Shown: piece by piece, positions 1-64,000 of the stretch | Position numbering within the stretch: position 1 is the first letter of the stretch | Layout of the letters: the number at the start of each line of letters is the position of its first letter | NCBI GenBank assembly: GCA_027334715.1 | Contig: DAHWUG010000001.1 | Location: 277,993-341,992 of the forward strand | Reading direction: 5' to 3' | Source of the DNA: Nanobdellota archaeon | Lineage (GTDB): Archaea; Nanobdellota; Nanobdellia; Pacearchaeales; GW2011-AR1 | DNA: 64,000 nt | Position numbers and translations under genes: made by a program | The notes under the pieces: generated by a model | Databases searched by the model: none | Seen by the model: the letters and a program-made list of their open reading frames with translations, nothing else | Told to the model about the DNA's origin: nothing

Positions 1-108
1 AAATTATAGAAAGAAAGAGAAGAGGGATGAACAACGTTGTTGTCCTAAAAAACTAATGTAACTAGTTACATCAAAGCGATTATAATAATTATTCTTCTGG
101 GTTATTTT

Positions 109-795
109 ATGAGTTTCAAAGAATTCACTAAATCCCTGAGCAATAACGGTCCTGAAGGAGAATTGATAAAGACAATTTTTATTTCTTTGCTAACCTCGTT
201 CGCCCTTCTTGGCATTTTATATTACCTGAGCTTCAGATATAGTTCCAGCTTCTTGCCAAAATATGGGTTTTTTGCTTTTTTCGCAATTCTTAGCTATGCA
301 GTTATTCTTCCTTCTGTAAGGTATGTCCGTTCTTACAAGGAATTTCTTTGCATGCCCGGAATGATGATAGGAATGACTATGGGAATGATTTCAAGTTTTC
401 TTCCTGGTTTTTTTGTTGGAGCCACAAATGGCATGTTTGTCGGAAGCATGTTTGGGATGGCTATAGGAGTTTCATTCGGCGTATGGAACGGGAAATGCTG
501 CGGAATAATGGGGATAATGGAGGGCGTAATGGCGGGATTTATGGGCGGTCTTATGGGGGCTATGACATCTGTGATGGTATTAAATGACCACTTGAAAACA
601 ACGGGATTTATTATATTCCTTATTTCTGCATTCATCCTTTTTGGATTGAATTACATGATGTACAAAGAAACAAGGGAATCTGAAAGAAAATACAAGGATG
701 ATGAATTCTTTGTCATTTTATTAACTTTAATCTTAACAGCCATAACCTTATGGATAATGGTAATGGGACCAAGAAGCTTCCTATTCGGAAACTGA
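109..795 (+). CDS. Met/Gly-rich polytopic membrane protein (MxxxM-type repeats), possible copper-handling membrane protein
   Basis: ORF track; multiple TM segments packed with Met/Gly motifs (GMTMGM, GIMGIMEGVMAGFMGGLMGAM); sits immediately upstream of cupredoxin/copZ/copA. Confidence 0.4.
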   Translation: MSFKEFTKSLSNNGPEGELIKTIFISLLTSFALLGILYYLSFRYSSSFLPKYGFFAFFAILSYAVILPSVRYVRSYKEFLCMPGMMIGMTMGMISSFLPGFFVGATNGMFVGSMFGMAIGVSFGVWNGKCCGIMGIMEGVMAGFMGGLMGAMTSVMVLNDHLKTTGFIIFLISAFILFGLNYMMYKETRESERKYKDDEFFVILLTLILTAITLWIMVMGPRSFLFGN

Positions 796-802
796 GCATA
801 AA

Positions 803-1195
803 ATGAAAAAAACAACAGTATATATTGCACTTACGCTTATCATGGTTGGCCTGCTTGGATATTTATTATTAGAAAACAGCAATACAAATGTTTCTTCAGC
901 AATCCAGAATTCAGCATCTGCAGATTCAGGAAGTAATTTTCAAAAGGTGGTTTTAAGTATGCAGAATTACAATTATTATCCTAATACAGTAACCGTCAAG
1001 TCAGGACAGCCTGTAAGAATTTACCTTGATTCAAGTGTTCAGGGATGCTATAGGGGTTTTACAATAAGGTCTTTTGGAATTGCAAAATACCTTGCCACTC
1101 CTAGTGATTATGTTGAATTTACTCCAACGCAAAAAGGAACATTCCAGTTCGCCTGCAGCATGGGTATGGGAAGAGGCACCCTGATTGTTGAATAA
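803..1195 (+). CDS. secreted cupredoxin-like domain protein (Cupredoxin_1-like, non-canonical ligand set)
   Basis: N-terminal TM/signal; C-terminal pattern YYPNTVTVKSGQPVRIYL...GTFQFACSMGMGRGTLIV resembles the cupredoxin_1 fold, with Met replacing His near the Cys. Confidence 0.5.
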   Translation: MKKTTVYIALTLIMVGLLGYLLLENSNTNVSSAIQNSASADSGSNFQKVVLSMQNYNYYPNTVTVKSGQPVRIYLDSSVQGCYRGFTIRSFGIAKYLATPSDYVEFTPTQKGTFQFACSMGMGRGTLIVE

Positions 1196-1351
1196 GAATA
1201 AAAAACTAAAAATGATAAAGGAAAAATGCAGTAAATGTTGCTATGATTTAAAGAACGAAACAAAAGCTAAAATAAGAAAAGTAATATGCAAAAATGGATG
1301 TAATGATAACATTGTAACATGTTATACAATAAATAAATTTTCAACTCAGAA

Positions 1352-1570
1352 ATGAAAAAAGCAAAAATCGAAATTGTTGGAATGCATTGCGCAAGCTGCG
1401 CTTCAAATATAGAAAGAAGCCTGAAGAAGATTGCCGGAGTAAAGAGTGCAAATGTTTCCTTGCTCCTTAGGAAAGGAACAGCTGAAATTGATGACAATGT
1501 GTCTGAGGAAGACTTAAAAAAAGCTGTCAAAAGAGCCGGCTACAATGCTAAATCAATAACTTATGAGTAA
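1352..1570 (+). CDS. copZ: heavy-metal-associated (HMA) copper chaperone
   Basis: [12 protein letters not shown] = GMxCxxC metal-binding motif; 72 aa; directly upstream of and overlapping copA. Confidence 0.75.
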
Positions 1571-3587
1571 GATGAATCAAGATACGGGTAAACTGGAGGA
1601 AAATATAGAAATTCATATGCATGAGCATGAACAGCAGGATTCAGATGAGCATCATCACGACAAGCCTGTAGAGGACGATGAAATAAAAGATTGGCAGAAA
1701 AAACTTGTTGGCGCATGGGTTTTTGTCGTGCCCATAGCATTTTTCATGTTTTCCGAAAGGATTTTTGGAATAAAGCCTGTTTCAGAGATATTTATGACAA
1801 TACTTCTTTTGTTCTTTGGATTTCCCGTTATATTCATCTTTGGCTGGCAGACAATCAAGGCAGGAATAAGGGGATTGTTCACTTTTTATTTCAACATGGA
1901 TTCTCTTATTGCGCTAGGAACGCTTGTTGCCTATTTAACCGGAATTTTGAGCTTGTTTTCAAGCATCCAGGATTATTCTGGAGTGAGCTCTATGATTATG
2001 GCATTCTACATAACAGGCAAGTATGTTGAGGCAAGAGCACGCGGAAAAGCCTCCCAGGAAATAAAAAAACTCATGGAGCTTGGGGCAAAAAAAGCCAGGA
2101 TTCTAAGAAAAAACAGGGAAGAAGCTGAAATTGATGTGAATGGAATAAAGATAGGAGATATTCTTGTAGTAAGACCTGGAGAAAAAATACCAACAGATGG
2201 AATTGTTTTAAAAGGTGAAAGCAGCGTTGATGAATCAATGGTCACGGGAGAAAGCCTGCCTGTTGATAAAACAAAGGGTGGGAATGTAATAGGTTCAACA
2301 ATAAACCAGGATGGAATTCTCTACATAAAGGCAACAAAAATAGGCAAAGACACCTTCCTTGCCAACATTATCCGGCTTGTTGAAGAAGCTTCAAGTGAAA
2401 AGGTTCCTATACAGGTTTTAGCAGACAAAATAACAGGCATTTTTGTTCCTTCCATTCTAATTCTGGCAATAATTACTTTTGCCGCATGGGCTTTATTCTT
2501 TTCGAGCTTAAGCAAGGCAATTGCTGTAGGAGTTTCTGTACTTGTAATAGCATGCCCATGTGCGCTTGGCCTTGCAACACCAACTGCATTAATGGTTGGA
2601 TCAGGAATGGGAGCCAAAAGAGGAATCCTTATCAGGAAAGGCGAAGCAATGCAAACAATGAGAAAAGTCAAATACATTATTTTTGACAAAACAGGAACAA
2701 TTACAAAAGGAAAACCAGAAGTATCTGGAATTGAATCAAATGTCAAGGAAAATTACCTTCTTGAAATTGCATCTTCTCTGGAAAAATTGAGCGAGCATCC
2801 TATTGCTCATGCAATTGTTGAAAAGGCGAACATAAAAAAATACAGGGAAGTCAAAAATTTCAAAATTCTAAGAGGAAGGGGAATTGAAGGAAAAATAGGA
2901 AAGAAAACAGTTGTAATTGGAAACAGGAATCTTATGGCTGAAAAGAAGATATCAGTGGATGCTTTTGAAGATGCAATAGATAATTTTGAATCAGGGGGGA
3001 AAACAACAATGATTGTTTCAGAAGACAGCAAAGCCATAGGAGTAATTGCTGTTTCAGATGCATTAAAAGAGGATTCAAGAGAGGCCGTAGCTCTTCTTAG
3101 AAATAGCGGATATGAAACAGTAATGATAACAGGAGACAATGAAAAAACGGCAAATGCAATTGCGCGTGAAGTTGGAATAACTTCAGTCATTGCAAATGTC
3201 CTTCCAGAAAACAAGGCAAGGAAAGTACAGGAACTTCAGCAGAAAGGATTTGTTGCATTTGTTGGAGACGGGATAAATGACGCTCCCGCCTTGAAGCAGA
3301 GCAATGTGGGTATTGCAATGGGAACAGGAACAGATATTGCTATTGAGTCAGGAGACATAATCCTGGCGCGTGGTTCCCTGACAGGCGTTGTCCATGCAAT
3401 AAACCTCAGCAAGGCAACATTCAGGAAAATAAAGCAGAATTTGTTCTGGGCTTTTGCATACAACACAATTGCCATACCTATTGCTGTTGCAGGCATACTC
3501 AATCCTGTTTTTGCAGAAATTGCAATGGCCCTAAGTTCGATAACTGTTGTTACAAATGCAAACCTTCTGAGAAACAAGAAGATATAA
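1563..3587 (+). CDS. copA: copper-translocating P1B-type ATPase; His-rich N-terminus, no fused HMA domain
   Basis: TGES, CPC ([11 protein letters not shown]), [16 protein letters not shown] and [10 protein letters not shown] motifs; N-terminal [16 protein letters not shown]. Confidence 0.9.
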
Positions 3588-3740
3588 TTAAATTTTAATG
3601 TAAAAACAATAAAGGCTAAACAAAATAACTGTACAATACATACTTAAGCTATAAATTTTTATCTTTAATATCAAAACTTATTTAAATTGTTCTTGCATTA
3701 ATATATAAAATAAAAAGAGTGAATTTCAGCTATAAAAAAC

Positions 3741-3968
3741 ATGAGAGATGATACATTAATTTGGATTATTATCGGAGCTGTTTTAGCAATCGCTCTTTTT
3801 TCAGGGCTTTGGAACGGATTTTTTGGATATAACGGCATGATGGGAATGATGTACGGAGCTTACGGAATACCAATGCTCTTTTTCGGCTGGATTTTCGGAG
3901 TGCTTATTGTGGTTGCGCTTGCGCTTTTAGTGGTTTGGCTTGCAAAGAAAATAGAGAAGGAGAAATAA
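3741..3968 (+). CDS. small membrane protein (2 TM, Gly/Met rich)
   Basis: ORF track; hydrophobic; downstream of copA. Confidence 0.35.
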   Translation: MRDDTLIWIIIGAVLAIALFSGLWNGFFGYNGMMGMMYGAYGIPMLFFGWIFGVLIVVALALLVVWLAKKIEKEK

Positions 3969-3969
3969 A

Positions 3970-4128
3970 ATGAGAATAGTGGGAATACCCCTGTTAGTTT
4001 TTGTGTTAATCCTATTGGTAGCACTCATCTTTTTTGGATTTATAGTAAGCATTTTGGAAAGATTGCTTGTTCTTGTAATCTTTGTTCTTTTGATAATCTG
4101 GCTTTACAAGCAGGTTAAGAAAAAGTAA
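3970..4128 (+). CDS. small hydrophobic protein (52 aa), not in ORF track
   Basis: ATG at 3970 two nt after the previous stop; MRIVGIPLLVFVLILLVALIFFGFIVSILERLLVLVIFVLLIIWLYKQVKKK. Confidence 0.25.
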   Translation: MRIVGIPLLVFVLILLVALIFFGFIVSILERLLVLVIFVLLIIWLYKQVKKK

Positions 4129-4863
4129 TTATTTTTTCAGCCATTCATAACCTTTTTTATCAATTTCATTGGCTAAGTCTATACCATCTTCTTCTCTAAT
4201 AACTTTTCCATTAATCATTACAAAAACCTTATCAGGTTTTAAATATTTTAATATGCGGTTATAATGGGTTATTATAAGAAGGGTCATTCCAGTAGATTTA
4301 ATTATCTTATTAATGGCATTTGCTACTTCCTTTAAAGCATCAACATCTGTTCCAGAGTCTACTTCATCTAATATAGCTACTTTCGGATTCAGAACAAGAA
4401 GCTGCAGTATTTCTGATTTCTTCTTCTCTCCACCCGAAAATCCCCTATTTAGATAGCGCGAGAGAAATTCTCTTTGGATTTTCAGTTCGTCCGCCTTTTT
4501 CTCCAGCAATTCCTGAAATTCAAGGAAAGAAAGTTTTTTTTCATGAAGAGAATTGTAAGCCTGCCTAAAAAAACTTGAGATTTTCACGCCTTCTATTTCA
4601 ACAGGATTCTGGAAACTTAAAAAAATCCCTAATTTAGAACGCTCATCCACAGATAATTTAGTTATATTTTTACCATTTAGCAAAATTTCACCAGAATCAA
4701 CATTAAACTTTTGGTCTCCCATAAGAACATGGGCCAAAGTTGATTTTCCGCTGCCATTTGGTCCCATCAAAGCGTGAACTTTTCCTTTTTCCAATTTCAT
4801 GTTAATGCCTTTAAGGATTTCTTTTCCTTTAAAATCAACATGAAGATTTTTTATTTCAATCAT
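4129..4863 (-). CDS. sufC: Fe-S cluster assembly ATPase SufC
   Basis: Walker A GPNGSGKST, ABC signature LSGGEKKK, Walker B LDEVDSG; suf operon context. Confidence 0.9.
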   Translation of the reverse strand: MIEIKNLHVDFKGKEILKGINMKLEKGKVHALMGPNGSGKSTLAHVLMGDQKFNVDSGEILLNGKNITKLSVDERSKLGIFLSFQNPVEIEGVKISSFFRQAYNSLHEKKLSFLEFQELLEKKADELKIQREFLSRYLNRGFSGGEKKKSEILQLLVLNPKVAILDEVDSGTDVDALKEVANAINKIIKSTGMTLLIITHYNRILKYLKPDKVFVMINGKVIREEDGIDLANEIDKKGYEWLKK

Positions 4864-4864
4864 T

Positions 4865-5239
4865 TTATTTCAATGCCTCTTTTACAGCTTCAAAAGAAAG
4901 CAGGGCGCATTTAATCCTTGAAGGAGTGAGCTTTGACTTAAGCAGTGAAAGAACATCCTCCCCCTTCATTTTTTTAACATCCGAGACATTAGCTCCTTTA
5001 ATCTTGTCGGTCAGTAAAGAAGCAGTCACCATTGAAATAACACATCCACTTCCGCCGAATTTTATATCATCTATTTTTCCGCCCTTAACAATTATTTGCA
5101 CAGTTATTTCATCTCCGCATATGGAATTATATGAGGTATGCTTATGGCTTGGATTTTTCAGCTCTCCAAAGTTAGATGGGCTTTTGTAAAGCTCAAGTAT
5201 TTCTTCCCTGTACATGTCATCAACTGCTTCGTGCGGCAT
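4865..5239 (-). CDS. sufU: Fe-S cluster scaffold / sulfur-transfer protein, SufU/IscU-like
   Basis: NifU-N-like Cys pattern (CGDEI..., GGSGCVIS..., IKCA); between sufC and sufS. Confidence 0.75.
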   Translation of the reverse strand: MPHEAVDDMYREEILELYKSPSNFGELKNPSHKHTSYNSICGDEITVQIIVKGGKIDDIKFGGSGCVISMVTASLLTDKIKGANVSDVKKMKGEDVLSLLKSKLTPSRIKCALLSFEAVKEALK

Positions 5240-5240
5240 T

Positions 5241-5528
5241 TTAATTTAACTCAATTCTCATTTTTTCATAAACAAGATTTCCAAGACTATCAAAAACAAG
5301 ATAAGAACAACTTGCACCTAAACCATCTAATTCAGGACAATCATTATAATCTCTTTCGTCTTCCATAAGACCTGAATCTGCAATGAATTTAGCGCCATCT
5401 AAAGTAACAGATTCTCCGAAAACCTCTGCTCTTCTGTCTAATGAATGATGTTTAATTATTGTATACTTTTTGATTTTATTAGCTAACTCATTAGGGTTTC
5501 TTGCATTAATACCAATTCTGTTCATCAT
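5241..5528 (-). CDS. hypothetical protein (95 aa) embedded in the suf operon
   Basis: ORF track; no recognisable motif; 2-nt spacing from neighbours. Confidence 0.3.
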   Translation of the reverse strand: MMNRIGINARNPNELANKIKKYTIIKHHSLDRRAEVFGESVTLDGAKFIADSGLMEDERDYNDCPELDGLGASCSYLVFDSLGNLVYEKMRIELN

Positions 5529-6781
5529 TTGAATTTCTCCTGAATTTCCCTTAAGGAATCAACAAGGGCATCAATGTCTTCCAGCGTGTTGTAAAAATAA
5601 AAGCTTGCCCTGCAAACTCCACCATTTGCTTTAATCACAGACATCAAAGGCATTGCACAACAATGACCTGCACGTATTGCAATCTTTTTTTCATTCAGCA
5701 TTTCTGCAATATCATGAGGATGTATGGAATCCAATGTAAAAGATACAACAGGCACTTTCTCCCCTGAATTTGGATGGTATGTCTTGATTCCTTTAACCTC
5801 ATTTAATCTCTTTAATGCATATTTTAGCAAAAAAGCCTCCCACCCCGTTATATTTTCAATGCCTATTTTTTTTATGTAATTTATTGCTTCTGCAAAACCA
5901 ACTGCTCCTGCAATATTCTGCGTTCCAGCCTCGAATTTCTCAGGGGTTTTTGCCCAGCTTGCATCATTAAATGTTACTTTCTCAATCATTCCGCCCCCAA
6001 ACATGAAAGGGGAGAGTTTCTCAAGCAATTCTTTTTTGCCGTAAAGAACTCCTATTCCGTTTGGTCCCATCATTTTATGGCCTGAAAACGCAAGAAAATC
6101 ACAATCAAGATGCTTTACATCAATGGGAATATGCTGAATTGCCTGAGCTGCATCAATTACTGTTATTGCCCCTTTTTCTCTTGCTAATCTGGTTATTAGC
6201 TTAACATTGTTAATGGTTCCTAACACATTAGACGCGTAAGCAATGCTAACAATAGCTGTTTTATCACTTAGTTTTGAATTAAAGTCTTTCATATCCAGAA
6301 CAAAATCTTTTGTTATTTTTACAAACTTTAACTTAAACCCATTCCTCTTGCACAATTCCTGCCATGGAACAAGATTTGAATGATGCTCCATTTCTGTCAA
6401 AACTATTTCATCCTTTCCTTTGGGTATAATTTTTGATATCACATATGCTAGCAGATTAATTGATTCTGTCGTGTTTCTTGTGAATACTATTTCACCAGAA
6501 TTTGCTCCAATAAAGTTAGCAATAACAGTTCTTGTCTGGTCATATCTTTTCATTGCCCTGTTTGCAAGGGAATAAACTCCGCGGCCAACATTTGCATTGT
6601 CCTTTTCATAGAAGTTTTTTACAGCATTTATAACGCTTGCAGGCTTCTGGGTTGTTGCTGCATTGTCCAGATAAACAAGCCCAAGATTGTGGCTGAAAAT
6701 TGGAAAATCCTTCTTTATCTGCTTTGCAATTTCGTTTGTTATTTTCATTTTACACAACGCTGTTCTCAATCTCCAATTCAA
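5525..6781 (-). CDS. sufS: cysteine desulfurase SufS (class V aminotransferase)
   Basis: HHSNLVPWQ; PLP-Lys region SGHKMMGPNGIGVLYGK; active-site Cys loop RAGHCCA. Confidence 0.9.
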   Translation of the reverse strand: MNWRLRTALCKMKITNEIAKQIKKDFPIFSHNLGLVYLDNAATTQKPASVINAVKNFYEKDNANVGRGVYSLANRAMKRYDQTRTVIANFIGANSGEIVFTRNTTESINLLAYVISKIIPKGKDEIVLTEMEHHSNLVPWQELCKRNGFKLKFVKITKDFVLDMKDFNSKLSDKTAIVSIAYASNVLGTINNVKLITRLAREKGAITVIDAAQAIQHIPIDVKHLDCDFLAFSGHKMMGPNGIGVLYGKKELLEKLSPFMFGGGMIEKVTFNDASWAKTPEKFEAGTQNIAGAVGFAEAINYIKKIGIENITGWEAFLLKYALKRLNEVKGIKTYHPNSGEKVPVVSFTLDSIHPHDIAEMLNEKKIAIRAGHCCAMPLMSVIKANGGVCRASFYFYNTLEDIDALVDSLREIQEKFK

Positions 6782-9356
6782 TCAATCTGTTTAATTCAAC
6801 TGCATATTCCAATGGAAGCTCTTTTATTAATGGCTCTATGAAGCCAGAGACAATCATTTTTGTTGCCTCACGCTCTGGCAATCCGCGTGACATAAGATAA
6901 AAAAGCTGCTCCTCCCCTATTTTTCCAACAGCTGCTTCATGGGAGACTTCAACATCATTTTCATCAACTTCCATGCTCGGGAAGGTTGTTGCCTTGCTTT
7001 TGTTGTCAAGCATTAAACCATCACAACGAACGCTTGACTTTGATCCCGTGCAGCCGTTCTTTATTTTTACCAAACCCCTGTAAGCTGTTGTTCCGCCATT
7101 CATGCATATGCTTTTGCTTATTATATGCGAGCTTGTATTCTTAGCCATGTGATATGCCTTGCATCCTGTATCTTGGTACTGGCCTTTGTTTGCATATGCA
7201 ATTCCCACATAATCTGTCTTTGCGCCAGTCTCTAAAAGAACAGAAGAAGGATACAGCATTGTAATTCTTGAATTATGGACTATTAATCCATTAGCAACAA
7301 AATTATGATATCCTTCAACTTCAATATCAAAGGTTGGTTTTATCCCTCTTTCCTCAATTTTATTAATCCTAGAAAACCCTATTTCTTCATTAACTTTACT
7401 TCTAAAATTAAGCCCTCTTGAAGAAAAATAACCTCTTGTTGTTTTTATTTTACCAAGTTTATCTTTTTTGGCCATACACTTTAAAGGTAAAAACTTAACA
7501 TTCTTGCCATCAAATAATATTCTCCAAGAATCTTTGAGATTTACCTCTTTTCCAAGAATCATGGATTTTCTTGCTTTTCCATGGGTAAATACATTAGAAC
7601 CCCACAATCCTACTTGAATTCCAAGAAGTTTGACATCTTCAAGTAACTTTTTATTGATGCTAGTTAAGTATACAGAATGACTAGAAATGTGCCCATCAGA
7701 ATCAATATACCCTGCTAAGAAGGAAAGAATTTGACTTTCTGGTAAAGTAAAAACCCATTCCGGAATTTTTTTTGTATCTGCATTACCACTAAAACCAATT
7801 TTAGTAAACAACTGGCATAAGGTCTTAGAATTTATTATAATGTATCTCTCTTTTTTTTCTGTAACAGTATAATCAAATAATCTTTTAAGTAAGATTATTA
7901 ATTTGTCTCTATAATCTTCTCTTTCATGCGTTGCTATGTTTATTTTATTGGTATTTAAATCAATGTGTCCGTCACCAATAATTAATCCCATTAGCCACAT
8001 AAAGTCTTCATTTGTTTTCTGCGGATAATTTATCTTTTTATTATATAAATAGGAGATATTCATTTTAAATGTAGAATATTGATTTTTGCTATTAACTTCT
8101 TCTCCAATGCTAATCTTCGGTAAAATATGTGGTTTTCCTTTATGGGGAATTTTTTTTACTATTCCTATTAAATCTCCAATTTTTAATTCTTCAAGTGGTT
8201 TCCAGATAAATCTGAAAAATCCCTTTTTATGATGTGGGCTATTTTTCTCTCTTATTAATGTCAAGAATGGATGATTTGAAGAGGCTTCTATACTTCTCCC
8301 ACCTACAATAATTTTGTAAACTTTTTTACTTCCACTAAATATTTTGTTTTTAACTTTAGATGTTTTTAATCTATTAGTAAGTTCATCCCAAACAAAAATG
8401 ACATCTCCTTTTTTTATATATTGCATGTTTATAAGGCCCTTTGAATTTGTGAAAATCTTTGAATCTCCTGTAAGGCAACCTGTATTTCCATTAACCCACT
8501 CCATAACCCCATTTTCATACACAACAGCCCTTTTTGTATTCAAATTATAAACATTTTTGCTCCAGTTTTCAATGCTTGAATAACGGACTCTTGCGTTTTT
8601 TAGCACATGAATCTCAACTCCGCCTGCGTGAAGAGAATTTTCTGAATAAACAGGTGCAGAACATCCTTCAATATAATGAATCTCACTGCCTTCATCTGCG
8701 ATTATCAAAGTGTGCTCGAATTGTCCTCCTTTTCGTGCATTCATCCTAAAATAAGCCTGAAGAGGGAGGTCAACTTTCACACCTTTCGGCACGTAAATAA
8801 AAGTCCCTCCTGACCAAAAGGCTCCGTGAAGAGCTGCGAACTTATGAAGGCCCGGATTTATGCATGTTGTCATGAAATATTTTTTAAATAATTCTGGATA
8901 CTGCTGCAAACCCTGGTCACAGTCAAGGAAAATAACCCCTTTTTCTTCCCATTGTTTCTTCAGTTTATGATAAATGACTTCACTTTCATATTGCGCCCCA
9001 ACACCTGCCAGAGCTTCCCTTTCAGCTTTTGGAATTCCAAGCTTTTCGTAGGTTTCCTTGATTTCTGCAGGAACATCATCCCATGAAGTTGCATTTTTTT
9101 TTGCATCGGGTTTGATAAAATATGAGATTTCGTTCAAATTCAGATCAGCCAAGCTTGGCCCGAAATTTGGCATTGGTATCTCATTGAATAATTTTAATGC
9201 TTCAAGCCTTTTATGCAGCATCCATTCTGGTTCTTTTTTATCTTTGGATATCTTGCGTACAAGCTCCTCGCTTATTCCTGTTGTTGCCTTGAACTTCAAT
9301 TTTTCAGGATCACTGTGGTCATAGATTTCCCGATTTGTATTTATTTGATTACCCAT
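6750..9356 (-). CDS. sufB: Fe-S cluster assembly protein SufB interrupted by a 402-aa intein (host about 466 aa)
   Basis: SufB blocks flank an insertion that begins CLTGDSKI and ends VHN before extein S. Confidence 0.9.
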   Translation of the reverse strand: MGNQINTNREIYDHSDPEKLKFKATTGISEELVRKISKDKKEPEWMLHKRLEALKLFNEIPMPNFGPSLADLNLNEISYFIKPDAKKNATSWDDVPAEIKETYEKLGIPKAEREALAGVGAQYESEVIYHKLKKQWEEKGVIFLDCDQGLQQYPELFKKYFMTTCINPGLHKFAALHGAFWSGGTFIYVPKGVKVDLPLQAYFRMNARKGGQFEHTLIIADEGSEIHYIEGCSAPVYSENSLHAGGVEIHVLKNARVRYSSIENWSKNVYNLNTKRAVVYENGVMEWVNGNTGCLTGDSKIFTNSKGLINMQYIKKGDVIFVWDELTNRLKTSKVKNKIFSGSKKVYKIIVGGRSIEASSNHPFLTLIREKNSPHHKKGFFRFIWKPLEELKIGDLIGIVKKIPHKGKPHILPKISIGEEVNSKNQYSTFKMNISYLYNKKINYPQKTNEDFMWLMGLIIGDGHIDLNTNKINIATHEREDYRDKLIILLKRLFDYTVTEKKERYIIINSKTLCQLFTKIGFSGNADTKKIPEWVFTLPESQILSFLAGYIDSDGHISSHSVYLTSINKKLLEDVKLLGIQVGLWGSNVFTHGKARKSMILGKEVNLKDSWRILFDGKNVKFLPLKCMAKKDKLGKIKTTRGYFSSRGLNFRSKVNEEIGFSRINKIEERGIKPTFDIEVEGYHNFVANGLIVHNSRITMLYPSSVLLETGAKTDYVGIAYANKGQYQDTGCKAYHMAKNTSSHIISKSICMNGGTTAYRGLVKIKNGCTGSKSSVRCDGLMLDNKSKATTFPSMEVDENDVEVSHEAAVGKIGEEQLFYLMSRGLPEREATKMIVSGFIEPLIKELPLEYAVELNRLIELEIENSVV
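7272..8477 (-). mobile_element. intein with LAGLIDADG homing-endonuclease domain inside sufB (residues 294-695)
   Basis: Block A CLTGDSKIF; LAGLIDADG motifs LMGLIIGDGHI and FLAGYIDSDGHI; C-terminal ...GLIVHN|S; boundaries computed from residue counts. Confidence 0.8.
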
Positions 9357-9361
9357 TTTAA

Positions 9362-9643
9362 TTAACGTTTAAACCCTACCTTAAGTTTTTTACTATTAAC
9401 CTTTTTCTTGCTAACTCTTTTGTTTTTTACTGCACTTATTGTCTTATTTACATCCTTTATCATTAAGTCAATCTCTTCTTCAGACATGCCATGCATCATT
9501 GCCCCGTTTTCCAATGTGTCAAACTCTGAAAAATGGCAGCCTATGCAATGAAGTCCATAACCCATCAAAACAGAAATGGTTTCAGGATTTTTTTCTATAA
9601 GCTCGTTTATCAGCGTTTGCTTTGTAATTTCCTTTGTTTTCAT
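9362..9643 (-). CDS. DUF1858-type small redox/disulfide domain protein
   Basis: MGYGLHCIGCHFSEFDTLENGAMMHG matches the DUF1858 hybrid-cluster-associated pattern; overlaps the PCD gene by 4 nt. Confidence 0.5.
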   Translation of the reverse strand: MKTKEITKQTLINELIEKNPETISVLMGYGLHCIGCHFSEFDTLENGAMMHGMSEEEIDLMIKDVNKTISAVKNKRVSKKKVNSKKLKVGFKR

Positions 9644-9933
9644 AACTTATCTATTTCACTGGCGACTTTAAAATCTTTTTCTGTCAGCCCGCCTGCAGAA
9701 TGAGTTGTAAGCTTTACTTCCACTTTGTTGTAATCATAAATTTTTACATCAGGGTGATGCTCTTCTGCATCTGCAAGGGGAACTATCTTATTTACGAATT
9801 CAACAGCTGTCTTGAAGTCAGGGAATTCAAATATGCGCATTATGTATTGCCCATTGTCTTCCAAGCTCCATTCAGGGGTTTTTTCAAGATACGAGCTGAT
9901 TTGCGCTATACCTAAGGGAGGCATAGAAATCAA
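9640..9933 (-). CDS. pterin-4a-carbinolamine dehydratase (PCD/DCoH)
   Basis: EEHHPD...KVEVKLTTHSAGGLTEKD signature; 97 aa. Confidence 0.8.
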   Translation of the reverse strand: MISMPPLGIAQISSYLEKTPEWSLEDNGQYIMRIFEFPDFKTAVEFVNKIVPLADAEEHHPDVKIYDYNKVEVKLTTHSAGGLTEKDFKVASEIDKL

Positions 9934-9959
9934 AACTATCTGAAATATTTAAAGATTGT

Positions 9960-10223
9960 TTAAATCCAAGATTTTAATCCCCTGTAGAACTGACCACTTC
10001 TTTCCATCATTAAATCATGTTCTTCATCTGCAATAGCTTTTCCTACTAAATAAAAAATTATAGGAAAGCTTATTGGGAAAGTTGTGAGTACTCCAAGTTC
10101 AAAAATTCTATCAAATCCTTGAGCTTCGGCTTCTTTTGTCTTTTCCCAATCATATTTTAAAGCAGAGGCTAATCCGTCTTTTTTAATGTTATTTATTCCT
10201 TGCCTTATGCTATATTTTTCCAT
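9960..10223 (-). CDS. hypothetical protein
   Basis: ORF track only. Confidence 0.3.
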   Translation of the reverse strand: MEKYSIRQGINNIKKDGLASALKYDWEKTKEAEAQGFDRIFELGVLTTFPISFPIIFYLVGKAIADEEHDLMMERSGQFYRGLKSWI

Positions 10224-10298
10224 AAAATTTGGTAAATTAAATAACTTATAAAACTTGTGATACCTATTTTCATTCCAATTACCTTTGATTTATGAAAA

Positions 10299-11003
10299 TT
10301 ATTCTTCAGGCATTATTCTGTCAAGAATTCCTATTATTTTTTTCTTAATTCCCAGCTTTGTTTTTCCTACAGCTTTCAATCCCCCATGTGCAAGTTCATA
10401 TCTGTAAATTGTCCTGTGAACAATTCCATAAACCCAGTCTCTAAAACTTTCTGGTGCAGTTAGCCTATGGACTCTTAAATCATTTCCCGCAATTCCTTCT
10501 TTTTTTGCCTCTTTTATCAAATCCTCAAAGCTGTCCAAATGCGTCGGATTAGAAGCTATACCAACATCATGTGCCCCCATCTGTTTTAGTTTTTCAAGAG
10601 TATTGGCAGATTTTCCTTCTATTCTTATCTTTCCTGGCTTGATTCCATAACTTCTCAGCTGTTTGTAAATTGAATAAACTTGAGAGGTTTTTACAGGCTT
10701 ATCTATTCTACCTGTTATCAAATAAACCTGTCCTGGTTTGTCTTTTCCTTCTTCATAAGCCCTTTCTGTCCTTTCTTTGTCTGTTTTATAACTTCCTGTT
10801 GGTATCATTATTGCATCAAGAGTTTGTCTGCTTGCAAAAATTAGAACTGATGAAATAAAAAAAATTAAGCTAACAAGGTAAACAGGAGATATTTTCTCAT
10901 TTACTCCAATTATACTACCCGTAATTGTTGGATTAAGTGATATTAAAAGAAAAACTGCTGACAACACCAATAGAGAAAATCCTACTGGATTTTTATGCCT
11001 CAT
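10299..11003 (-). CDS. membrane-anchored DUF218 (YdcF/SanA/ElyC-like) protein
   Basis: N-terminal TM helices; C-terminal YLITGRI...GKSANTLEKL...pattern of DUF218. Confidence 0.45.
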   Translation of the reverse strand: MRHKNPVGFSLLVLSAVFLLISLNPTITGSIIGVNEKISPVYLVSLIFFISSVLIFASRQTLDAIMIPTGSYKTDKERTERAYEEGKDKPGQVYLITGRIDKPVKTSQVYSIYKQLRSYGIKPGKIRIEGKSANTLEKLKQMGAHDVGIASNPTHLDSFEDLIKEAKKEGIAGNDLRVHRLTAPESFRDWVYGIVHRTIYRYELAHGGLKAVGKTKLGIKKKIIGILDRIMPEE

Positions 11004-11033
11004 ATAAACTAAACTAAAGAGATATATATAAAA

Positions 11034-11639
11034 TTATCTTTTTGCTTTCAAATAGTTTTCGTTTACTTTTTCCCAGTTTACAACATTCCAAAATGCATCA
11101 ACATAATCTGGCCTTCTATTTTGGTATTTCAGGTAATATGCATGCTCCCAAACATCCAAACCAAGAATAGGAATTTTTCCCATGGATAAAGGATTATCCT
11201 GATTAGAAGTTGTTATTATTTCTACATCTTTTTTATCCAAGACTAACCAGCACCAGCCACTACCAAATAATCCGACTGCTTTTGCCTTAAAATCCTCCCT
11301 GAATTTGTCAAAGCTTCCAAATTTTTTGTTTATTGCCTGAAAGATTTCTCCCTTTGGCTGTGTCCCTTTTTTCAGGGTTGGCCAGAAAAAAGAATGGTTC
11401 ACATGACCTCCCCCATTATTCCTTACAATTGTTCTTATGTCTTCTGGAATGGCATTGATGTCTTTAATCAGTTCTTCTGCTGTCTTATTCTGAAGGTCCG
11501 GATGGCTTTCCAGTGCCTTGTTCAGCTTGTCAACATAGCCCTGATGATGCTTTGTGTAGTGGATTTCCATTGTTTTGGCATCTATGAAAGGCTCTAAAGC
11601 ATCATATGCATAAGCAAGTTTTGGCAATGTGTGTGTCAT
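11034..11639 (-). CDS. sod: Fe/Mn superoxide dismutase
   Basis: [16 protein letters not shown]...HYTKHHQ...D.WEHAYY; 201 aa. Confidence 0.9.
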
Positions 11640-11730
11640 TTAATATCTTTAATAACCTCTTAAAATTAAGTTAATTTGTCAGGAAATAAAGGTTTTTAAT
11701 ATTTGTGAAGTTGCTATCTACATCTTAAAA

Positions 11731-11812
11731 GCCCGGATGGCACAATGGTACTGCGCCACGCTCGAAACGTGGTTTCCGAAAGGATTTCTAGGTTCGATTC
11801 CTAGTCCGGGCG
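11731..11812 (+). tRNA. tRNA-Ser (anticodon CGA)
   Basis: 7-bp acceptor GCCCGGA/TCCGGGC; anticodon stem CCACG/CGTGG with loop CUCGAAA; 15-nt variable arm; T-arm CTAGG-TTCGATT-CCTAG; TATA-like element about 30 nt upstream. Confidence 0.75.
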
Positions 11813-11866
11813 AATTTTAAAAAACTGTTAAAAAGATTTATATACAATTCTTATTTTATACATAAA

Positions 11867-12238
11867 ATGAATGGGACAAAAGAAGTTCCTATTGGAGTAA
11901 AAATAATTTCTATTATTTACTACCTTGGAACTGTTGTTGGAGTTATTCTTGGATTATTCTTCATTATTCCAGTAGGGGTCTTTTTTGAAGGGATAATTCT
12001 TTTTGGATTAGGAATTCTTAGTTTTTTTGTTGCAAGAGGTTTATTGAAATTAAGACCATGGGCTAGAGTTCTAGCAATAATACTTAGTTGTTTAGGCATT
12101 CTTATGGCAGTTTTCTCAATTGCTTATTTAGGTGGAATTTTAGGAAATATTTTTACTATTATTTTTAGTTTACTATTTGAACTTCTTACAGGGGGATATC
12201 TTTTGTTTAATAATAATGTAAAAAAGGCTTTTTCTTAA
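11867..12238 (+). CDS. small polytopic membrane protein (123 aa)
   Basis: ORF track; 3-4 TM helices; lies between tRNA-Ser and a duplicated copy of the tRNA 3' end. Confidence 0.4.
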   Translation: MNGTKEVPIGVKIISIIYYLGTVVGVILGLFFIIPVGVFFEGIILFGLGILSFFVARGLLKLRPWARVLAIILSCLGILMAVFSIAYLGGILGNIFTIIFSLLFELLTGGYLLFNNNVKKAFS

Positions 12239-12274
12239 ACAATAATTCTTAGGGAGTCTAACTTTTTATTCTAT

Positions 12275-12295
12275 GCTTGGTCCGGGCGATTTTTT
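12275..12295 (+). repeat. direct repeat of the tRNA-Ser 3' end (putative att remnant)
   Basis: ggtccgggcgatttttt matches agtccgggcgaatttt at 11803-11818. Confidence 0.4.
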
Positions 12296-12344
12296 AAAAA
12301 AAGACAACAATAATTATTATAAATAATATTTTTATTTCCTTTTC

Positions 12345-13079
12345 ATGTTTGGACTTGCAGATAAACTATATTCTTTGAGGAAATGCAGAGAAGGTTATGT
12401 TGAACCTGAAATAGACTGGAGACCAGAGATTGTTTCCTATAACAGAAAATCTACTAGCTGGTTTTGTTTCGTATCTAACAATATTTCTAAAAGACCTTTT
12501 TTAAGAAATAGAATTATCCCAAAAGAGGGGGATGTTTTTATTTATACTATTTCTTCTTTAAATATTATTAAACCAAATCCAGAACAATCAGTTAGGAAAT
12601 TGCAGGATATTTATGAAGATTCTATGAACAGAATGTATAAAGAATTAGTAGATGGCAAAACATTGAATGTGCTTGGCGTAAGCTTAGGAAATGTTTTATC
12701 TATCAGAGCTTCTAGTGATATCAATTCAAGCATTGAAAGAATTATTTCTATTGTTGGTGGAGGAAGGCTGGGGTTATCTGCTTGGGATAGCATCTTAACA
12801 GGAAGTATAGCCAGAAAATCAGGTTGTCAATCTAGAACAGAGTATGAAGAAAAAATGTCTCTTTTTAGCCCTTTAAATTATATTAGTGGTATTAAAGCAG
12901 GTAAGATTTCTATTCGTTTGGGAACAAGAGATTTATTAATTCCATTTAAACAAGGACAAGAACTATCTTGGGCATTTGTTGAACAAGCTAAAAAAACTGG
13001 AACAAAAATAGATTACAAGGAGTATAAAGGAGCAGACCATTGTTCATCAATAATACTTTCTGCCTTAGATAAAATCTAA
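12345..13079 (+). CDS. alpha/beta-hydrolase fold protein
   Basis: GxSxG nucleophile elbow in LGVSLGNV; 244 aa. Confidence 0.4.
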   Translation: MFGLADKLYSLRKCREGYVEPEIDWRPEIVSYNRKSTSWFCFVSNNISKRPFLRNRIIPKEGDVFIYTISSLNIIKPNPEQSVRKLQDIYEDSMNRMYKELVDGKTLNVLGVSLGNVLSIRASSDINSSIERIISIVGGGRLGLSAWDSILTGSIARKSGCQSRTEYEEKMSLFSPLNYISGIKAGKISIRLGTRDLLIPFKQGQELSWAFVEQAKKTGTKIDYKEYKGADHCSSIILSALDKI

Positions 13080-13131
13080 TTAATGCTTTCTAGCAATAAG
13101 TTTTTTAGGGCTTGAGGTTTTATAAGAAAAG

Positions 13132-13202
13132 TGCGCCGGCCGAGAATTGAACTCGGGTCTGAACCTTGGCAAGGTCCTATTCTACCACTTAACTACCAGC
13201 GC
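13132..13202 (-). tRNA. tRNA-Gly (anticodon GCC)
   Basis: Reverse complement gives GCGCTGG acceptor, anticodon stem GGACC/GGTTC with loop TTGCCAA, T-arm CCGAG-TTCAATT-CTCGG, discriminator A. Confidence 0.8.
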
Positions 13203-13328
13203 ATTTAATTAGATAAAAAGAAGATGTTTTTAAAATTTTAGAAGATACAAAATTATTTATTTTGGTTACTGCCTTTCTTACAGAAAACTTTATAAACTAT
13301 AGCTTCTATAGCTGCTATAGAATAAAAA

Positions 13329-13538
13329 ATGGAAATATCAACAATACAATTAAGCAAGGAGACAAAGAAGAAGATTTCATCCTTCGGCTTAAAGGGAGAA
13401 AGCTATGATGACATAATCAACAGGATTTACTCTTTTGCTGTAAAGGAACAATTAAGGCAATTTTTAATGTCTACAGAAGGGTACATTCCGATTGAAGACG
13501 CTATTAAAGATGCTAAACAAAAATGGCCAAAGTCCTGA
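13329..13538 (+). CDS. small antitoxin-like protein (69 aa)
   Basis: Overlaps the downstream RelE-like ORF by 16 nt; small basic N-terminus. Confidence 0.35.
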   Translation: MEISTIQLSKETKKKISSFGLKGESYDDIINRIYSFAVKEQLRQFLMSTEGYIPIEDAIKDAKQKWPKS

Positions 13539-13867
13539 TTCTGGAATCTTTAAAAAATGAGGTGTTAAAAAAACTTAAGGGAGAAGCAGTAGAGGCATTT
13601 GAACTAATGCTTTCTTTGAAAAATAGCCCGCAAAAAGGAAAACTGTTAGGTAATGTTGGAAATCTTGTTACTAAGGAGATTAAGTACAAAAGCTTTAGAT
13701 TTTATTTCATTACAGACGGGCATATTCTTAAAATAATGGATGAGTCAAATTTGATTGACCTATTAATAACTTTTGTCAGAATGTCTGACAAAAAATCACA
13801 GCAAAAAACAATTAATGAGATTAAGAATGTTCTGAAGCATTTTGGTCCGGAAGGATTCAAAAAATAA
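13523..13867 (+). CDS. RelE/ParE-like toxin family protein
   Basis: C-terminal pattern KSFRFYFITDGHILKIM resembles the RelE/ParE core; overlapping gene pair. Confidence 0.4.
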   Translation: MAKVLILESLKNEVLKKLKGEAVEAFELMLSLKNSPQKGKLLGNVGNLVTKEIKYKSFRFYFITDGHILKIMDESNLIDLLITFVRMSDKKSQQKTINEIKNVLKHFGPEGFKK

Positions 13868-13969
13868 AAAATATGGTCCTAGCAAAGGTTGAATTACCTC
13901 TTTAATTTTAATAGACTGGTGGTATTAATAAACGCTAATATTTAAATAGTTGTTACACTATTCTATTAT

Positions 13970-14929
13970 ATGAAGAGAACAGTAGATGGCAGATTTATTG
14001 AAAAAAGAGTTATTATTGATAAAAATGATTTAAAGGAAATAATGAATTCTATTAAAAAAAAGAATAACTTCACTTGGGATGAAATAGCAAACAAGATTGG
14101 CGTAAATCCACAAACAGTTAAACATGACTGGCTTGTTGAAAATAGAACATTACCTTTATCATTTTTTAAGAAATTACTTATTTTATCCAAGACAAACAAA
14201 GATTATAAATTTGAAGTAATTGACCCTTTTTGGGGTCAAAAAATATCTCATGGAAAGCAAAAACTAAAGAATATTCGTTTTCCGAACAAAAGCGAAACAA
14301 GTTTTGCTGAATTTTATGGAATCCTGCTTGGCGATGGGTGCATAAACTCTGATTTGAAGAGCCTTTCTATAACTGGCGATAAATATCTGGATTATTATTA
14401 CTATAATAATTATCTTCCTAGATTAATAAGAAGAACGTTTAAAATCAGTCCAAAAATTTATCAAAATAAGGATGAAAAAGTAATCCGTTGCGTTGTTTAT
14501 AGCAAATCAGTAGATAAATACATGATTGATGCTGGTTTTCCTGTAGGAATTAAGTATGGAAAAGATTGTTCGATTCCTATTTATATATCCAACAACGAAA
14601 AAAACTTAGCTGCCTGCATTAGGGGCTTAATGGATACAGACGGGTCTTTATCAGCTCACCCTAATGTTAAAGTAATGATTCATTTATCTATTACTATTGA
14701 ATCCCTGCGTAAATCAGTCTTTGATGGTCTAAAAAAATTAGGTATAAGCGGGGGGATGTTTGACAAAGGAATAATGATTTATGGGACAGAAAAAATAGAT
14801 AAATTTCATAAGGTCATAGGATTTTCTAATTTTAAGAACAATTACAAATATGCACAGTTTAAAAGAACAGGAAGGGTCCCCTCTTCAAAGGAAGTAGAAA
14901 TGTTTATAAGAAAGAAAGCTGGGATTTAA
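13970..14929 (+). CDS. free-standing LAGLIDADG-family endonuclease-like protein with N-terminal HTH-like domain
   Basis: Two dodecapeptide motifs FYGILLGDGCI and IRGLMDTDGSL; 319 aa; ends 6 nt before tRNA-Val. Confidence 0.7.
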   Translation: MKRTVDGRFIEKRVIIDKNDLKEIMNSIKKKNNFTWDEIANKIGVNPQTVKHDWLVENRTLPLSFFKKLLILSKTNKDYKFEVIDPFWGQKISHGKQKLKNIRFPNKSETSFAEFYGILLGDGCINSDLKSLSITGDKYLDYYYYNNYLPRLIRRTFKISPKIYQNKDEKVIRCVVYSKSVDKYMIDAGFPVGIKYGKDCSIPIYISNNEKNLAACIRGLMDTDGSLSAHPNVKVMIHLSITIESLRKSVFDGLKKLGISGGMFDKGIMIYGTEKIDKFHKVIGFSNFKNNYKYAQFKRTGRVPSSKEVEMFIRKKAGI

Positions 14930-14934
14930 TTATC

Positions 14935-15006
14935 GGCCCATTAGTCTAATGGTTAGAACGGCTCGTTTACACCGAGCAGGCACAGGTCCGATTCCTGTAT
15001 GGGCCA
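14935..15006 (+). tRNA. tRNA-Val (anticodon UAC)
   Basis: Acceptor GGCCCAT/ATGGGCC; anticodon stem GCTCG/CGAGC with loop TTTACAC; T-arm ACAGG-TCCGATT-CCTGT; one C-A mismatch in the D-stem. Confidence 0.7.
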
Positions 15007-15078
15007 CTCTTTTATTTATTAACTTAAAAATGGTAACATCTAATAAAGTTTATAAAGTAGCAATTTATCCCACTTTTC

Positions 15079-15234
15079 ATGAAAGTTAAGCTAAGCATCT
15101 CTATGGAAGAAGAGCTGGACAAGAGGCTCGAGGACAAAGTGAAAGACAGCATTTTCAGGAACAAAAGCCATTTAATAGAATACGCCGTGAAATCATTCTT
15201 GAAAAAGGAAAAAATGGAGGCAAGAGCAAAATGA
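15079..15234 (+). CDS. ribbon-helix-helix (CopG/Arc/MetJ-like) small DNA-binding protein, 51 aa, not in ORF track
   Basis: MKVKLSISMEEELDKRLEDKVKDSIFRNKSHLIEYAVKSFL has the beta-strand plus two-helix pattern; its stop overlaps the start of the next gene (ATGA). Confidence 0.55.
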   Translation: MKVKLSISMEEELDKRLEDKVKDSIFRNKSHLIEYAVKSFLKKEKMEARAK

Positions 15235-17558
15235 GCGCTAAAGAAGACGCGTGGGCATTCAAGCAAAATAATCTAATAGAGGGATATGGAAATAAACTCT
15301 CTTCTATTGAAGGTCATATAATTCCTGTTCCAGAACCAAAAAGACTTCAACCAGCAACACCTGCTGATTTAGAGTACAGAGACGGAGATATTCTTCAAAT
15401 ATATGAACTTGGGGAAAAACTTGCAAACACAGAAAATGGCGGACAGGGAACTATTTACAGAGCAAAGAGAAAATCAGATGGCCTTGATACTGTTGTAAAG
15501 GTTTATGCAGCAGCAGAAACAGGAAACTGGGATGATATTTTTACTGAAGAGAAAAGAGCAGGGCGTGAAATAAGATTCCTTGAAAGAGCAAACAGAGAAG
15601 GAGTTCCTGGAGTTCCAAGAATAGTCCAGCATGGGGTTACAGGTTCTTTCATAAAGACGCCTGTTGCTGTCTTTGATTTCATTCCTGGAAAATCTCTGGA
15701 AGAGGAAGTTCTTGATCAAAGTTATTCCCCTTCAGCAGAAAATGTTCTAGGACTTTTCTCAGGTTTGGTTCCTGCCTTGGAATATGCTCATCATTCAAAT
15801 GGTGTAAAGCCTGTTGTTCACAGAGATATCAATCCTGGAAACATAAAAGTCAATGGGCATCCTGTTCTTATGGATTGGGCTTCTTCTACACCAACTAGTG
15901 GAAAAACCCAGTTAAGAACACATATGTTCACAGAATATTTCACAGCTCCAGAAGTTGTTGGAGGAAGTGCATTTGATGGAAGAGCTGATATCTATAGCAT
16001 GGGAAAAGTCCTCCAGTTCATGCTTTTAGGGCAGGTTTTCAAAGATGCAGATGGAAATCCCAAAACCAGCGATTTTGACAGATTAAATATTCCAAAAGAA
16101 GTTGCACAAATACTTGCAAAAGCAACACAAGAAAATCCAGATAAAAGATACAAGACAGTAAGGGAATTTTATCATGCTTTGGAATCTGTTTTCCAGACAG
16201 GAAGAAGCATGCCAACAAGAAATGAACTGCTAAAACATGAGACTGCTAAACCTGGAGATTGCATTGTTAAGATTAATGAAGATGGATCTGTTCATATTGG
16301 CTATTTCGAACCAGAACTTCCAGATAAACCTCACTGTGGAAACACCTTTGAGGGAAAAACTGTCTATGATATTTTTAGAGCCATAAATACTTATCTTTTA
16401 AATATTGGTTCTGACGAGGCAACTCTTGCGTATGCAAAGCATGTTGCACAGACAAATCCTTTAGTAAGAGGTACATTGGAAGGCAAAAGGACTTTGGAAG
16501 ACGTTGCAAGAGAGAAGAAACCTCGCTTTGATATTACTGATTTATTAGAAAAAATACCTTTTGTAAAATCATCTCGTTATCCTGAACCAGAAAGAGATTT
16601 AGAAGAAGCAAAAGACAAGTATCTTGCTAAAAGAAAACAGTTATATGAAATTTTTGGAGTGAAAGAAATGAGGGATTTGAATGTTGGTTCTGTAAGTTTA
16701 AGTGTTGGAGGCAGCATTGTTGGTGTCGCCGCAGGGACTTTTTCTGCTTTTAACTTAGGAATGTATGACACTCTTTCAGGAGCTTTGTTTGCTATGGGCA
16801 CTACAGTAATAGGGGCGATTTTAGGTCTAAACATTGGAGAATATATAGTAAACAAAAAACTACAAAAAAAGGCGCGTGAAGTTGATTCATGGATTAGGGA
16901 AGCAAAAAGAGCGCAAGGATTAGAAGGGAAAGTTGGAGAAGGAGAAATAAAGTTGACGGAGGAAGAAATAACAAGAATAAAAGATGATGTCGTGATTTAT
17001 AGAGCAGGAATACCTTTTTTAGGGGCTTTGATTGATTGTGGTTATACTTTTCTCACAAAAAATTATGGTGTTGCTTTAGGCGCATTACTTTCGTTACCTT
17101 TAATAGGAGAAACTGTAGGTTTTCTTGCTACAAAATATCTCAAGAATAAAAAGCTCAAACAAAAACGCCTTACTGCGGGGTTGGATGAAGACGGGATGAA
17201 AGCGTATGCTGGATTAATCACTGGAGACTCTAAAAATCTACCTTCAAGAACTCCAAAACTTGAAAAAATATTCTCTGTATTAAAACTTAAGAAAAGTTTC
17301 TTGAAACAAAAATTTAAAAATTCTAAAGCTAAAGTTAAATTAGATAATTATCGTGTAATAATAAGTGCTCTTCCTTCAGAAGAATTAAGGGCAAAAAATA
17401 TATATGATAATATAAGACAGTATTATGAGATTAATACTGTTTTTTCAAATTTCCCGGACCACTTTCAGCCATTTCAAGCAGGAGTAATCCTAAGCGACGA
17501 AACAAAAATGCCTGATGTAAGAAGAATCAATGGAGTTGGCGGTGTAGCAATTAATTAA
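15231..17558 (+). CDS. protein-kinase-like (PKL) phosphotransferase domain fused to a glycine-zipper multi-TM domain and basic C-terminal tail
   Basis: Gly-rich loop GQGTIYRAK, VVKVY lysine, catalytic loop VHRDINPGNIKV (HxDxxxxN), LMDW (DFG-equivalent), FTAPE; residues about 480-640 hydrophobic and GxxxG-rich; 775 aa. Confidence 0.6.
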   Translation: MSAKEDAWAFKQNNLIEGYGNKLSSIEGHIIPVPEPKRLQPATPADLEYRDGDILQIYELGEKLANTENGGQGTIYRAKRKSDGLDTVVKVYAAAETGNWDDIFTEEKRAGREIRFLERANREGVPGVPRIVQHGVTGSFIKTPVAVFDFIPGKSLEEEVLDQSYSPSAENVLGLFSGLVPALEYAHHSNGVKPVVHRDINPGNIKVNGHPVLMDWASSTPTSGKTQLRTHMFTEYFTAPEVVGGSAFDGRADIYSMGKVLQFMLLGQVFKDADGNPKTSDFDRLNIPKEVAQILAKATQENPDKRYKTVREFYHALESVFQTGRSMPTRNELLKHETAKPGDCIVKINEDGSVHIGYFEPELPDKPHCGNTFEGKTVYDIFRAINTYLLNIGSDEATLAYAKHVAQTNPLVRGTLEGKRTLEDVAREKKPRFDITDLLEKIPFVKSSRYPEPERDLEEAKDKYLAKRKQLYEIFGVKEMRDLNVGSVSLSVGGSIVGVAAGTFSAFNLGMYDTLSGALFAMGTTVIGAILGLNIGEYIVNKKLQKKAREVDSWIREAKRAQGLEGKVGEGEIKLTEEEITRIKDDVVIYRAGIPFLGALIDCGYTFLTKNYGVALGALLSLPLIGETVGFLATKYLKNKKLKQKRLTAGLDEDGMKAYAGLITGDSKNLPSRTPKLEKIFSVLKLKKSFLKQKFKNSKAKVKLDNYRVIISALPSEELRAKNIYDNIRQYYEINTVFSNFPDHFQPFQAGVILSDETKMPDVRRINGVGGVAIN

Positions 17559-17609
17559 ACTCAAAACCTTTATAAAAACAAATAAACTTTCATAACTGAA
17601 ACACAAAAA

Positions 17610-19460
17610 ATGGCAGACAAAACAGACAACAAACGAAAAACTAAAGAGAATAATGAGGAAATCCAGGAAATCCCCGGAATGAATCTTGACACAAATTACA
17701 CTTCTAAGAAACCACTTCTTCCTGAAGGAACAGAAAAGCTTCAGAAAGAAATGGAGAAAACAAAAAAAGAATTTGACAAGATAAAGAATGCAATTGTCAA
17801 GAAATATTCCTTTGTTCAGGCAATAGGAATCCTTGCTCCGCAGGCTGTAAAGCTTTTTGTCGAGGACGAAATAGGAGAAAACATTCCCCCTGAAGAATTG
17901 CAGAAATTGCAGAAGAAAAATCACATCTATATAATTATTCCAGAAGAAAAATTCAAGGAAATACCAAAAATAAAGAAGGAAATAATCGAGGAAGTTGAAA
18001 AAATAAAGAAAGACGTCTGGATTTACATAAAAACTCCTGTTGATATCTGGGAAGCATGCCTTGATTCAAAGTTTGACCTTGTTTCTGCGGTAGGAATGTC
18101 ATACCCTCTTCATGACACTGGAATTTTGGAAGGATTAAGAGTTGCTGAGATACACAAAGCAATGGTTTTGCAAAAGTTTGACAAATATATTGTTTCATAT
18201 GTAATTGCAGGAAGCATGGTAAGGGGAGATGCTGTAAAAGAATCAGATGTTGATGCTTTTGTCATAATAAATGACACTGATGTAAAGAGGATGCCAAGGC
18301 TGGAACTTAAGGAAAGACTGAGAAGCATGATTTTGCAATTTGTTGGAGAAGCAACAGCAATGGCAGGCGCAAAGAAAAATATTCTTAATGTACAGTCTTA
18401 TCTCTTGACTGATTTTTGGGAATCTGTAAAAGATGCTCACCCTGTCATGTTCACTTTCATAAGAGATGGAGTTCCATTGTACGACAGGGGAACATTCCTT
18501 CCCTGGAAAGCACTTTTGAAAATGGGAAGGCTGAAACCTTCTCCAGAAGCAATAGACATGTTTATGTCAATGGGGGACAAGTCCGTCAAAAGAGCAAAGG
18601 CAACTCTCATTGATATTCTTGTACAGGATGTTTACTGGAGCATATTGACTCCAAGCCAGGCATTACTGATGCTTTATGGGCTTGCTCCGCCTACACCAAA
18701 GCAGACAGCTGCTGAGATGAAAAGAATTTTTGTTGAAAAAGAAAAAATGCTTGAGCCAAGATACATAAAGATACTTGAAAAAATAATCCATGCATACAAG
18801 GATTTCGAGCATGAAAAGCTGAAAGAAGTCAAAGGTGCAGAGATTGACAAAATGCTTGCTGATACAGAAGATTATCTGAAAAGACTGCAGGAATTAAGGA
18901 AGCAGATAGAAAAAAGTTCACAGGAAAAAACAATAGACCAGATTTATACAGATATTTTCAACCTTTTGGATGCAATATTCGGAAAAAAGAAGCAGACAGA
19001 GCTTGTTGATGATTTTGAAAAACTTGTTGCCAGGGGGAAATTCACACAGAATCATTTTAGAATTCTGAAAGATGTTATTGGGGCAAGAATTGAATTCAAA
19101 AAAGGAAAATTGGATTCCAGAAAAGTTGATGAAGCAAGAAAAAATGCTTCAATTCTTATAAATGAATTGATAGACTATTCGCAAAGAGCAGATCTTATGA
19201 CAATGGAAAAGGGGAGAATGAGAATAAGATATCAGAAGGACGGAAAGCCCGCAAATGCAGAAATCCTCCATTGCAATGGAACCAGCTTCCTTTTTGAAGG
19301 AGAAATAGTTAAGAAAATTACAGATAAAATAGAGGTTTCCAGCATGAAAGAGGTGTCTGAATGTGTTGCACACCAGAAACTTTCAAAATCACTGGAAATA
19401 AATCCAAAAATTTTCGAGCTTGTAAAAAAAGAACTTGGGGATTTTGAGATTGTGCTATAA
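17610..19460 (+). CDS. Pol-beta-superfamily nucleotidyltransferase domain protein (616 aa) with Lys/Glu-rich N-terminus and long helical C-terminus
   Basis: GSMVRGDAVKESDVDAFVII = GS-x9-DxD nucleotidyltransferase motif; the rest is helical/coiled-coil. Confidence 0.5.
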   Translation: MADKTDNKRKTKENNEEIQEIPGMNLDTNYTSKKPLLPEGTEKLQKEMEKTKKEFDKIKNAIVKKYSFVQAIGILAPQAVKLFVEDEIGENIPPEELQKLQKKNHIYIIIPEEKFKEIPKIKKEIIEEVEKIKKDVWIYIKTPVDIWEACLDSKFDLVSAVGMSYPLHDTGILEGLRVAEIHKAMVLQKFDKYIVSYVIAGSMVRGDAVKESDVDAFVIINDTDVKRMPRLELKERLRSMILQFVGEATAMAGAKKNILNVQSYLLTDFWESVKDAHPVMFTFIRDGVPLYDRGTFLPWKALLKMGRLKPSPEAIDMFMSMGDKSVKRAKATLIDILVQDVYWSILTPSQALLMLYGLAPPTPKQTAAEMKRIFVEKEKMLEPRYIKILEKIIHAYKDFEHEKLKEVKGAEIDKMLADTEDYLKRLQELRKQIEKSSQEKTIDQIYTDIFNLLDAIFGKKKQTELVDDFEKLVARGKFTQNHFRILKDVIGARIEFKKGKLDSRKVDEARKNASILINELIDYSQRADLMTMEKGRMRIRYQKDGKPANAEILHCNGTSFLFEGEIVKKITDKIEVSSMKEVSECVAHQKLSKSLEINPKIFELVKKELGDFEIVL

Positions 19461-19614
19461 GCATCATAGAAAAAGATTTGGAGAAAGTTAGAGAGTTTAT
19501 AGAATTCTTAAGAGAAAACCAGGAATTAAATTTCGGGATTAAAATACCTCATTATTTCAGCCCTGGAGCATATTTGTCTTTTTAATAAAAATTTAAATAA
19601 TAACCTTATCTTTT

Positions 19615-20700
19615 TTGCTTATGGAATACATTTTTATACTTGGAAGAAATCCTGAACTTTCAATTTTAGAGCTAAAAAGCAGGTTAGGTAGTTTTAGTTA
19701 CCGTCAAGTCGGCAATGCTATATTAACTGATGTTCCTCAGCTTAACAAAGGATTTATTACTAAATTAGGCGGAACAATTGCAATCGGCGAAGTTGTCAAC
19801 ATAAAAAAATTAGACACTTCTTACATAAAATCCAACAAACCAAGGTATGTTATATGGAATTTCTCTGACAATGAAAAATTTTATGAGGAAATCAGGGAAG
19901 AACTAAAATCCAGATTCAGGGAAGAAGGATTTAAGGCAACAGAAAAAAGAATTTCTGATTTTCTAAAACTTCAGTCAGGTCAGGAAGTAAGGAACCTTTC
20001 TTCGAGCAAGCTTATTGATGAGCAGTATTTCGTCTTTAATGACAGATTTGGCAGAATAATCGAAACATGCGATTATGAAAAATTGGAAAAGCAGGACATG
20101 GAAAAGCCTGTGAGAAGGGAAAGCCTTGCCATTTCTCCCCGTTTGGCCAAAATAATGATTAATCTCTCAAAGGCAGAACAAGATGAAACAATTGTCGACC
20201 CCTTTTGCGGAGTGGGGGTTATTGCCCAGGAAGCATTAAGGCTTGAAATTAAGGTTATAGGAATTGACAAAGACTCGGAAGCAATAAAAGGAATTTTAAA
20301 AAATCTCAAATGGGGCAAATTTCAAGAGAAAAATTACCAGATTATTAATACAGATTCAATTACAGCAAAGATAAAAAAATCAAACGCCCTCGTGACAGAG
20401 CCAAGCCTGGGGCAGGTTCTCAAGTATGCTCCAAATAAGGAAATAGCATCTGGGATAATAAAAGAATATGAAAAGTTAATAATAAAAGTTCTTAACAACT
20501 TAAAAGATTCTGTTTCAGGAAGATTTGTTTTTACAGGCCCATTTATTCAGACAACATCAAAAACAGGGATAAAAAGAATGGGCTGTGATGCAAATAAAAT
20601 AATTAATAGTACAGGACTTAAGCTTGTTTCAGGATTTCCTGTTGCAGAGTTTAGAGAAAACCAGGTTGTCGGAAGGGAAATATTTGTCTTGGAGCATTAA
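19615..20700 (+). CDS. class I SAM-dependent RNA methyltransferase (Trm11/Trm14-like)
   Basis: SAM-binding motif I VDPFCGVGVIAQEA; N-terminal THUMP-like region. Confidence 0.5.
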   Translation: MLMEYIFILGRNPELSILELKSRLGSFSYRQVGNAILTDVPQLNKGFITKLGGTIAIGEVVNIKKLDTSYIKSNKPRYVIWNFSDNEKFYEEIREELKSRFREEGFKATEKRISDFLKLQSGQEVRNLSSSKLIDEQYFVFNDRFGRIIETCDYEKLEKQDMEKPVRRESLAISPRLAKIMINLSKAEQDETIVDPFCGVGVIAQEALRLEIKVIGIDKDSEAIKGILKNLKWGKFQEKNYQIINTDSITAKIKKSNALVTEPSLGQVLKYAPNKEIASGIIKEYEKLIIKVLNNLKDSVSGRFVFTGPFIQTTSKTGIKRMGCDANKIINSTGLKLVSGFPVAEFRENQVVGREIFVLEH

Positions 20701-20958
20701 ACAGACAATAATTCTCCTGTTTTAGAAACAGATTTTACATTTAATTACTGGAAAAATCGTTACCCTGTAAATATGGAATCTTGTCTGGATTGTGAAGCAC
20801 TTGGAATTTGTGGTGGAGGATGTCCTTATAATGCCTATCTAAACCATTGTGATATCTGGGCATTAGATGAAAGAATGTGTCAACACAATAAACTTATTTT
20901 AAATTGGGCTCTTTGGGACTCGTATGATTCCAGTCATAAAGAACCTTTAAATAAATAG
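20701..20958 (+). pseudogene. remnant of a radical-SAM SPASM domain C-terminus
   Basis: Frame open from the upstream stop: ...NYWKNRYPVNMESCLDCEALGICGGGCPYNAYLNHCDIW = CxxC-x5-CxGGC SPASM-type pattern, with no upstream radical-SAM core. Confidence 0.35.
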
Positions 20959-20974
20959 ACAAACCAATACATAA

Positions 20975-21706
20975 ATGAACCCAAAGGTTAATTTTATTGT
21001 TGCTGGAATTAATGAAACAATTGATGTATTTATGGATTTTTTGAACTTTAAAGAAGATAGCCAAAAGATATTTTCCAAATATTCGGCACTTAAGGAACGT
21101 TTTGAAAATTCAAGAAATAAAAAAAAAGCAGTTCGCGACTTTTTCTTTCAATTTGAAACAAAAAATAGGAAAATTTATGAGCAGGTTAGGGATGAATTTC
21201 AGAAAGAATGGGATAAAATAAATGATCCTATTATGAATGCCCTAGAAGAAGTAAATGAAATTAAATGGGAAGACGAGGCTTTCACTGCAAGGGTTACATC
21301 TAATCCTATATGCCCAAGGTACTTAAGTGAAAATACTTTTGATGTTTATTTTGGGCTTCATAATGATTTAATGATAAGGATAGTAATCCATGAACTGTCA
21401 CATTTCATCTTCTTTAAAAAATGGGATAGTATTTTCCCAAACTATAATCATGAAGAATTTGAATCGCCACATTTGCTATGGAAATTAAGTGAAATGATTC
21501 CTTATGTTATTCTAGGAGACAAACGGATTCAAGAAATTTATAAACATGAACCAGCTGTCTATGATGTTTGGCATAAAATTGAAATTAATGGAAAACCCAT
21601 TCTAAAATTATTACAGGAGATTTATGATAATAGAAGAGACTTTAAGGATTTTGTACGAAAATCCTGGGAACTTGTCAAAAATAACCGAAATATTTTATCT
21701 AGTTAA
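20975..21706 (+). CDS. hypothetical protein with HExxH motif (possible metallopeptidase-like)
   Basis: VIHELSHFIF; 243 aa. Confidence 0.3.
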   Translation: MNPKVNFIVAGINETIDVFMDFLNFKEDSQKIFSKYSALKERFENSRNKKKAVRDFFFQFETKNRKIYEQVRDEFQKEWDKINDPIMNALEEVNEIKWEDEAFTARVTSNPICPRYLSENTFDVYFGLHNDLMIRIVIHELSHFIFFKKWDSIFPNYNHEEFESPHLLWKLSEMIPYVILGDKRIQEIYKHEPAVYDVWHKIEINGKPILKLLQEIYDNRRDFKDFVRKSWELVKNNRNILSS

Positions 21707-21947
21707 ACCAGCCACTTTTTTCCTTTTTATTAATAAAGTCAAGATTTGCTATAACTGCTGCAACATCATTAATTGTATACAAGAAATTTGCTTATAAATT
21801 CTCCTCTTAATATTTTGAGATAATTAGGATAACTTTAAAAACCAAATTTTGATATGATATAAAGAGTAGATTTTAAGGTTTAGGGTGCAAAACCCAATCT
21901 ATCACAAAAAAACCTCTAGATTCTACAAATATTAATAGGAAAACATA

Positions 21948-22208
21948 ATGACAAACGGAAAAGTTATACAATTCAGAAGAGGAGTAAATACTATTCGGGA
22001 AAGGCATTTTATCATAGAAGTTGAAGGATCTAAAAACAGAAAAGAAGCAGGACAATTTATTGGAAAAATTGTTGAATGGAAATCTCCTGCAGGCAAAATA
22101 ATCAAGGGGAAAATAATGGCCGCACACGGAAATAAGGGACTTGTAAGAGCTGCTTTTGAGCGCGGATTGCCAGGCCAGGCATTGATAACAAAGGTGGAGA
22201 TAAAATGA
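21948..22208 (+). CDS. rpl35ae: 50S ribosomal protein L35Ae
   Basis: Full-length similarity to the L35Ae pattern (GKV...RRG.NTI..RHFIIEV...AAHGNKGLVRA.F...LPGQAL). Confidence 0.85.
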   Translation: MTNGKVIQFRRGVNTIRERHFIIEVEGSKNRKEAGQFIGKIVEWKSPAGKIIKGKIMAAHGNKGLVRAAFERGLPGQALITKVEIK

Positions 22209-22417
22209 GAGAAATTGGCGGAACAGATTATTGCGTTAGATTAGATAATGTAAAAAGAATAAGAGATATGAAAGATGATGGCTATAAATCTTTAACAGCA
22301 CGTGAACCTCAACTAAGCAGTTATAGAACATCCTTTTTAATAGCTAAAGAAAAATTATTCAGGGGCATAGAAGCAATTATGACGCTTTTTAATAAATCAG
22401 GAACTAATTCATGGTAA
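22205..22417 (+). CDS. hypothetical small protein between two r-protein genes
   Basis: ORF track; 4-nt overlap with rpl35ae. Confidence 0.3.
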   Translation: MREIGGTDYCVRLDNVKRIRDMKDDGYKSLTAREPQLSSYRTSFLIAKEKLFRGIEAIMTLFNKSGTNSW

Positions 22418-22418
22418 A

Positions 22419-22970
22419 ATGGGACTAAGAAAAGCATCTGCATACACGCACAAGCACGTTGTTCCTTTCACAAGGACAAGCAGCAAGAAGGGGAAAGCTT
22501 ACATAAAGACAGTTCCCCCTCAGGCAATTGTAAAATTCTCAATGGGCTCCCAGGGAGATTTCGAATCTGGAAAACTTCCATATGTTCTTACAATGGTAAC
22601 CCAGGAGCATGCTCAGATAAGAAATAATGCCCTGGAAGCTGCAAGACAGTATATCAACAAGCAGCTTGATACAGATCTTCCAGGACAATATTATTTCAAG
22701 GTTGTTCCTTACCCTCATCATATTCAGAGGGAAAATAAAATGCTTACAGGGGCTGGGGCAGACAGAATGCAGACAGGAATGCAGCTTTCCTTCGGGAAAT
22801 CCGTCGGAAAAGCAGCAATTGTAAGGCCAAACGACCCTATTTTTATGATTGCAATTCCAAATGAAAAAGCAACAGTAACTGTTAGGGAGATATTCAGAAT
22901 TGTCAAGCCAAAGCTTCCCTGCAGGACTAAGATTCTTTTCGAGATGAAAATGGTTCCTGCCAAAGTTTAG
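22419..22970 (+). CDS. rpl10e: 50S ribosomal protein L10e (uL16)
   Basis: RKASAYT...GAGADRMQTGM...FGK signature; 183 aa. Confidence 0.9.
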   Translation: MGLRKASAYTHKHVVPFTRTSSKKGKAYIKTVPPQAIVKFSMGSQGDFESGKLPYVLTMVTQEHAQIRNNALEAARQYINKQLDTDLPGQYYFKVVPYPHHIQRENKMLTGAGADRMQTGMQLSFGKSVGKAAIVRPNDPIFMIAIPNEKATVTVREIFRIVKPKLPCRTKILFEMKMVPAKV

Positions 22971-23035
22971 TTAATTCTTAACTAAATAGTAGTTACATCC
23001 ATAACATTTATAAACCTCAAAATCAGAGAAAAACT

Positions 23036-23629
23036 ATGACAAACTCAAAAGAGAAAGCAGAACAAGAAGCAAGGGAAAAGATGAGAGCTATTGCACTGAA
23101 AAATCTCAATGAAAAAGATCTTCTTAACTTTGCTATAGCTTATCTTACTCAGAGTAATCCAGGTTTTGGAGAAGAGGATAATTCTGCAGTTGATGAATTT
23201 CTTTATCAGCCTTCATTGAAAAAAGGGCCTAATGCTTATGACCTTAAGACAGGAGATAAGGCAAATCTTCTTCTTGATGGATTGCTAGGTTCAAGAAAAG
23301 GCGGAAAAAGATATACAGGACAAGTCAGCGAATATGACATGATAGAATCAGCTGCAAAAATAGTGCAGGATTCTCTTGGAACATTAAAAGTAAGTGATGT
23401 TATCTCACTTCTTGGTTCAGATGTAAAAATCAAGGACGCTTACAAAAATGTATATCTTGGTGATTTAGCAAAATCAGACAATAAAGAATACAAGCAGATT
23501 GTACAAACTCTTATAGGAGGATACATGGGTTACATGACTACACAAGGAGTTTCAAAAGCTCTTGGAACAAGAGCAAGTACAATAAAGAGCGGTCTTGAAA
23601 ATATTGTAAAAGAAGAAGACAAGAAATAA
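23036..23629 (+). CDS. hypothetical protein
   Basis: ORF track. Confidence 0.35.
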   Translation: MTNSKEKAEQEAREKMRAIALKNLNEKDLLNFAIAYLTQSNPGFGEEDNSAVDEFLYQPSLKKGPNAYDLKTGDKANLLLDGLLGSRKGGKRYTGQVSEYDMIESAAKIVQDSLGTLKVSDVISLLGSDVKIKDAYKNVYLGDLAKSDNKEYKQIVQTLIGGYMGYMTTQGVSKALGTRASTIKSGLENIVKEEDKK

Positions 23630-23643
23630 TTCTATATTTTAAA

Positions 23644-23937
23644 ATGTCTATAAACCTTGAAGAGGAAATTGAATGTGATGAATTTGAGGAAGATAGACGT
23701 TATAACTTAGATTTTGCTCCCCGTAGATTCGAGCCAAGATATGTCAGAGAAAATATCCTTGGAAGGTATATAAGTAGCTTAGCAAAAGAATTCTCGCCTG
23801 AAGGATACAATTATAGCAGCATGATATCTGCAATTTCTAAATTTGAAAGGGACCTTATAAAAAATCCCCTAAAAAATAAGTATATAATAAAATATTTAGA
23901 ATTTTTAAAAGAACAAGGATTTGTTTACTCCCCATAA
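23644..23937 (+). CDS. hypothetical protein
   Basis: ORF track. Confidence 0.3.
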   Translation: MSINLEEEIECDEFEEDRRYNLDFAPRRFEPRYVRENILGRYISSLAKEFSPEGYNYSSMISAISKFERDLIKNPLKNKYIIKYLEFLKEQGFVYSP

Positions 23938-23949
23938 TATTAAACAATT

Positions 23950-24798
23950 TTATTCAATCAAACTTTTTACAATCTGTGCCATCACATCCAAGAATTCTTC
24001 TGCCCTGTCCTGCCAGGCGTCAATTTCTATTCCCCTTAATTCTTTTATTTCCCCATGATCTATCTTTTTGTGCAAAACCAAGAGGTCCCTGTACCAAACA
24101 ACATATTTCATGTTGAGCTTTTTTTCATCTACAAAAGTTGTTTTCAAATCTATTGCAATATGCTCTGGGGAAGCAGGGGGGACATTTGCGGCTATAAGCG
24201 CTGCATGGGCTGAATCAACCATTGCCCAGTATAACCCTTCTATTGAATTTAACACTGAAATTTTGCTTCTAACTATGTGTACTGGAGCTCTTTGGAGCGC
24301 GCTGTAAATTGCTTCAGGCGTTGACCTTATTTTTCCTTTCAAAAGAAGACTTTTCAGGGGATTAAAAAACCCTGCCATGTCAATCATTGCTTCTCCATAA
24401 CGGAGAACATTAAGGACAACAGGGTCTCCACGCATTAAGTCTTCCCACCATGTGCTTAGCTTAACAGTATTTACATGCAAAGCCATTTGGTAAGGATTTG
24501 CCTTTATTATTTTTTCAAGCTCTTCCCTGTACCATGCAATAAGCTCTTCATCCCAATTTATTGCAACATCATCGAGCAGAATGATTATGTCTATGTCAGA
24601 ACCTGTGACAGTTGTCTGCTTAGCAGTTGAGCCGAAGAGAACAACTGATTTTATCAGCTTGTCAAATCTCTGGTATGCTTTTGTTGCAAAATCCATTGCA
24701 ATATCACTTTCTTTTTTAAGCTGAAGAGTGGGGACATTTTTTGGAATTTTTGGAATTTTTAGCTTTAGAACTTTCTGCTTTTGTTTTTTATTCTGCAT
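23950..24798 (-). CDS. minimal nucleotidyltransferase (MNT) domain protein with helical C-terminal domain
   Basis: VVLFGSTAKQTTVTGSDIDIIILLDD = GS...DxD motif. Confidence 0.5.
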   Translation of the reverse strand: MQNKKQKQKVLKLKIPKIPKNVPTLQLKKESDIAMDFATKAYQRFDKLIKSVVLFGSTAKQTTVTGSDIDIIILLDDVAINWDEELIAWYREELEKIIKANPYQMALHVNTVKLSTWWEDLMRGDPVVLNVLRYGEAMIDMAGFFNPLKSLLLKGKIRSTPEAIYSALQRAPVHIVRSKISVLNSIEGLYWAMVDSAHAALIAANVPPASPEHIAIDLKTTFVDEKKLNMKYVVWYRDLLVLHKKIDHGEIKELRGIEIDAWQDRAEEFLDVMAQIVKSLIE

Positions 24799-24951
24799 TT
24801 TACCTCTTTTATATAGTCTAATATATATTATTCAACACTCTTTTTAAATATTGCCCGTTCATTTCATTCGCCTTCATTTTTCCAATAAATTTTAATTTAA
24901 ATTGATTAAGTTTTACAGTATATTTTTTGGTTTGTTTACCAAAACAAATTT

Positions 24952-26769
24952 TTACTCCATCGGTCTGCCTGACATTCTGCTCCCCTGGCCACCCTGAACC
25001 TGGCCCCCAAGCTCTGCAGGCAGCCTAGAGAAACCTGTCCCGAATGTTTCATAATTCACCTGAGGAAGCCAGTTTCCTGAAAGACCCTCCTGATATCCTT
25101 GGTACAATGCTGGTGCCTGTGGCCAGTATGGAGCCATTTTCATTCCATAAATAGGAGAGCCTGTCGCTTCCAGAGTTTCCTGGAAAGGGGATGTTTTGAA
25201 GTGCTCCCACCATTGTCCTGCTTCTATAATTTTTTTTGCATCATATCCTTTTTCTCCAAGCTTTTCCATAATCTGCTTCAAAGGAACATTTCCCATTCCC
25301 ATTGGTAGTTCTGTATGCTCAAAGCCGAAATTATCAGAAAGATGAACATGCTTCAAGACAGGCGCTATTTTTTCAGATTCCTTTACAATATCCTCTTCCT
25401 TGTAGCCGAATTTTCTTAGCATGTTTATGTGGCCAACATCCCATGTTGCGCCTATTAATTTTTTAGCCTGTTCTTCTGCCTCCCCTTTAGACATTCCAAG
25501 ACCGCCTTTACCATGCTCCTCTGGAGGTTTTACAGCATTTTCAACAAATTTCTTTCTTGATTCCTCAACTAATTTTTTTAAATCTTCAGCAGTGCTTATT
25601 GCAGCTCCTGCTGGAGGATTTTCTATAGAAATAATAGGTGCAGTTTTTTTGTATTTTTTGTATGCTTCAAATGCTGCATTGCCAAAGCTTTCAGATGATT
25701 TTTCAATTGCAAAATCCTCTACTGGAACCCACATTTTAGGAATGTATTCCCTGCTTTTTAGGGTATTAAGAAGATTTTCCATTGCATGCGCCTGAGCAAA
25801 AGGACTTTTACTTCCTTTTTCCAATTCTGATCTGAACTCTTCATTCAGTTTTTTCAGTGCATCTTTTTGCTCTTGGTCCCCAAATTCATATGCTTTGCTG
25901 AACAATGATGTTACGTGCTGATTAATATCTTCAATGTAACTATTGACTCTCATGAACTTGTCAGCTATTTCTGCCTGCGTTTCTGAAGGGAGATTATTGA
26001 AATCCTCTTTTTTTATTTCTCCTGTTACTGGATCTGCAAGTTGCTGAAGAAATGGCCTTGTTTTTTCAAGAAGTTCATTTGCCCTTTCTTGGTTAAAAAA
26101 AAGCTGATCTATATTACTCTGCCAATTTGTTACATTATAAGATTCCATTCTTTGTTCAGGAGTTCTTTGTTCGCCTTTTTCAAGGTTTTCCATTCCAGGA
26201 GTGTACTGCACTTCTGGTTCCATTGGCGCAACTTTTCCATCTTCACGATTTACCATTATCAATCTTTTGTATTTTTCTCCTGTTTTTTCCCTCTCTCCTG
26301 GAGGTAGAAATTGGGAGCCTGGAAGGCCGTGTGTGGAATGGAAAGTAACATTAATATTTCCATCTGGATTTAATTCATGGCTTCGCAAGAGGGCGTTTGC
26401 AATGCTTCTTTCTGCTGCTTCTCTTTCTATTTCGCTGAATCCTCCCCCTCTTGGATCAAGCCCTGATGCTTCAACCAATGGCGCATGCATTGTTATGTCA
26501 ACCCCAGTAAGCTTTGAAAGCCTGTTGACTTCCTTCAATTGCTGTTTGGGTATAGAGTCAAATACATCTGGTTTTACAGTAGATATTTCAACTGTTTTTA
26601 CTCCTGGGGAAAGCTTTGCAGAAAATTCCTGCAACACATTTGCTGTTCTTGGGTCTGTTGCCATTCCGAACCTTCCCATATTTATGTATGCATTATCAGG
26701 AGGAGTCATTGATGAATAGCCTCCCTGATATATATCAGATATTGTGTAACCTCTTTTTTCTTCTGCCAT
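24952..26769 (-). CDS. xylose-isomerase-like / endonuclease-IV-like TIM-barrel protein split by an insertion of about 300 aa
   Basis: N-terminal half VDITMHAPLVEASG; C-terminal half ISIENPP, ATWDVGHINM, KHVHLSDN, HTELPMGMGNVPL match the metal-ligand blocks of that superfamily; the middle is helical. Confidence 0.4.
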   Translation of the reverse strand: MAEEKRGYTISDIYQGGYSSMTPPDNAYINMGRFGMATDPRTANVLQEFSAKLSPGVKTVEISTVKPDVFDSIPKQQLKEVNRLSKLTGVDITMHAPLVEASGLDPRGGGFSEIEREAAERSIANALLRSHELNPDGNINVTFHSTHGLPGSQFLPPGEREKTGEKYKRLIMVNREDGKVAPMEPEVQYTPGMENLEKGEQRTPEQRMESYNVTNWQSNIDQLFFNQERANELLEKTRPFLQQLADPVTGEIKKEDFNNLPSETQAEIADKFMRVNSYIEDINQHVTSLFSKAYEFGDQEQKDALKKLNEEFRSELEKGSKSPFAQAHAMENLLNTLKSREYIPKMWVPVEDFAIEKSSESFGNAAFEAYKKYKKTAPIISIENPPAGAAISTAEDLKKLVEESRKKFVENAVKPPEEHGKGGLGMSKGEAEEQAKKLIGATWDVGHINMLRKFGYKEEDIVKESEKIAPVLKHVHLSDNFGFEHTELPMGMGNVPLKQIMEKLGEKGYDAKKIIEAGQWWEHFKTSPFQETLEATGSPIYGMKMAPYWPQAPALYQGYQEGLSGNWLPQVNYETFGTGFSRLPAELGGQVQGGQGSRMSGRPME

Positions 26770-26807
26770 TTTACTTTTATATAGGGAAAATTTTGTTTAA
26801 ATAATTA

Positions 26808-27428
26808 TCACTCTGGAACTTTTGGTTTGTATTCCTTGTATCTTTCTTCCTCTCTTTCAAACATGTTCATTCTTCCTTCTTTTTCTGTATCAACTCTTTT
26901 TGCCCTTTCAACTCTTTCAAGAGATGAGTCAGAAGAAAGTCTTGAATCAGCAACTCTCTGAAACATGAACTCTGGATTTTTCTGCAAAAAATCACTCTGC
27001 CTTGTTCCTGAATAAATTCTTTCTGCTCTTTCCGTTCTTGAGTCAGCAGAAGCTGAATATTTTGGCTCATCACTACCCGGTGTGTTAGAATATTTGAATT
27101 CATCGGCTTCTTCTCCTGTTTCCAATTGCAATCCCCCGACAAAAACAGGGCGCGGAGCAGACAAAGCCATGCGCTCAAGAGCAACAGAACCTTTTTCCGA
27201 CGAATCTGGAAGATTTGTGAAATTGTTGAATTCAAGATTTTTTAGGTCAATGTTTGTCATGTCAGGTTCTTCATTTTCCTGCCCGACATCTTCTTCCAAT
27301 TTCATGTTTTCAAGGTCAAGGTCAAAATCAAGCTCTTGCTTCGGCTTAATTTTTTTATTAATACCCTTGCTTCTTTTGCTCTTAACATTAGCATTTTTTT
27401 TATTTTTTATCATTAAAATTAAAGACAA
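26808..27428 (-). CDS. low-complexity acidic/basic (disordered) protein
   Basis: ORF track; ER/K-rich with internal RxERAxR repeats. Confidence 0.3.
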   Translation of the reverse strand: MSLILMIKNKKNANVKSKRSKGINKKIKPKQELDFDLDLENMKLEEDVGQENEEPDMTNIDLKNLEFNNFTNLPDSSEKGSVALERMALSAPRPVFVGGLQLETGEEADEFKYSNTPGSDEPKYSASADSRTERAERIYSGTRQSDFLQKNPEFMFQRVADSRLSSDSSLERVERAKRVDTEKEGRMNMFEREEERYKEYKPKVPE

Positions 27429-27456
27429 GGCAAATATATAAAAATTACTTATTTAG

Positions 27457-27939
27457 ACATTTTTTACGGGAAAAGAAATAGAAAGGAAGTTTTTAGTTAG
27501 TAGCCTTCCCTTTGGGCTTGAAAGATATGTTTCTCACGAAATAAACCAGGGATATCTTCCTTCAGATAATCCGGATATTGAAAAGAGAGTTAGAAAAAAA
27601 GGCAATAAATTTTTTTACACAGAAAAAACAAAAGGAAACTTGTCAAGAGAAGAAAAAGAAGAAGAGATATCTGAAGACAAATTCCTCACTTTTTGGAGAG
27701 ATACAAAGAAAATGAGAGTTGAGAAAATAAGGTATAAAATCCCATTTTCAGGAAAAATAATTGAGCTTGACATTTACGCCGGAAATTTAGAAGGCTTGCT
27801 TTTGGCAGAAATTGAATTCATTTCAGAAAAGGAAGCACATGATTTTGTCGGTCCTGGCTGGCTTGGCAAAGAGGTAACTTACGACGAAAGGTACAAGAAC
27901 AGAAATCTTGCAGTTAACGGAATTCCCGCACTTACTTAG
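27457..27939 (+). CDS. CYTH-domain (triphosphate tunnel metalloenzyme) protein; start codon unresolved
   Basis: Open frame from the stop at 27454 encodes GKEIERKFLV (ExExK) through EIEFISEKEAHDFVGPGWLGKEVTYDERYKN; first ATG/GTG/TTG in frame is only at 27640. Confidence 0.55.
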   Translation, partial: TFFTGKEIERKFLVSSLPFGLERYVSHEINQGYLPSDNPDIEKRVRKKGNKFFYTEKTKGNLSREEKEEEISEDKFLTFWRDTKKMRVEKIRYKIPFSGKIIELDIYAGNLEGLLLAEIEFISEKEAHDFVGPGWLGKEVTYDERYKNRNLAVNGIPALT

Positions 27940-27944
27940 TTATG

Positions 27945-29390
27945 CTATGTGTAGCTTGGCATGCCATGGGCTTTCTTGTAAACATCAAAAATTTTGAAAG
28001 CCATTTCCTTTGATTTTTCTTCTGCAAATGGTCTTAAGTTCTGAGATTCTGCATATGACTCTTTTTCAGGCCACCAACTTTCCTTTTTTTCTGACTTTTC
28101 TTTTTTTGCTTTTTTGTCATAACCACCAAAAAGAGCCACAAAAGGATTTGATTTATCCCTGCTTTCTTCTTGATTTCCCCCATATTCATCCTTGTCCCCG
28201 AGAAAGAACTTTATTTCATCCTGTATTGTATCAAGACTCTGGCCTGTCGAGCCTTCTATTAGCTTCATGGCATCATCAACATCTGAACTGTCTATCTCTT
28301 CCTTGAATTTGGCAAGCTCATCGCTGTTAAGAACATAGGATTTGAAAGTTACTTCTGCTTTTCCGCCAAATGCATAATGAGATTGCTGGGCAATTCTCTG
28401 AGGAATTCCCCTGAACTTAAATTCAACAAGAGTGCAAACATAGTAGTCTCTTTTCATTTTCATTTTTTCAAATTCTTTTGGAAGATTTCCCGCGACAGCT
28501 TCTTCATCTGCTTTAATTTTCTGCTTTCCAAAAAGGGTAAGCTGAAGTATTATTGTATTGAATGTTTTAACCAAAGCAGGCTCTTTGTCCATTTCCTTCA
28601 TTTCAAGCTGCTGCGCTGCTTTCAGGTATGGTTTTGCCCAGCGCGCATAAAGTTTAAGGGAATTAACCTGGCTTTGGAGATATGATTTCTCAAGCTCATA
28701 CCTTTTTCTCAACTCTTTTTCACTGTTTCCAAGCCAATCATTGAATTCAAGAATTCTTGGCCTAAGAATTCTTTTTACCCTGTCGTTCAAATCAATCTTG
28801 TCAACATCTTTTAAATTCTTCGCAAAAAGAAATGCGTCGATAAGAGTTTGATACTGATATGGCTGACCAATAGTCATTGCCTTTATGCTTGAATTTCCTT
28901 TTGATATGTCAACCTTGTCCATCCATATTTGCTTTAATGCAAGAATTGCAGCATCGCGCTTTGGTGTTTTCAGGTCATTGTACTGAGACAGACGAATCCT
29001 AAATTCTTTAAGGTCATAAATGAGATTAAGTATGCTTCTCAGGACAGTATTAACATCGCCAAGGATTTTCGCACCCTGCTGCTGCATTATTGTTGCCCTT
29101 TGGCCCATTTCTGAAAAATGGCCTGATCCCGGAGAAGAAGCAAAATTATCCTCAAGCTTTTCAGGCTCAAGTTTAAAATCATTCATCAAGTCAAGTATGA
29201 AAAAATATACGGGCTCAAGGGTTTCTGAAGAAGAATCATAAACAAGACCATGCTGCGAAAGTGGCTTTTCTTTTACTTTTTCTGCATCTATATTGGAGGG
29301 AGAACCATATTCCTTCAGAAGCTCGCGCGCATTTTCAGCATATTTTTTAGGGTTTATCTTTCCTATAATCTGGCCCATTGTTGCTACCAT
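27945..29390 (-). CDS. hypothetical protein (481 aa, largely helical)
   Basis: ORF track; no recognisable catalytic motif. Confidence 0.4.
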   Translation of the reverse strand: MVATMGQIIGKINPKKYAENARELLKEYGSPSNIDAEKVKEKPLSQHGLVYDSSSETLEPVYFFILDLMNDFKLEPEKLEDNFASSPGSGHFSEMGQRATIMQQQGAKILGDVNTVLRSILNLIYDLKEFRIRLSQYNDLKTPKRDAAILALKQIWMDKVDISKGNSSIKAMTIGQPYQYQTLIDAFLFAKNLKDVDKIDLNDRVKRILRPRILEFNDWLGNSEKELRKRYELEKSYLQSQVNSLKLYARWAKPYLKAAQQLEMKEMDKEPALVKTFNTIILQLTLFGKQKIKADEEAVAGNLPKEFEKMKMKRDYYVCTLVEFKFRGIPQRIAQQSHYAFGGKAEVTFKSYVLNSDELAKFKEEIDSSDVDDAMKLIEGSTGQSLDTIQDEIKFFLGDKDEYGGNQEESRDKSNPFVALFGGYDKKAKKEKSEKKESWWPEKESYAESQNLRPFAEEKSKEMAFKIFDVYKKAHGMPSYT

Positions 29391-29432
29391 TTACAGAGAA
29401 AGCAACCGTCATTTAAAAAATGTTCTCTGTTA

Positions 29433-29534
29433 CTATTCAGCATCCTCAAAAAACTCGTCTAAGAAACCTTCGTCATTGTCATCATTTTCATTATCAAAAT
29501 CATCCAAGCCATCTTCCTTTGGCTTGTTTTTCAT
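29433..29534 (-). CDS. possible acidic micro-protein (33 aa), MKNKPKEDGLDDFDNENDDNDEGFLDEFFEDAE
   Basis: Short ATG-to-TAG frame just upstream of the 481-aa gene; not in ORF track. Confidence 0.15.
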   Translation of the reverse strand: MKNKPKEDGLDDFDNENDDNDEGFLDEFFEDAE

Positions 29535-29625
29535 TGAAAATTTAAGGCTGTGAAATATATAAATTCTCCGGTCTTTATTAATAGTAGCGAAGAAGTTTTA
29601 TAAAGTATTTTAGATTTTTTAGAAA

Positions 29626-31353
29626 ATGAACAGTTCAACAAGATTTGTTGTTGATGTGCTAAAACGAAACAGGAAACGGATATATACTATTGTTTTAGTA
29701 GCAACAATAGGCGCAATCTTGACAACAGCAACACCTTATATTTATGGTACGCTTTTCAGCCTTTCACAGGCTCCTGATACCGCCGCAAACCTACTTCTTG
29801 CCTTGATAGGGATCTGGCTTATACTCAGCCTTCTTTCAAATTACATATCAAACATGACTGGTTACATGGGGGAAGTTCTTGGTGTCAAAATTTCGCAAGA
29901 GTCAGAAGCAGAAGCGTATTCCCATTTTCTCACTTTGCCAATACTTTTCCATAAAAAAGAACAGAGGGGCGAGATTCTGCAGAAAATATCAAGGGCTTCA
30001 TGGTCATTGCAGGATATTGTCGCAACGATTTCAGATGTTCTTCCCCAGCTTCTAATGCTTCTTTTCTCTGTTGTCGCAATGTTCGTAATAAAATGGCAGC
30101 TTGCAATGGTTCTTCTTATCACTTTTGTAGTCTATGGAATATTCACTATAAAACTTGTAAACCCTGAAATGATTGCGAGAAGAATAGAGCACAGGACATA
30201 TGAGAAGCAGTATGGAAGAGTTTACGACAAGCTGTATAATGTCTTTCTTGTAAAAAATTTTGTTATGGAAGATGAAGAAAGGAAAAGATTCTTCAAATCT
30301 CTTGTCGAGAAAATTCTGCCTGTCGTAAAAAATGCAGCGGGCAAATCAAGGCGCGTTTCAAGTATTCAGGGAATTATAACCGGAGTGAGCTTTGTCATTG
30401 TGCTGGGAGGGGCAATTTTCTTCCTGAAAGCAGGGCAAATAACTCCGGGTGAATTTATTATGTTCTTCGGTTATATTAATCTTGCATTCAGCCCATTAAG
30501 ATTCTTCGGGAGCCTTTACAGAAGGTACAAAAGGGCTGTTGTTGCAGTAAGGAGATTCCTAAAGCTAAGAAGAATAACTCCTGAAAGGATGACACATGGA
30601 AAAAAGACCTTAGGCAATTTCAAGGGCGAAATTGTTTTGAAAAATCTTGATTTTGGCTACCTAAAAGAGAAAAGAGTTCTCAAAAACATAAACCTGAAAA
30701 TCAGTCCCGGAGAAAGCGTTGCTCTCGTAGGAAAAAGCGGGGTCGGAAAAACAACGCTTGCTGAATTAGTAATGGGTTATTATCTTCCGAACAAAGGAAA
30801 AATAGAATTTGACGGCACAGATATTTCTGAATTGCAGCTAAAATGGATAAGAGACCAGATAGCTGTTGTTCCCCAGGACCTTAATCTGTTCAATGACACT
30901 TTGATCAACAATCTAAAATATGCAAATCCTGACGCAACAGAAAAACAGGTTATTGAATCATGCAAGGCAGCTTCTGCAGATGAATTCATAACATCTCTTC
31001 CGAAATCATATCACACAAAAGTCGGCGAAGAGGGCGTAAAACTTTCAATGGGACAAAGGCAAAGGATTGCAATAGCAATGGCATTCCTAAAAAACCCAAA
31101 AGTGCTTATTCTTGACGAGCCAACTGCCGCGCTTGATGCAGAATCTGAAAGAAAAGTTCAGGAAGGAATAAACAGGCTGATTAAGGGAAAGACAACAATA
31201 ATAATTGCACACAGATTCTCAACTGTAAGGAATGCTGACAAGATAGTTGTTCTTGAAAAAGGAAAGATTACAGAGCTTGGAAACCACACAGAGCTTGTAA
31301 AGAAAAAAGGAACCTACTATCATCTCTACAAGCTTCAAAGAGGGCTTGATTAA
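29626..31353 (+). CDS. ABC exporter, fused permease and ATPase (ABCB/MsbA-like)
   Basis: 6 TM N-terminal domain; Walker A GKSGVGKTT, signature LSMGQRQRIAIA, Walker B LILDEPTAALD. Confidence 0.85.
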   Translation: MNSSTRFVVDVLKRNRKRIYTIVLVATIGAILTTATPYIYGTLFSLSQAPDTAANLLLALIGIWLILSLLSNYISNMTGYMGEVLGVKISQESEAEAYSHFLTLPILFHKKEQRGEILQKISRASWSLQDIVATISDVLPQLLMLLFSVVAMFVIKWQLAMVLLITFVVYGIFTIKLVNPEMIARRIEHRTYEKQYGRVYDKLYNVFLVKNFVMEDEERKRFFKSLVEKILPVVKNAAGKSRRVSSIQGIITGVSFVIVLGGAIFFLKAGQITPGEFIMFFGYINLAFSPLRFFGSLYRRYKRAVVAVRRFLKLRRITPERMTHGKKTLGNFKGEIVLKNLDFGYLKEKRVLKNINLKISPGESVALVGKSGVGKTTLAELVMGYYLPNKGKIEFDGTDISELQLKWIRDQIAVVPQDLNLFNDTLINNLKYANPDATEKQVIESCKAASADEFITSLPKSYHTKVGEEGVKLSMGQRQRIAIAMAFLKNPKVLILDEPTAALDAESERKVQEGINRLIKGKTTIIIAHRFSTVRNADKIVVLEKGKITELGNHTELVKKKGTYYHLYKLQRGLD

Positions 31354-31383
31354 ATTTAAAAATCGCTTACTCTTATATAAGAT

Positions 31384-31731
31384 ATGTCATTTCTTGGATT
31401 CGGAAAAAAGAAGAAAGTGGTTGATTGGGCTTCAGATTACCATGAGCAGGAAGCAGAAAAAGCTGCTGCAATGAAGCAGATAAAGGAACAACAGAACACT
31501 TCTGAAACAACCCCCTTTTCTGTATTTGACTCTCCTGCTGCAACAAGCAATGTTTCAAGCTCAGATGATTTTGAATCAGCAGCAACGCCTGAAGAAAGGA
31601 AAAAAAGGCTTGCAAAGAGAATATTGAACCTGTCAGAAAGGATCGAAGACCTTTCCAACCAAATTTATCATTTGCAGCAAAGAATTGAATTGCTAGAGAA
31701 AAAGCTTGATGTAAAAAGCAGCGGGTACTAA
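31384..31731 (+). CDS. hypothetical coiled-coil protein
   Basis: ORF track. Confidence 0.35.
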   Translation: MSFLGFGKKKKVVDWASDYHEQEAEKAAAMKQIKEQQNTSETTPFSVFDSPAATSNVSSSDDFESAATPEERKKRLAKRILNLSERIEDLSNQIYHLQQRIELLEKKLDVKSSGY

Positions 31732-31768
31732 ATTAATATTTGTTGGTTAAAATTTAATAAATGTTAAA

Positions 31769-32344
31769 ATGAATAATGGACTAAGTGTTGTTGCGGCATG
31801 CTGGATTGTTTTTCTTGTTTACTGGTTTATCTCTTCTTTTTTTGCAAAAAAATCCGTCACAAAAAGAAATTTTAGATGGAAATGGATAGTTGCCATAATA
31901 TTGTTTGCAATAATAATAAACTCTGGTGTAAGACTTTTCAGTATCTCATTTTCACCTATTTTCTCACAGCTTTTCTTTCCTTCATATACAGTTGAGTTTA
32001 TTGGATCGTTCTTTGCAGTTGTTGGCGTTATAGGAGCTGTTTGGGCAAGGACAACACTTGGAAGAAATTGGAGCGGATATGTCACATACAAAAAAGACCA
32101 TGAGTTAGTTACAAACGGGCCCTATAGATGGGTGAGGCATCCTATTTACAGCAGCTTATTGTTAATGTTAATAGGAACTTTCATTTATGATCCGACGCTA
32201 GTGGTCATAATAATCTTTCCTGTTTATTTTGGCATTTTCTTCTGGAGAATAAGAAAGGAAGAGGAAATCATGATAAATCTTTTTGGCAACAAGTACAGAA
32301 ATTACATGAAAAGGACAAAGAGGCTCATCCCATTTGTCTGGTGA
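31769..32344 (+). CDS. isoprenylcysteine carboxyl methyltransferase / phospholipid methyltransferase family membrane protein
   Basis: RWVRHPIYSSLLLMLIG motif; 4-5 TM. Confidence 0.6.
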   Translation: MNNGLSVVAACWIVFLVYWFISSFFAKKSVTKRNFRWKWIVAIILFAIIINSGVRLFSISFSPIFSQLFFPSYTVEFIGSFFAVVGVIGAVWARTTLGRNWSGYVTYKKDHELVTNGPYRWVRHPIYSSLLLMLIGTFIYDPTLVVIIIFPVYFGIFFWRIRKEEEIMINLFGNKYRNYMKRTKRLIPFVW

Positions 32345-32383
32345 TTTGATTAAATTTATTAATTAAGATTCTTTATTTAGATT

Positions 32384-32991
32384 ATGATGTTAAAAACCCA
32401 AAGGTTGATTTTAAGGAAACCAAAGATTTCCGATTGGAAAGATCTTGTCGAAGGTGTAAGTCCTTTAGAAGTATCTCAATACTTGGAAAGTGTGCCTCAT
32501 CCTTATAAAAAAAAGGATGCCCTTTGGTTCATTAAAAATAGTTTAAAAAAGTGGAGCAAGAAAAATAAGACCTCTTACCTTTTTTTTATTGAACTAAAAT
32601 CAGAAAAAAAGTTATTGGAGTTATTAGTATATTCAATTATAATAAGCAGCATAAAACCTGCGAAACAGGCTCTTGGATTAATAAAAACTATTGGAGAAAG
32701 GGTTATATTACAGAGGCTAAAATTGCACTTAATGAATTTGTGTTTAATAAACTAGGAGTAAGAAAGATGGAGACAGGAGCTTATGAAAAAAATAAAGCTT
32801 CAAATGCAACTCAAAGAGCAATGGGTTATAAATATGAAGGAACAAGAATAAAACACCATATTTCAAAATCAACTGGAAAAATCCATGATGAACATTTGTA
32901 TGGCCTTTTCAAAGAAGACTGGAAAAAGAACCTTCCAAAATTAAGGAAAAAATTAAATAAAAAGATTGAGATGTTAAATAAGAAAAAATGA
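32384..32991 (+). pseudogene. GNAT (RimL/RimJ-like) N-acetyltransferase interrupted by a frameshift at an A7 run (32604-32610)
   Basis: Frame 2 encodes MMLKTQRLILRKP...FFIELKSEKK; frame 1 continues VIGVISIFNYNKQHKTCETGSWINKNYWRKGYITEAKIALNEFVFNKLGVRKMETG...; one extra A would restore a ~200-aa protein. Confidence 0.55.
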
Positions 32992-34208
32992 AAGATTTAA
33001 AGGAAAAAGCTAGGGCATATGCGCTGAAAAATGCCATTGCATATGAAGGAAAGGCGCAGACAGGCAGCGTTATTTCTGCTTTGTTTAATGAAGGTCTTAA
33101 ACCAGAAGATGTAAAAAAATATTCAAAGGAAATAAATGAAATTGTTTTTGAAGTCAACGGGCTTTCGCCTGAGGAACAAAATGAAGAATTCAAAAAGCTG
33201 GAGAAAGAAACCCATCACAGAGAAGGGAGAGAAGGATTGCCTGAATTGCCTGGAGCAAAAAAAGGAAAAGTGATAATGCGTTTTGCGCCTTCGCCATCCG
33301 GCCCTTTCCATGTGGGTCATGCGCTTACAGGAAGCATTTCCTATCTTTTTGTAAAAAAATATGGTGGTATATTTTATGTAAGAATTGAAGACACAAATCC
33401 TGAGAACATTTACCCTAAAGCTTATGACATGATAAAAAAAGAGAGCGAATGGCTTTTTCCCGGAAAATTCCTGAAGATAATAATCCAGTCAGACAGAATG
33501 AAAATTTATTATGACCTTGCTGAAAAACTGATAAAGAAAAATGCTGCATATGTCTGCACCTGCAGCCAGGAAGATTTTAAAAAATTTGTAGAGAATAAAA
33601 AAGATTGTCCCTGCAGGAGTTTAAATGTTAAGGATAATTTAATTAGATGGAAAAAGATGCTCGATAAACGCGGATTTCAGGAAGGTGAGGCTGTTTTGCG
33701 ATTTAAGCAGAAAGGGGGGATGCAGGACAAAAATCCTGCAATGAGAGATTTTCCACTTGCAAGAATAAATCTTGAAAAGCATGCAAGGCAGGGAAACAAG
33801 TACAGGGTCTGGCCATTGATGAATCTGGCTGTGACTGCAGATGATATTGATTTGAGAATGACCCATATCATAAGGGCAAAAGATCACAGGGACAACGCAG
33901 AAAGGCAAAAAAGGATTTACACTGCCATGGGGCTGAAAAAGCAAGTGCCATGGACGGGATTTCTTGGAAGAATAAAATTCACAGACATGGAACTTTCAGC
34001 AACAAAAATGAGAAAGGCAATTGATGCTGGAGAATACACTGGTTGGGATGATCAAGAACTTCCAACAATTGCATCAATCATAAAAAAAGGGTACAGGCCA
34101 TCTGCTTTCTGGAAGTTTGCCGAGAGAATCGGGCTTTCTGAAAATGATAAAATAATGGACAAGCATGAATTTTTCAGGCTTTTGGACGATTTTAACCGAG
34201 GACAATAA
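32988..34208 (+). CDS. gltX: archaeal-type glutamyl-tRNA synthetase catalytic core lacking the C-terminal anticodon-binding beta-barrel domains
   Basis: N-terminal helical domain, HIGH motif PSPSGPFHVGHA, MSK-like LSATKMRK, WDDQELPTIASIIKKGYRP helical subdomain, then ends at 406 aa (typical length about 550). Confidence 0.7.
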   Translation: MKDLKEKARAYALKNAIAYEGKAQTGSVISALFNEGLKPEDVKKYSKEINEIVFEVNGLSPEEQNEEFKKLEKETHHREGREGLPELPGAKKGKVIMRFAPSPSGPFHVGHALTGSISYLFVKKYGGIFYVRIEDTNPENIYPKAYDMIKKESEWLFPGKFLKIIIQSDRMKIYYDLAEKLIKKNAAYVCTCSQEDFKKFVENKKDCPCRSLNVKDNLIRWKKMLDKRGFQEGEAVLRFKQKGGMQDKNPAMRDFPLARINLEKHARQGNKYRVWPLMNLAVTADDIDLRMTHIIRAKDHRDNAERQKRIYTAMGLKKQVPWTGFLGRIKFTDMELSATKMRKAIDAGEYTGWDDQELPTIASIIKKGYRPSAFWKFAERIGLSENDKIMDKHEFFRLLDDFNRGQ

Positions 34209-34281
34209 CATTTTTAAACTAATCTTTGTTTAATAAAATAAGTTATTGATATAACTTTAACTTAATCAAAAAGGAGGGTAA

Positions 34282-34734
34282 ATGCAAAACAAAAAGGGTT
34301 TGTCGGAAATTGTGGCTACTTTGATAATAATCCTATTGACACTTGTTGCTGTAGGAATTATTTGGGTTGTCATAAAGGGAGTTGTTACGAGCGGAACAAA
34401 TCAAATAAGCGTAACTTCTGAGTGCACTGCTATTAATCTGAATGCAGTATCTGTTAATGAAAGTTCTCCAGGAATTTATGATGTTACATTGCATAGATCA
34501 TCTGGCGGAGATAACACACTTGCAGGCATAAAGGTTAATATATTTAATGATACAACAAGCAGCGGACCAATGGACTTTGGAACACTTAACTTGCTAGATC
34601 AGCATACTGTATCTTTAAATACATCAACTGCAACACTTGTAACAGGCGGAAACAGGATTGAGTACACTCCGTTCTTCAAGGATTCATCAGGTAATGAACA
34701 GCTCTGCTCAGGAACACAGTCATTTTCATTTTAA
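34282..34734 (+). CDS. archaeal type IV pilin-like protein (class III signal peptide)
   Basis: MQNKKGLSEIVATLIIILLTLVAVGIIWVV: KG followed by an E(+5)-containing hydrophobic helix. Confidence 0.6.
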   Translation: MQNKKGLSEIVATLIIILLTLVAVGIIWVVIKGVVTSGTNQISVTSECTAINLNAVSVNESSPGIYDVTLHRSSGGDNTLAGIKVNIFNDTTSSGPMDFGTLNLLDQHTVSLNTSTATLVTGGNRIEYTPFFKDSSGNEQLCSGTQSFSF

Positions 34735-34971
34735 TTTTTTATTTCTGTGTTGTGTTTTTTATGTTAGTGCAAAAAATAAAGATGATTCCCCCTAATGGGA
34801 TGATTTATTCAAACATTATTTATTCTCAATCAGCTATAAAACAAAACTTTAAAAACTGGTTTTTTCTGTTAAAATCATGACAGCTCAATGTGGAGTTATC
34901 GGCATATTTAAGAAAGATTTCTTTAGCTGTGCCTATTTTTTTAACGAGTTTTCTGAGAAATTTTCTGGTAA

Positions 34972-34983
34972 GGTTTTTATAGC
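34972..34983 (+). promoter_or_regulatory. TATA-like box upstream of tRNA-His
   Basis: ggtttttatagc about 25-30 nt upstream of the tRNA 5' end. Confidence 0.3.
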
Positions 34984-35005
34984 ATTTTCACGTGAATTAA
35001 ATTAT

Positions 35006-35077
35006 GGCGGTTGTAGTTCAGTGGCAGAACATCCGACTGTGGCTCGGGAAACGAGAGTTCGATTCTCTCCTTCCGCC
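35006..35077 (+). tRNA. tRNA-His (anticodon GUG) with encoded G-1; acceptor stem carries two U-U mismatches
   Basis: G-1 plus GCGGTTG...CTTCCGC-C73; D-stem GTTC/GAAC; anticodon stem TCCGA/TCGGG with loop CTGTGGC; T-arm GAGAG-TTCGATT-CTCTC. Confidence 0.6.
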
Positions 35078-35103
35078 CTGTTCAACATAGTTCAGAGTAG
35101 AAA

Positions 35104-35592
35104 ATGAAAATAGGATTCAAAAAAATGAGACTGAAAGAGGATAGTAGAACGGTTCAAATAGAAGGAGAAATAGTTAATCCATTTAAAATTTACAAAGAGA
35201 AAATTAATATTGAAATGTCTATATTGCAACTAGCTAAAGTTTGGGGGACTGATAGAAAAGCTGTTAGTAAAGTAGAAAATGAATTTGGGTCAGAGGAATT
35301 AGAAGATTTATGTGAAGAGACAAAAGAAGAGATAAAAAACTTTCCAATAGAATTCTGGAACAAGGAAATTAAATGTGGATATGTTAATACAACAGATAAA
35401 ACAAATGATAGAGATAGCCCAGATATGAAAACACAAATTGTTAGAATTTATGGAGAAGATTTATGTGGGTGGGATAATGAAGGGATTTTAGTAGAAATAC
35501 CAAAGGAAATTTATGATAAAGAACTGAAAGGGAAGAAAATTGAAATGATTTTAGAACCTGTCTTAATTAAACTAAGGGAAAACAAAAAATGA
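35104..35592 (+). CDS. hypothetical protein
   Basis: ORF track. Confidence 0.35.
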   Translation: MKIGFKKMRLKEDSRTVQIEGEIVNPFKIYKEKINIEMSILQLAKVWGTDRKAVSKVENEFGSEELEDLCEETKEEIKNFPIEFWNKEIKCGYVNTTDKTNDRDSPDMKTQIVRIYGEDLCGWDNEGILVEIPKEIYDKELKGKKIEMILEPVLIKLRENKK

Positions 35593-35656
35593 CAGCTAAC
35601 CAGAACATTATTGGCTTGGTTACCCCTTCCGTCCTTGATATAAAAAAGAGAATAAA

Positions 35657-36799
35657 ATGAATACAGAACCAGTAAAGGGATTCAGGGATTTTTCAGGCAA
35701 GGAAGCTGAAAACAGAGCAGAGATGAGAAAGATAATAGTCAGGACTTTTGAAAGATATGGATTTGAACCTGTAGAGACGCCGATAATTGAACAGGAAGAA
35801 TTTGTTCGTGGAGAGAACAAAGAAGATGAAGCTATTTCAGACATATTTAAATTGCAGGACAAGGGAAAAAGAAATCTTGCTTTGCGTTATGAATTTACAT
35901 TCCAGTTGAAAAGAATTATGAAAAACAAAAAGCTTCCTTACAAAAGATACCAGATTGGCGAGGTTTTCAGGGATGAACCTGTTTCTTCAAACAGATTCAG
36001 GCAGTTTACGCAGTGCGATGTTGATATTGTTGGTTCAAATGTTAAAAATGAAGCAGAAATTTTGGCAATGACCAGTGAGCTGATGAGAGAGTTTGGCATA
36101 GAGCCAATAATTCTTGTAAACAACAGGAGACTTCTTAATGAAATACTCAATGATTTGAAAATAAAGGAAAAAGACAGGGAACAAGTGCTGAGGGAGATTG
36201 ACAAGTTTGGCAAAATAGGAGAAAAGGAAGTTATTTCTAATCTTAAAAAATTAAATGCTGATAAAGTTATTAAAGTGCTTAAAAGTGGCGAAGCTTACTT
36301 TAAAAAATTCCAAGCATACAAGGAAATCATTTCTCTGATAGAATATTGCAGACTTTACGGCGTCAAAATATTATTTTCACCTACTGTTATTCGGGGGCTT
36401 AGCTATTACAATGAGAATGTTTTTGAGGTAAAAGCAAAAAATATAAGTGAAACACTTGTTGCAGGGGGAAGCTATATGTTTGACGGCATTCAATGCACAG
36501 GAATTTCTTTCGGCCTGGATAGATTAGCTTTGATATCTAAGCTGAGATTTGAAAGAGAAAAATATCTTATTATCTCATTGGGGGAAGATGAAGCGGCAAT
36601 TGGCTTGGCACGAAAGCTTAGGGAGAAAAACAGAGGCAAAGATGTAACTGTATACTACGGAAAACCATCAAAAGCGCTTGATTATGCAAATTCTTACGGC
36701 ATAAATGAGGTTATTTTTGTCGGAGAGAAGGAAATCAAGGAAAAAAAGTTCAAAGTCAAAGACATGAAAACAGGAAAGGAAAGTGCACTTAAGTTATAA
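35657..36799 (+). CDS. hisS: histidyl-tRNA synthetase (class II; compact, 380 aa)
   Basis: Motif 1/2 region GFRDF, RYEF..QLKR, YQIGEVFRDEP, RQFTQCDVDIVG; C-terminal class-II anticodon-binding domain. Confidence 0.85.
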   Translation: MNTEPVKGFRDFSGKEAENRAEMRKIIVRTFERYGFEPVETPIIEQEEFVRGENKEDEAISDIFKLQDKGKRNLALRYEFTFQLKRIMKNKKLPYKRYQIGEVFRDEPVSSNRFRQFTQCDVDIVGSNVKNEAEILAMTSELMREFGIEPIILVNNRRLLNEILNDLKIKEKDREQVLREIDKFGKIGEKEVISNLKKLNADKVIKVLKSGEAYFKKFQAYKEIISLIEYCRLYGVKILFSPTVIRGLSYYNENVFEVKAKNISETLVAGGSYMFDGIQCTGISFGLDRLALISKLRFEREKYLIISLGEDEAAIGLARKLREKNRGKDVTVYYGKPSKALDYANSYGINEVIFVGEKEIKEKKFKVKDMKTGKESALKL

Positions 36800-36800
36800 A

Positions 36801-36819
36801 AAAAGATTATTGGTCCTTA
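36801..36819 (+). repeat. 19-nt direct repeat aaaagattattggtcctta (copy A)
   Basis: Perfect match to 38029-38047; the two copies bracket the CDPS-like and HIT-like genes. Confidence 0.6.
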
Positions 36820-36843
36820 TTCTGGTGCATAAACGGTTGGTAA

Positions 36844-37530
36844 ATTAAGTTAGGCATTATTAAAGGTGCAACAGAAGAAGAACTAAAGTCAAAAAAGTTC
36901 AATATTTATCTGGGTATAAGCTTAGGAAACAAGTGGTTTACAAAAGATAATACAAGAGAACATTTAAACTTCGCTTTGAAGTATACTAAAGATAGAATTG
37001 GATTACTTGTTGCAGATACTCTTCACGCAATTAATTATGAGATTAGGAATAAAATTTCTTATGAAAAAAGCTATAAAAAATCTCTTCAAAAAGGCACAAA
37101 GTTTATAGAAATTTTAAAGGAATTAATTGAAGAGTTGCCAGAAAAAGAACAAAAGAGAATTGATATAATAAGATGGGATGATATTAAAAAAGAGAAATTA
37201 TATAGAGAATTATTCCCCATTGCTAAAAAAGAGTTTAGAGAGGATAATACTTTCAAAGAAGCTATTTTAGATATAATCAGAGAACAGGTCAAACAAGAGG
37301 ACAGAATATTTAGTAAAAAAGATATAGAAAGATTTGGAGAATATATAATTGAAGAACTTCCCGAACTAGCTAATGGCTTTATTTTCAAAAATACTTATTA
37401 TAATTGTTATTTATATCCTTATTATAGCAAACTTGCTCAATTTGTTGAAGATTTACAACAAGGAAAAATCTTCACGCAAATCAGTGAAAAACTTGTAAAG
37501 AGGTATAATGTTTTTGTAGAATTAAGGTAA
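36844..37530 (+). CDS. cyclodipeptide synthase (CDPS)-like protein, tRNA-dependent; start codon unresolved
   Basis: Open frame from the stop at 36841: ...KKFNIYLGISLGNKWFTKDNTREHLNFALKYTKDRIGLLVADTLH (compare AlbC ALIGISAGNSYFS...VVYVDTH), later EYIIEELPEL (Y-x3-E) and YYNCYLYPYY; 228 aa; first ATG/GTG/TTG only at 36976. Confidence 0.55.
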   Translation: MKLGIIKGATEEELKSKKFNIYLGISLGNKWFTKDNTREHLNFALKYTKDRIGLLVADTLHAINYEIRNKISYEKSYKKSLQKGTKFIEILKELIEELPEKEQKRIDIIRWDDIKKEKLYRELFPIAKKEFREDNTFKEAILDIIREQVKQEDRIFSKKDIERFGEYIIEELPELANGFIFKNTYYNCYLYPYYSKLAQFVEDLQQGKIFTQISEKLVKRYNVFVELR

Positions 37531-37599
37531 GTAGTCTTATTAATTTGAAAGTCCTAACAAATGACTTGAACTGATTAAGATGAGTAAATTTTAAGTCAC

Positions 37600-38022
37600 T
37601 TATTGAATATCATCTTTTAAATAATCTTTAACTTTCTTAGCTAATTTTTCCACTTCTTTTATATTCCGGGTTGTCTTCATATTTTTTTGTGCATATTTCA
37701 ATATTTCTTTCAAAGAATTATTTTTAATTTTATTCATCCAATAATATCTTGGAAGAATCCAAATATGAAAGTTAAACTTTGTTCTTTCTTCTTGAAAAAT
37801 AGAAACTTCTTTAATTTTAAGAACAATTTTCATTGTATCACGGATTTTGCGAAGAATATCAATCATTTCATAAGATTCTTCTTTTGTAAAATCAGTTATT
37901 GACTTTACTTTACGCTTTGGAGCTAAAATGAAAAAACCAGATATTGGAATTTCCCAATCCTGACTAACTTTAAAATTATCTGTTTCATAAATAGTAATAT
38001 CAAATAGCTTTTTTAAAGTCAT
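37600..38022 (-). CDS. HIT-superfamily-like protein (degenerate histidine triad)
   Basis: FNFHIWILPRY block in place of HxHxHxx; 140 aa. Confidence 0.35.
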   Translation of the reverse strand: MTLKKLFDITIYETDNFKVSQDWEIPISGFFILAPKRKVKSITDFTKEESYEMIDILRKIRDTMKIVLKIKEVSIFQEERTKFNFHIWILPRYYWMNKIKNNSLKEILKYAQKNMKTTRNIKEVEKLAKKVKDYLKDDIQ

Positions 38023-38028
38023 ATTATT

Positions 38029-38047
38029 AAAAGATTATTGGTCCTTA
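38029..38047 (+). repeat. 19-nt direct repeat aaaagattattggtcctta (copy B)
   Basis: Identical to 36801-36819. Confidence 0.6.
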
Positions 38048-38081
38048 AAATTTAAAAACCTTTCTCAACTAGTTAATCTCT

Positions 38082-38906
38082 ATGCCTAAAAAATCTGGTG
38101 AAAAAAATAATAATATAATTGAAGTAAAAAATCTGGTGAAAAAATTTGGGGATTTCATTGCAGTCGCAAACATATCCTTTGAGGTAAAAAAAGGGGAAAT
38201 ATTCGCTTTTCTCGGCCCAAACGGGGCAGGAAAGACAACAACAATAAAAATGCTTACAACTCTTCTGGAACCTAATTCTGGGACAGTAAGTATTAACGGA
38301 TTTAATCCACAAAAGGAAAAAGACGAGACAAGAAAATCTTTTGGAATAGTTTTCCAGGATCCTAGCCTAGATGATGACCTTACTGCTTTGGAAAATATGG
38401 AATTTCACGGAATATTCTATGGAGTCCCTGACAAAATAAGAAAAGAAAGAATTGAATATCTTTTGAAATTTGTCGGATTGTGGGAGAGAAAGGATGACCT
38501 TGTCAAAAGATTTTCAGGAGGAATGAAGAGAAGGCTGGAAATCGCCCGTGGCTTGATACATCATCCCAAAATATTGTTTCTTGACGAGCCAACTTTGGGC
38601 CTTGATCCCCAGACAAGAAATCATTTATGGGAGTACATTAAAAAAATGAACAAAGAGGAAGGAATGACTGTTTTTCTAACCACTCATTACATGGATGAAG
38701 CAGACAGGGTTGCTGACAGAATAGCTGTGATAGACCATGGAAAAATAATCAATCATGGAACAGCCTCGCAATTAAAAAAAGAAACCAAAACAAATAATCT
38801 TGAGGATGCATTCTTGAAACTTACAGGACACGGAATCAGGGATGAGGATGCTTCTGCCAAGGATAATTTGAGAAGCCATGCCAGATTGTGGAGGGGAAGA
38901 AAATGA
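38082..38906 (+). CDS. ABC transporter ATP-binding protein (ABC-2/DrrA-like)
   Basis: Walker A GPNGAGKTT, signature FSGGMKRRL, Walker B LFLDEPT. Confidence 0.85.
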   Translation: MPKKSGEKNNNIIEVKNLVKKFGDFIAVANISFEVKKGEIFAFLGPNGAGKTTTIKMLTTLLEPNSGTVSINGFNPQKEKDETRKSFGIVFQDPSLDDDLTALENMEFHGIFYGVPDKIRKERIEYLLKFVGLWERKDDLVKRFSGGMKRRLEIARGLIHHPKILFLDEPTLGLDPQTRNHLWEYIKKMNKEEGMTVFLTTHYMDEADRVADRIAVIDHGKIINHGTASQLKKETKTNNLEDAFLKLTGHGIRDEDASAKDNLRSHARLWRGRK

Positions 38907-39649
38907 ATTCTCCTGTTTACATAATGTGGCTGAGGCAGGTAAAGAAATATCTGCGCTCAAAATCAAGGATAATCGGCTCCCTTGGACAGCCTCTTCTGTT
39001 TCTGTTTGCACTTGGATTCGGATTGGGAAGTTTGTACAAGCAGGCAGAAGGCGGAAGTTTCATAGATTTTCTTGTTCCTGGAATTATTGCAATGAGCATT
39101 TTATTCACGGCCATGTTTGCAGGAATAGAAGTTATCTGGGACAGGCAGTTTGGTTTTTTGAAAGAAACTTTGATTGCGCCTGTTTCAAGATTCAAAATAA
39201 TGCTCGGAAGAACTTTTGGAGGGACAACAACTGCAATTTTTCAGGGAATAATTGTCCTGATTATTTCAGTTATAATAGGATTCAGACCTGATTTATTGCT
39301 GCTTCCTGTTGCACTTCTTTTTATGATTTTAATAGGATTATTCTTCACTTCATTAGGAACAGCCCTTGCTTCCAAGCTTGAAGATATGCAGGGATTCCAA
39401 TTAATAATGAACTTTCTGATAATGCCTACATTCTTCCTTTCAGGGGCGCTTTTCCCATTAGGCACTGCACCGGAAGCATTGAAGATAGTTTCTTACTTCA
39501 ATCCATTGACATACGGTGTTGATGGACTAAGGGGGGCTTTAACAGGTGTTTTACAATTTGGAATTCCAGTTGACTTTATTGTCTGCTTTGCCTTAACAGG
39601 CATTGTCCTATGGATTGGAAGCGAAATGTTCTCAAAAATACAGATATAA
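38888..39649 (+). CDS. ABC-2 type transporter permease
   Basis: 6 TM; overlaps the upstream ATPase gene. Confidence 0.7.
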   Translation: MEGKKMNSPVYIMWLRQVKKYLRSKSRIIGSLGQPLLFLFALGFGLGSLYKQAEGGSFIDFLVPGIIAMSILFTAMFAGIEVIWDRQFGFLKETLIAPVSRFKIMLGRTFGGTTTAIFQGIIVLIISVIIGFRPDLLLLPVALLFMILIGLFFTSLGTALASKLEDMQGFQLIMNFLIMPTFFLSGALFPLGTAPEALKIVSYFNPLTYGVDGLRGALTGVLQFGIPVDFIVCFALTGIVLWIGSEMFSKIQI

Positions 39650-39659
39650 ATCTTAATTT

Positions 39660-39908
39660 CTAAATTCTTTTTCTCCAGTCAACATAGCGGTATCTGCCTG
39701 CAACTCTTCCATGCCACATTTCTATTATCTTTACAAGAACCAAAGTAAGGAAAATCATGACAGAAGCAGGAAACATCCACATAAAGAGGCTATCAATCAT
39801 AACACTGGGGCCTTTTATCAAAAACAGGTAAAGTCCTGATACAACTGCAAAGATAAAAGCTGCAATAATCTCCGCGTTTATTTCCCGATTTAATAATTTG
39901 TCAAGCAT
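39660..39908 (-). CDS. small membrane protein
   Basis: ORF track; 2 TM. Confidence 0.35.
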   Translation of the reverse strand: MLDKLLNREINAEIIAAFIFAVVSGLYLFLIKGPSVMIDSLFMWMFPASVMIFLTLVLVKIIEMWHGRVAGRYRYVDWRKRI

Positions 39909-39940
39909 TAATATAAAAATAAGAAGAAATTTAAAAATCT

Positions 39941-40618
39941 TTACTCAACTTCAATTTCCATTCTCCAGCTGTTGTTTTCTCCGGTGAAGTCAGCGCCAAG
40001 AACCTTGAGCGGTCTTTTGAACAGGGGACATTCAAGGACAAAACTTTCAAATTCACCGCCTTCTCCCGCAGCATGAATCTTGTATTTTTCATTCAGCTTT
40101 GTCACATCCTCAACAAATTTTTCATCAACAACTCTTCCCAGCCAGGACGCATTCAGCGGATATGCAGAAACGCCGATTATTATGACTTTGAATTTGCTGT
40201 TTATTATCTCCTTAAGATACTTAAATTCATCTTTATGCCACAATGGATTTATGCATGAAATTCCAAGGTTGTCGCATATTTTCTGGATTCTTGAAGCCTG
40301 ATACTGGGAATGCAAAGCTCCTGTGACTACCCCGTTTATTTTGTATTTTTTTACAGCATCTTTTATTGCATTTTCCAAATCATTAAGCTCTTCTTCCTTG
40401 ATTCCTTTTGTTGTTGCAACCATCAAAGGTATGCCCATAACTTCTGCCTGCTTTTCTGTTTTTCTTATTGATGCAGTATGAAACATGTAGCTATCAGGAT
40501 TTTCAGAGTGGATTGTTATAAGGCAGGCTATATCATGGCCTTCTTTCTTTGCCAAATAAGCCGCCATTGTTGAATCTTTTCCGCCGGAAAACAAAACTCC
40601 TAGTTTCATGATAATCAA
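39941..40618 (-). CDS. diphthine-ammonia ligase (Dph6/MJ0570-like PP-loop ATPase)
   Basis: PP-loop GVLFSGGKDS; 225 aa. Confidence 0.7.
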   Translation of the reverse strand: MIIMKLGVLFSGGKDSTMAAYLAKKEGHDIACLITIHSENPDSYMFHTASIRKTEKQAEVMGIPLMVATTKGIKEEELNDLENAIKDAVKKYKINGVVTGALHSQYQASRIQKICDNLGISCINPLWHKDEFKYLKEIINSKFKVIIIGVSAYPLNASWLGRVVDEKFVEDVTKLNEKYKIHAAGEGGEFESFVLECPLFKRPLKVLGADFTGENNSWRMEIEVE

Positions 40619-40712
40619 AGGATAATTTGGTTTTTAAGATATTTTGTGTTAGTATATAAATGTTATAAAGGTTATATCTGAAAGGTGTTGAGGCTAAATA
40701 GATATTAAAAAG

Positions 40713-41750
40713 TCACTCTTTTTTTCCATGTGCAACACTCTCTTCAAAGCCCGCCTTTGTTATTTCAATGAAATCTGCTTTTCCTACAAGATTATTCATC
40801 TCTTTGGCTCCTATGTATGTCATTCCTGATGCAAAACCGCCAAGAATTTTTTTGATTATTGGTTCGATATTTCCCTTATAAGGAACAATTGTTTTCTCTC
40901 CTTCTACACTTATGACTTCAGGCATTTCTCCATCAATCTCCTTCTTTTTTACAGTAACATCATAACTTGCAGAACCTCTGTAAACCTTAAATTTTTTCCC
41001 GTCTTTTTCAATTATGTCTCCTGGAGATTCTTCTGTTCCTGCAAAAATGTTTCCGCACATTACAGTGTCTGCGCCTGCCCCTATTGCTTTTACGATATCA
41101 CCTGATGTCCTTATTCCTCCGTCTGCACAGATAGGAATTTCTCCTTTAACAGCCTCATAAACATCCATTATTGCAGTTATTTGCGGAATTCCCGCACCTG
41201 TCTGAATTCTTGTTGTGCACAAAGAACCAGGGCCAACACCAACTTTTATTGCATCAGCTCCTTTGCTGAGAAAATATTCTGCAGCGTCCTTTGTCGCGAT
41301 ATTTCCCGCCATAATGTCTACATTTGGATATTTCTCCTTTAGGTGATCAAGGGTTTTTCCAGCATATTTTGAATGTCCGTGCGCAATATCTATCACAAGA
41401 ATATTTACTCCTGCAGAAACCAAAGCTTCTGCCCTTTCTTCAACATCCTTTACACCTATTGCAGCTGCGCAGATTAAATTCTCTTTTTTAACTTTCCTAA
41501 CCTCATCTGCCTGCTGCTCTATTGCCATGAATCTATGCAAAACTCCAAGACCCCCTAACTTTCCCAGAGCAATTGCCATTTTTGATTCGCAGACAGTATC
41601 CATGTTTGCTGCAACAAGAGGAATATCTATCCAGTAATTTCTTGTTACTTTTGTCTTAAATAAAACATCTTTTCTGGATAAAACCTTATTATATTTCGGA
41701 ACAATCAGAACGTCGTCAAAAGAATACCCCTTTCCTATTATTCTTGCCAT
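40713..41750 (-). CDS. IMP dehydrogenase / GMP reductase family protein without CBS domains
   Basis: Catalytic Cys loop [11 protein letters not shown]; 345 aa. Confidence 0.75.
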
Positions 41751-41948
41751 ACCATAGAAATGTTTGTTTCGCTGGTTTTTATAGGTTGTTGTGACTTAAT
41801 TTATATTTTATATACAGGATGTGTTGATGAAGAAAATGATGAACCCGTAGCTCATCGCGGAAATCTGTTGGTTGAGGGAGAAATGGATGATTTTTTCAGA
41901 AAAGCATGCGAATTTATAAGGCAAGTAGAAGAATAAGTAAAATAACTC

Positions 41949-42863
41949 TTATTCTACAATTTCACCTAAAGGATTGTCATATTTTTCATTTATCTCATAA
42001 AGCCTTTTCTCCTGTTCCTCATCAAGGTTTTCAATTTGCTCCTCAAGCTCTTTCTTCAGCTCTGCATAAGGATCAGGATTGTTTGCAAAATAAGCATCAT
42101 TCATCCAGATGTCAAAATCATTGAAATGGCTGTCCTGGGTGAGCCAGACTTTGTTCTGATGGTCAAGATGAAGCAGTGGAGGAAATGAAACAACCATGTC
42201 ATCTTTTTTTGTTCCAACAAAATCAGTAAATGAAATTTTTGTCTTGTTTTTGTCCTTGCTGAAATAATCCACGAGCTTGTCATAAAGTTCCCTTATTCTG
42301 TCAGTAATGTTGAATTTTCTTTTTGGAAGAGAAATACCCACCTCCCTCAGAGCGTTCTTGTTTACAATTTCCTTTTTTATTCTCCTGTTTTCAGTTATGA
42401 TTGCCTTGTTCAGAGATTCCATAAGTTCCTGCAATGTAACACGCTTGAATCTCGGCATAGGACTTTTTGGAACAAGCTCTGGAATAAATTCATCTAGCTC
42501 GATCCTTTCCATTTCATATTTCTTATCCTCTTTTCTGCCGAAAAGAATGTCATCAATTGATTTTATGTACTTGTTGAGGAGTATTTCTGACTTAATCCTT
42601 AGAAGAAGGGCTGCAGCAAGGAGAACTTTGCTTGAAACAAAGAAATCTGCCTCTTCCAGACCTTTCACCCTCTCAAGGTATTTGTTTGTCAATGTAATTA
42701 TGTTAATGTTCCAGGGGTCGAGCTGCTCTGTATTGATAAGGTCATAAATGATTTCCTGCCATCCAATCTCCCTGCTGAACAAAAGATCATGAATCTGCTC
42801 CTGCTTTACAGAAGGCTGTATTTTTTCTCCGGTTTTTTCATCTTTTTGCCCTCTTTTTTCCAT
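41949..42863 (-). CDS. scpA: segregation and condensation protein A (kleisin)
   Basis: N-terminal DLLFSREIGWQEIIYDLI...QLDPWNINIITLT typical ScpA block. Confidence 0.55.
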   Translation of the reverse strand: MEKRGQKDEKTGEKIQPSVKQEQIHDLLFSREIGWQEIIYDLINTEQLDPWNINIITLTNKYLERVKGLEEADFFVSSKVLLAAALLLRIKSEILLNKYIKSIDDILFGRKEDKKYEMERIELDEFIPELVPKSPMPRFKRVTLQELMESLNKAIITENRRIKKEIVNKNALREVGISLPKRKFNITDRIRELYDKLVDYFSKDKNKTKISFTDFVGTKKDDMVVSFPPLLHLDHQNKVWLTQDSHFNDFDIWMNDAYFANNPDPYAELKKELEEQIENLDEEQEKRLYEINEKYDNPLGEIVE

Positions 42864-42916
42864 ATACTTAGCATAGTAAATAGGAACTTATAAATTCTAT
42901 TAAGCTGAAATATAAT

Positions 42917-43015
42917 AGTGTAGTACCTAAATTGTATGCTATGTAGTACCTATAAAGATCGATATAATATTAATGTAGTGCTTAAATTGTTCTTCTGTAG
43001 TACCTAAAGAAGTCA
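42917..43015 (+). repeat. four tandem copies of a 13-nt motif tgTAGTACCTAAA with 24-33 nt periodicity
   Basis: gtgtagtacctaaattg, atgtagtacctataaag, atgtagtgcttaaattg, tgtagtacctaaagaag, all within a 620-bp intergenic region. Confidence 0.5.
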
Positions 43016-43487
43016 AATCATGTTTCAGCAAATTACTACTTTAGATTAATTATTGAATGTCATTTTTCAAGAGTAACAGTAACGAAACATTTAAATATGG
43101 CTATATGCTGTAAAGATATCACCTCTTTTTCCCCAGGAGACGCTTCAGACCATACTAATTTAAGAGGCCTGAAGCACTCCCGAGGGTTCAAACAAAACCC
43201 CCATTTCAACGATTTTTATCGAGATAGAGATTGACTCTAATTATTTGAAATCACTAGTGGGGTTTTGACAATATATAAAAAGAACCATTTATTAAAAGGA
43301 AAATGAAAGAAAGAGGAGAAGAACTAAAAAGATTAGGAGTAGTCATAAGAAAGGTTTAATTTTTAAACAAAATAGTTTTAATAAAATCAGGATTTTTGCT
43401 TAACTCTCCCGGGTTGTTCTTTTTAATGTTATTCTAAAGTAGTTACAATATCATAATGTTTAAATAGTTGATTTTTCTGGAGAAAAT

Positions 43488-43946
43488 ATGGAAAGGATGA
43501 GAGATAAACAACTGGAACGAGAAATCGGAGAAAGATTGGAGATAGAAAGATTACCGGATGGTAGAGTTAGAATCTCTGGACTAATCTTTAAAGTTAATGA
43601 TTTAGTTGAAAAAGGTCCAATAGAACAGGTGACAGATGTTCAGGGTAGACAAGTAATTGATGAACAAAAATTAGTGGAATACCCTATTGATGATGGTAAT
43701 TTTGGAGGAGATCCTTTATTTGGGCGTAATAGAGAAGATAACGAAAGAATTCAAGAACAATATGAAAATCTTAGATATAAAGCGATTCTTAAGCAAGCTC
43801 CAGAAGGGGCAATTGCTTTTGAAGTTCTTAAGAGACACCCCACTTCTGAATTTCTTACTTTTCGTGGAATCTCTTTACAAACGAGAGAGTTGCTTCCTCC
43901 AAGAAAGTATAGTTGGGATTTAATAAGATATCTTCAGAAAAAATAA
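43488..43946 (+). CDS. hypothetical protein
   Basis: ORF track. Confidence 0.35.
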   Translation: MERMRDKQLEREIGERLEIERLPDGRVRISGLIFKVNDLVEKGPIEQVTDVQGRQVIDEQKLVEYPIDDGNFGGDPLFGRNREDNERIQEQYENLRYKAILKQAPEGAIAFEVLKRHPTSEFLTFRGISLQTRELLPPRKYSWDLIRYLQKK

Positions 43947-44125
43947 TTCTTAAAATTAAAAATTCTCTATCTCTAACTTTAACATGACAAACACGGCTAT
44001 TAATTATCGGAACAGATAAAGATTTTAATAGCTTGACTTCTATGATTAAATTAATAAAGAAAGAAGATCCTAAACCGAAGACTGTTGATTTGTTTACACC
44101 TTCCGTCTGTTTTGAAAAATAAGAA

Positions 44126-44638
44126 ATGAAAAATTTCCAGATAATAAAAAAATTGAAAGAAAGAATGAAAAAAGATAGCGGGTATCTTATCACAGGATAT
44201 CCTTCCCTTTACAAAGAAGTTATCTATAAAATGATAAGGCCTTTCAAAAATGAAAGGATTACTAAAATTATGGCACCAGAAATGCAAGGAATAGTATATG
44301 GGACACTAATTGCTTATATACTAAACGTTCCATTTATTCCTATCTTAAAAAGCGGAAGAGTTCCCAAAAAATACGTACTCTCTAGAAAATATGAGGATTA
44401 TTCTAAGAAATTAAAATCTCTTGATGTTGCTAAAATTTCTGTTAAAAAAGGGGATAGAATCCTCTTTGTGGATGATATTCTTGAAACGGGAGAATCTGCA
44501 AAAGTGTCTATTCAAATGATTGAAAAATTAGGGGGTAAGCTTATTGGAATTTCTACTATTTATAACAGACTAAGTGAGAAAAATGAATCTTTTTTTAAAA
44601 AATATAACTATCACTATTTGGTTAAGTTAACAGATTAA
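44126..44638 (+). CDS. type I phosphoribosyltransferase (APRT/HGPRT-like)
   Basis: PRPP-binding motif ILFVDDILETGES; 170 aa. Confidence 0.55.
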   Translation: MKNFQIIKKLKERMKKDSGYLITGYPSLYKEVIYKMIRPFKNERITKIMAPEMQGIVYGTLIAYILNVPFIPILKSGRVPKKYVLSRKYEDYSKKLKSLDVAKISVKKGDRILFVDDILETGESAKVSIQMIEKLGGKLIGISTIYNRLSEKNESFFKKYNYHYLVKLTD

Positions 44639-44886
44639 GTAGAATTTGTACTCTAATAATTAAGATAAAAAATAAAATAAAAAGATAAATGCTTTTTTCT
44701 TTTGTTCTCAAGATAGATGGGTTTTTATATTCTCAGAAAAAGAGAAAAAAAATTTGCGGGCTTATTAAGATTCAGTATTCTTATTGATTGCTTGCCCGCG
44801 TGATTTTATAATTATAAACATACTAAAATTTAATTCTCGCTACCTGTCACAATTAAACTTTTAAAGATAAAATTTTTGATTGACCC

Positions 44887-45201
44887 ATGATTAAACGTTC
44901 CCCTCTTATTGCCTACTGGGTAATGGATATTGAAAAAGAGGCAGCTGAGAAACTAAAAATAAGCATATCAACAACTGAGAATAATTTTAGGCCAAGGTGG
45001 AAAGGAGATTTAACTTTTGAGGACATAACCCTGAGGTTAATAGAAACATCATTAGAATGTGAAGAAATGAAGAGAATTTATATTGGGTTAAGGGGCTTTG
45101 GAAAATATCCAAGAAGGCTTATGGGACTTTTGGAATATGATGTATACAACAGATACAATGAGATAAGCTTTCTGAAGCATAAGAAATACAGGACAGGGTA
45201 A
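44887..45201 (+). CDS. hypothetical protein
   Basis: ORF track. Confidence 0.3.
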   Translation: MIKRSPLIAYWVMDIEKEAAEKLKISISTTENNFRPRWKGDLTFEDITLRLIETSLECEEMKRIYIGLRGFGKYPRRLMGLLEYDVYNRYNEISFLKHKKYRTG

Positions 45202-45215
45202 TTTCTAATAAATCT

Positions 45216-45428
45216 TTACTCGTTAGCTTTCTTGCTTGTGAACTCACTGTAATGGCATTTTCCGCAGTAAGCTCTTCCCTGCGAAATCATAAGAAAAACA
45301 CCTGGCCCGCATCTGGGGCAGAAACGCTCACGCTTTACTGTATCGCCTTCAATCTTATATTTTGCATATTTCTTGCTTGTGGGCTTATTCTTATGTGGTT
45401 TTTTTCCTTTCTTTTTTTCCTTTGCCAT
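45216..45428 (-). CDS. rps27ae: 30S ribosomal protein S27ae (eS31), zinc ribbon
   Basis: RERFCPRCGPGVFLMISQGRAYCGKCHYSEF. Confidence 0.8.
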   Translation of the reverse strand: MAKEKKKGKKPHKNKPTSKKYAKYKIEGDTVKRERFCPRCGPGVFLMISQGRAYCGKCHYSEFTSKKANE

Positions 45429-45450
45429 TTTTTATTTTATTGTCAATTGT

Positions 45451-45744
45451 TTATTTTGCAGGAGCTGCTTTTTCCTTTACAGCACCTTCTTTTTTCTTTT
45501 TAATCTCGACTATGTTCTTTTCCTTTTCAGAGGAGTATATGTTTGCCTCTATGCTAAATATTTTCTTGCCAAAATTTCCCTTTATCTTCTTTATTTTGAT
45601 GTTTTCTGCAGGAGAAGAAAACTTCTTTGAGATTAACTCAAGAATCTGCAGCCTGCTTGGATTTATTTCTGATTCTACAGTTGCCTTCATTTCCTTTCTT
45701 CCAAAAAGCGGGTTGTTTTTTTCTTCAAGAATTTTTATTTCCAT
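45451..45744 (-). CDS. rps24e: 30S ribosomal protein S24e
   Basis: NPLFGRKEMKATVESEINPSR...IKKIKGNFG pattern. Confidence 0.8.
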   Translation of the reverse strand: MEIKILEEKNNPLFGRKEMKATVESEINPSRLQILELISKKFSSPAENIKIKKIKGNFGKKIFSIEANIYSSEKEKNIVEIKKKKEGAVKEKAAPAK

Positions 45745-45756
45745 TTTTGTTTATTC

Positions 45757-45945
45757 CTATCTTGTCTTAATTGCAAAATTCCCCTTGTCTTTTATGTTGA
45801 GCTTTTTTGCTATTTCTGATTTCTCCGGGTTCAGCACCTGAATTCTTCCCTTGAACCCCTCTATTGATTCCTTGGATCCGCATTTTGGGCATTTTTCACC
45901 TTCGTAAATTGAATTGCAGACCTTGCATGCTTTTTGCTTTGCCAT
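45757..45945 (-). CDS. spt4: transcription elongation factor Spt4 (RNAP subunit E'')
   Basis: MAKQKACKVCNSIYEGEKCPKCGS...IQVLNPEKSEIAKKLNI; the ORF-track N-terminal extension is rejected in favour of internal Met34. Confidence 0.75.
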   Translation of the reverse strand: MAKQKACKVCNSIYEGEKCPKCGSKESIEGFKGRIQVLNPEKSEIAKKLNIKDKGNFAIKTR

Positions 45946-45950
45946 CTTAT

Positions 45951-46553
45951 TTATTTCTTTCCTCCTTTCTTCGCAGCTTTTGCATCTTCCCTTTCTGCTT
46001 TCTTTGCTTCCTTGTCTTTCTTCATTGCATCTTCCTTTATCCATTCAAGTTTTCCCAATCCCGGCTGCCTCATTGTCAGTCCTATTTTTGGTTCGTCACC
46101 CTTATGGCTTATAGCAACAATTCTTGCCATGCATAAATCACCTGATTTGAGGACTTTTTTGCTTGATTTTCCAGTAAGGGTGTTTGTCTTTGAAAAGCTA
46201 ACATAATCTTCCATTGTCTGGCTTATGTGTATCATTCCCCTCATGCTTCCCATATCTATGAAAGCGCCGAAGTTTGTTATTTCAGATACTGTTCCGAAAA
46301 CAAGCTCATGAAGCTCTGGCTTCCATGTAAGCAAAGTAAATGTTGAATTGTAATAAGCTGCTCCATCTCCCGGAATTAGAATTCCGTCTCCAACACGGAG
46401 AACATCTATGACAGAAATTACCTTTCCTAGCTCCTTGTCATAATAATTTGCATAAGTTTCCCTAAGCTGTTTTTCAACAGCTTCTATAGTAGGAATTCCA
46501 AATAGCTTTGGTTCAACACGTATATGGTCCTCAACTTCTGTAAGATAGAACAT
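45951..46553 (-). CDS. rpoE: DNA-directed RNA polymerase subunit E' (Rpb7-like, S1 domain)
   Basis: Rpb7 N-domain plus S1 domain; conserved position upstream of spt4. Confidence 0.8.
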   Translation of the reverse strand: MFYLTEVEDHIRVEPKLFGIPTIEAVEKQLRETYANYYDKELGKVISVIDVLRVGDGILIPGDGAAYYNSTFTLLTWKPELHELVFGTVSEITNFGAFIDMGSMRGMIHISQTMEDYVSFSKTNTLTGKSSKKVLKSGDLCMARIVAISHKGDEPKIGLTMRQPGLGKLEWIKEDAMKKDKEAKKAEREDAKAAKKGGKK

Positions 46554-46603
46554 TTTGACTTTTTTACCTGTTTGAAATAGTAAAAATTGGTTTAAAAAGC
46601 TTA

Positions 46604-46942
46604 TTATATAATTTCAAGCTTTTTTCTTCCTCGAATAACCATTTTTGAGTTCCTTATTTTCTTCTGCAGCCCCTTATCAAGGGTTGCTACAATTGCCCCG
46701 GGATTTTTGTTTGCAAAATTGATTATTGCAATATCTGCATCTTTTCCAGATATTTCCAGCTTCTCGAATTCATTTTTATCAAGGATTCTGAGTGCAAGCT
46801 CAGCTCCAAGACCCTTAAGTTCCTTTATTACCTGTTCTGGAACAAGAATATGCAATCCTTTTCCTTCTATTTCCTCGAAAAAATCTATTTTTTTAGCCAC
46901 TGCCGTAAGTATAAAACTTGTATCAATTATTATTTGTTTCAT
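46604..46942 (-). CDS. PIN-domain protein
   Basis: N-terminal IIIDTSFIL; conserved neighbour of rpoE' in archaea. Confidence 0.45.
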   Translation of the reverse strand: MKQIIIDTSFILTAVAKKIDFFEEIEGKGLHILVPEQVIKELKGLGAELALRILDKNEFEKLEISGKDADIAIINFANKNPGAIVATLDKGLQKKIRNSKMVIRGRKKLEII

Positions 46943-47044
46943 TTATATTTCAGCAAATTCTTGTATAAAAAACTTGACATATTAACATTTATTAACATAT
47001 TTTTGCAGTATATATAATGCAAGAGGTGCCTAATTAGGAAAATC

Positions 47045-47608
47045 ATGCAAGAGAGGGGTAATATTCTCAGGATTTTTCAGGAAACAAGGGCTGCTATTGC
47101 GAGGGATGATTCTGCTTCAATACACTCACTAAGCAACCAGACAAACAACACGGCTGCACTGACAAATGATCCTGATAACATCGCCGCTGCAGTTGTTGTT
47201 TATGCCCTGAGCAACATAATTGAAAAAAAAGAATATTATTTCAGGATTCAGGGATGGAAAAAATTCTATGATTCCTATCTTCTTACAATTGACAGAATAA
47301 TCGACGCCCTTGAAGAAAGGGACGACCAAAAATACAGAGACAACATAAAAATAATCAGAAGCGCAATAGAAAACCTCTCGGGAAAGCTTAGGGGCTACAT
47401 ACAGGATGTTTTCAGAAGGACAAACATAAACCGTGCATCAAAGCTCTATGAACACGGGCTTTCAATGGAAAAAACATCAAAGCTTTTGGGAATTTCCATT
47501 TTTGAACTCGCAGAATATACAGGAGCAAAGCAGATTGGGGATGTCCCGCAGGCAAGGACGATGAATGTAAATGATAGAATTAAACTTGCAGTTGATTTTT
47601 TTAAATGA
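47045..47608 (+). CDS. hypothetical protein, possible C-terminal HTH
   Basis: ORF track. Confidence 0.35.
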   Translation: MQERGNILRIFQETRAAIARDDSASIHSLSNQTNNTAALTNDPDNIAAAVVVYALSNIIEKKEYYFRIQGWKKFYDSYLLTIDRIIDALEERDDQKYRDNIKIIRSAIENLSGKLRGYIQDVFRRTNINRASKLYEHGLSMEKTSKLLGISIFELAEYTGAKQIGDVPQARTMNVNDRIKLAVDFFK

Positions 47609-47853
47609 ATGAACAAATTTTTGTAATTTTAGGATGGATTGGGATGTTTCTTATGATATTAGCCTATTTTCTTTTAGCAAGGAGAACTTTAGGACCAAAT
47701 AATATTTCTTATCACCTACTAAATGGGATTGCAGGAGTGGGTGTTTTAGCAAGTTCAGTTTATGTTAAATTATGGCCTGTTGCTGTCCTGAATATTTTCT
47801 GGATTTTAGTTTCTATTTATTCCATATTAAAAATAAGTTTAAAGAAAAAATGA
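47605..47853 (+). CDS. small membrane protein (2-3 TM)
   Basis: ORF track; stop overlaps the next start (ATGA). Confidence 0.4.
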   Translation: MNEQIFVILGWIGMFLMILAYFLLARRTLGPNNISYHLLNGIAGVGVLASSVYVKLWPVAVLNIFWILVSIYSILKISLKKK

Positions 47854-48581
47854 AACGCGACGAAGTTCACATAGAAAAGCCAAAGTATCTTCCGATAACA
47901 AAAAAGGCAATCATATTTGACTCGGGGCCAATAATAAGCTTTGCAATGAACGGAATGACAGGTACTTTTCGCGAGCTGAAGAAAATTTTCAGGGGAAAAT
48001 TCATAATGACAAGGGAGGTGAAGAATGAGGTGATTGACACGCCCCTGCAGATAAAAAGATTTGAGCTTGAAGCTTTGAAAATAAAACAACTTCTTGATGA
48101 TAAAGTATTTGAGCTGCCGGATTCCGTTGACGTGAAAGATTCTGAGATTGAAAAAATTGACCAGGAATTTCTTAATACTGCAAATTCTACATTCGGCAGC
48201 AACGGAAAAGACATACACATTCTTGACCATGGGGAATCATCTTGCCTTGCGTTGAGCAGAATCCTGAATGAAAAAGGAATAAAGAACCTAATTGCAATTG
48301 ATGAAAGAACAACAAGACTTCTCGTTGAAAAGCCCGACAATCTGAGGGAAATGTTTGAAGAGAGATTTCACACGAAAATTGCAATAAATACGGAAAAAGT
48401 GAAGATGTTCGGCAATTTCAAGATAATCAGAAGTCCTGAACTTGCATATGTTGCATACAAAAATAATCTTCTTGACATAAAAGACGGAAAAACAGTCCTT
48501 GATGCTGTTCTTTATTCAATGAAATTCAAGGGTGCATCTATTTCCGGAGAAGAAATAGAGCAGATAAAGAGCCTGGGATAA
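47850..48581 (+). CDS. PIN-like domain protein (start moved to internal ATG)
   Basis: IIFDSGPIIS, ILDHGESS, IAIDERT acidic blocks; ATG at 47850 overlaps the upstream stop. Confidence 0.35.
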   Translation: MKRDEVHIEKPKYLPITKKAIIFDSGPIISFAMNGMTGTFRELKKIFRGKFIMTREVKNEVIDTPLQIKRFELEALKIKQLLDDKVFELPDSVDVKDSEIEKIDQEFLNTANSTFGSNGKDIHILDHGESSCLALSRILNEKGIKNLIAIDERTTRLLVEKPDNLREMFEERFHTKIAINTEKVKMFGNFKIIRSPELAYVAYKNNLLDIKDGKTVLDAVLYSMKFKGASISGEEIEQIKSLG

Positions 48582-48586
48582 AAGCT

Positions 48587-48595
48587 TTTAAAAAT
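48587..48595 (+). promoter_or_regulatory. TATA-like box upstream of tRNA-Trp
   Basis: ttttaaaaa about 28 nt upstream of the tRNA start. Confidence 0.3.
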
Positions 48596-48618
48596 CAGTA
48601 ACTTCTCCTAAAAATTAA

Positions 48619-48690
48619 GGGTCTGTAGTTCACCGTTTAGAATACTTGGCTCCAGCCCAAGAGAAAAGGGTTAAACTCCCTTCAGGCCCA
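48619..48690 (+). tRNA. tRNA-Trp (anticodon CCA), intron-less, atypical D and T loops
   Basis: Acceptor GGGTCTG/CAGGCCC with discriminator A; D-stem GTTC/GAAT; anticodon stem CTTGG/CCAAG with loop CTCCAGC; T-arm AAGGG-TTAAACT-CCCTT; D-loop lacks GG and T-loop lacks C56. Confidence 0.55.
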
Positions 48691-48753
48691 TTTTCTAAAT
48701 TAATCAAGAATTTCAAGCCCAAAATTTATAAATCAATTTTTACTGAATGAAAC

Positions 48754-48915
48754 ATGGCATCATATCCACCAGGACCACAAAAAGTCAAGATAGATTACAA
48801 CATAGACAGAAAAGCCTATGATGATTTTGTAAGGGCATGCAGCAGGAAGGGAATGGCTCCGCAGGTAATCCTCGAGCAAGCAATGAGAAAATTTGCACAG
48901 ACAGGACAGATATAA
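48754..48915 (+). CDS. small RHH-like protein (53 aa), not in ORF track
   Basis: MASYPPGPQKVKIDYNIDRKAYDDFVRACSRKGMAPQVILEQAMRKFAQTGQI. Confidence 0.3.
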   Translation: MASYPPGPQKVKIDYNIDRKAYDDFVRACSRKGMAPQVILEQAMRKFAQTGQI

Positions 48916-49004
48916 TCATAATCTCTACAGGTATAAACTTAAAATCCACAAGCTTCTTAAATGGATTTTCCGATAGATAAAGATAAAAGGAGTTAATAAA
49001 ACAA

Positions 49005-49127
49005 ATGAGTTATGATGGCTTGCATCTAGTCTGCGAAAAACATGAAATACCAACCATATACTGCACAATAACAAAGGAATGGGTTTGCACCGAATGCGAA
49101 ATGGAAAAAGGAAGCAAGTCCTGGTAA
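49005..49127 (+). CDS. small Cys-rich (zinc-ribbon-like) protein, 40 aa, not in ORF track
   Basis: MSYDGLHLVCEKHEIPTIYCTITKEWVCTECEMEKGSKSW; aaaggag 10 nt upstream. Confidence 0.25.
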   Translation: MSYDGLHLVCEKHEIPTIYCTITKEWVCTECEMEKGSKSW

Positions 49128-49151
49128 GCTCTAAAAAACAACAAAAATAAA

Positions 49152-50003
49152 ATGTGGAACCAAATTAAAACAGTGCTGCTGCTTGGAGTACTTACAGCTA
49201 TTTTATTATTAATAGGCGGGTTTTTCGGAAAAACAGGGCTTACTATTGCAATAATAATCGTTGTCCTTATGAACTCTGTAACATATTTTTTCTCTGACAA
49301 GATTGCCCTCATGATGTACAGGGCGAAACCAATTAAAAAAACACAGTATCCATGGCTTCATGAAATGGTGAAAGATATTGCAAAAAGAGCTGGAATACCT
49401 GGACCAAATGGAATTTACATAATACCAACAGAGCAGGCAAATGCTTTCTGTGCCGGAAGAGGACCAAAGCATTATGTTGTAGCATGCACAGAGGGAATAC
49501 TAAAAATACTTGACAAAGACGAGCTCAAAGGAGTTCTTTCCCATGAATTAAGCCATGCAAAGAACAGGGATGTTCTTGTTGCAACAGTTGCGGCAACAAT
49601 TGCAGGAGTTATTTCATATCTTGCGCAAATGGCCCAGTTCGCAGCAATATTTGGAGGAATGGGAAACAATAATAACAATAACTCAGGAGGAATGATTGAA
49701 ATTCTTGTTCTGGCAATTCTTACACCGATAATTGCAGTTATAATACAACTTTCAATATCAAGAAGCAGGGAATACATGGCAGATGAATCAGGAGCGAAAC
49801 TGCTGAAAGACGGAAAGCCATTGGCAACAGCCCTTGAAAAAATAGACAGCTCTGTAAAGAACACTCCGATGAAATTCGGAAACAAGGCAGCAAACAGCCT
49901 GTTCATTGAGAACCCATTTAAAGGAAGCTCTTTAACAAACCTTTTTTCAACGCACCCCCCTTCAGCAGAGAGAATAAAAAAGCTAAGGGAAATGAAATTT
50001 TAG
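49152..50003 (+). CDS. htpX: M48 zinc metalloprotease HtpX
   Basis: HELSHAKNRD (HExxH) plus downstream EYMADE; 4 TM. Confidence 0.85.
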   Translation: MWNQIKTVLLLGVLTAILLLIGGFFGKTGLTIAIIIVVLMNSVTYFFSDKIALMMYRAKPIKKTQYPWLHEMVKDIAKRAGIPGPNGIYIIPTEQANAFCAGRGPKHYVVACTEGILKILDKDELKGVLSHELSHAKNRDVLVATVAATIAGVISYLAQMAQFAAIFGGMGNNNNNNSGGMIEILVLAILTPIIAVIIQLSISRSREYMADESGAKLLKDGKPLATALEKIDSSVKNTPMKFGNKAANSLFIENPFKGSSLTNLFSTHPPSAERIKKLREMKF

Positions 50004-50151
50004 ACTCTCGTTTATCCAGTTTATGGTATGGCTTAAGGGATCTTAAAAGAGAAATAAGAAAATCAACCTAACTATATTATTTTTAATTAGGTTTCGGCGT
50101 GGATAGAATTTTTAAAGAAACATTTTTCAATATATAACCTATTCAATTGAC

Positions 50152-50457
50152 ATGGAAATAAAAGAAGTTAAAGAATTCCTTGAGAGCCTTACACAGTATA
50201 ATATCAGTTTCGACCCACATTTTTACAAAAGGGCCGGAGAGAGGCCAGTAAATGAAAGCATGGTCAGAAATTTTTTATCCAGAATAGATAAGTTGGAGAA
50301 AATTGAAATAGGGAATAATGACAGATTTAAATTGTGGTTTAGAATGAGTAGAAAATATTCATTAGTTTTAATAATTGAAATCAGCATCCAAAAACATTTA
50401 AAAGTAATAAGTGCTTGGAATACCAATAAGAAATGGCAAAACCAATTAAGACGATAG
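50152..50457 (+). CDS. DUF4258-like protein (putative toxin component)
   Basis: HFYKRAGERPVNESMVRNFL pattern; paired with DUF2283. Confidence 0.4.
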   Translation: MEIKEVKEFLESLTQYNISFDPHFYKRAGERPVNESMVRNFLSRIDKLEKIEIGNNDRFKLWFRMSRKYSLVLIIEISIQKHLKVISAWNTNKKWQNQLRR

Positions 50458-50789
50458 ATTACGATCCTGAAAATGACATATTCTTCATTTCTAATGGAGA
50501 TAAGGTAAAAGCTTCTCTAGATATTGGAGATTTCGTCTTGGATGTTAATCATAATGATTTAGTTTGCGGAATAGAGATAATAGATGCAAGTGAGAATCTT
50601 GGAATTGCTAAGAGAGTACTAGAGGATATTAAAAATATAAAGATGTCTGTTAATTATAAGCCTAACCATGTTTATGTCCTTCTTATGATAGCTTTTAAGA
50701 AAGAGGATAAAGCAGTTAACGTTCCTATTCCATTAACTCTTGATTTGGGGCATAAGACCGATAAAACACAAGTTTTAGTGTACAATTAA
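50433..50789 (+). CDS. DUF2283-like protein (putative antitoxin component)
   Basis: IDYDPENDIFFISNGDKV...DLVCGIEIIDAS. Confidence 0.45.
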   Translation: MAKPIKTIDYDPENDIFFISNGDKVKASLDIGDFVLDVNHNDLVCGIEIIDASENLGIAKRVLEDIKNIKMSVNYKPNHVYVLLMIAFKKEDKAVNVPIPLTLDLGHKTDKTQVLVYN

Positions 50790-50846
50790 CTTTCAACTCC
50801 CAGCATGTGGATTGTTATTCATAAGATTTCAAGAATTTTAATAATC

Positions 50847-51356
50847 TCAAATAACTCCTATTTGGTTTCTATCTTCGTAAATTATCTTCCCAATTTTTCT
50901 TTTTGTATTAAAATTGTAAAGGATTTTATTTTTTTCATCATCTTTCCTGAAACATACTTTTTTAATAAGTTTTATTTTTTTAAAATCCAAAAATCTCTTA
51001 CTCACTTTAAATATAGTTTTTGCAGGATTTAACATTTCTCTATGAAATTTTAATAAAGTTTTCTCGTATTTTTCTTTCCCAAGTCTCTTAAAATAAAATT
51101 TTATTCCTTTCTTACTTTCTGGAGAGAAAAGCCAAGAACTGATTTTATTTTCTTTTTTAACCCATCTAGAATATTCTTTTGCCCATTCTTTTCCGAATCT
51201 TTTACCGGTTTCTTTATTAAGGAGTTCGTCCATCTTGACAAATATGCCTTTATTCCTATATAGATATCTGTAATAAATTTCTTTTTTCATATTATTATTA
51301 ATTGATTCAAACTTATAAATTAACCATTTAAAACTAAGTCTTTGTAAACCATACAA
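50847..51356 (-). CDS. hypothetical basic protein
   Basis: ORF track. Confidence 0.35.
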   Translation of the reverse strand: MYGLQRLSFKWLIYKFESINNNMKKEIYYRYLYRNKGIFVKMDELLNKETGKRFGKEWAKEYSRWVKKENKISSWLFSPESKKGIKFYFKRLGKEKYEKTLLKFHREMLNPAKTIFKVSKRFLDFKKIKLIKKVCFRKDDEKNKILYNFNTKRKIGKIIYEDRNQIGVI

Positions 51357-51447
51357 TAACGCTCAAACTAGGCGTGGGCGATTTCGTTTAAAAGTATTAA
51401 ATGAAAATCACAATAATCTTTAAAAAGAGTTAAAAATAAGTATTTTT

Positions 51448-51747
51448 ATGACAGCGTTTTTGGATTTAGAACGAGAGATATCAAGGGTGATTCCTGCTGA
51501 ATCTTTTGCAAATAGAGTTGCATGGGCTCTTGCAAAAGCAGTTAAAGAAAGACATGGAAATTTGGGAGATAGGCTGCTTGTAAATTATAAAGATTCTTCT
51601 TTTGATTTGTTAGAAAGATTAGGAATGACTGCTGGCGGGAGATATATAACTGACAATAAAGTTAGTGATTATTATACGCTAAATCAAAAAGCAATTGATA
51701 CTCATATAGCTCTTTGCCAAGAAGGATTTTACGGATTTGACCATTAA
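51448..51747 (+). CDS. hypothetical protein
   Basis: ORF track. Confidence 0.3.
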   Translation: MTAFLDLEREISRVIPAESFANRVAWALAKAVKERHGNLGDRLLVNYKDSSFDLLERLGMTAGGRYITDNKVSDYYTLNQKAIDTHIALCQEGFYGFDH

Positions 51748-51845
51748 AGAATTGTTTGATGCAGCTCTTCCAATTATAACTACTTTTTAGGCAATTTCGC
51801 AAGTTTTTTAATATCTGGTTTTTTATGCTTTAAAGAAAAGAGAGG

Positions 51846-54233
51846 ATGATAAACACCCAAAATTATAAAGGCCTGACAAATTCTGAGGCAGAAGAAAAGA
51901 CAAAGCAATTTGGACTGAACGAGATACCTGAAAAGAAAGCAGGGTTTTTCAATAAAGCCGGAAAATGGCTTATTTCCCCGATAAGTCTTATGCTCATAGC
52001 TGCTTCTGTATTGTCATTCATAGGAAACAAAACATTCGACGGGTATTTCATAATTTTCCTTCTTTTCCTTAATTTTGGTGTTAGTTTCTGGCAAGAAAGC
52101 AAGGCTGACAGGGCTGTGGAAGATCTGAAAGAAAAGTTAAGAATAAGCATAAACGTGCTTAGAAATGGAAAATGGATTTACCTTGATTCAAAATATCTTG
52201 TTCCAGGAGATATTGTAAGACTGAATATAGGGGATATAATACCTGCAGATGCGCAGATTATCAGCACAAATAATCTTTCTGTCAATGAGTCTGTGATAAC
52301 AGGGGAATCACTGCCAAAAGACAAGAAAGAAAAAGATTATGTTTATTCCGGATCATATATCTCTTCCGGAATGTGTACTGCAAAGATAACATCAACAGGA
52401 AAAAACACATCATTTGGAAAGACCCTAATATCAATTGAGACAAACAAAAAAACAAGCATTCTTGAGGCAGACATACTAAGAATTGCAAAATACCTTTCAC
52501 TTATATCAATAGGGGTTGCATTAATCCTTACTGCTGTTTTCCTTATAGGGCATCAATCCCTTAATGAGCTTCTTGTCCTTGATTTAAGCCTTCTTATTGC
52601 TGGCGTGCCTATAAGTTTGCCTACTGTCATGACGCTTATAATAAGTATAGGAGTTGTTTCCCTATCCAAAAAAGATGTAATTGTAAGAAGGCTTTCAAGC
52701 CTTGAGGACTTTTCAAATGTAGATCTTCTTCTTACAGACAAAACAGGAACCCTGACAAAAAACCAGATTAATGTAGAGAAGGTAATATCCTACAACAAAT
52801 TTAAGGAACAGGATGTAAGAAAATACAGCTTTTATGCAATACAGGGAAATGAAAAAAATCCGCTTGATCTTGCAATAATTAACAATTCAAAAGCAAGGGG
52901 AATTGGGGGAAAGCCCGCTTTCATTGGTTTTATCCCATTCGATTCATCAAGAAAAAGGAGCACTGCAACAATAAATGACAATGGAAGAATTGTTACATTA
53001 AGTCTCGGAGCCCCTCAAGTTATAGAAGAATACTGCTCTTTTAAGAAGGGAGAAAAAAAAGAATTTGAAAAGGATTTCACAGATGCAGGAAAGAAGGGAT
53101 ACAGATCTCTTGCAATTGCAATGGCAAATGGAAGCAGCGAAAAAAACCTGAAACTTGTCGGAATGATTCTTCTTTCAGATACTCCCTATTCTGATATAAA
53201 GGATTCAATAAAATTCATGGAAGAAAATGGAATTAGCGTAAAGATGCTGACAGGAGACAGTGATGCAATCGCAAAAAGGGTTGCAAAAGACATGGGATTT
53301 AAGGGGAAAATCGTGAGCAAGGATTATTTTGAAAATGGAACAAGAAGCATGAAAGCAGGATGGATTAATTCTGTTGCAGGATTTTCAGAGATACTTCCAA
53401 ACGACAAAATGGAAATAGTGCAAACCAGCCAGAAGGAAGGAAATGTTGTTGCTGTGACAGGTGATGGGGTGAATGACCTTCCTGCAATACACTATGCAGA
53501 TGTTGGAATAGCTGTGAATGGAAGCGTTGATGCATTAAAAAGTTCTGCAGACATTGTTCTCCTGAAAAATGGGCTTTCTGTAATAAAAGATGCAATAATA
53601 GAAGCAAGGAAAATATTCAGCAAGCTTTACACATATTCAATATACAGGGTATCTGAAAGCTTCAGGCTAATAATGTCTATAGGCGTTTTAGGTATAGCCT
53701 ATGGTTTGTTCCCTTTGACTGCAATACAGATAATACTTCTTGCATTGCTGAATGACCTTCCCACCATAAGCCTTGCATATGACAGGGTAAAGCTAGCCAA
53801 CAAGCCCGCAAGCATAAATGTAAGGAAGAGATTTTTTATATCGACTATTTTTGGACTGGTAGGATTGTTCAATTCAATTTTGTTCTTCATACTTGCAGAC
53901 AAGGTTTTTCATGTGCCATTTGCAATGATAGAAACCCTGTTTTTCCTTAAACTTGCAGTAGGCGGACATATGCTTATCTATGTGGCCCATACAAAAGATA
54001 GATGGTACAAATTCCTTCCATCAAAGCAGGTTATTACAGCAACACTAACAATACAGGCAATAGGGACAATACTTGCACTAACAGGCACTTTCATGAACAA
54101 AATACCATTAAGCTATGCTTTGATAGTCTGGGCATGGGCATTTTTCTGGATGCAGGTTACAGAAGTAACAAAGCATTTTTCGCAAGTACAGGGTCAGGCA
54201 GGCCAGAAAAAAGATGAAGACAGGGATTTGTAA
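51846..54233 (+). CDS. cation-transporting P-type ATPase, P3A/plasma-membrane H+-ATPase-like
   Basis: ITGESLP, DKTGTLT, TGDGVNDLPAI; 795 aa; about 10 TM. Confidence 0.85.
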   Translation: MINTQNYKGLTNSEAEEKTKQFGLNEIPEKKAGFFNKAGKWLISPISLMLIAASVLSFIGNKTFDGYFIIFLLFLNFGVSFWQESKADRAVEDLKEKLRISINVLRNGKWIYLDSKYLVPGDIVRLNIGDIIPADAQIISTNNLSVNESVITGESLPKDKKEKDYVYSGSYISSGMCTAKITSTGKNTSFGKTLISIETNKKTSILEADILRIAKYLSLISIGVALILTAVFLIGHQSLNELLVLDLSLLIAGVPISLPTVMTLIISIGVVSLSKKDVIVRRLSSLEDFSNVDLLLTDKTGTLTKNQINVEKVISYNKFKEQDVRKYSFYAIQGNEKNPLDLAIINNSKARGIGGKPAFIGFIPFDSSRKRSTATINDNGRIVTLSLGAPQVIEEYCSFKKGEKKEFEKDFTDAGKKGYRSLAIAMANGSSEKNLKLVGMILLSDTPYSDIKDSIKFMEENGISVKMLTGDSDAIAKRVAKDMGFKGKIVSKDYFENGTRSMKAGWINSVAGFSEILPNDKMEIVQTSQKEGNVVAVTGDGVNDLPAIHYADVGIAVNGSVDALKSSADIVLLKNGLSVIKDAIIEARKIFSKLYTYSIYRVSESFRLIMSIGVLGIAYGLFPLTAIQIILLALLNDLPTISLAYDRVKLANKPASINVRKRFFISTIFGLVGLFNSILFFILADKVFHVPFAMIETLFFLKLAVGGHMLIYVAHTKDRWYKFLPSKQVITATLTIQAIGTILALTGTFMNKIPLSYALIVWAWAFFWMQVTEVTKHFSQVQGQAGQKKDEDRDL

Positions 54234-54272
54234 AAAATAAAAGTTTTTAAAGTTATAAAACGCTGGAAAATT

Positions 54273-55781
54273 GTGAAAATGAACAACTCCAAGTCTTTTT
54301 TGGCTGGAGAGGTGATTGCATCTGCATTAATTATCTTAGCATTTGTTCCTTTGATTAATGCGTCTGCAATAGGAACTTTTCCCGGATTTTTTTGGGACAA
54401 TGTAACAAATTTAACAATTACAGTAAGTCAGAACAGCTCGCAAGCAAGTTTTAACTTAAACACAATAGGTACTCCTTTTGATAACCAGATAGTTGTGTTT
54501 AGCGGAACAATAGGCTCTGGCGGTTACACTGTCGGAGATATTACTCAAAGCTTTAGCTTGTCTGGAATCCTAAACTCAGTTGATGGTAATGTCAGCATTG
54601 CAAAGGGAAACAGCATACCAAAATTCATCAGCCTTAACCTTCATCCACAATCTCCTTGGGATTTTTACCTGCCATTGGCATTGTCTTCTTACAATATGAA
54701 TGTCAGCCAAATAAATAATGATTGCCTGACTAATGGTTGCTCAATATTCAACAATTATCTTGTTAACCATAATATAACCATACCTTCTGATGCAAACATA
54801 AATTTCACAAAGTCAGGAACAAGCTATGCAATTTCATCAGACAGCGGCTACGGGAATGCCAGCACATACAGGAACAATATAACACACATAATAACTGATT
54901 CAGTTATGCAGATGAATATTTCCACTATTATCTCAGACATCCTGCCCATGATAACTAATAACTTGACATATCTTAACTATAGTGTTTCACAGCCACTTCT
55001 CAACTCCCTTAATATTGAGTATTATTTAAATTCAGTTGATTTGTCTAATGTGCAACTTAAAAATGGAAGTTATGTAGTCCCTATAACAATCAGCAATGGC
55101 ACATTAAGCTATCAAAAAAATGTTTATCTGAAAATTGAAGGAGTTCAAAATGCTCTGAATGTAACTCTGGACACAACTCCTCCTGTAATTAACATAACAT
55201 CTCCGCAGAATTCTGAAAATTATACAAACCAAATAACAGAGATAAATTACACTGCAACAGATGACAATCTTGAATCCTGCTGGTATAGCCTAAACCAAGG
55301 AGTTACTAATACAACAACCGCATGCAATACAATTATTACAGGCATTTCTTCTTTTAATGGAGAAAATACATGGACAGTATATGCGAATGACACTGCAGGA
55401 AATCAGGCAAGTGAAAGCGTAACTTTTTTCTTTGCTGAAAACTCAACAAACAGCACAAAAGATAATTCTACTGGCGGAAATAATGGCGGAGGAGGAACAG
55501 GAACAGGTGGTGGCGGAGGAACAGGCGGAGGTTCTGGCAGCAGGCATAGCAGCAGAACAGCATACATTGCTTCGCCGATAAATAATCCATCACAAGCATA
55601 CAACTCAGGCTCTAGCACAGGAAAAAGTACAATAACTGCGCTTACGGCAGCACCCCTAAATTCAAATGGCAACTATTCCGACTTCGCAGGTATATTTGTC
55701 ATTATAAGTTTGTTCACAGGATTAGGAATTTTTTTAGCAATAGTAACATTTTCATCAAGGCGTAAAAAAGTAAGATTATAA
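54273..55781 (+). CDS. cell-surface (S-layer/hami-like) glycoprotein with signal peptide, many N-x-S/T sequons, Gly/Thr linker and C-terminal TM plus basic tail
   Basis: Signal peptide ...VPLINASA; GGNNGGGGTGTGGGGGTGGGSG linker; C-terminal GIFVIISLFTGLGIFLAIVTFSSRRKKVRL. Confidence 0.55.
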   Translation: MKMNNSKSFLAGEVIASALIILAFVPLINASAIGTFPGFFWDNVTNLTITVSQNSSQASFNLNTIGTPFDNQIVVFSGTIGSGGYTVGDITQSFSLSGILNSVDGNVSIAKGNSIPKFISLNLHPQSPWDFYLPLALSSYNMNVSQINNDCLTNGCSIFNNYLVNHNITIPSDANINFTKSGTSYAISSDSGYGNASTYRNNITHIITDSVMQMNISTIISDILPMITNNLTYLNYSVSQPLLNSLNIEYYLNSVDLSNVQLKNGSYVVPITISNGTLSYQKNVYLKIEGVQNALNVTLDTTPPVINITSPQNSENYTNQITEINYTATDDNLESCWYSLNQGVTNTTTACNTIITGISSFNGENTWTVYANDTAGNQASESVTFFFAENSTNSTKDNSTGGNNGGGGTGTGGGGGTGGGSGSRHSSRTAYIASPINNPSQAYNSGSSTGKSTITALTAAPLNSNGNYSDFAGIFVIISLFTGLGIFLAIVTFSSRRKKVRL

Positions 55782-55788
55782 TCTGCAA

Positions 55789-56466
55789 ATGAAAAATACA
55801 AATCATGCAAATAAATATCTGGAAAATTTATCCGAGAAGTTAGGAAGAAAAGTTTTAAGAGCTACAGGCCTATGTGCTATTCTTGTCTCAGCTTTTACAT
55901 CTTGCAAGGATGTTCCGTTCATGCCAAGATGGGATATAGACACTTACATGCCTTTAGGGACAAGCGCAGTATATTTGAATGATTTCTTTACTTTTGGATT
56001 AATTCCATCCGGAATTTCAGCAAAAATCAGCTCTGTGCCAAAAAAATATGAGATGTACGGGGCGCTCAGAGATGCACTAAGAAGCATAGAAACAGATTCT
56101 GCAAGAGCAAGAACTGTGCTTACGCTCAGTTTTGCAAAAAGAACACCTATATACACAACTGACACATTATTCATTTCTTCTGATTCCAGCGGGCTTAATA
56201 ATTATGGAAAAGGGAATATAATTTTTCCAATCAGCCTTGAGACAACAGATACTCTAAAGACAGATTCAATCATTTTGCCGCAAGAATCAATTAATATGCT
56301 GCAGAATGCAGCAGGCATGGGAAATCCGTTATGGATTCAGACAAGAGGTTATGTCAGCAACCAATCAAGCAGTTCTATAAAAATTACATCTGCAGATTCT
56401 ATGAATGTAAATCTTGATGTTACAGCAAGAATTTTTGTTTCACAGAGCAGGGAAGGACAACAATGA
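55789..56466 (+). CDS. membrane-anchored or lipoprotein-like protein (lipobox-like AFTSC)
   Basis: LCAILVSAFTSCKD; 4-nt overlap with the downstream beta-barrel gene. Confidence 0.35.
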   Translation: MKNTNHANKYLENLSEKLGRKVLRATGLCAILVSAFTSCKDVPFMPRWDIDTYMPLGTSAVYLNDFFTFGLIPSGISAKISSVPKKYEMYGALRDALRSIETDSARARTVLTLSFAKRTPIYTTDTLFISSDSSGLNNYGKGNIIFPISLETTDTLKTDSIILPQESINMLQNAAGMGNPLWIQTRGYVSNQSSSSIKITSADSMNVNLDVTARIFVSQSREGQQ

Positions 56467-57806
56467 AAAAAATAATTCTGGGACTGGCAAGCCTTTTAAT
56501 GCCTGCGATGCTCAAAGCGCAGCTTCCAAATCCTTCTACCAGAGCGCTTGGTATGGGTGAAGCATATACTTCAATGGCTAGAGGTTATGAATCAGTTTTC
56601 TGGAACCCCGCTATGCTGGCAACTGAAGGAAATCCTGATTTCAGCATAAGCCTTCCGCATGCAGATCTGGAATTTGACAGCAATATTTACAGTTTTTCTG
56701 ATTTCAGAAGATATGCCAATCATTATCTGAGCTCTGCAGACAAGCAGACATTGATGAATAAATTAGCGCCAGATTCATCCCTTACAGTTAGCACAAAATT
56801 TAATGCGTCACTATTTGGCTTTTCAGCGGGTAATTTTGCTTTTGAAATAGGCACATCAGGGCAAGGAGATTTATCAGTAAACAGCGACGCAATGCAGCTT
56901 TTATTGTATGGAAATGCTGGACAGACAGGTCCTGGCCAATTTTTTACTGCAAATGGATCAAAAGGGCATGCATGGGCTGCGACAACTGCTGCTGCAAGTT
57001 TTGCATTACCATTTTATCTACAGAAAAATGTATTGTCTGTAGGAATTACAGGGAAATACACTATAGGGCATTTCATTGGTTCTGCAGAAGATTTAGGTTC
57101 AAGAATAAATGCAAATCCTTCATTTTCCGCGACAGAAGAAGCGCAGACGGTTTATACAAGTTATGGGGGCAACTGCACGAGCATTAATTTTTTAAAAGGC
57201 GGAAACTGCGGCGGGAAAGCAGGGGCAGGAATTGGCGCAGATTTGGGGGCAGTGCTTCAGATGCCAGATAAAGAAGTGACTATATCTGCTGTTATTGTCA
57301 ATGCTATTAACAGCATGAGATGGGACAAAAACCGGCTCATTTATGAAAGAACAGACTGCGAAACAGCCAGGAATTCATCAGGAGATTTTGTTAAAACATG
57401 CACTGATTCAACAAAACTCACAACACAATCAGCAATTAATGCAGACAGTCAAGCACGCGATTTCCAAAGCTATCTGATGGAAAATTCCGGCTTCTCCAGG
57501 CTTATACGGCTTGGATTTGCAGTCAAAAAAGGGAATCTATCAATAGGCAATGCTATGCAGTTAAGGTTATCCAATGGTCTTGATGAGCAGCCTGCAGCAC
57601 TAATTTCAGCAGGATTGGAATACAATATCCTTGGGTTTTTGCCAATAAGGGTCGGCTCTTCCTGGGATTTCAACAATAGAAAAACGATTTCAGTGGGTGC
57701 AGGCCTGCAGGTGAAAGGCGTTAGTATAGACGCTGCAATAGAAAGCATTTCAGAGTCAGATTATTCAGGAATTAAATTAGGCGTTGGAGCAGGACTTATC
57801 TGGTAA
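56463..57806 (+). CDS. FadL/TodX-like outer-membrane beta-barrel protein (signal peptide, C-terminal aromatic beta-signal)
   Basis: Signal peptide MKKIILGLASLLMPAMLKAQ; N-terminal ALGMGEAYTSMARGYESVFWNPAMLA resembles the FadL start; alternating amphipathic strands; ends ...GIKLGVGAGLIW. Confidence 0.5.
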   Translation: MKKIILGLASLLMPAMLKAQLPNPSTRALGMGEAYTSMARGYESVFWNPAMLATEGNPDFSISLPHADLEFDSNIYSFSDFRRYANHYLSSADKQTLMNKLAPDSSLTVSTKFNASLFGFSAGNFAFEIGTSGQGDLSVNSDAMQLLLYGNAGQTGPGQFFTANGSKGHAWAATTAAASFALPFYLQKNVLSVGITGKYTIGHFIGSAEDLGSRINANPSFSATEEAQTVYTSYGGNCTSINFLKGGNCGGKAGAGIGADLGAVLQMPDKEVTISAVIVNAINSMRWDKNRLIYERTDCETARNSSGDFVKTCTDSTKLTTQSAINADSQARDFQSYLMENSGFSRLIRLGFAVKKGNLSIGNAMQLRLSNGLDEQPAALISAGLEYNILGFLPIRVGSSWDFNNRKTISVGAGLQVKGVSIDAAIESISESDYSGIKLGVGAGLIW

Positions 57807-57880
57807 TATAATGAAAACAAAAAAGCCATTTTATCACCGAATAGTTTATAAAGTAAGAGGGAGTTTTAAAAAGACAGAAA

Positions 57881-59437
57881 ATGAGCAACTCCAAATTACT
57901 TTTGATTGGAGGGGTGTTAATTATATTTGCCATCGTGGCAATTGTCCCTTTGATGAAAGCTTCTTCTATTAGTGATTTCATTAATGCCACAAACATAAGC
58001 ATTGAAATAACTCAAGATAATGTAACAGCAAATCTTTATCTAAATACGGCAGGCACATCTTTTGACCCGCAAAAATTAACCTCAAATGATATAAACATGG
58101 CTGATCTTGTCAACCAAATTGGATGTTCTAATTTCAATAACTTGAGTTTTGGTTGTAATAATATATCCAGTATTACTTTTAATATTTCTGATTTTTTAAA
58201 TGCGATAAATGGGACAGCTGAAATAGCAAACAACACAAATTTTATCAATTTAACTTATTTATCAGTTTCTTCTAATCTTATTAATTTAGAAGTAACTACT
58301 AATGTACCTGGACAGGAGGGAAATGTTAGCATTAATTTATCAGAAATATTACCAAATATAACGACTATTAATAGTGAGTTAGCAGCAAACAATCTTAGTG
58401 TAACTTCTGATAGAAATATTATTTTTACAAAATCTGGAAACAATTACACCATTTTCAGTGATGAAGGTTATGGAAGCATAGGTCAAAACAAAACCCATAT
58501 AAGCGATTTAATAAGCCAGGATATCGGAAACATAACTTTACATAATTTAATCAAAAATATAATTCCTACAACAACGAGCAAAACTTTGGATGACTTTTTT
58601 AATGGAGCAAATTTAAATTATTCAGTTACTTCAGTTAACCTTTCAAATGTCAATTTAGAAGATGGGAATTATAATGTTAATGTAAGCATAAGCGATGGAA
58701 CAAATACATATTACAAAATTATCTATTTAACTTTGTATGGAATACAGAACTCAGACAGCGGGACAGCAGATTCAAGCGGGGTTTATATCCCAGTAAATCC
58801 AAATGTTTATTATTATCTTGAGAATGTAACAGGTCTTAATAATGGAACAAATGTATCTGTATCCTTATTTGATGTTTTCCCAAGTCCTGCTCCTCCGTCC
58901 AACATGCTGAATGTCATAAAGTACATTAATTTCAGTGTTTATCCGGACAATAGCAGCAATTATACAATATATTTCAAAGTTCCAGTTGATAAAATCACAA
59001 ATCATTTAGATGTTTTCTTGTACCACCTCGTAAATGAACAATGGGTGCAATTATCAACAGAATATCTTAGCACAGATAATACTTTCGATTATTACCTAGC
59101 AACAACACCCAGCTTTTCAATGTTTATGATAATGGAGACAACTGCACCTGTTGCAACGGCATCAACAGGTGGCTCTGTATATGGCGGACGTTTAATTTTG
59201 CCTTCAACACAGGCCCCTGCAAATCCAGCCCCAACACCAATCAATGCAGCACCTGCACCTTCAACACCACCAAAGGGATTTTTTGCAACAATAACCGGTG
59301 CAATTATTGGAGCATTAGGCACACCGGAGGGAATTATAGCGACAATATTCATAGTATTGGTCATTGGAGCATTAATAGCTGTATTTATTATCCTTAGGGG
59401 TAAGGGCAAGCCAGAAAAGGGCAAGAAGAAAGAATAA
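57881..59437 (+). CDS. paralogous cell-surface glycoprotein with Pro/Thr linker and possible PGF-CTERM-like tail
   Basis: N-terminus homologous to 54273 protein; C-terminal APANPAPTPINAAPAPSTPPKGFFATITGAIIG...FIILRGKGKPEKGKKKE. Confidence 0.55.
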   Translation: MSNSKLLLIGGVLIIFAIVAIVPLMKASSISDFINATNISIEITQDNVTANLYLNTAGTSFDPQKLTSNDINMADLVNQIGCSNFNNLSFGCNNISSITFNISDFLNAINGTAEIANNTNFINLTYLSVSSNLINLEVTTNVPGQEGNVSINLSEILPNITTINSELAANNLSVTSDRNIIFTKSGNNYTIFSDEGYGSIGQNKTHISDLISQDIGNITLHNLIKNIIPTTTSKTLDDFFNGANLNYSVTSVNLSNVNLEDGNYNVNVSISDGTNTYYKIIYLTLYGIQNSDSGTADSSGVYIPVNPNVYYYLENVTGLNNGTNVSVSLFDVFPSPAPPSNMLNVIKYINFSVYPDNSSNYTIYFKVPVDKITNHLDVFLYHLVNEQWVQLSTEYLSTDNTFDYYLATTPSFSMFMIMETTAPVATASTGGSVYGGRLILPSTQAPANPAPTPINAAPAPSTPPKGFFATITGAIIGALGTPEGIIATIFIVLVIGALIAVFIILRGKGKPEKGKKKE

Positions 59438-59481
59438 ATCATCACAATAATTCTTAAAAAGAAGATTATTTTTCTGTTTTA

Positions 59482-60303
59482 ATGGTTAGCAGTAACTTTA
59501 TTTCTGTGAGCGCAGTTTCTAATCGTGAGCAATTAAGGGAGATTAATAAAATTTATAGGGAAAATGGTGAATTCCCTTTCCATTTAGCCATTGGGTATCA
59601 AGTATCAAGCAAAAGCATTAATCAAGGAACCCAAAACCCAAGGCAGCCAAAGTTTGCAGACCTAGGAGAATTAAGCCAAGAAACATGGAATTACAGGATG
59701 ATTCCTGCAGTTCATTATTATACAAAAGATGGTGAAACAATTATTAGCGACCTTGAAAAAGTAGCTGCCATAATTCCAATGGGAACTATTCTTCAGCTTA
59801 ATATTCTTCCTCCTTCATTAAATGTTTTAGAAAAAATCAGAATGATGGGGTTTAATCCAATCTTTAAAGTAGCTGTTTCTGACAAGCAATCTTCAGAAGG
59901 AGGCTATGCAGTGTGGAAAGGAGAAGGAGTTCAGGACGTAAAAACTGGGGAAATTGGGCCATTAATTGAACAAGTCAGGGAAAGAAGAGGTTTTATTGAT
60001 TATGTCATGTTTGACCCGAGCCATGGAACAAACCTTGACCTTACATTAGATGAGAATAGTTTAGCAATAAGGTTTGGTAGAGAAATAGCAGAGAGCCATG
60101 ATTTAGATAGTCTTGGTCTTGTGTACGCTGGCGGAATAAAACCAAGTAATGTTAAAACTGTCTTAAACTCTCTTTTTACATATTTCCCTAGAAGAAGAAT
60201 TAGCATTGATACAGAAAGCGGGGTAAGAACGAGCGATAATCAGCTTGATATGGGCTTAGTCAGGCAGTATCTTGAAAATTGCAGGTATGTTTTAGAAAGG
60301 TAA
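59482..60303 (+). CDS. TIM-barrel protein with PRAI (TrpF)-like C-terminus
   Basis: VYAGGIKPSNV...ISIDTESGVRTSDNQLDMGLVRQYL resembles the TrpF phosphate-binding end. Confidence 0.3.
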   Translation: MVSSNFISVSAVSNREQLREINKIYRENGEFPFHLAIGYQVSSKSINQGTQNPRQPKFADLGELSQETWNYRMIPAVHYYTKDGETIISDLEKVAAIIPMGTILQLNILPPSLNVLEKIRMMGFNPIFKVAVSDKQSSEGGYAVWKGEGVQDVKTGEIGPLIEQVRERRGFIDYVMFDPSHGTNLDLTLDENSLAIRFGREIAESHDLDSLGLVYAGGIKPSNVKTVLNSLFTYFPRRRISIDTESGVRTSDNQLDMGLVRQYLENCRYVLER

Positions 60304-60307
60304 AGTT

Positions 60308-61039
60308 CTAATTCAGCTCCCCCACTTTTCCAAATTCATACACTTTGTCTTCTCCTATTACATATACCTTGAAATTTAAAATGTCCTTTCTGGGAATTAT
60401 TGAAAAATCCTCCCAAAAGTCGTCTTTGTATTCATTTACTGGAATTCCTTCATAGAAATTGACAAAACTTGGAACGACAATGAAAGTCTTGCCTTTTGAT
60501 TTTCCCTGTAGAAAGCATTTGTAGCTTTCTTTTTTCACGCCAGGATTCTCTGCAAGCGTGACAGAAGGATGAAGATGGCCTGAAACCACAAAATTTATTT
60601 TTTTGTCAAATGCTCCAGGATAAGAAACATGGCCATGAAGAAAGGCAATGTCATTTTCAATGTAATAATTTTTGAGGGGCAAGCCAAGCTCTGATGTATC
60701 GTGATTTCCTTTTATTATTACAATGTCTTTTTCTTTAACATACTCATTGAGAAATTCAAGTATTTTGTTGAAGTTCTTTTTTTCAATGTATTCCCAGCTG
60801 AACATGTGCTTGACATCTCCGAGAAAGACAATTTTCTTTATTGAATGTTTCTCATCCTGAATTTTTTTTATGATTTTCCTTAAATCTTCAATTACGTCCT
60901 TAACCTGCATTTCTGGAACAAGAATTCCAGATTCAATCAGGGCTTCCTCATAGCCAATATGCAAATCCCCTATTACAAGAATTCCTTCTACTGGGAAGAA
61001 CAGGCATTTGCCAATGAATTCGTATTTTTGCTCTGCCAT
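60308..61039 (-). CDS. calcineurin-like metallophosphoesterase
   Basis: GDLHIG, GDVKH, GNHD, GHLH motifs. Confidence 0.75.
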   Translation of the reverse strand: MAEQKYEFIGKCLFFPVEGILVIGDLHIGYEEALIESGILVPEMQVKDVIEDLRKIIKKIQDEKHSIKKIVFLGDVKHMFSWEYIEKKNFNKILEFLNEYVKEKDIVIIKGNHDTSELGLPLKNYYIENDIAFLHGHVSYPGAFDKKINFVVSGHLHPSVTLAENPGVKKESYKCFLQGKSKGKTFIVVPSFVNFYEGIPVNEYKDDFWEDFSIIPRKDILNFKVYVIGEDKVYEFGKVGELN

Positions 61040-61183
61040 GTTAATATTATAATTTTAAGGTAAAGAGAATATAAACTTTATTATTTGGCAATTTTACCCG
61101 GCATTTTTCAACACAAATTTTTATATTTAAATCAGGGCAGGGAAAGATTTAAATTATGATTCTGCGTTAGTAATAAATAAAAG

Positions 61184-61666
61184 ATGGCGAACAAAGCCCT
61201 TATAGGCATTGTAATTGTTCTGGCATTTGTTATCGTTGGTCTTGTTGTCTTTTACGTTCTTCCTTCATCAGGCTCAAATTCAGGAGCTCCTTCTGGCTCT
61301 TCAGGAAATCAGACAACAAAGGGATTTACTGGAGACATCACCTCTGCAGAATTCCAGGTCTTTCCTGCGGGAACACAGCTAAAACCAGGAATGACAGGGA
61401 CTGTGACAAGCAGTTTCAAAGCCAGCGATCTGGTCTCTATTTCAGGAGTGTCAGATGTCAGCAAGCCGGTTGTGGTAACTCTTAAGATTCTTGATGCAAA
61501 CGGAAATGATACGGGAACTGTATGGCATGGGAATGAGATTACAATCCAGTCAGGAACTTTTGGATTTGGAAGTATATCAATTCCGCAAACTCCAGGAAAC
61601 TACACACTCAAGATATATCTGGACAATTATGAATCAAAGGAAATGCCCTTCCAGATTGTGCAATGA
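61184..61666 (+). CDS. secreted or membrane-anchored hypothetical protein
   Basis: N-terminal TM/signal; Ser/Gly-rich linker. Confidence 0.35.
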   Translation: MANKALIGIVIVLAFVIVGLVVFYVLPSSGSNSGAPSGSSGNQTTKGFTGDITSAEFQVFPAGTQLKPGMTGTVTSSFKASDLVSISGVSDVSKPVVVTLKILDANGNDTGTVWHGNEITIQSGTFGFGSISIPQTPGNYTLKIYLDNYESKEMPFQIVQ

Positions 61667-61946
61667 TTTACTAAACATTTTACTATCTGTTTTTGGCTTT
61701 AGGCATTTTTAATCTGGTTATATAAATCCTTAAAAATTCACCGGAATTATTAATACAGATGGATTCAGTTGGATACGATTTTATTGATGGAGTTATGTAC
61801 TTTGCTGATTCTGAAGAAGATGAAAATTTCATAGAATACCATTTCAATGAATTAATTAACTTTAGGAAAAATGCCATTAAATCAACAAGAAAAATCTCTT
61901 TATCATTGCTGGAAGATGCAAATTTTGGGATAGATTTATTCTTTGA

Positions 61947-64000
61947 TTAGCCATCAATTTTCCCTCTCTTTATCACATTCTGCATATGAAGCTGATGCAT
62001 TCTTCGGAGAAATGCCTGCTTGTCCTCAATCCTTATCAAATCTGAATGGCCCTGAAGAATAAGGTTTAATGCAAATGGAGAAGGAATCGGAGTTTCAACC
62101 ATCTTTATCTTTACCTTGCCTTGCTCAATCCAGTGAAGAACAAGCTTTGCATTCTCAACATCCATCAAATCCTCAAAAATCTCCCTTCTTGCTTCCTTAA
62201 GAATGGGAAATTCATTTGATATTTTTTTTACAGCTGCCAGAAGAAAATGCGATTTCATCTGCTGTTTTCCAACTGTTCTTCTTACTCCCTTGTAATTCCT
62301 TAAAATCATAAGGGCACGAGTTGCGCAATGGCGAAAACGCCTTGCCAAAACATCTGTCCGGTCTATTGCTTCCTTAAGGTATTTCTCAAGATTTTTCTCC
62401 TTAAGCTCTGAAAGAGCTCTCGTTATAATCATATTTTCCCCAGAAAGAAAGAATCCGTTGTCTGAAATTCCCACCTGAATATCCCTCCCCCCCAAAGCAC
62501 CTATCATGTAACCTATTGCCCTTGATAACGCGTCATTCACCCTCCTGCCATAAAGGGTGTGAAACAAAAGATATTTTTTGTCATTGTCTGTGAATTTCTC
62601 AACTATTACTGTGTTTTCATCTGGAATTTCAAGAAAGCTATGCTGCTCAAGAAAATAATTGTAAATTGCCTCTGCTGTTTCAGAAGGAACGTAAAGATAA
62701 GAGCTGATGAATTCAAGGGTTTGCTTTTTAGGCTGGTTTGATTTAAGCTTTTTTTTCATAAGCGTCCTGAAATGATCTATTTCAACAGCTGAATCAAAGC
62801 TTAATGGAAGCATTTCTGAAAACCATGAAGGTATTGTGGGATTTTTTCTTACTTCTGAGGCAACATAAAGGTTCATCCCTCTTGTGTATCTGTTAAGGTA
62901 TTTTTTTCCTCCAAGGACAAATACATCTCCTGCCCTCATCCTTGAAAGGAAAGATTCATCAATCATCCCGACAACTTCCTCTGTTCCTGCAACCTTGACC
63001 TTGATGAATGACTCTTCAGGAATTGTTCCTATGTTTGTCAGATAAAGAACACGGGCCATCTTTCCTTTTTTTCCGATCTCCTTTGTTTCCTTGTCATACC
63101 ATATTTTTGCATATATATGGTTTTTCTCAAGGGCGTATTCGCCTGAAAGATAACTTATAACATCAAGGAAATCGCTTCTTGTCAAGTCTGAATAGCAATA
63201 GCTTTTTCTTATGACATTAAATAACTCCTGCTCTTTCCAGATTTTGTAAATTGCCATTCCGAATATCTGCTGGGAAAGTACATCAAGGCAGTTTCTGGGA
63301 AATCTGATTTTGTTTATCTTTCTTTCAACCATTTCTTTCTGTATGACAGAGCATTCAACTAAATCATCCCTGTCAAGAATTATGAATCTTCCTTTGGCCA
63401 TGCTGTGAAGCTGGTGGCCTGCCCTTCCAAGCCTTTGCAAAGCCCTTGATGATGATTTCGGAGAGCCAAGCATAATCACCAGGTCAATAAATCCAATGTC
63501 AATACCTAATTCAAGGGATGTTGAACATACGACAACTTTCAGTTTTCCCTGCCTTAAACGCTCTTCAATATCATATCTATGCTGCTTGCTGAGAGATGAA
63601 TGATGCGCAGCTATGTTTTCATCGCCATAAACTGTCGGATATCTCTCTTTAAGAAAATTTACAACTCTTTCTGTTGCAGAGCGAGTGTTTGTGAAAATCA
63701 GTGTTGTCTTGTGCTCCTGGACAAGCTTTGATATAAGGTCGTACATCTTGATGTGCAGACCTTCGTCTTCCACAACATTCTTCACAGGACTCAGGACCTG
63801 AATGTCTATTTTCTTCTCAAGATTTATTTTTGCAATTGAAACTTCCCTGTCGTCTGAAATGCCAACAAGAAACCTTGCAACTTCTGCCATCGGCTCTATA
63901 GTTGCACTTAGCCCAATTTTTACCGGCCAGGAAGTGCTGATTTCGTTCAATCTTTCAAGCGTAATGCTGAGATAAGCTCCGCGCTTGTTGTCAAGAGAAT
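61947..64000 (-). CDS. lhr: Lhr-type DEAD/DEAH-box helicase, 5' end lies beyond the window
   Basis: GLSATIEP (motif III), HHSSLSKQHR, QRLGRAGH (motif VI), C-terminal Lhr domain; frame stays open to position 64000. Confidence 0.7.
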   Translation of the reverse strand, partial: SLDNKRGAYLSITLERLNEISTSWPVKIGLSATIEPMAEVARFLVGISDDREVSIAKINLEKKIDIQVLSPVKNVVEDEGLHIKMYDLISKLVQEHKTTLIFTNTRSATERVVNFLKERYPTVYGDENIAAHHSSLSKQHRYDIEERLRQGKLKVVVCSTSLELGIDIGFIDLVIMLGSPKSSSRALQRLGRAGHQLHSMAKGRFIILDRDDLVECSVIQKEMVERKINKIRFPRNCLDVLSQQIFGMAIYKIWKEQELFNVIRKSYCYSDLTRSDFLDVISYLSGEYALEKNHIYAKIWYDKETKEIGKKGKMARVLYLTNIGTIPEESFIKVKVAGTEEVVGMIDESFLSRMRAGDVFVLGGKKYLNRYTRGMNLYVASEVRKNPTIPSWFSEMLPLSFDSAVEIDHFRTLMKKKLKSNQPKKQTLEFISSYLYVPSETAEAIYNYFLEQHSFLEIPDENTVIVEKFTDNDKKYLLFHTLYGRRVNDALSRAIGYMIGALGGRDIQVGISDNGFFLSGENMIITRALSELKEKNLEKYLKEAIDRTDVLARRFRHCATRALMILRNYKGVRRTVGKQQMKSHFLLAAVKKISNEFPILKEARREIFEDLMDVENAKLVLHWIEQGKVKIKMVETPIPSPFALNLILQGHSDLIRIEDKQAFLRRMHQLHMQNVIKRGKIDG

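What the first reader, a model, noticed from the sequence alone, without database searches (positions are those of the whole stretch)
7272..8477. LAGLIDADG intein in SufB, plus a second free-standing LAGLIDADG protein 5 kb away
SufB is interrupted after ...NGNTG by a 402-aa element with canonical splicing blocks (CLTGDSKI ... VHN|S) and two LAGLIDADG dodecapeptides, while the flanking exteins reconstruct a normal ~466-aa SufB. A second, free-standing double-motif LAGLIDADG protein with an N-terminal HTH-like domain sits at 13970-14929, abutting tRNA-Val. Two homing-endonuclease-family genes in 8 kb is unusual for a streamlined genome.
Basis: partly seen in the sequence, partly recalled or inferred. 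Interest (0 to 1): 0.5.

Follow-up and report, generated by a model that had tools for sequence, protein, structure and literature searches.

The report
SufB intein plus tRNA-hugging homing endonuclease
A tiny archaeon's iron-sulfur assembly gene carries an ordinary self-splicing protein insert. The nearby "free-standing" endonuclease gene belongs to a large, apparently undescribed family of selfish genes that sit directly against the front end of tRNA genes.

Summary
SufB (6750-9356, minus strand) carries a 402-aa intein at 7272-8477. It has all the splicing blocks and two LAGLIDADG motifs. Removing it leaves a 466-aa SufB that matches 120 intein-less relatives and a collinear relative, L190, which lacks the insert exactly there. 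This is a routine new member of a known kind. It occupies a different site from the M. tuberculosis SufB intein, 62 residues downstream.

The second gene (13970-14929) is an HTH plus double-LAGLIDADG endonuclease with its catalytic residues kept. Its contact with tRNA-Val is not incidental. The family has at least 1,139 clusters at 50% identity, in DPANN archaea and CPR bacteria. In 59 of 79 related loci a strict test finds a same-strand tRNA at the end of the reading frame, against 9 of 2,000 random positions. The frame often ends on the tRNA's own TAG, at nucleotides 8-10 or 13-15. Endonuclease clades track tRNA type (Val, Gln/Glu, Ser).

The gene is patchy. None of 80 syntenic metagenome loci carries it, and L190 has the tRNA-Val without it. 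I infer a free-standing homing endonuclease that targets the 5' flank of tRNA genes. I found no description of this in the literature. Two such genes within 8 kb is not unusual for this lineage.

The parts
6750..9356 (-). sufB precursor gene (868 aa plus stop). It lies in a suf cluster: sufC 4129-4863, sufU/NifU_N 4865-5239, a 95-aa ORF, and sufS 5525-6781.
   Evidence: TIGR01980 scores 661 bits.
8478..9356 (-). N-extein (residues 1-293), ending ...EWVNGNTG.
   Evidence: Collinear with L190 at 80% nt identity, ending at window 8479.
7272..8477 (-). Intein, 402 aa, class 1. Catalytic residues: C1, block B S66-x-x-H69, block F D384 and H391, block G H401-N402, +1 Ser. GC content is 28.6% against 39-41% in the exteins.
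7962..8003 (-). Intein LAGLIDADG motif 1 (FMWLMGLIIGDGHI, intein aa 159-172). The acidic residue is retained.
7686..7730 (-). Intein LAGLIDADG motif 2 (ILSFLAGYIDSDGHI, intein aa 250-264). The acidic residue is retained.
6753..7271 (-). C-extein (173 aa), starting SRITMLYPSS.
13970..14929 (+). Free-standing HTH plus double-LAGLIDADG endonuclease gene (319 aa). GC content is 30.4%.
14021..14188 (+). N-terminal helix-turn-helix domain (residues about 18-73), joined to the core by a low-confidence linker (residues 86-105).
   Evidence: AF2 model with mean pLDDT 93. Weak HipB/XRE similarity. CPR relatives carry Pfam HTH_3.
14303..14344 (+). LAGLIDADG motif 1 (FAEFYGILLGDGCI). D122 is invariant in 88 family members.
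14606..14650 (+). LAGLIDADG motif 2 (LAACIRGLMDTDGSL). D222 is invariant and D224 is conserved in at least 90% of members.
14897..14910 (+). BRE/TATA-like element GAAATGTTTATAAG inside the last codons of the endonuclease ORF (E-M-F-I-R), at -38..-25 from the tRNA. It is a putative tRNA-Val promoter.
   Evidence: Read directly from the sequence. The same motif class sits at about -41..-27 upstream of 13 endonuclease-less tRNA-Val alleles. Function is inferred.
14935..15007 (+). tRNA-Val(TAC), 5 nt downstream of the endonuclease stop codon.
   Evidence: ARAGORN. Rfam RF00005 at 62 bits.

Best explanation
There are two independent selfish elements of the LAGLIDADG_3 type in a Pacearchaeota/Nanoarchaeota (DPANN) genome.

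(A) sufB carries a class-1 intein between the residues equivalent to E. coli SufB G322 and S323. The gene is translated as an 868-aa precursor. C1 attacks the preceding peptide bond, Ser+1 takes over the N-extein, N402 cyclises with help from H401 and H391, and a 466-aa SufB is released. The embedded double-LAGLIDADG domain would cut intein-less sufB alleles at ...AATGGAAATACAGG|AGCAAGGTAACAATG..., and the intein is then copied in by repair. The anatomy and the empty allele are shown. Splicing and cleavage are inferred.

(B) The 319-aa protein is a monomeric LAGLIDADG endonuclease with an extra N-terminal HTH domain. It belongs to a large DPANN/CPR family whose genes sit directly on the 5' side of a tRNA gene, on the same strand. 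The reading frame ends within a few nucleotides of the tRNA, or inside it. Each endonuclease clade is tied to one tRNA species.

I infer a free-standing homing endonuclease gene. Its target would be the junction between the 5' flank and the first nucleotides of a particular tRNA gene. Insertion would split that target, which would make carriers immune. The essential tRNA would protect the element from deletion. The tRNA would stay expressed either from a BRE/TATA-like element embedded in the last codons (present here at -38..-25) or by co-transcription followed by RNase P cleavage.

Shown: the fold, the conserved catalytic residues, the tRNA linkage, the clade-to-tRNA correspondence, the patchy distribution and the empty sites. 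Inferred: cleavage, the identity of the target, the homing process and the mode of tRNA expression.
For: (A) The coordinates and splicing blocks are confirmed.
- The extein aligns without a gap to E. coli SufB.
- The 120 closest SufB homologues (71-89% identity) are intein-less and read ...EWVNGNTGS(K/R)(V/I)TMLYP....
- The collinear relative L190 loses homology exactly at window 7262/8479.
- Thirteen related inteins occupy the same site in other DPANN-like SufBs. One is in a sufC-sufB-sufD-sufS operon. Three are mini-inteins with the endonuclease domain deleted.
- The intein GC content is 28.6%, against 39-41% for the exteins.

(B) D122, D222, G121, G123 and K195 are invariant and D224 is at least 90% conserved across 88 sequences.
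- The AF2 model has mean pLDDT 93.3. Foldseek top hits are the TliVMA intein endonuclease domain, I-Tsp061I, I-DmoI and WhiA.
- There are at least 573 loci in GTDB species representatives and 1,139 50%-identity clusters at E<=1e-30.
- ARAGORN in default mode finds a same-strand tRNA at -40..+60 from the stop in 35 of 80 loci, against 0.19 expected (P about 3e-72). In intron mode the count is 58 of 80.
- An independent acceptor-stem and T-arm test finds one in 59 of 79 loci, against 9 of 2,000 random positions. The offset is -15 in 23 loci and -10 in 13 loci, so the stop codon is tRNA nt 13-15 or U8-A9-G10.
- Endonuclease clusters match tRNA type: Val, Gln/Glu, Gly, and Ser in CPR.
- Two MAGs carry two copies each, at different tRNAs.
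- Of 80 metagenome loci syntenic through the 616-aa neighbour gene, about 60 hold a tRNA-Val(TAC) and none holds the endonuclease. A positive control worked.
- The closest collinear relative has the tRNA-Val without the endonuclease.
- Broken or truncated copies exist, for example L046, L041 and L073.
- Rfam finds no group I intron or other RNA around the gene.
Against: (A) No evidence contradicts it. The only soft points are that TIGR01445 misses its cutoff by 0.1 bit and that block B has Ser instead of Thr.

(B) There is no biochemical evidence of cleavage.
- No allele pair with and without the endonuclease was found within one species, so the exact insertion point and target are unknown.
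- In the closest relative the tRNA-Val is inverted relative to the window. The difference is therefore not a clean insertion.
- Across distant carriers, endonuclease identity roughly tracks the identity of a neighbouring host gene (52 vs 51%, 44 vs 46.5%, 43 vs 41%). This would also fit long vertical residence.
- Most copies are intact and full length, which is more than a purely decaying parasite would predict.
- A TATA-like box at the canonical distance is clear in the Val clade but not in the Gln clade.
Confidence: 0.75

Rival explanations
1. The HTH-LAGLIDADG protein is a domesticated DNA-binding factor, analogous to WhiA, that regulates or protects its adjacent tRNA gene. On this view it is not a mobile endonuclease.
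For: WhiA is among the Foldseek hits (8dy9_I, 3hyi), and it has the same two building blocks (LAGLIDADG plus HTH). Most family members are intact. Endonuclease divergence is similar to that of a neighbouring host gene in several loci. The C-terminal helix overlaps tRNA promoter-like DNA.
Against: The catalytic Asp residues of both motifs and a conserved Lys are retained family-wide, whereas WhiA has lost them (established knowledge, Kaiser et al. 2009). The domain order is reversed, and no WhiA Pfam family matched. The distribution is patchy: 0 of 80 syntenic loci and the closest relative lack it. Degraded copies exist, and some genomes hold multiple copies at different tRNAs.
Confidence: 0.1
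2. The tRNA adjacency is a by-product. tRNA genes are integration hot spots for larger mobile elements, and the endonuclease is merely cargo near the attachment site.
For: tRNA genes are classical attachment sites (established knowledge). The window segment between tRNA-Gly and the 616-aa gene differs in content from L190: small ORFs, the endonuclease and a kinase are present only in the window.
Against: Only the endonuclease is shared between loci; none of the other window neighbours recurs. The spacing is fixed at the nucleotide level, at the 5' end of the tRNA. Integrases instead target the 3' half and leave a duplicated tRNA fragment, and no such repeat is present. No integrase is nearby. 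No family members appear in viral contigs, only distant LAGLIDADG domains.
Confidence: 0.07
3. The 402-aa SufB insert is a native lineage-specific SufB domain, or an inactive intein relic that is never removed.
For: Several homologous intein-bearing sufB genes in other MAGs look frameshifted or truncated (P0005, P0007, P0010, P0001). This shows that these inserts can decay.
Against: All nucleophiles and assisting residues are intact here. The ORF is uninterrupted. 120 close SufBs lack the insert. The insert interrupts the conserved beta-helix core between E. coli G322 and S323, where an unspliced 46-kDa domain should be incompatible with function. [quoted passage not shown] 2006, cited in PMC8529194).
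Confidence: 0.03

Closest known systems
Mycobacterium tuberculosis SufB (Pps1) intein
   Same: The host protein is the same. Both are class-1 inteins starting with Cys1 and ending His-Asn, and both carry a LAGLIDADG endonuclease domain. Both are large (359 vs 402 aa). Splicing is required for SufBCD assembly (PMC8891592, PMC8529194).
   Different: The insertion site differs. In Mtu the N-extein is 252 aa, the C-extein 235 aa, +1 is Cys and position -5 is His. That places it at HY(V/I)EG|C, before the E. coli C254 equivalent. The intein here is 62 residues downstream, at GNTG|S, between E. coli G322 and S323. The +1 residue here is Ser, so the Cys1-Cys+1 disulfide redox switch proposed for Mtu cannot operate. 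The intein search returned no mycobacterial hit.
Archaeal LAGLIDADG_3 (PF14528) inteins, e.g. the Thermococcus litoralis VMA intein and PI-PkoII
   Same: They share the HINT splicing domain plus an inserted double-LAGLIDADG domain. These are the best PDB sequence and fold matches.
   Different: They sit in different host genes. Sequence identity is only about 20-30%.
Archaeal intron-encoded monomeric LAGLIDADG enzymes (I-DmoI, I-Tsp061I)
   Same: The free-standing protein's core has the same pseudo-dimeric fold with two motifs, each carrying a catalytic acidic residue. TM-score normalised by target length is 0.64-0.70.
   Different: Those enzymes are encoded inside rRNA introns and have no HTH domain. 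The gene here is not in an intron or an intein. It carries an extra N-terminal HTH domain of about 85 aa, and it sits at the 5' edge of tRNA genes.
Phage T4 SegB, a free-standing endonuclease in the tRNA gene cluster (PMC2330249)
   Same: It is a free-standing homing endonuclease whose gene lies among tRNA genes. It promotes inheritance of its own tRNA-region allele by cleaving the rival genome.
   Different: SegB is a GIY-YIG enzyme encoded by a phage. It is not fused to a particular tRNA's 5' end and does not share a stop codon with a tRNA. The family here is LAGLIDADG, cellular (DPANN and CPR), and positioned at nucleotide resolution.
WhiA (DUF199), a domesticated LAGLIDADG plus HTH transcription factor
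   Same: It combines a LAGLIDADG scaffold with an HTH domain in a protein of about 310 aa, and it is a structural neighbour.
   Different: WhiA has lost its catalytic residues, carries its HTH at the C-terminus, and is vertically conserved in Gram-positive bacteria. Here the catalytic residues are kept, the HTH is N-terminal, and the distribution is patchy.

Membership tests
Intein (class 1, HINT domain) | An in-frame insertion in a conserved host protein. Removing it restores a contiguous, normal host sequence. | tested here: met
   The 466-aa extein aligns without a gap to E. coli SufB and to 120 intein-less homologues. Collinear L190 lacks exactly 7272-8477.
Intein (class 1, HINT domain) | Block A nucleophile (Cys/Ser1), block B TxxH, block F Asp/His, block G His-Asn, and a +1 Cys/Ser/Thr. 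| tested here: met
   The residues are C1, S66-S-N-H69 (Ser in place of Thr), D384 and H391, H401-N402, and +1 Ser. They align to the Ssp DnaB mini-intein 1MI8.
Intein (class 1, HINT domain) | Curated HMM thresholds. | tested here: met
   PF14890 scores 58.5 bits (cutoff 35.8) and TIGR01443 scores 36.2 bits (cutoff 15.6). TIGR01445 scores 24.4 bits, 0.1 bit below its cutoff of 24.5.
Intein (class 1, HINT domain) | Autocatalytic protein splicing. | not testable with these tools
   This needs expression of the precursor and detection of the products (98 kDa giving 52 and 46 kDa).
Known SufB intein allele of M. tuberculosis | The same insertion point in SufB. | tested here: not met
   The Mtu junction (252 aa | 359 aa | 235 aa, H-5, C+1; PMC8891592) maps to HYIEG|CSAP, which is E. 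coli C254. The intein here lies 62 residues downstream, at G322|S323. The sites of the M. leprae, M. gastri and Ferroplasma alleles could not be retrieved.
LAGLIDADG homing endonuclease (monomeric, double motif): the free-standing protein | Two LAGLIDADG helices, each ending in a catalytic Asp/Glu. | tested here: met
   The motifs are GILLGD122G and GLMD222TD224G. D122 and D222 are invariant and D224 is at least 90% conserved in 88 sequences.
LAGLIDADG homing endonuclease (monomeric, double motif): the free-standing protein | A pseudo-symmetric alpha-beta-beta-alpha-beta-beta-alpha x2 fold. | tested here: met
   The AF2 model has mean pLDDT 93.3. Foldseek gives probability 1.0 to I-Tsp061I, I-DmoI, I-SceI and the VMA intein endonuclease domains.
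LAGLIDADG homing endonuclease (monomeric, double motif): the free-standing protein | Encoded within a self-splicing intron or an intein (the usual context in archaea). | tested here: not met
   Rfam finds no group I or II intron. There are no HINT blocks. The gene is a separate ORF with its own start, between a 114-aa ORF and tRNA-Val. It is therefore free-standing.
LAGLIDADG homing endonuclease (monomeric, double motif): the free-standing protein | Sporadic presence, with empty target sites in close relatives. | tested here: met
   None of 80 syntenic metagenome loci carries it, and about 60 of them hold a tRNA-Val(TAC). Collinear L190 and L191 also lack it.
LAGLIDADG homing endonuclease (monomeric, double motif): the free-standing protein | Site-specific double-strand cleavage of the empty allele, followed by gene conversion. 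| not testable with these tools
   This needs in vitro cleavage of endonuclease-less tRNA-Val alleles, or population data.
WhiA-type domesticated LAGLIDADG | Loss of catalytic acidic residues, a C-terminal HTH, and WhiA Pfam domains. | tested here: not met
   The catalytic residues are kept, the HTH is N-terminal, and no WhiA family matched at E<=0.01.

The most novel reading that the evidence does not exclude
The 319-aa protein represents an undescribed class of free-standing LAGLIDADG homing elements, with more than 1,000 50%-identity clusters shared between DPANN archaea and CPR bacteria. These elements home to the 5' boundary of specific tRNA genes. They borrow the tRNA's invariant U8-A9-G10 or D-loop TAG as their stop codon. 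They may carry or overlap the tRNA's promoter, so the essential tRNA becomes dependent on the element. That would be a deletion-proof 'promoter-capture' strategy, distinct from hiding inside an intron or an intein. RNase P cleavage of a co-transcript would then remove the stop codon and could throttle endonuclease synthesis.
Probability: 0.45. Interest if true: 0.75.

Novelty: new variant of a known kind. Interest (0 to 1): 0.55.

Why it matters
The intein alone adds a new SufB insertion site. With Ser at +1 it cannot form the Cys1-Cys+1 disulfide proposed as the redox switch in the M. tuberculosis SufB intein. That makes it a useful comparison for the 'inteins as sensors' debate, but it is otherwise routine.

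The tRNA-flanking endonuclease family matters more. It would be a third way for LAGLIDADG genes to persist, besides introns and inteins: nesting against an essential RNA gene. It links DPANN archaea and CPR bacteria through a shared mobile element. It may help explain rearrangements and fast divergence around tRNA genes in these genomes. It also offers a large natural library of compact, monomeric, HTH-assisted meganucleases with predictable, tRNA-defined targets. Finally, the family affects annotation, because the ORFs overlap tRNA genes and many of the linked tRNAs carry introns that standard tools miss.

Tried and rejected
- An exact look-up of the 868-aa precursor found nothing.
- The Topilina 2015 and Saves 2001 papers are not held. 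The M. leprae, M. gastri and Ferroplasma SufB insertion sites therefore could not be compared. Only the Mtu site was derived, from extein lengths, H-5 and C+1.
- Viral contigs hold only distant LAGLIDADG domains and no family members, so a virus-borne origin was dropped.
- A repeat search around the endonuclease gave no target-site duplication or tRNA-fragment repeat, so an integrase-type insertion was rejected.
- Rfam found no intron or ribozyme near the gene.
- Rfam's tRNA model at the gathering threshold missed most intron-bearing tRNAs next to Val-clade endonucleases. I therefore wrote an acceptor-stem and T-arm detector with a random-position control.
- I tested whether tRNA-Val alleles linked to the endonuclease cluster apart from alleles without it. 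They do not, because tRNA-Val stems vary widely in this group. Co-transfer of the tRNA with the endonuclease is therefore unproven.
- The window's other neighbours (DUF7557, the 114-aa ORF, RHH, the kinase) do not recur near other family members.
- Cluster look-ups gave no organism names for the intein-bearing SufBs.
Full report
**Observation**

The ORF at 6750..9356 (minus strand) encodes 868 aa. The stretch CLTGDSKI...GLIVHN covers residues 294-695, which is window 7272-8477, exactly the reported coordinates. Pfam reports a split SUFBD_core (258 bits), Intein_splicing (58.5 bits, cutoff 35.8) and LAGLIDADG_3 (51.5 bits, cutoff 22.5). NCBIfam reports TIGR01980 sufB at 661 bits in two pieces and intein_Cterm at 36.2 bits (cutoff 15.6). 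Its intein_Nterm model scores 24.4 bits against a cutoff of 24.5.

The N- and C-terminal splicing regions align to the Ssp DnaB mini-intein 1MI8, and the middle aligns to the endonuclease domains of the TliVMA intein, PI-PfuI and PI-PkoII. The catalytic inventory is complete:
- Block A: C1.
- Block B: S66-S-N-H69, with Ser in place of the usual Thr.
- Block F: D384 and H391.
- Block G: H401-N402, followed by +1 Ser.
- Endonuclease motifs: GLIIGDGH and AGYIDSDGH.

**The exteins make a normal SufB**

The 466-aa joined extein aligns over its whole length to E. coli SufB (5AWF, E=1.8e-97). The junction falls between E. coli G322 and S323, with no gap. The 120 best database homologues are 71-89% identical, come from Pacearchaeota and Nanoarchaeota, and are 461-485 aa long. 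All lack an intein domain, and the four I read through the junction (P0161, P0162, P0164, P0182) run ...EWVNGNTGS(K/R)(V/I)TMLYP... across it.

One of them (P0161, 89% identity) lies on a contig, L190, that is collinear with window 3.7-24 kb at 75-89% nucleotide identity. Homology stops at window 7262 and resumes at 8479, so the intein is a clean insertion relative to that allele. The intein has 28.6% GC against 39-41% for the exteins. The 'native domain' alternative is excluded.

**Relatives of the intein**

Thirteen SufB proteins from metagenomes and MAGs carry a related intein at the same site, G-N-x-G|C...HN|S, at 49-76% identity for the larger ones. One source names its organism Nanoarchaeota.
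- Three are mini-inteins of 145-163 aa in which the endonuclease domain is precisely missing (P0011, P0014, P0029).
- P0029 sits in a sufC-sufB-sufD-sufS operon.
- Several gene calls look frameshifted or truncated (P0001, P0005, P0007, P0010).

This spread of full, mini and broken forms is what the homing cycle predicts. The next closest inteins are in PFOR-beta, Mrp/ParA ATPases, dCTP deaminase and DnaB.

**Comparison with known SufB inteins**

The M. tuberculosis SufB intein has a 252-aa N-extein, a 235-aa C-extein, Cys at +1 and His at -5 (PMC8891592). In the window's SufB the motif HYIEG|CSAP has His at -5, and exactly 235 residues run from that Cys to the C-terminus (62 + 173). That Cys is E. 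coli C254. The Mtu site is therefore 62 residues upstream of the site used here.

The sites of the M. leprae, M. gastri and Ferroplasma alleles could not be retrieved. Because +1 is Ser here, the Cys1-Cys+1 disulfide switch described for Mtu cannot apply. I judge the intein a new member of a known kind at a site distinct from the best-studied one.

**The second gene: what it is**

The ORF at 13970..14929 (319 aa) hits LAGLIDADG_3 and, weakly, the HipB/XRE HTH. An AlphaFold2 model built on 88 homologues has mean pLDDT 93.3. It shows:
- an N-terminal helical HTH domain (about residues 18-73);
- a flexible linker (residues 86-105);
- a double alpha-beta-beta-alpha-beta-beta-alpha core (residues 110-300);
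- a C-terminal helix (residues 306-317).

The top Foldseek PDB hits are the TliVMA intein endonuclease domain, the archaeal intron enzymes I-Tsp061I and I-DmoI, and WhiA. In the family alignment G121, D122, G123, K195, G219, D222 and G225 are invariant, and D224 is at least 90% conserved. The catalytic apparatus is therefore kept down to about 25% identity.

The protein is only 24% identical over 174 aa to the SufB intein's endonuclease domain, so the two are not recent copies of each other. Rfam finds nothing but tRNAs in 11-16 kb, so the gene is not intron-borne.

**The second gene: the tRNA rule**

The family is large. These come from:
- DPANN archaea: Woese-, Pace-, Nano-, Aenigmat-, Nanohalo-, Micr- and Iainarchaeota;
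- Hadarchaeota;
- CPR bacteria: Saccharibacteria and Parcubacteria.

A search of 1.84 billion representative proteins found 1,139 50%-identity clusters at E<=1e-30.

In the 80 best loci, a tRNA gene on the same strand lies at the end of the reading frame far more often than chance allows:

| Detection method | Loci with a same-strand tRNA at the ORF end | Control |
|---|---|---|
| ARAGORN default (start -40..+60 from the stop) | 35 of 80 | 0.19 expected from the tRNA density in the same loci; binomial P about 3e-72 |
| ARAGORN intron mode | 58 of 80 | 0.30 expected |
| Own detector: perfect 7-bp acceptor stem, T-arm, U8, D-loop GG | 59 of 79 | 9 of 2,000 random positions |

Most of the remaining loci show a tRNA 5' end by eye, for example GGGCC..GTCTAGTGG followed by an intron.

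The dominant offsets are -15 (23 loci) and -10 (13 loci). At these offsets the ORF's stop codon is the tRNA's own TAG, at nucleotides 13-15 or at U8-A9-G10. In the window the stop codon lies 5 nt before the tRNA.

Endonuclease sequence clusters match tRNA species:
- The query's cluster (39-57% identity) goes with tRNA-Val(TAC).
- A second large cluster goes with tRNA-Gln and tRNA-Glu.
- A small cluster goes with an intron-bearing tRNA-Gly.
- The CPR cluster goes with tRNA-Ser.

Two MAGs carry two copies each, at different tRNAs (L005 and L038; L035 and L049).

**The second gene: mobility evidence**

I used the conserved 616-aa neighbour gene (window 17610-19457) as a synteny anchor and fetched 80 metagenome loci with 52-79% identity. 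About 60 contain a tRNA-Val(TAC) (51 by ARAGORN default mode, 10 more in intron mode). None contains the endonuclease, and a positive control on the window worked. The closest collinear relative, L190/L191, has tRNA-Val(TAC) at the same locus without the endonuclease.

Some copies are broken or truncated, for example L046, L041 and L073. The gene's GC content is 30.4% against 35.3% for the window. No family member appears in viral contigs. No flanking repeats or integrase are present, and the other window neighbours do not recur with the family. Together these results fit a small, autonomous, sporadically distributed endonuclease gene and not cargo of a larger element.

Three caveats apply:
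- Relative to L190 the window's tRNA-Val is inverted and only 78% identical, while tRNA-Gly is 72/72 identical and tRNA-Ser is 89% identical. The difference is therefore not a simple insertion.
- tRNA-Val stems vary so much in this group that co-transfer of the tRNA with the endonuclease cannot be shown.
- Across distant carriers, endonuclease identity is similar to the neighbour gene's identity, which allows long residence.

**How it probably works (inferred)**

A LAGLIDADG enzyme recognises about 20 bp. The strict 5'-edge position and the clade-to-tRNA correspondence suggest that the target spans the leader and the first nucleotides of a given tRNA gene. On this model, insertion would separate the two half-sites and make the carrier immune. 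The essential, conserved tRNA would guarantee a conserved target and would penalise imprecise deletion. The HTH domain probably extends the DNA contacts.

tRNA expression could continue in two ways:
- **Embedded promoter.** In the window a BRE/TATA-like GAAATGTTTATAAG lies at -38..-25 from the tRNA, inside codons E-M-F-I-R of the confidently modelled C-terminal helix. The same motif class lies at about -41..-27 in 13 endonuclease-less tRNA-Val alleles and in the Val-clade carriers L004-L007.
- **Co-transcription.** The tRNA could be transcribed from the endonuclease promoter and released by RNase P. Where the ORF overlaps the tRNA, this cleavage would also remove the stop codon.

The Gln clade shows no TATA box at the canonical distance, so the mode may differ between clades.

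**Novelty**

Six full-text searches and four targeted readings found no description of LAGLIDADG genes abutting tRNA 5' ends. The readings covered:
- archaeal group I introns, all of which are in rRNA (PMC6125680);
- CPR rRNA insertions (PMC11270868);
- Patescibacteria tRNA group I introns (PMC13011429);
- inteins (PMC4760082).

The nearest concept is phage T4 SegB, a GIY-YIG endonuclease in the tRNA cluster (PMC2330249). Absence from this library is not proof of novelty.

**Verdict**

The finding as written is correct but ordinary with respect to the intein. The claim that two such genes are unusual in a streamlined genome is not supported.

Noticed in passing
window 11700-17600 vs L190 6000-7900: Between the conserved SOD gene and the 616-aa gene, the window and its collinear relative L190 differ strongly. 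The window alone has a 123-aa ORF, a 244-aa ORF, an overlapping DUF7557/114-aa small-gene pair, the endonuclease and a 775-aa Ser/Thr kinase. L190 has DUF7670 and an AlaE-like gene instead. tRNA-Val is inverted between the two, while tRNA-Gly is 100% identical. This tRNA cluster is a local rearrangement hot spot.
   Followed up: partly
L003, L008-L024, L030-L036, L051, L058, L062, L065 (just downstream of the endonuclease ORFs): Many endonuclease-linked tRNAs carry introns, often soon after the D-loop and sometimes 100-200 nt long. ARAGORN in default mode and Rfam at the gathering threshold miss them.
   Followed up: partly
window 17610-19457 (+): A conserved 616-aa DPANN protein has no strong Pfam hit. 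It carries an invariant G-S-x-V-R-G...S-D-V-D-V motif and weak Polbeta/NTP_transf_2 hits in L190. At least 568 relatives occur in metagenomes. It usually lies next to tRNA-Val(TAC).
   Followed up: no
window 7263-7271 vs L190 9898-9906: The +1 Ser codon is TCA in the intein-bearing allele but AGC in the empty allele, and substitutions cluster in the 9 nt after the insertion point. This may be a co-conversion tract or changes that give immunity to the endonuclease.
   Followed up: no
P0001, P0005, P0007, P0010 (other MAGs and metagenomes): Several sufB genes with this intein are split or truncated by apparent frameshifts inside the intein. These could be assembly errors or genuinely dead sufB alleles.
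   Followed up: no
window 4129-9356 (-): The suf cluster is sufB-sufS-(95-aa ORF)-sufU(NifU_N)-sufC. No sufD appears in the cluster, and the same order holds in L190. P0029's operon does have sufD.
   Followed up: no
L029 about 6870-6968 and L074 about 6720-6760: In a small endonuclease subcluster the ORF end overlaps the 3' end of a tRNA on the opposite strand instead of a same-strand 5' end. This would be a second type of tRNA contact.
   Followed up: no
window 13329-13867 (+): Two small overlapping ORFs (a 69-aa DUF7557 and a 114-aa ORF, overlapping by 16 nt) lie immediately upstream of the endonuclease. The layout resembles a toxin-antitoxin pair. They are absent from L190 and from other loci of the endonuclease family.
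   Followed up: partly

What the first reader, a model, noticed from the sequence alone, without database searches (positions are those of the whole stretch)
32988..34208. GluRS that ends before the anticodon-binding domain
The protein has the archaeal GluRS N-terminal helical domain, HIGH (PSPSGPFHVGHA), the MSK-like motif (TKMRK) and the WDDxxxPT...GYR helical subdomain, but terminates at 406 aa, about 150 aa short of the two beta-barrel anticodon-binding domains. It is followed directly by an unrelated pilin gene. This is the archaeal/eukaryal-type counterpart of the bacterial GluQRS-style truncation. It could be a tRNA-modifying or aa-transfer paralogue, a split gene, or a decaying essential gene.
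Basis: partly seen in the sequence, partly recalled or inferred. Interest (0 to 1): 0.55.

Follow-up and report, generated by a model that had tools for sequence, protein, structure and literature searches.

The report
Archaeal GluRS without its anticodon-binding domain
A whole lineage of tiny DPANN archaea (Pacearchaeota) carries, in place of the normal glutamyl-tRNA synthetase, a well-conserved version that has lost the part that normally reads the tRNA anticodon, so this essential enzyme probably recognises its tRNA in another way.

Summary
ORF 32988-34208 (+) encodes a 406-aa archaeal-type GluRS. It has the N-terminal YqeY domain, Rossmann fold, zinc-binding CP domain and stem-contact fold. 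[quoted passage not shown]

It is not an artefact, a pseudogene or an oddity of one genome:
- 80 of 80 best GTDB species hits (Pacearchaeota/Nanoarchaeota labels) end at the same boundary, at 397-440 aa.
- dN/dS is 0.04-0.15.
- The HIGH motif, the Glu-binding Arg/Asp/Arg triad and the four zinc cysteines are invariant or nearly so.

Synteny and a tree point to the positional ortholog of the housekeeping GluRS, shortened in steps: about 553-570 aa, then 468 aa (most of the barrel region, including the distal barrel, deleted), then about 400 aa. Similar truncations occur independently in a Micrarchaeota lineage and in another DPANN lineage, again at the canonical GluRS-L7Ae-S28e position.

No free-standing ABD gene was found. 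Every stand-alone candidate I checked was a contig-edge, N-gap or frameshift fragment of a full-length gene.

Best reading (about 0.7): a minimal, anticodon-blind housekeeping GluRS. Its catalytic body carries about 14 more positive charges than that of full-length relatives.

Not shown: that no second GluRS or ABD exists elsewhere in these genomes. I found no description of this form in the literature searched.

The parts
32988..34208 (+). Complete gene for the 406-aa ABD-less archaeal-type GluRS (stop TAA at 34206-34208)
32988..33215 (+). N-terminal YqeY-type helical domain (aa 1-76), four predicted helices; motif AYALKNA..GkA..gsVIS.LFnEGL is >=90% conserved in the family
   Evidence: Aligns to 3aii residues 8-~85, which PMC2978374 calls the YQEY domain; AF2 helices at 4-18, 25-33, 39-57 and 61-74; conservation
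33216..33266 (+). Linker (aa 77-93); residues 78-82 have low pLDDT
33267..33503 (+). First half of the Rossmann fold (aa 94-172), with Glu-binding R98 (33279-33281) and HIGH = HVGH (33309-33320)
33504..33860 (+). CP (acceptor-binding) insertion domain (aa 173-291), with zinc motif CxC...CxC (C190/C192/C207/C209, nt 33555-33614) and Glu-binding D286 (33843-33845)
33861..33995 (+). Second half of the Rossmann fold (aa 292-336), with Glu-binding R296 (33873-33875)
33993..34007 (+). KMSKS-equivalent loop L336-S-A-T-K (L336 and S337 invariant in the family)
33996..34205 (+). Stem-contact-fold helical domain (aa 337-406). It ends in the conserved ...LLDxFN(K/R) motif, about 8 residues before the position of Arg403 of M. 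thermautotrophicus GluRS, which is the first ABD residue and a U35 contact
34209..34281 (.). AT-rich spacer with GGAGG ahead of the next gene; no remnant of beta-barrel coding sequence

Best explanation
This is the orthologous, functional housekeeping glutamyl-tRNA synthetase of a large Pacearchaeota (DPANN) lineage. [quoted passage not shown] It has lost both C-terminal beta-barrel anticodon-binding domains by stepwise deletion.

Shown: the protein keeps everything needed for glutamate activation and transfer. That includes the HIGH motif, the KMSKS-like loop, the Arg/Asp/Arg glutamate triad, the zinc-binding CP/acceptor domain, the stem-contact fold and the N-terminal YqeY domain. It is under strong purifying selection. 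It occupies the genomic slot of the full-length gene. No ABD was found in cis or as a free gene.

Inferred: the enzyme binds tRNA through the acceptor stem and D-arm side only (CP domain and stem-contact fold). It is helped by the YqeY domain; the related C-terminal domains of GatB/GatE bind the tRNA elbow/D-loop (from my own knowledge, not checked here). A markedly more basic catalytic body may also contribute. On this reading, tRNA-Glu/Gln identity in these organisms is read without the anticodon.
For: Boundary and catalytic features. The protein ends exactly at the end of the stem-contact fold. HIGH, the four zinc cysteines, and D286 and R296 of the Glu triad are invariant in 66 family members; R98 is conserved in at least 90%. 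The AF2 model has pLDDT 92.7 and superposes on 3aii at 1.9 A over 321 columns.

Distribution and selection. The best 120 protein clusters (69-83% identical) are nearly all 398-413 aa (two shorter) and carry only PF00749. The genome scan found 461 relatives. The best 80 come from 80 different species genomes, and each ends in a stop 0-19 codons after query residues 402-406. dN/dS is 0.04-0.15 in close pairs. All domains, including YqeY, are 62-74% identical on average.

Positional orthology.
- Full-length P0290: GluRS-L7Ae-S28e-L24e.
- 468-aa P0271: NTP_transf_2/AP_endonuc_2/189 aa/524 aa upstream and L7Ae-S28e-L24e downstream.
- Window and L003: the same upstream block.
- L009: a full-length gene behind the same AP_endonuc_2 block.

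The NJ tree places the family as sister to the 468-aa form, and that pair as sister to the full-length P0122/P0123/P0126. The 468-aa form keeps only the C-terminal half of the proximal barrel.

Searches for an ABD.
- None in the window.
- None within +-6 kb in the 80 genomes.
- The six stand-alone candidates I inspected among 120 short ABD proteins were all fragments of full-length genes: an N-gap, contig edges and frameshift/split-ORF fragments.
- Of 80 metagenomic ABD loci, 76 are contiguous with the catalytic domain in one ORF, 3 lie at contig edges and 1 is frameshifted.

Charge. Net charge of residues 94-404 is +22.4+-5.8 in the family (n=76), +8.4 in the sister full-length group and +6.7+-7.6 in 105 full-length GluRS.

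Specificity of the loss. HisRS in the same window keeps its anticodon-binding domain.

Precedent. An engineered C-truncated E. coli GluRS remains specific for tRNA-Glu. I take this only from the title of Dubois et al. 2009, as listed in the reference list of PMC3927822.
Against: I could not scan any whole genome. A second GluRS, a GlnRS, or an ABD fused to another protein or too diverged to detect is therefore not excluded. Only 64 kb of a 351-kb contig was available, plus +-6-10 kb around the homologs.

In characterised GluRS/GlnRS systems the anticodon is a major identity element, and anticodon mutations in tRNA-Gln cost up to 10^5-fold in kcat (PMC9976931). Loss of the ABD is therefore expected to be very costly.

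No tRNA-Glu or tRNA-Gln gene was present in any fetched locus, so a compensating change in tRNA identity could not be examined.

The excess positive charge is mainly lysine (13.7% against 9.8%). It could partly reflect composition or shared ancestry, and the sequences compared are not independent.

The NJ tree has no support values.
Confidence: 0.7

Rival explanations
1. Two-piece enzyme: the anticodon-binding barrels are still made, either from a separate gene elsewhere in the genome or fused to another protein such as GatE or another tRNA-binding protein. They would act in trans with the 406-aa catalytic piece.
For: Split genes are known in DPANN archaea, for example Nanoarchaeum equitans (my own knowledge). 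The title of Dubois et al. 2009 says a free distal domain stimulates a C-truncated E. coli GluRS (reference list of PMC3927822). Whole genomes could not be scanned. The short-protein search listed only the best 120 of 500 hits.
Against: No ABD in the window or within +-6 kb in 80 genomes. The six stand-alone candidates inspected were fragments of full-length genes: L009 has an N-gap, L010 and L092 are contig edges, L011 is a frameshift and L093 is the downstream ORF of a gene split next to a contig edge (cause not inspected), and P0125+P0293 is a split of a 554-aa gene. Of 80 metagenomic ABD loci, 76 are in cis with the catalytic domain and none is free-standing. None of the ABD hits lies on a contig whose length matches a contig carrying the truncated gene. 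The 468-aa intermediate shows deletion in place, and its remnant has replaced the QFER motif, whose Q and R align with the U35-binding Gln530/Arg533, by FFSN.
Confidence: 0.1
2. Neofunctionalised paralogue: a GluQRS-like enzyme that glutamylates a modified tRNA base or transfers Glu to another acceptor, while a canonical GluRS elsewhere in the genome serves translation.
For: The only well-studied natural ABD-less GluRS relative, bacterial YadB/GluQRS, is exactly such a paralogue (PMC2978374; PMC9437257). PGAP names the family 'glutamate--tRNA ligase family protein' because it falls below the equivalog cut-offs.
Against: The gene sits in the slot of the housekeeping GluRS and is sister to full-length forms through a 468-aa intermediate. 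The truncated Micrarchaeota and P0137 forms also sit directly upstream of L7Ae-S28e. Each of the best 80 genome hits came from a different genome, so none of these 80 hits is a second copy in a genome already represented (a more divergent second copy would not rank among the best 80). GluQRS models score only 68-108 bits against cut-offs of 250-453. The protein keeps the YqeY and stem-contact-fold domains. Its branch is not unusually long. Queuosine is not an archaeal modification (my own knowledge). A second GluRS would be surprising in genomes this reduced.
Confidence: 0.1
3. The truncated enzyme is a crippled relic that survives because the cell depends on a host or partner organism, or tolerates very slow or error-prone Glu-tRNA synthesis.
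For: DPANN archaea are often obligate episymbionts with reduced genomes (my own knowledge). Stepwise erosion resembles reductive evolution.
Against: dN/dS is 0.04-0.15 and the catalytic residues are invariant or nearly so across more than 66 members. The length is fixed across at least 80 species. Import of charged tRNA or of an aaRS from a host is not known in archaea.
Confidence: 0.05
4. Assembly artefact, frameshift or recent pseudogene.
For: Several ~400-aa database entries really are artefacts of full-length genes: P0125+P0293, P0142, L009, L011.
Against: An identical protein is found in three assemblies. All 80 of the 80 best-matching species genomes share the same stop boundary. There is no downstream remnant. 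Purifying selection is strong.
Confidence: 0.01

Closest known systems
Archaeal non-discriminating GluRS (M. thermautotrophicus, PDB 3aii; TIGR00463 / PRK04156)
   Same: Same fold and domain order from the YqeY domain through the Rossmann fold, zinc-binding CP domain and stem-contact fold. About 40% identity, 1.9 A rmsd over 321 columns. Same Glu-binding Arg/Asp/Arg triad and HIGH motif.
   Different: Lacks residues equivalent to 400-552, which are the proximal and distal beta-barrels and include the U35 contacts Arg403, Gln530 and Arg533 and the C34 contact Asp462. Scores fall below both equivalog cut-offs. The catalytic body carries about 14 more net positive charges.
Bacterial GluQRS / YadB (tRNA-Asp queuosine glutamyl transferase)
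   Same: A natural member of the GluRS superfamily made of the catalytic domain without an anticodon-binding domain (PMC2978374).
   Different: GluQRS derives from the bacterial-type GluRS, is about 300 aa and lacks the YqeY domain. It is a paralogue that coexists with a full GluRS. The protein here is of the archaeal/eukaryal type, is 406 aa with YqeY and stem-contact fold, sits in the housekeeping gene's position, and scores far below the GluQRS cut-offs.
Engineered C-truncated E. coli GluRS (Dubois et al. 2009, Biochemistry 48:6012; Dasgupta et al. 2009, FEBS Lett 583:2114; both cited in PMC3927822)
   Same: Shows that a GluRS without its distal anticodon-binding part can still be specific for tRNA-Glu. 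I rely on the titles only, because the papers are not held.
   Different: A laboratory construct of the bacterial alpha-helical-cage type. The protein here is a natural, selected form of the beta-barrel type, fixed in a whole lineage.
468-aa and 474-aa intermediate GluRS forms in related DPANN lineages (P0121 cluster, P0139)
   Same: 59% identical to the query (P0121). Same upstream synteny. Sister in the tree.
   Different: They keep a 67-70-aa tail corresponding to the C-terminal half of the proximal barrel, with most of the barrel region (including the distal barrel) deleted. In P0121 the QFER motif, whose Q and R align with the U35-binding Gln/Arg, is replaced by FFSN, and HIGH reads HIGN.

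Membership tests
Archaeal/eukaryal-type GluRS (TIGR00463 gltX_arch, PRK04156) | Class I Rossmann catalytic domain (PF00749) with HIGH and a KMSKS-like loop | tested here: met
   PF00749 E = 3.4e-59 at residues 94-390. HVGH at 108-111, with H108, G110 and H111 invariant. L336 and S337 invariant.
Archaeal/eukaryal-type GluRS (TIGR00463 gltX_arch, PRK04156) | Glutamate-specific hydrogen-bond triad (Arg100/Asp282/Arg292 in M. thermautotrophicus) | tested here: met
   The equivalents are R98, D286 and R296, mapped through the 3aii alignment. D286 and R296 are invariant and R98 is conserved in at least 90% of 66 members.
Archaeal/eukaryal-type GluRS (TIGR00463 gltX_arch, PRK04156) | N-terminal YqeY domain, zinc-binding CP domain and stem-contact fold | tested here: met
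   Alignment to 3aii residues 8-389. C190/C192/C207/C209 invariant. AF2 model at pLDDT 92.7. Foldseek match to 3aii.
Archaeal/eukaryal-type GluRS (TIGR00463 gltX_arch, PRK04156) | Two C-terminal beta-barrel anticodon-binding domains (PF03950, PF20974) | tested here: not met
   No Pfam hit. The NCBIfam models are matched only to position ~394 of 567. The alignment shows the protein ending before the barrels. No tblastn hit in the window.
Archaeal/eukaryal-type GluRS (TIGR00463 gltX_arch, PRK04156) | Score above the curated equivalog cut-off | tested here: not met
   415.9 bits against 516, and 354.1 against 401.75. The shortfall comes from the missing C-terminal third.
Archaeal/eukaryal-type GluRS (TIGR00463 gltX_arch, PRK04156) | Orthology to the housekeeping gene (position and phylogeny) | tested here: met
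   Synteny. NJ tree (no support values).
Archaeal/eukaryal-type GluRS (TIGR00463 gltX_arch, PRK04156) | [quoted passage not shown] | not testable with these tools
   Needs an aminoacylation assay.
GluQRS / YadB | Sequence membership (TIGR03838 and the PRK05710 models) | tested here: not met
   68-108 bits against cut-offs of 250-453.
GluQRS / YadB | Paralogue that coexists with a canonical GluRS in the same genome | tested here: inconclusive
   Positional orthology and the fact that the best 80 genome hits come from 80 different genomes argue against it. No whole genome could be scanned.
GluQRS / YadB | Glutamylates queuosine-34 of tRNA-Asp | not testable with these tools
   Biochemical property. 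Archaea are not known to use queuosine (my own knowledge).
GlnRS | Sequence membership (TIGR00440) and a Gln-specific pocket | tested here: not met
   162 bits against a cut-off of 425.8. The GluRS Arg/Asp/Arg triad is retained.

The most novel reading that the evidence does not exclude
Hundreds of DPANN species, in at least three independent lineages, translate with a naturally anticodon-blind GluRS as their only GluRS. That would mean tRNA-Glu/tRNA-Gln identity has moved entirely to the acceptor stem, D-arm and elbow, read by the CP domain, the stem-contact fold, the YqeY domain and an extra-basic surface. It would be the first natural case in which a class Ib synthetase that normally depends heavily on the anticodon has abandoned anticodon reading. 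It would also offer a ready-made scaffold for anticodon-independent Glu-tRNA pairs.
Probability: 0.55. Interest if true: 0.75.

Novelty: new variant of a known kind. Interest (0 to 1): 0.62.

Why it matters
GluRS and GlnRS are textbook examples of synthetases that read the anticodon, and whose catalysis is coupled to tRNA binding. A large natural clade has deleted the whole anticodon-binding module from its housekeeping GluRS, an evolutionary intermediate is still extant, and the loss has recurred in other DPANN lineages.

If this enzyme is the only GluRS in these genomes, it gives a natural experiment on three points. How little of an aaRS is needed? How is tRNA identity re-allocated during genome reduction? 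How is the Glu/Gln/Asp boundary of the code kept without anticodon reading?

There is also a practical consequence. Marker-gene and annotation pipelines score these proteins below the equivalog thresholds, so GluRS may be reported as missing or partial in such genomes.

Tried and rejected
- ABD inside the window: tblastn with three beta-barrel domains found nothing.
- Free-standing ABD proteins in the 5.8-billion-protein database: the best 120 hits were all <=291 aa, and most sat on tiny contigs. The six I inspected were artefacts of full-length genes: L009 an N-gap, L010 and L092 contig edges, L011 a frameshift, L093 an ORF downstream of a 303-aa ORF cut by the contig edge (cause of the split not inspected), and P0125+P0293 a split of a 554-aa gene.
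- Metagenome scan with the 8-sequence ABD alignment failed for lack of a conserved stretch. A 4-sequence alignment worked and gave no free-standing ABD.
- tRNA-Glu/tRNA-Gln genes, wanted for a look at identity elements: none in the window or in about 100 related loci. Only His, Ala and Asp in the related loci, plus Ser, Gly, Val, His and Trp in the window.
- GatD/GatE in the window: the 25 ORFs put through Pfam, including most of the large ones, gave none.
- Downstream 150-aa ORF as a possible partner: it has a prepilin-like signal and no Pfam hit. A similar gene follows the GluRS in L003. I treated it as unrelated.
- Literature: seven full-text searches found no description of an ABD-less archaeal-type GluRS. 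Dubois 2009 is not held.
- Several ~400-aa representatives (P0125, P0142, P0186, P0187 and others) were rejected as evidence because they are fragments or frameshifts.
Full report
**1. The observation**

ORF 32988..34208 (+) is a clean 406-codon gene with an ATG start and a TAA stop. A second in-frame stop follows three codons later.

Pfam sees only the class I Glu/Gln catalytic domain, PF00749, at residues 94-390. The two NCBIfam archaeal GluRS equivalogs match from their position 3 to about position 390 of 560-567. Both scores fall below the cut-offs (415.9 < 516; 354.1 < 401.75). The best solved relative is M. thermautotrophicus ND-GluRS (3aii, 553 aa), which aligns over its residues 8-389 only.

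The paper on that structure gives these domain limits (PMC2978374):
- YQEY domain, 1-85
- Rossmann fold, 86-170 and 288-331
- CP domain, 171-287
- stem-contact fold, 354-399
- proximal beta-barrel, 400-408 and 500-552
- distal beta-barrel, 409-499

The window protein therefore ends at the end of the stem-contact fold. It lacks both barrels, including the equivalents of the U35 contacts Arg403, Gln530 and Arg533 and the C34 contact Asp462. A multiple alignment with the closest full-length relatives shows the same boundary.

The KMSKS-equivalent loop is L336-S-A-T-K, so 'TKMRK' overlaps it and is slightly offset.

tblastn with three beta-barrel domains finds nothing anywhere in the 64 kb (all E > 1). 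The window holds no second GluRS-like gene. Downstream come 73 nt of AT-rich spacer and a 150-aa ORF with a prepilin-like N-terminus and no Pfam hit.

**2. It is a conserved family, not an accident**

The best 120 database clusters are 69-83% identical. Nearly all are 398-413 aa (two shorter), and all carry PF00749 only. Source names are Pacearchaeota or Nanoarchaeota, and some sit on contigs of up to 777 kb.

A scan of one genome per GTDB species found 461 relatives. The best 80 come from 80 different genomes. In every one the reading frame stops 0-19 codons after query residues 402-406, giving lengths of 397-440 aa. None has an ABD-like sequence within +-6 kb.

Nei-Gojobori dN/dS for close pairs is 0.04-0.15. 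Mean pairwise identity is 62-74% in every domain, the YqeY domain included. In 66 members H108, G110 and H111 of HIGH, the four zinc cysteines, D286 and R296 of the Glu triad, and L336/S337 are invariant; R98 is conserved in at least 90% (mapping).

AlphaFold gives a confident model (pLDDT 92.7). It superposes on 3aii at 1.9 A over 321 columns.

Decay and artefact are excluded.

**3. It is the ortholog of the housekeeping gene, shortened in steps**

The library of representatives clustered at 50% identity gives the nearest other forms:
- full-length GluRS of 553-570 aa at 46-50% identity (P0122, P0123, P0126)
- a 468-aa form at 59% identity (P0121; seven of its eight cluster members are 468 aa and one is a 183-aa fragment)

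The 468-aa form keeps only a 67-aa tail. That tail aligns with the last strands of the proximal barrel, so most of the barrel region, including the distal barrel that is inserted within the proximal one, has been deleted. In the tail, the QFER motif, whose Q and R align with Gln530/Arg533, is replaced by FFSN.

An NJ tree, without support values, places the ~400-aa family as a single clade. It is sister to the 468-aa form, and that pair is sister to the full-length forms.

Synteny agrees:
- Full-length gene: GluRS-L7Ae-S28e-L24e-NDK.
- 468-aa gene: NTP_transf_2/AP_endonuc_2/189 aa/524 aa upstream, and L7Ae-S28e-L24e downstream.
- Window and L003: the same upstream block.
- L009: a full-length gene, broken only by an assembly gap, behind the same AP_endonuc_2 block.

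This is what deletion in place predicts. It is not what an extra paralogue predicts.

**4. The loss has recurred**

Two further forms end at the same boundary and lie among full-length sequences in the tree. One is a 404-aa GluRS from a Micrarchaeota MAG (P0190). The other is a 399-aa form on contigs of up to 271 kb (P0137). Both sit directly upstream of L7Ae-S28e, with no barrel remnant.

P0129, P0158 and P0170 look similar, but I did not check their context. A 474-aa form (P0139) resembles the 468-aa intermediate.

Several other ~400-aa entries are artefacts and were set aside.

**5. Is the ABD supplied in trans?**

A profile of beta-barrel domains returned only proteins of <=291 aa. Most are contig-edge fragments. 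The six I inspected were pieces of full-length genes: an N-gap, contig edges and frameshift/split-ORF fragments.

A metagenome scan with an ABD alignment gave 80 loci. In 76 the ABD is contiguous with the catalytic domain in one ORF. Three lie at contig edges and one is frameshifted. None is free-standing.

No ABD hit lies on a contig whose length matches a contig that carries the truncated gene.

This argues against a split gene but does not prove its absence. I could not scan a whole genome. An ABD fused to another protein, or a highly diverged one, would have escaped.

**6. How it most likely works**

Shown: all elements for glutamate activation and transfer are present and under selection.

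Inferred: tRNA is held by the CP domain at the acceptor end and by the stem-contact fold at the D-stem side. The YqeY domain would help. In my own knowledge, not tested here, the related C-terminal domains of GatB/GatE bind the tRNA D-loop and elbow.

One observation fits compensation for lost tRNA affinity. Residues 94-404 carry a net charge of +22.4+-5.8 in the family (n=76). The sister full-length group has +8.4, and 105 full-length GluRS have +6.7+-7.6. The difference is mainly extra lysine. The caveat is that the sequences are related, and composition may contribute.

The loss is specific to GluRS. HisRS, 1.4 kb downstream, keeps its anticodon-binding domain.

An engineered C-truncated E. 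coli GluRS is reported to remain specific for tRNA-Glu. I know this only from the title cited in PMC3927822.

Against an easy ride: anticodon nucleotides are strong identity elements for GluRS and GlnRS, and mutating them in tRNA-Gln costs up to 10^5-fold in kcat (PMC9976931).

**7. Comparison with what is known**

The protein works like, and descends from, archaeal ND-GluRS. It fails that family's definition on one tested feature, the beta-barrel ABD, and on the curated score.

It resembles bacterial GluQRS only in lacking an ABD. It is not a member: it scores 68-108 bits against cut-offs of 250-453, belongs to a different GluRS lineage, has extra domains, and sits in the orthologous position.

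A review of aaRS paralogues lists YadB as the only GluRS-like paralogue (PMC9437257). Seven full-text searches found no description of this form.

**8. Verdict**

On interpretation, the architecture is right. 'Paralogue, split or decaying' are each disfavoured in favour of a minimal housekeeping GluRS, at confidence 0.7. The main open point is a whole-genome census for a second GluRS or an ABD.

Novelty: a new variant of a known kind. Interest: 0.62.

Noticed in passing
window 36976-37530 (+): A 184-aa ORF just after HisRS matches the cyclodipeptide synthase family (PF16715, E = 6.3e-6, 26.5 bits against a cut-off of 27; profile positions 70-173 of 220). It is short for a CDPS. It sits in a neighbourhood of tRNA-His, HisRS and GluRS.
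   Followed up: partly
window 32384-32755 and 32740-32991 (+): Two overlapping ORFs (123 and 83 aa) immediately upstream of GluRS look like one RimJ/RimL-type GNAT acetyltransferase split by a frameshift. The first ORF matches Acetyltransf_3 profile positions 1-63 of 138. An independent ENA contig (L001) also calls two ORFs here (123 and 74 aa).
   Followed up: partly
window 6750-9356 (-): An 868-aa SufB/SufD-type Fe-S assembly protein is interrupted by an intein with a LAGLIDADG homing-endonuclease domain. The next gene (5525-6781) is a class V aminotransferase (Aminotran_5) of the family that includes cysteine desulfurases.
   Followed up: no
window 13970-14929 (+): A free-standing 319-aa ORF with a LAGLIDADG domain lies between tRNA-Gly (13131-13202) and tRNA-Val (14935-15007).
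   Followed up: no
window 35007-35078 and 35657-36799 (+); loci L012-L091: tRNA-His(GTG) lies 1-5 kb downstream of the truncated GluRS in most of the 80 related genomes. In the window, and in L003, HisRS follows the tRNA-His; elsewhere HisRS was not checked. The HisRS is short (380 aa) but keeps its HGTP_anticodon domain.
   Followed up: partly
window 34282-34734 (+); L003 11245-11739: A 150-aa ORF with an archaeal prepilin-like N-terminus (MQNKKGLSEIVATLIIILLTLVAVG...) and no Pfam hit follows GluRS. A similar 164-aa gene follows it in a relative that is 70% identical.
   Followed up: partly
L094 5001-6215 (Micrarchaeota MNVG01000007.1); L095 5001-6200: Independent ABD-less GluRS genes (404 and 399 aa) in other DPANN lineages, each directly upstream of L7Ae-S28e. 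The 399-aa form has also lost the four zinc-binding cysteines.
   Followed up: partly
L005 10001-11407 (JGI Ga0078972_1004248): The 468-aa intermediate GluRS keeps only the C-terminal half of the proximal barrel, and its HIGH motif reads HIGN.
   Followed up: partly
window 15231-17558 (+): A 775-aa protein with a eukaryotic-type Ser/Thr protein kinase domain (Pkinase, E = 1.7e-21).
   Followed up: no
L026 (DATKUW010000084.1) and L046 (JAHYJW010000002.1): Contigs that carry this archaeal GluRS are filed in bins labelled 'Bacillota bacterium' and 'Patescibacteria group bacterium'. These are probably binning or labelling errors.
   Followed up: no

Follow-up and report, generated by a model that had tools for sequence, protein, structure and literature searches.

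A horizontally inserted segment with a cyclodipeptide synthase gene and a HIT-like gene beside hisS in a DPANN archaeon

Results

Genes and features of the locus

The 64-kb stretch of DNA considered here, which we call the window, belongs to a Pacearchaeota/Nanoarchaeota-like DPANN archaeon. It contains a tRNA-His gene with anticodon GTG (35007..35078, + strand; ARAGORN) and, on the same strand, hisS (35657..36799), which encodes a histidyl-tRNA synthetase of 380 aa. The product matches Pfam tRNA-synt_His (PF13393) at 124.6 bits and carries an anticodon-binding domain (HGTP_anticodon); it scores 255 bits against TIGR00442, under the cut-off of 286.75, and has homologues at 70-82% identity in Pacearchaeota and Nanoarchaeota. 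Directly downstream of hisS are the left copy of a 19-nt direct repeat (36801..36819, + strand), a segment of 1,209 bp (36820..38028) and the right copy of the repeat (38029..38047, + strand; exact repeat search). Two convergent genes lie within the segment: a frame of 228 codons plus stop on the + strand (36844..37530) and, on the − strand, a gene for a protein of 140 aa (37600..38022). A symmetric A/T box, AAAATTTAAAAA (38047..38058), precedes the gene for an ABC transporter ATPase (38082-38906, + strand; Pfam ABC_tran, 125 bits), and an ABC-2 permease gene follows and extends to 39649 (+ strand). An earlier description of this DNA, made from the sequence alone (the sequence-only reading), had listed the tRNA-His gene, hisS, the 228-aa frame with its motifs, a HIT-like ORF and the 19-nt repeats, and each is found where it was placed.

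Assignment of the frame to the XYP cyclodipeptide synthases

The proposal that the 228-codon frame encodes a cyclodipeptide synthase (CDPS) is borne out. The frame scores 39.7 bits against PF16715 (gathering cut-off 27) and 57.9 bits against the NCBIfam model TIGR04539 (cut-off 45), and its full length is spanned by 152 homologues of 226-237 aa. In the PDB, its residues 3-228 match (phmmer, E 1.2e-36) the structures of ParcuCDPS (7qb8 and related entries), the enzyme of Parcubacteria bacterium RAAC4_OD1_1. An AF2 model of high confidence (pLDDT 96.6) retrieved only CDPSs among its best 50 Foldseek matches in the PDB, with TM-scores of 0.84/0.86 to wild-type 7qb8, 0.67/0.72 to AlbC (3oqv) and 0.75 to Rv2275: the Rossmann-like CDPS fold that a structure prediction had been expected to reveal. 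By family membership and predicted fold, then, this is a genuine tRNA-dependent cyclodipeptide synthase.

The sequence motifs agree. LGISLGNKWF, VADTLH, Y167-x3-E171 and a Tyr-rich block (NTYYNCYLYPYY) are all present, and the catalytic set – S26, D58, Y167, E171, Y191 and P192 – is complete. Across an alignment of 116 sequences, the window CDPS among them, S26, D58, Y167 and E171 are invariant (116/116), while Y191 and P192 occur in nearly all (P192 in 114 of the 116). XYP enzymes are defined by Tyr-Pro at AlbC positions 202-203, where NYH enzymes have Tyr-His (PMC7613923); the Y191-P192 pair places the window CDPS in the XYP subfamily. It is a member of the DPANN/CPR clade in which ParcuCDPS is the characterised enzyme. 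The corresponding residues have assigned catalytic roles, AlbC S37 being equivalent to S26 of ParcuCDPS, Y178/E182 to Y167/E171 and Y202 to Y191 (PMC7613923). By homology, the window CDPS, if translated, would be expected to work as ParcuCDPS does: a first aa-tRNA would hand its aminoacyl group to Ser26, which Asp58 polarises; with a second aa-tRNA a dipeptidyl-enzyme would form; and Tyr167, Glu171 and Tyr191 would assist cyclisation to the 2,5-diketopiperazine.

The sequence-only reading had presented a CDPS in a small-genome archaeon as new biology. This is not borne out: the clade has members among species representatives (18 from DPANN, 16 from bacteria, mostly CPR), NCBI and JGI already label it 'tRNA-dependent cyclodipeptide synthase', and in DPANN archaea and CPR bacteria it is a common gene with an existing annotation.

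Around the window CDPS lie hisS, the HIT-like gene and the genes of the ABC transporter, and no tailoring gene is adjacent. To set this in context we used 35 other CDPS loci (33 full-length genes from GTDB representative genomes and two further contigs). Among their 64 immediate neighbours, the families shared by at least two are GNAT acetyltransferase (4), SET domain (4), DNA ligase (2), Ham1 (2) and T2SSF (2); cyclodipeptide oxidase, P450, methyltransferase, 2OG-oxygenase and prenyltransferase are all missing from the 25 neighbour families listed for these loci. Some CDPS homologues adjoin genes related to aminoacyl-tRNA synthesis or tRNA, namely PheRS and MetRS (L031), DtdA (L003), GatD (L024) and MnmA (L005).

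A frame without a canonical start codon

The 228-aa frame exists as a stop-to-stop frame (36844-37530), as had been reported; what had been missed is that no ATG, GTG or TTG precedes the catalytic serine. The frame opens with ATT straight after a TAA (36841-36843), and between that TAA and a TTG at 36976 there is no ATG, GTG or TTG, hence none upstream of Ser26. Initiation at this TTG, the first canonical start, gives the 184-aa product of the public annotation (P0001), from which Ser26 is missing. The ATT aligns with Met1 of three homologues (P0008, P0010 and P0019), and the region is the same in three assemblies, which may however share the same reads. Against the closest homologue, dN/dS is 0.07 over codons 1-44 and 0.16 overall; the low value for the 44 N-terminal codons indicates that the N-terminus was coding until recently.

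The host genome appears mainly leaderless: in window genes, TATA-like motifs are most frequent 25-28 nt ahead of the ATG, and a Shine-Dalgarno-like motif is seen in only 7 of 63 genes. No TATA-like box has leaderless spacing to the ATT of the CDPS frame.

The HIT-like partner gene

The partner gene probably belongs to the HIT superfamily, as had been proposed, albeit at weak similarity. The protein reaches 24.0 bits against PF01230, barely over the cut-off of 21.5; a PDB profile search aligns it, triad motif included, with Hint-like proteins at an E-value of 0.005; and although its model has a pLDDT of only 65.8, the Foldseek matches listed at E ≤ ~0.03 all belong to the HIT superfamily (TM ~0.45-0.5). 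In place of HxHxH it has a degenerate triad, N84-F-H86-I-W88-I-L, with the central His only, and this is invariant in nine family members. The protein is probably a small HIT fold that retains only the central, nucleophilic His. Members of this family (motif N-x-H-x-W) often adjoin aminoacyl-tRNA synthetase or tRNA genes, and one of them, in L045, is the divergent neighbour of a hisS gene. Given such neighbours of many HIT homologues and of some CDPSs, a loose functional link to aa-tRNA metabolism is possible.

An inserted segment and its empty sites

Evidence that the 19-nt repeats bracket foreign DNA came from the two closest relatives, in which the site is empty. In L037 (from the same metagenome assembly as L001; HisRS 82% identical) and L038 (HisRS 77%), hisS is followed by the ABC ATPase and permease genes with no insert, the two ABC proteins being 79-93% identical in amino acids to those of the window. 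The spacers of both hold a single homologue of the 19-mer and then AAAATTTAAAAA; the left repeat copy of the window corresponds to the hisS-proximal end of the original spacer between hisS and the ABC genes. The more distant relatives L039 and L041 likewise lack CDPS and HIT genes after hisS. In the window, the 19-mer AAAAGATTATTGGTCCTTA has exactly two copies (36801-36819 and 38029-38047), two matches arose in 0 of 100 shuffles, and no further copy was found at up to three mismatches; the 64 kb hold just one other exact direct repeat of at least 19 nt. The composition of the segment is foreign: its GC content of 26.0% is the minimum of the window (mean 35.2%, sd 2.9), and GC3 is 0.21 in the CDPS gene and 0.17 in the HIT-like gene, against 0.33-0.37 in the neighbours. 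The suggested horizontally inserted two-gene cassette is therefore upheld by the empty sites, the single spacer copy and the GC trough, and its boundaries are those set by the repeats.

The segment contains only the CDPS and HIT-like ORFs; neither within its 1,209 bp nor beside it is there a recombinase gene, a transposase gene or a terminal inverted repeat. A tblastn search of the window with a tyrosine integrase of L014 and the recombinase-like protein that adjoins it there – a weak test – gave no homologue. Nineteen base pairs is long for the target-site duplication of a transposase.

A second insert lies at the 3′ end of the tRNA-His gene. It is a separate, small, low-GC segment (35080..35635, + strand), distinct from the CDPS cassette, and carries ORF162 (35104-35592; GC 28.8%), which has no Pfam match and no homologue among the loci compared except in L001 and L002, other assemblies of the same locus. 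The insert is delimited by a direct repeat of 11 nt that matches the tRNA 3′ end (CCTTCCGCCCT, 35069-35079; CCTTCCGTCCT, 35625-35635) and whose motif has no other occurrence on either strand of the window. In the alignment with L037 the tRNA-His gene directly abuts hisS, with no ORF162 insert.

Discussion

Origin of the cassette

The picture that best accounts for these observations is of a recently inserted foreign cassette that carries a real CDPS gene devoid of a canonical start codon together with a degenerate HIT-like gene, and whose adjacency to hisS is accidental; we give this joint reading a probability of about 0.8. The ancestral order was tRNA-His, hisS, ABC ATPase, ABC permease. The 60-nt spacer between hisS and the ABC genes then received, probably in recent times, an AT-rich foreign segment of 1,209 bp; 19 nt of the spacer were duplicated on insertion, which accounts for the perfect direct repeats on either side of the segment. 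Identity of these two copies, set against the divergence of the orthologous spacers in relatives, suggests that the event was recent. The nearest homologues of the two genes, at 70% identity for the CDPS (L043) and 77% for the HIT-like protein (L048), occur at unlinked loci, and the pair may therefore have come in two steps. L037 and L038 keep the A/T box that adjoins the right repeat copy in their empty sites, and its distance of about 30 nt from both the HIT-like ATG (38022, − strand) and the ABC ATG (38082, + strand) suggests that it serves as a TATA box.

Could the cassette be ancestral here, with recombination between the two 19-nt copies having removed both genes from L037 and L038? Precise deletions can arise between direct repeats, and each of the two empty sites has exactly one repeat equivalent. 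Such a history is nonetheless improbable: it calls for two independent precise losses as well as for the original duplication, L039 and L041 also lack both genes after hisS, the GC and GC3 of the segment are far under those of host genes, and the repeat copies are identical despite the divergence of orthologous spacers. More improbable still is an assembly artefact in which a low-GC fragment of another organism was joined at a short shared repeat. The composition does drop abruptly and exactly at the repeat boundaries; but the left junction reads identically in three assemblies, represented by the window contig, one k141 contig (ENA) and one contig from Logan; the last two both encode the six genes from ORF162 to the ABC permease in the same order at 100% amino-acid identity; an overlap of 19 nt is far below the k-mers used; and beyond the right repeat the sequence passes properly into the conserved spacer and then the ABC gene.

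Expression and substrate of the CDPS

With no ATG, GTG or TTG before Ser26, expression of the CDPS is doubtful and may be absent; an ATT placed directly after a TAA points either to low-level synthesis from a non-canonical start or to very recent silencing, and weak non-canonical initiation or such silencing is probably the state of the gene. The second course, taken to its end, would make the CDPS a fresh pseudogene, deprived of its start (ATG to ATT) on or soon after arrival and yielding no active enzyme, with the HIT-like gene as the sole functional cargo, if any. This is a substantial possibility, though we lean against it. Besides the lack of a canonical start and the TAA that abuts the ATT, it draws on the apparently mainly leaderless character of the genome, since leaderless initiation requires a strong start codon, and on promoter spacing: no TATA-like box is suitably placed for the ATT, whereas the HIT-like ATG has the shared A/T box at about 30 nt. 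Yet the 228 codons are otherwise intact in DNA of 26% GC with all catalytic residues kept, and an overall dN/dS of 0.16 means that inactivation, if any, was very recent. ATT is moreover a rare but permitted initiator under translation table 11, and a single-base sequencing or consensus error is possible at this position.

The sequence-only reading had taken proximity to the tRNA-His/hisS pair as a sign of a histidine substrate, and in its fullest form the idea makes tRNA-His, hisS and the CDPS a functional module whose adjacency reflects a His-containing cyclodipeptide. Several points speak for it. ParcuCDPS, which of the characterised and solved homologues is the nearest, produces cyclo(His-Pro) and cyclo(His-Glu) and so uses His-tRNA; the insert lies 1 nt past the hisS stop, which makes co-transcription conceivable; and there is the hisS neighbour of the HIT homologue in L045. 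We nevertheless regard the module as unlikely. A tRNA-His gene lies upstream of hisS also in L037, L038, L039 and L041, all of them relatives without a CDPS: the pairing is ancestral and predates the CDPS insert, outside which the tRNA-His gene lies. The adjacency arose only through an insertion that is missing from the closest relatives, and so provides no evidence on the substrate. Linkage to hisS or tRNA-His was seen at none of the 35 other CDPS loci: around the 33 full-length genes, in flanks of up to 8 kb each side, hisS, tRNA-His and the HIT gene are all absent, and the contigs that bear the two nearest CDPS homologues lack them too. The lack of a canonical start on the CDPS gene also tells against the module. 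Closeness to tRNA-His and hisS looks accidental, set by the landing site.

Any hint of histidine stems instead from homology to ParcuCDPS, in which a P1 pocket of Y55, E174 and Y189 mediates His selection, with mutation of Y55 weighing most (PMC7613923). The window CDPS has L55, E174 and Y189: two of the three residues are kept, and the weightiest is replaced by Leu, which weakens the hint. Among the 116 sequences 29, including the window CDPS, share this L-E-Y class; ParcuCDPS belongs to the Y-E-Y class.

Comparison with known systems

As an insertion, the CDPS cassette resembles the att-flanked islets that tyrosine recombinases integrate at tRNA genes: it shares perfect direct target duplication, empty sites in relatives and foreign composition, and the second insert of the locus lies exactly at the tRNA-His 3′ end with a repeat of that end. 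The differences are that neither insert has an integrase and that the CDPS cassette targets an intergenic spacer rather than a tRNA gene. The partner protein approaches the Hint/Fhit/Ap4A-phosphorylase branch of the HIT superfamily in reaching the Pfam threshold, in its profile and fold matches to HIT structures, and in a central nucleophilic His followed by hydrophobic-hydrophobic-Pro-Arg; it departs from that branch in having neither the first nor the third His (N-x-H-x-W, invariant in its family), and the similarity is very weak (E about 0.005), with a model of moderate confidence only.

With the classical NYH enzymes AlbC, Rv2275 and YvmC, of the albonoursin, mycocyclosin and pulcherrimin pathways, the window CDPS shares the Rossmann-like fold related to class-Ic aminoacyl-tRNA synthetases (TM 0.67-0.75), the catalytic Ser and the Y-x3-E pair. 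It differs in being XYP, in its identity of less than 20% (phmmer E 0.027 to AlbC) and in having no cyclodipeptide oxidase, P450 or further tailoring gene beside it. An Asp58-Ser26 dyad and a split alpha3/alpha4 helix are typical of ParcuCDPS and set it apart from these three enzymes (PMC7613923). Nearer are the annotated CDPSs of Pacearchaeota, Woesearchaeota and Nanoarchaeota (for example P0010, L003-L007 and L019), with 45-70% full-length identity, the same L55-E174-Y189 pocket class and no tailoring-enzyme neighbours; these, however, have ATG starts and stand in other contexts (SRP54, DNA ligase, SepF, ribosomal protein L15e and others), none adjoining hisS or a HIT-like gene.

ParcuCDPS itself (PDB 7qb8 and mutants; CDPS no. 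90 of Gondry 2018; Sutherland 2022) is only about 35-40% identical in amino acids to the window CDPS, and has Tyr rather than Leu at P1 residue 55, so that homology does not establish His use. The window gene, moreover, belongs to an archaeal (DPANN) host and lies, with no canonical start, in a recently inserted cassette. The likeness is all the same close: the two align end to end (residues 3-228, E 1e-36), with a TM-score of 0.84-0.86 for the predicted model and identical numbering of S26, D58, G84, Y167, E171, E174, Y189, Y191 and P192, and both are XYP enzymes of about 230 aa encoded by stand-alone genes in hosts with ultra-small genomes.

Layout of the locus

The features on which the sequence-only reading was built were all found where it had placed them: a tRNA-His(GTG) gene at 35007-35078 (ARAGORN), hisS at 35657-36799 (380 aa; Pfam tRNA-synt_His, 124.6 bits, plus an anticodon-binding domain), a stop-to-stop frame of 228 codons at 36844-37530, a HIT-like ORF on the minus strand at 37600-38022 and, by exact search, a direct repeat of 19 nt, AAAAGATTATTGGTCCTTA, at 36801-36819 and 38029-38047. 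The 19-mer occurs exactly twice in the window: none of 100 shuffles contained two matches, and a search of the window allowing up to three mismatches found no further copy. Just one other exact direct repeat of at least 19 nt exists in the 64 kb, a 20-mer 40 nt beyond. This repeat (TAAAAAATCTGGTGAAAAAA, 38087-38106 and 38125-38144) is internal to the ABC ATPase gene, near the 5′ end, with copies 38 nt apart and in different frames (PKKSGEK, VKNLVKKF); since counterparts of both parts are found in relatives, it is probably coincidence or the product of local conversion.

Many close homologues of the 380-aa HisRS bear the NCBI name 'ATP phosphoribosyltransferase regulatory subunit' (HisZ). The window protein scores 255 bits against the hisS model (equivalog cut-off 286.75, not reached) versus 116 against the HisZ model and, given these scores and the anticodon-binding domain, the name is probably a misannotation.

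Identity of the cyclodipeptide synthase

The 228-codon frame is a true cyclodipeptide synthase (CDPS), a member of the XYP subfamily and of the clade of ParcuCDPS, a solved relative from Parcubacteria (PDB 7qb8). Membership in the family had been proposed from the sequence, along with two checks – an HMM search and a structural comparison with AlbC and Rv2275 – both of which we ran and both of which bear it out. The frame passes the Pfam and NCBIfam cut-offs (PF16715, 39.7 bits against 27; TIGR04539, 57.9 against 45), and the database search returned 152 homologues, nearly all of 226-237 aa and covering 100% of the frame. Best among solved structures were seven ParcuCDPS entries (7qb8, the wild type, and mutants; E ~1e-36; residues 3-228 against 3-229). 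An AlphaFold model built from 21 sequences (mean pLDDT 96.6) recovered CDPSs as 50 of its 50 top Foldseek hits in the PDB, with TM scores of 0.84/0.86 to ParcuCDPS, 0.67/0.72 to AlbC and 0.75 to Rv2275. The catalytic residues of ParcuCDPS are S26, D58, Y167, E171 and Y191, with P192 the mark of the XYP subfamily (PMC7613923): all six occupy identical positions in the window protein, and they hardly vary across 116 aligned members of the clade.

A gene without a canonical start codon

Treatment of the frame as a gene of 228 aa overlooked the absence of a canonical start: after the TAA at 36841-36843, the first ATG, GTG or TTG in frame is the TTG at 36976. The public protein call (P0001, 184 aa) begins at this TTG and would be missing Ser26. 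The ATT at 36844 aligns exactly with Met1 of three homologues (P0008, P0010 and P0019); the simplest explanation is that an ancestral ATG was changed by one G-to-T substitution. Two other contigs, one from ENA and one from Logan, agree exactly with the window in sequence, the reads possibly being common to all three. Measured against the closest homologue (locus L043, 70% amino acid identity), dN/dS is 0.07 in the 44 codons before the TTG and 0.19 in the remainder, with synonymous sites close to saturation; until recently, therefore, the N-terminal part was coding sequence.

TATA-like motifs in the genes of the window peak 25-28 nt upstream of the ATG, and Shine-Dalgarno-like motifs accompany 7 of 63 genes: the genome looks mostly leaderless. 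No TATA-like box is present 25-28 nt upstream of the CDPS ATT. We concluded that the CDPS is either weakly translated from AUU or silenced very recently. Two upstream starts, GTG at 36825 and TTG at 36837, were rejected, being out of frame and terminating at the TAA at 36846-36848; hisS lies in a different frame, which rules out a fusion or read-through product of hisS and the CDPS gene. The public gene model thus needs correction: the annotated 184 aa cover no more than part of a CDPS frame of 228 codons that starts with ATT.

A probably recent insertion downstream of hisS

The genomic contexts of the closest HisRS homologues served as comparison loci. In the two closest – L037 (82% identity), from an ENA assembly that also holds a copy of the window locus, and L038 (77%) – hisS is followed after ~60 nt by genes for an ABC ATPase and permease, with neither a CDPS nor a HIT gene between. 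The spacer in both runs from the stop codon through a homologue of the 19-mer, AAAATTTAAAAA and ~25 nt to the ATG. In a four-way alignment the window tracks its relatives to the end of the first 19-mer, diverges thereafter, and rejoins them where the second begins. The 19-mer thus belongs to the original spacer and was duplicated as 1,209 bp (36820-38028) went in. The insert, at 26.0% GC versus a mean of 35.2% (sd 2.9) across the window, is the lowest region of the 64 kb; GC3 falls to 0.21 in the CDPS gene and 0.17 in the HIT gene, the flanking genes having 0.33-0.37. That the two copies of the 19-mer are identical while the orthologous spacers of the relatives differ at several positions favours a recent insertion. 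In two more distant loci (L039, L041) other genes follow hisS, and the region downstream of hisS is therefore variable.

The suggestion that the CDPS and HIT-like genes form a cassette bracketed by the repeat is upheld by the empty sites, the low GC and the duplication of a native 19-mer; the proposed check of homologous contigs was carried out, and the segment between the repeats is absent from both L037 and L038. No recombinase gene or terminal inverted repeats were found in the insert. One other CDPS locus (L014) carries an integrase and an adjoining recombinase-like protein, and tblastn with these two queries found no homologue of either in the window. A viral or mobile-element origin was rejected because IMG/VR holds no relative of the CDPS or the HIT family.

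Several further observations concern the surroundings of the insert. AAAATTTAAAAA is a symmetric A/T box (38047-38058) kept in the empty sites. The ATG of the HIT gene, on the minus strand, and that of the ABC gene, on the plus strand, each lie ~30 nt away from the box, which may work in both directions as a TATA box for two near-leaderless transcripts. The ABC ATPase and permease (38082-39649) are 92-93% identical to those of L038 and 79-80% to those of L037, whereas HisRS goes the other way (77% and 82%, respectively), a mosaic implying that lineages have recombined at the insertion site or close to it. Elsewhere, the region of second-lowest GC in the window (~50150-51400, ~27%) contains two small ORFs that overlap (101 and 118 aa), with a third of 169 aa on the opposite strand, and may be another small foreign islet, for example a toxin-antitoxin pair.

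The other side of hisS also differs between relatives. The window has a 556-bp segment between tRNA-His and hisS; in L037 the tRNA directly adjoins hisS. The segment contains an orphan ORF of 162 aa (35104-35592; GC 28.8%; without a Pfam hit) and is bounded by the repeats CCTTCCGCCCT and CCTTCCGTCCT (35069-35079 and 35625-35635), the only two occurrences of this motif in the window. At the same tRNA-His 3′ site L038 (583-2506) carries a different cargo of ~1.9 kb, with four ORFs including a ParE-family toxin; the last stretch of this cargo, immediately before hisS, repeats the tRNA 3′ end (TACCCCTTCCGCCCT). Integration has therefore occurred repeatedly at this site, making it a hot spot. With target duplications either side of hisS, the locus offers a clean, datable case in which small cassettes without a recombinase have entered a DPANN genome.

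The HIT-like partner

Assignment of the partner to the HIT superfamily is probably right: the protein narrowly passes Pfam (HIT, 24.0 bits; cut-off 21.5) and has matches of both profile and fold. At E 0.005 the family profile finds Hint-like proteins in the PDB, and the Foldseek matches listed for a model of moderate confidence (pLDDT 65.8), with E up to ~0.03, all belong to the superfamily. The triad is degenerate: in place of HxHxH the protein has N84-F-H86-I-W88, and N-x-H-x-W is invariant in nine of nine family members, the central His alone being kept. In Hint and Fhit the central His serves as nucleophile.

Homologues of the HIT-like gene are divergent from hisS in one locus (L045), overlap the CysRS stop codon in two (L046, L047), follow the genes for MetRS and a tRNA_bind protein in three (L048, L049, L052), and have a YrdC/TsaC-like gene on one side and RtcB plus archease on the other in two (L050, L051). 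These few and partly related loci are suggestive of a possible family role near aminoacyl-adenylate/Ap4A chemistry, aminoacylation or tRNA metabolism.

Gene context and substrate

A critical issue is whether the gene's neighbours say anything of its substrate. Adjacency to the His-charging pair had been read as evidence for a His substrate, a claim that fails on two counts: the pairing of tRNA-His with hisS predates the insert, and none of the other CDPS loci compared is linked to hisS within the flanks covered. tRNA-His stands upstream of hisS in L037, L038, L039 and L041, all four without a CDPS. Scanning one genome per GTDB species turned up 34 loci of the CDPS clade, in 18 DPANN archaea and 16 bacteria (mostly CPR/Patescibacteria), one of the 34 being a 32-residue fragment only. 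Within flanks of up to 8 kb each side, tblastn with the window's HisRS, HIT, ABC and other proteins, together with ARAGORN, found no HisRS homologue, HIT-like homologue or tRNA-His. Neither hisS nor tRNA-His was found on the contigs that carry the two nearest CDPS relatives (L043, L044), where the CDPS gene adjoins SepF in one case and ribosomal protein L15e in the other. Conserved synteny of the CDPS with hisS or tRNA-His was accordingly rejected.

A wider enrichment of aminoacyl-tRNA synthetase or tRNA genes beside CDPSs was also considered. About 6 of 64 immediate neighbours (35 loci) are tRNA-related: MetRS and PheRS-beta (L031), DtdA (L003), GatD (L024), MnmA (L005) and a PolyA_pol-type nucleotidyltransferase, taken to be the CCA-adding enzyme. 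By informal comparison this is similar to the ~8% of genes that encode aminoacyl-tRNA synthetases in the annotated flanks of L039, L041 and another assembly of the window locus (L001), and was treated as background. The evidence says that the tRNA-His/hisS adjacency is not meaningful; it illustrates how far the neighbours of a gene can mislead when one genome is viewed alone, the link between CDPS and His charging having been made by a recent insertion.

A more ambitious proposal would make the CDPS and HIT-like genes a mobile DPANN module of aminoacyl-tRNA/aminoacyl-adenylate metabolism. The HIT-like protein would act on aminoacyl-AMP/Ap4A or nucleotidylate the diketopiperazine, and the CDPS, translated from an AUU start and drawing on His-tRNA supplied by hisS, would make a His cyclodipeptide for symbiont-host signalling. 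We regard this as very improbable. The CDPS and HIT pair was found together neither in the other CDPS loci nor in the eight loci of HIT-like homologues (L045-L052).

Other neighbours deserve mention. In Candidatus Forterrea multitransposorum (L031, CP045477, 4818-10434) the CDPS homologue lies between PheRS alpha/beta and MetRS. GNAT acetyltransferases and SET-domain proteins (four loci each) recur as direct neighbours in L003-L035, and may be partners or tailoring enzymes. In L014 (6456-8387) the genes flanking the CDPS homologue are those of a tyrosine recombinase (Phage_integrase) and a small recombinase-like ORF, a setting which suggests that the CDPS is able to travel on integrative elements.

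The sole hint as to substrate is homology, not gene context. ParcuCDPS makes cyclo(His-Pro) (44% of product) and cyclo(His-Glu) (56%). Its selection of His relies on Y55, E174 and Y189, among which Y55 weighs most (PMC7613923). The window enzyme differs at precisely this position, having L55, E174 and Y189. L-E-Y is the commonest pocket class of the clade (29 of 116, versus 20 of 116 for the Y-E-Y class of ParcuCDPS) and takes in most of the closest homologues, largely from DPANN; we found no characterised member. A His-containing product is possible, and a first substrate other than His is at least as likely. For enzymologists interested in CDPS specificity, the L-E-Y class would be a sensible one to study.

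Relation to known systems

The reading of a CDPS beside a His-charging pair as new biology does not survive comparison with what is known. Members of the clade are already named 'tRNA-dependent cyclodipeptide synthase' at NCBI and JGI, in Pacearchaeota and Patescibacteria alike. No dedicated study of archaeal or DPANN CDPSs was found in the literature searched, but with annotations already present in the databases this absence does not prove novelty. Enzymes of this kind, their mechanism and their occurrence in ultra-small organisms are established, and the locus shows no new type of system. Its value lies in the correction of a gene model, in a recent recombinase-less insertion with a second at the 3′ end of tRNA-His, and in an uncharacterised L-E-Y class set beside the Y-E-Y pocket of ParcuCDPS.
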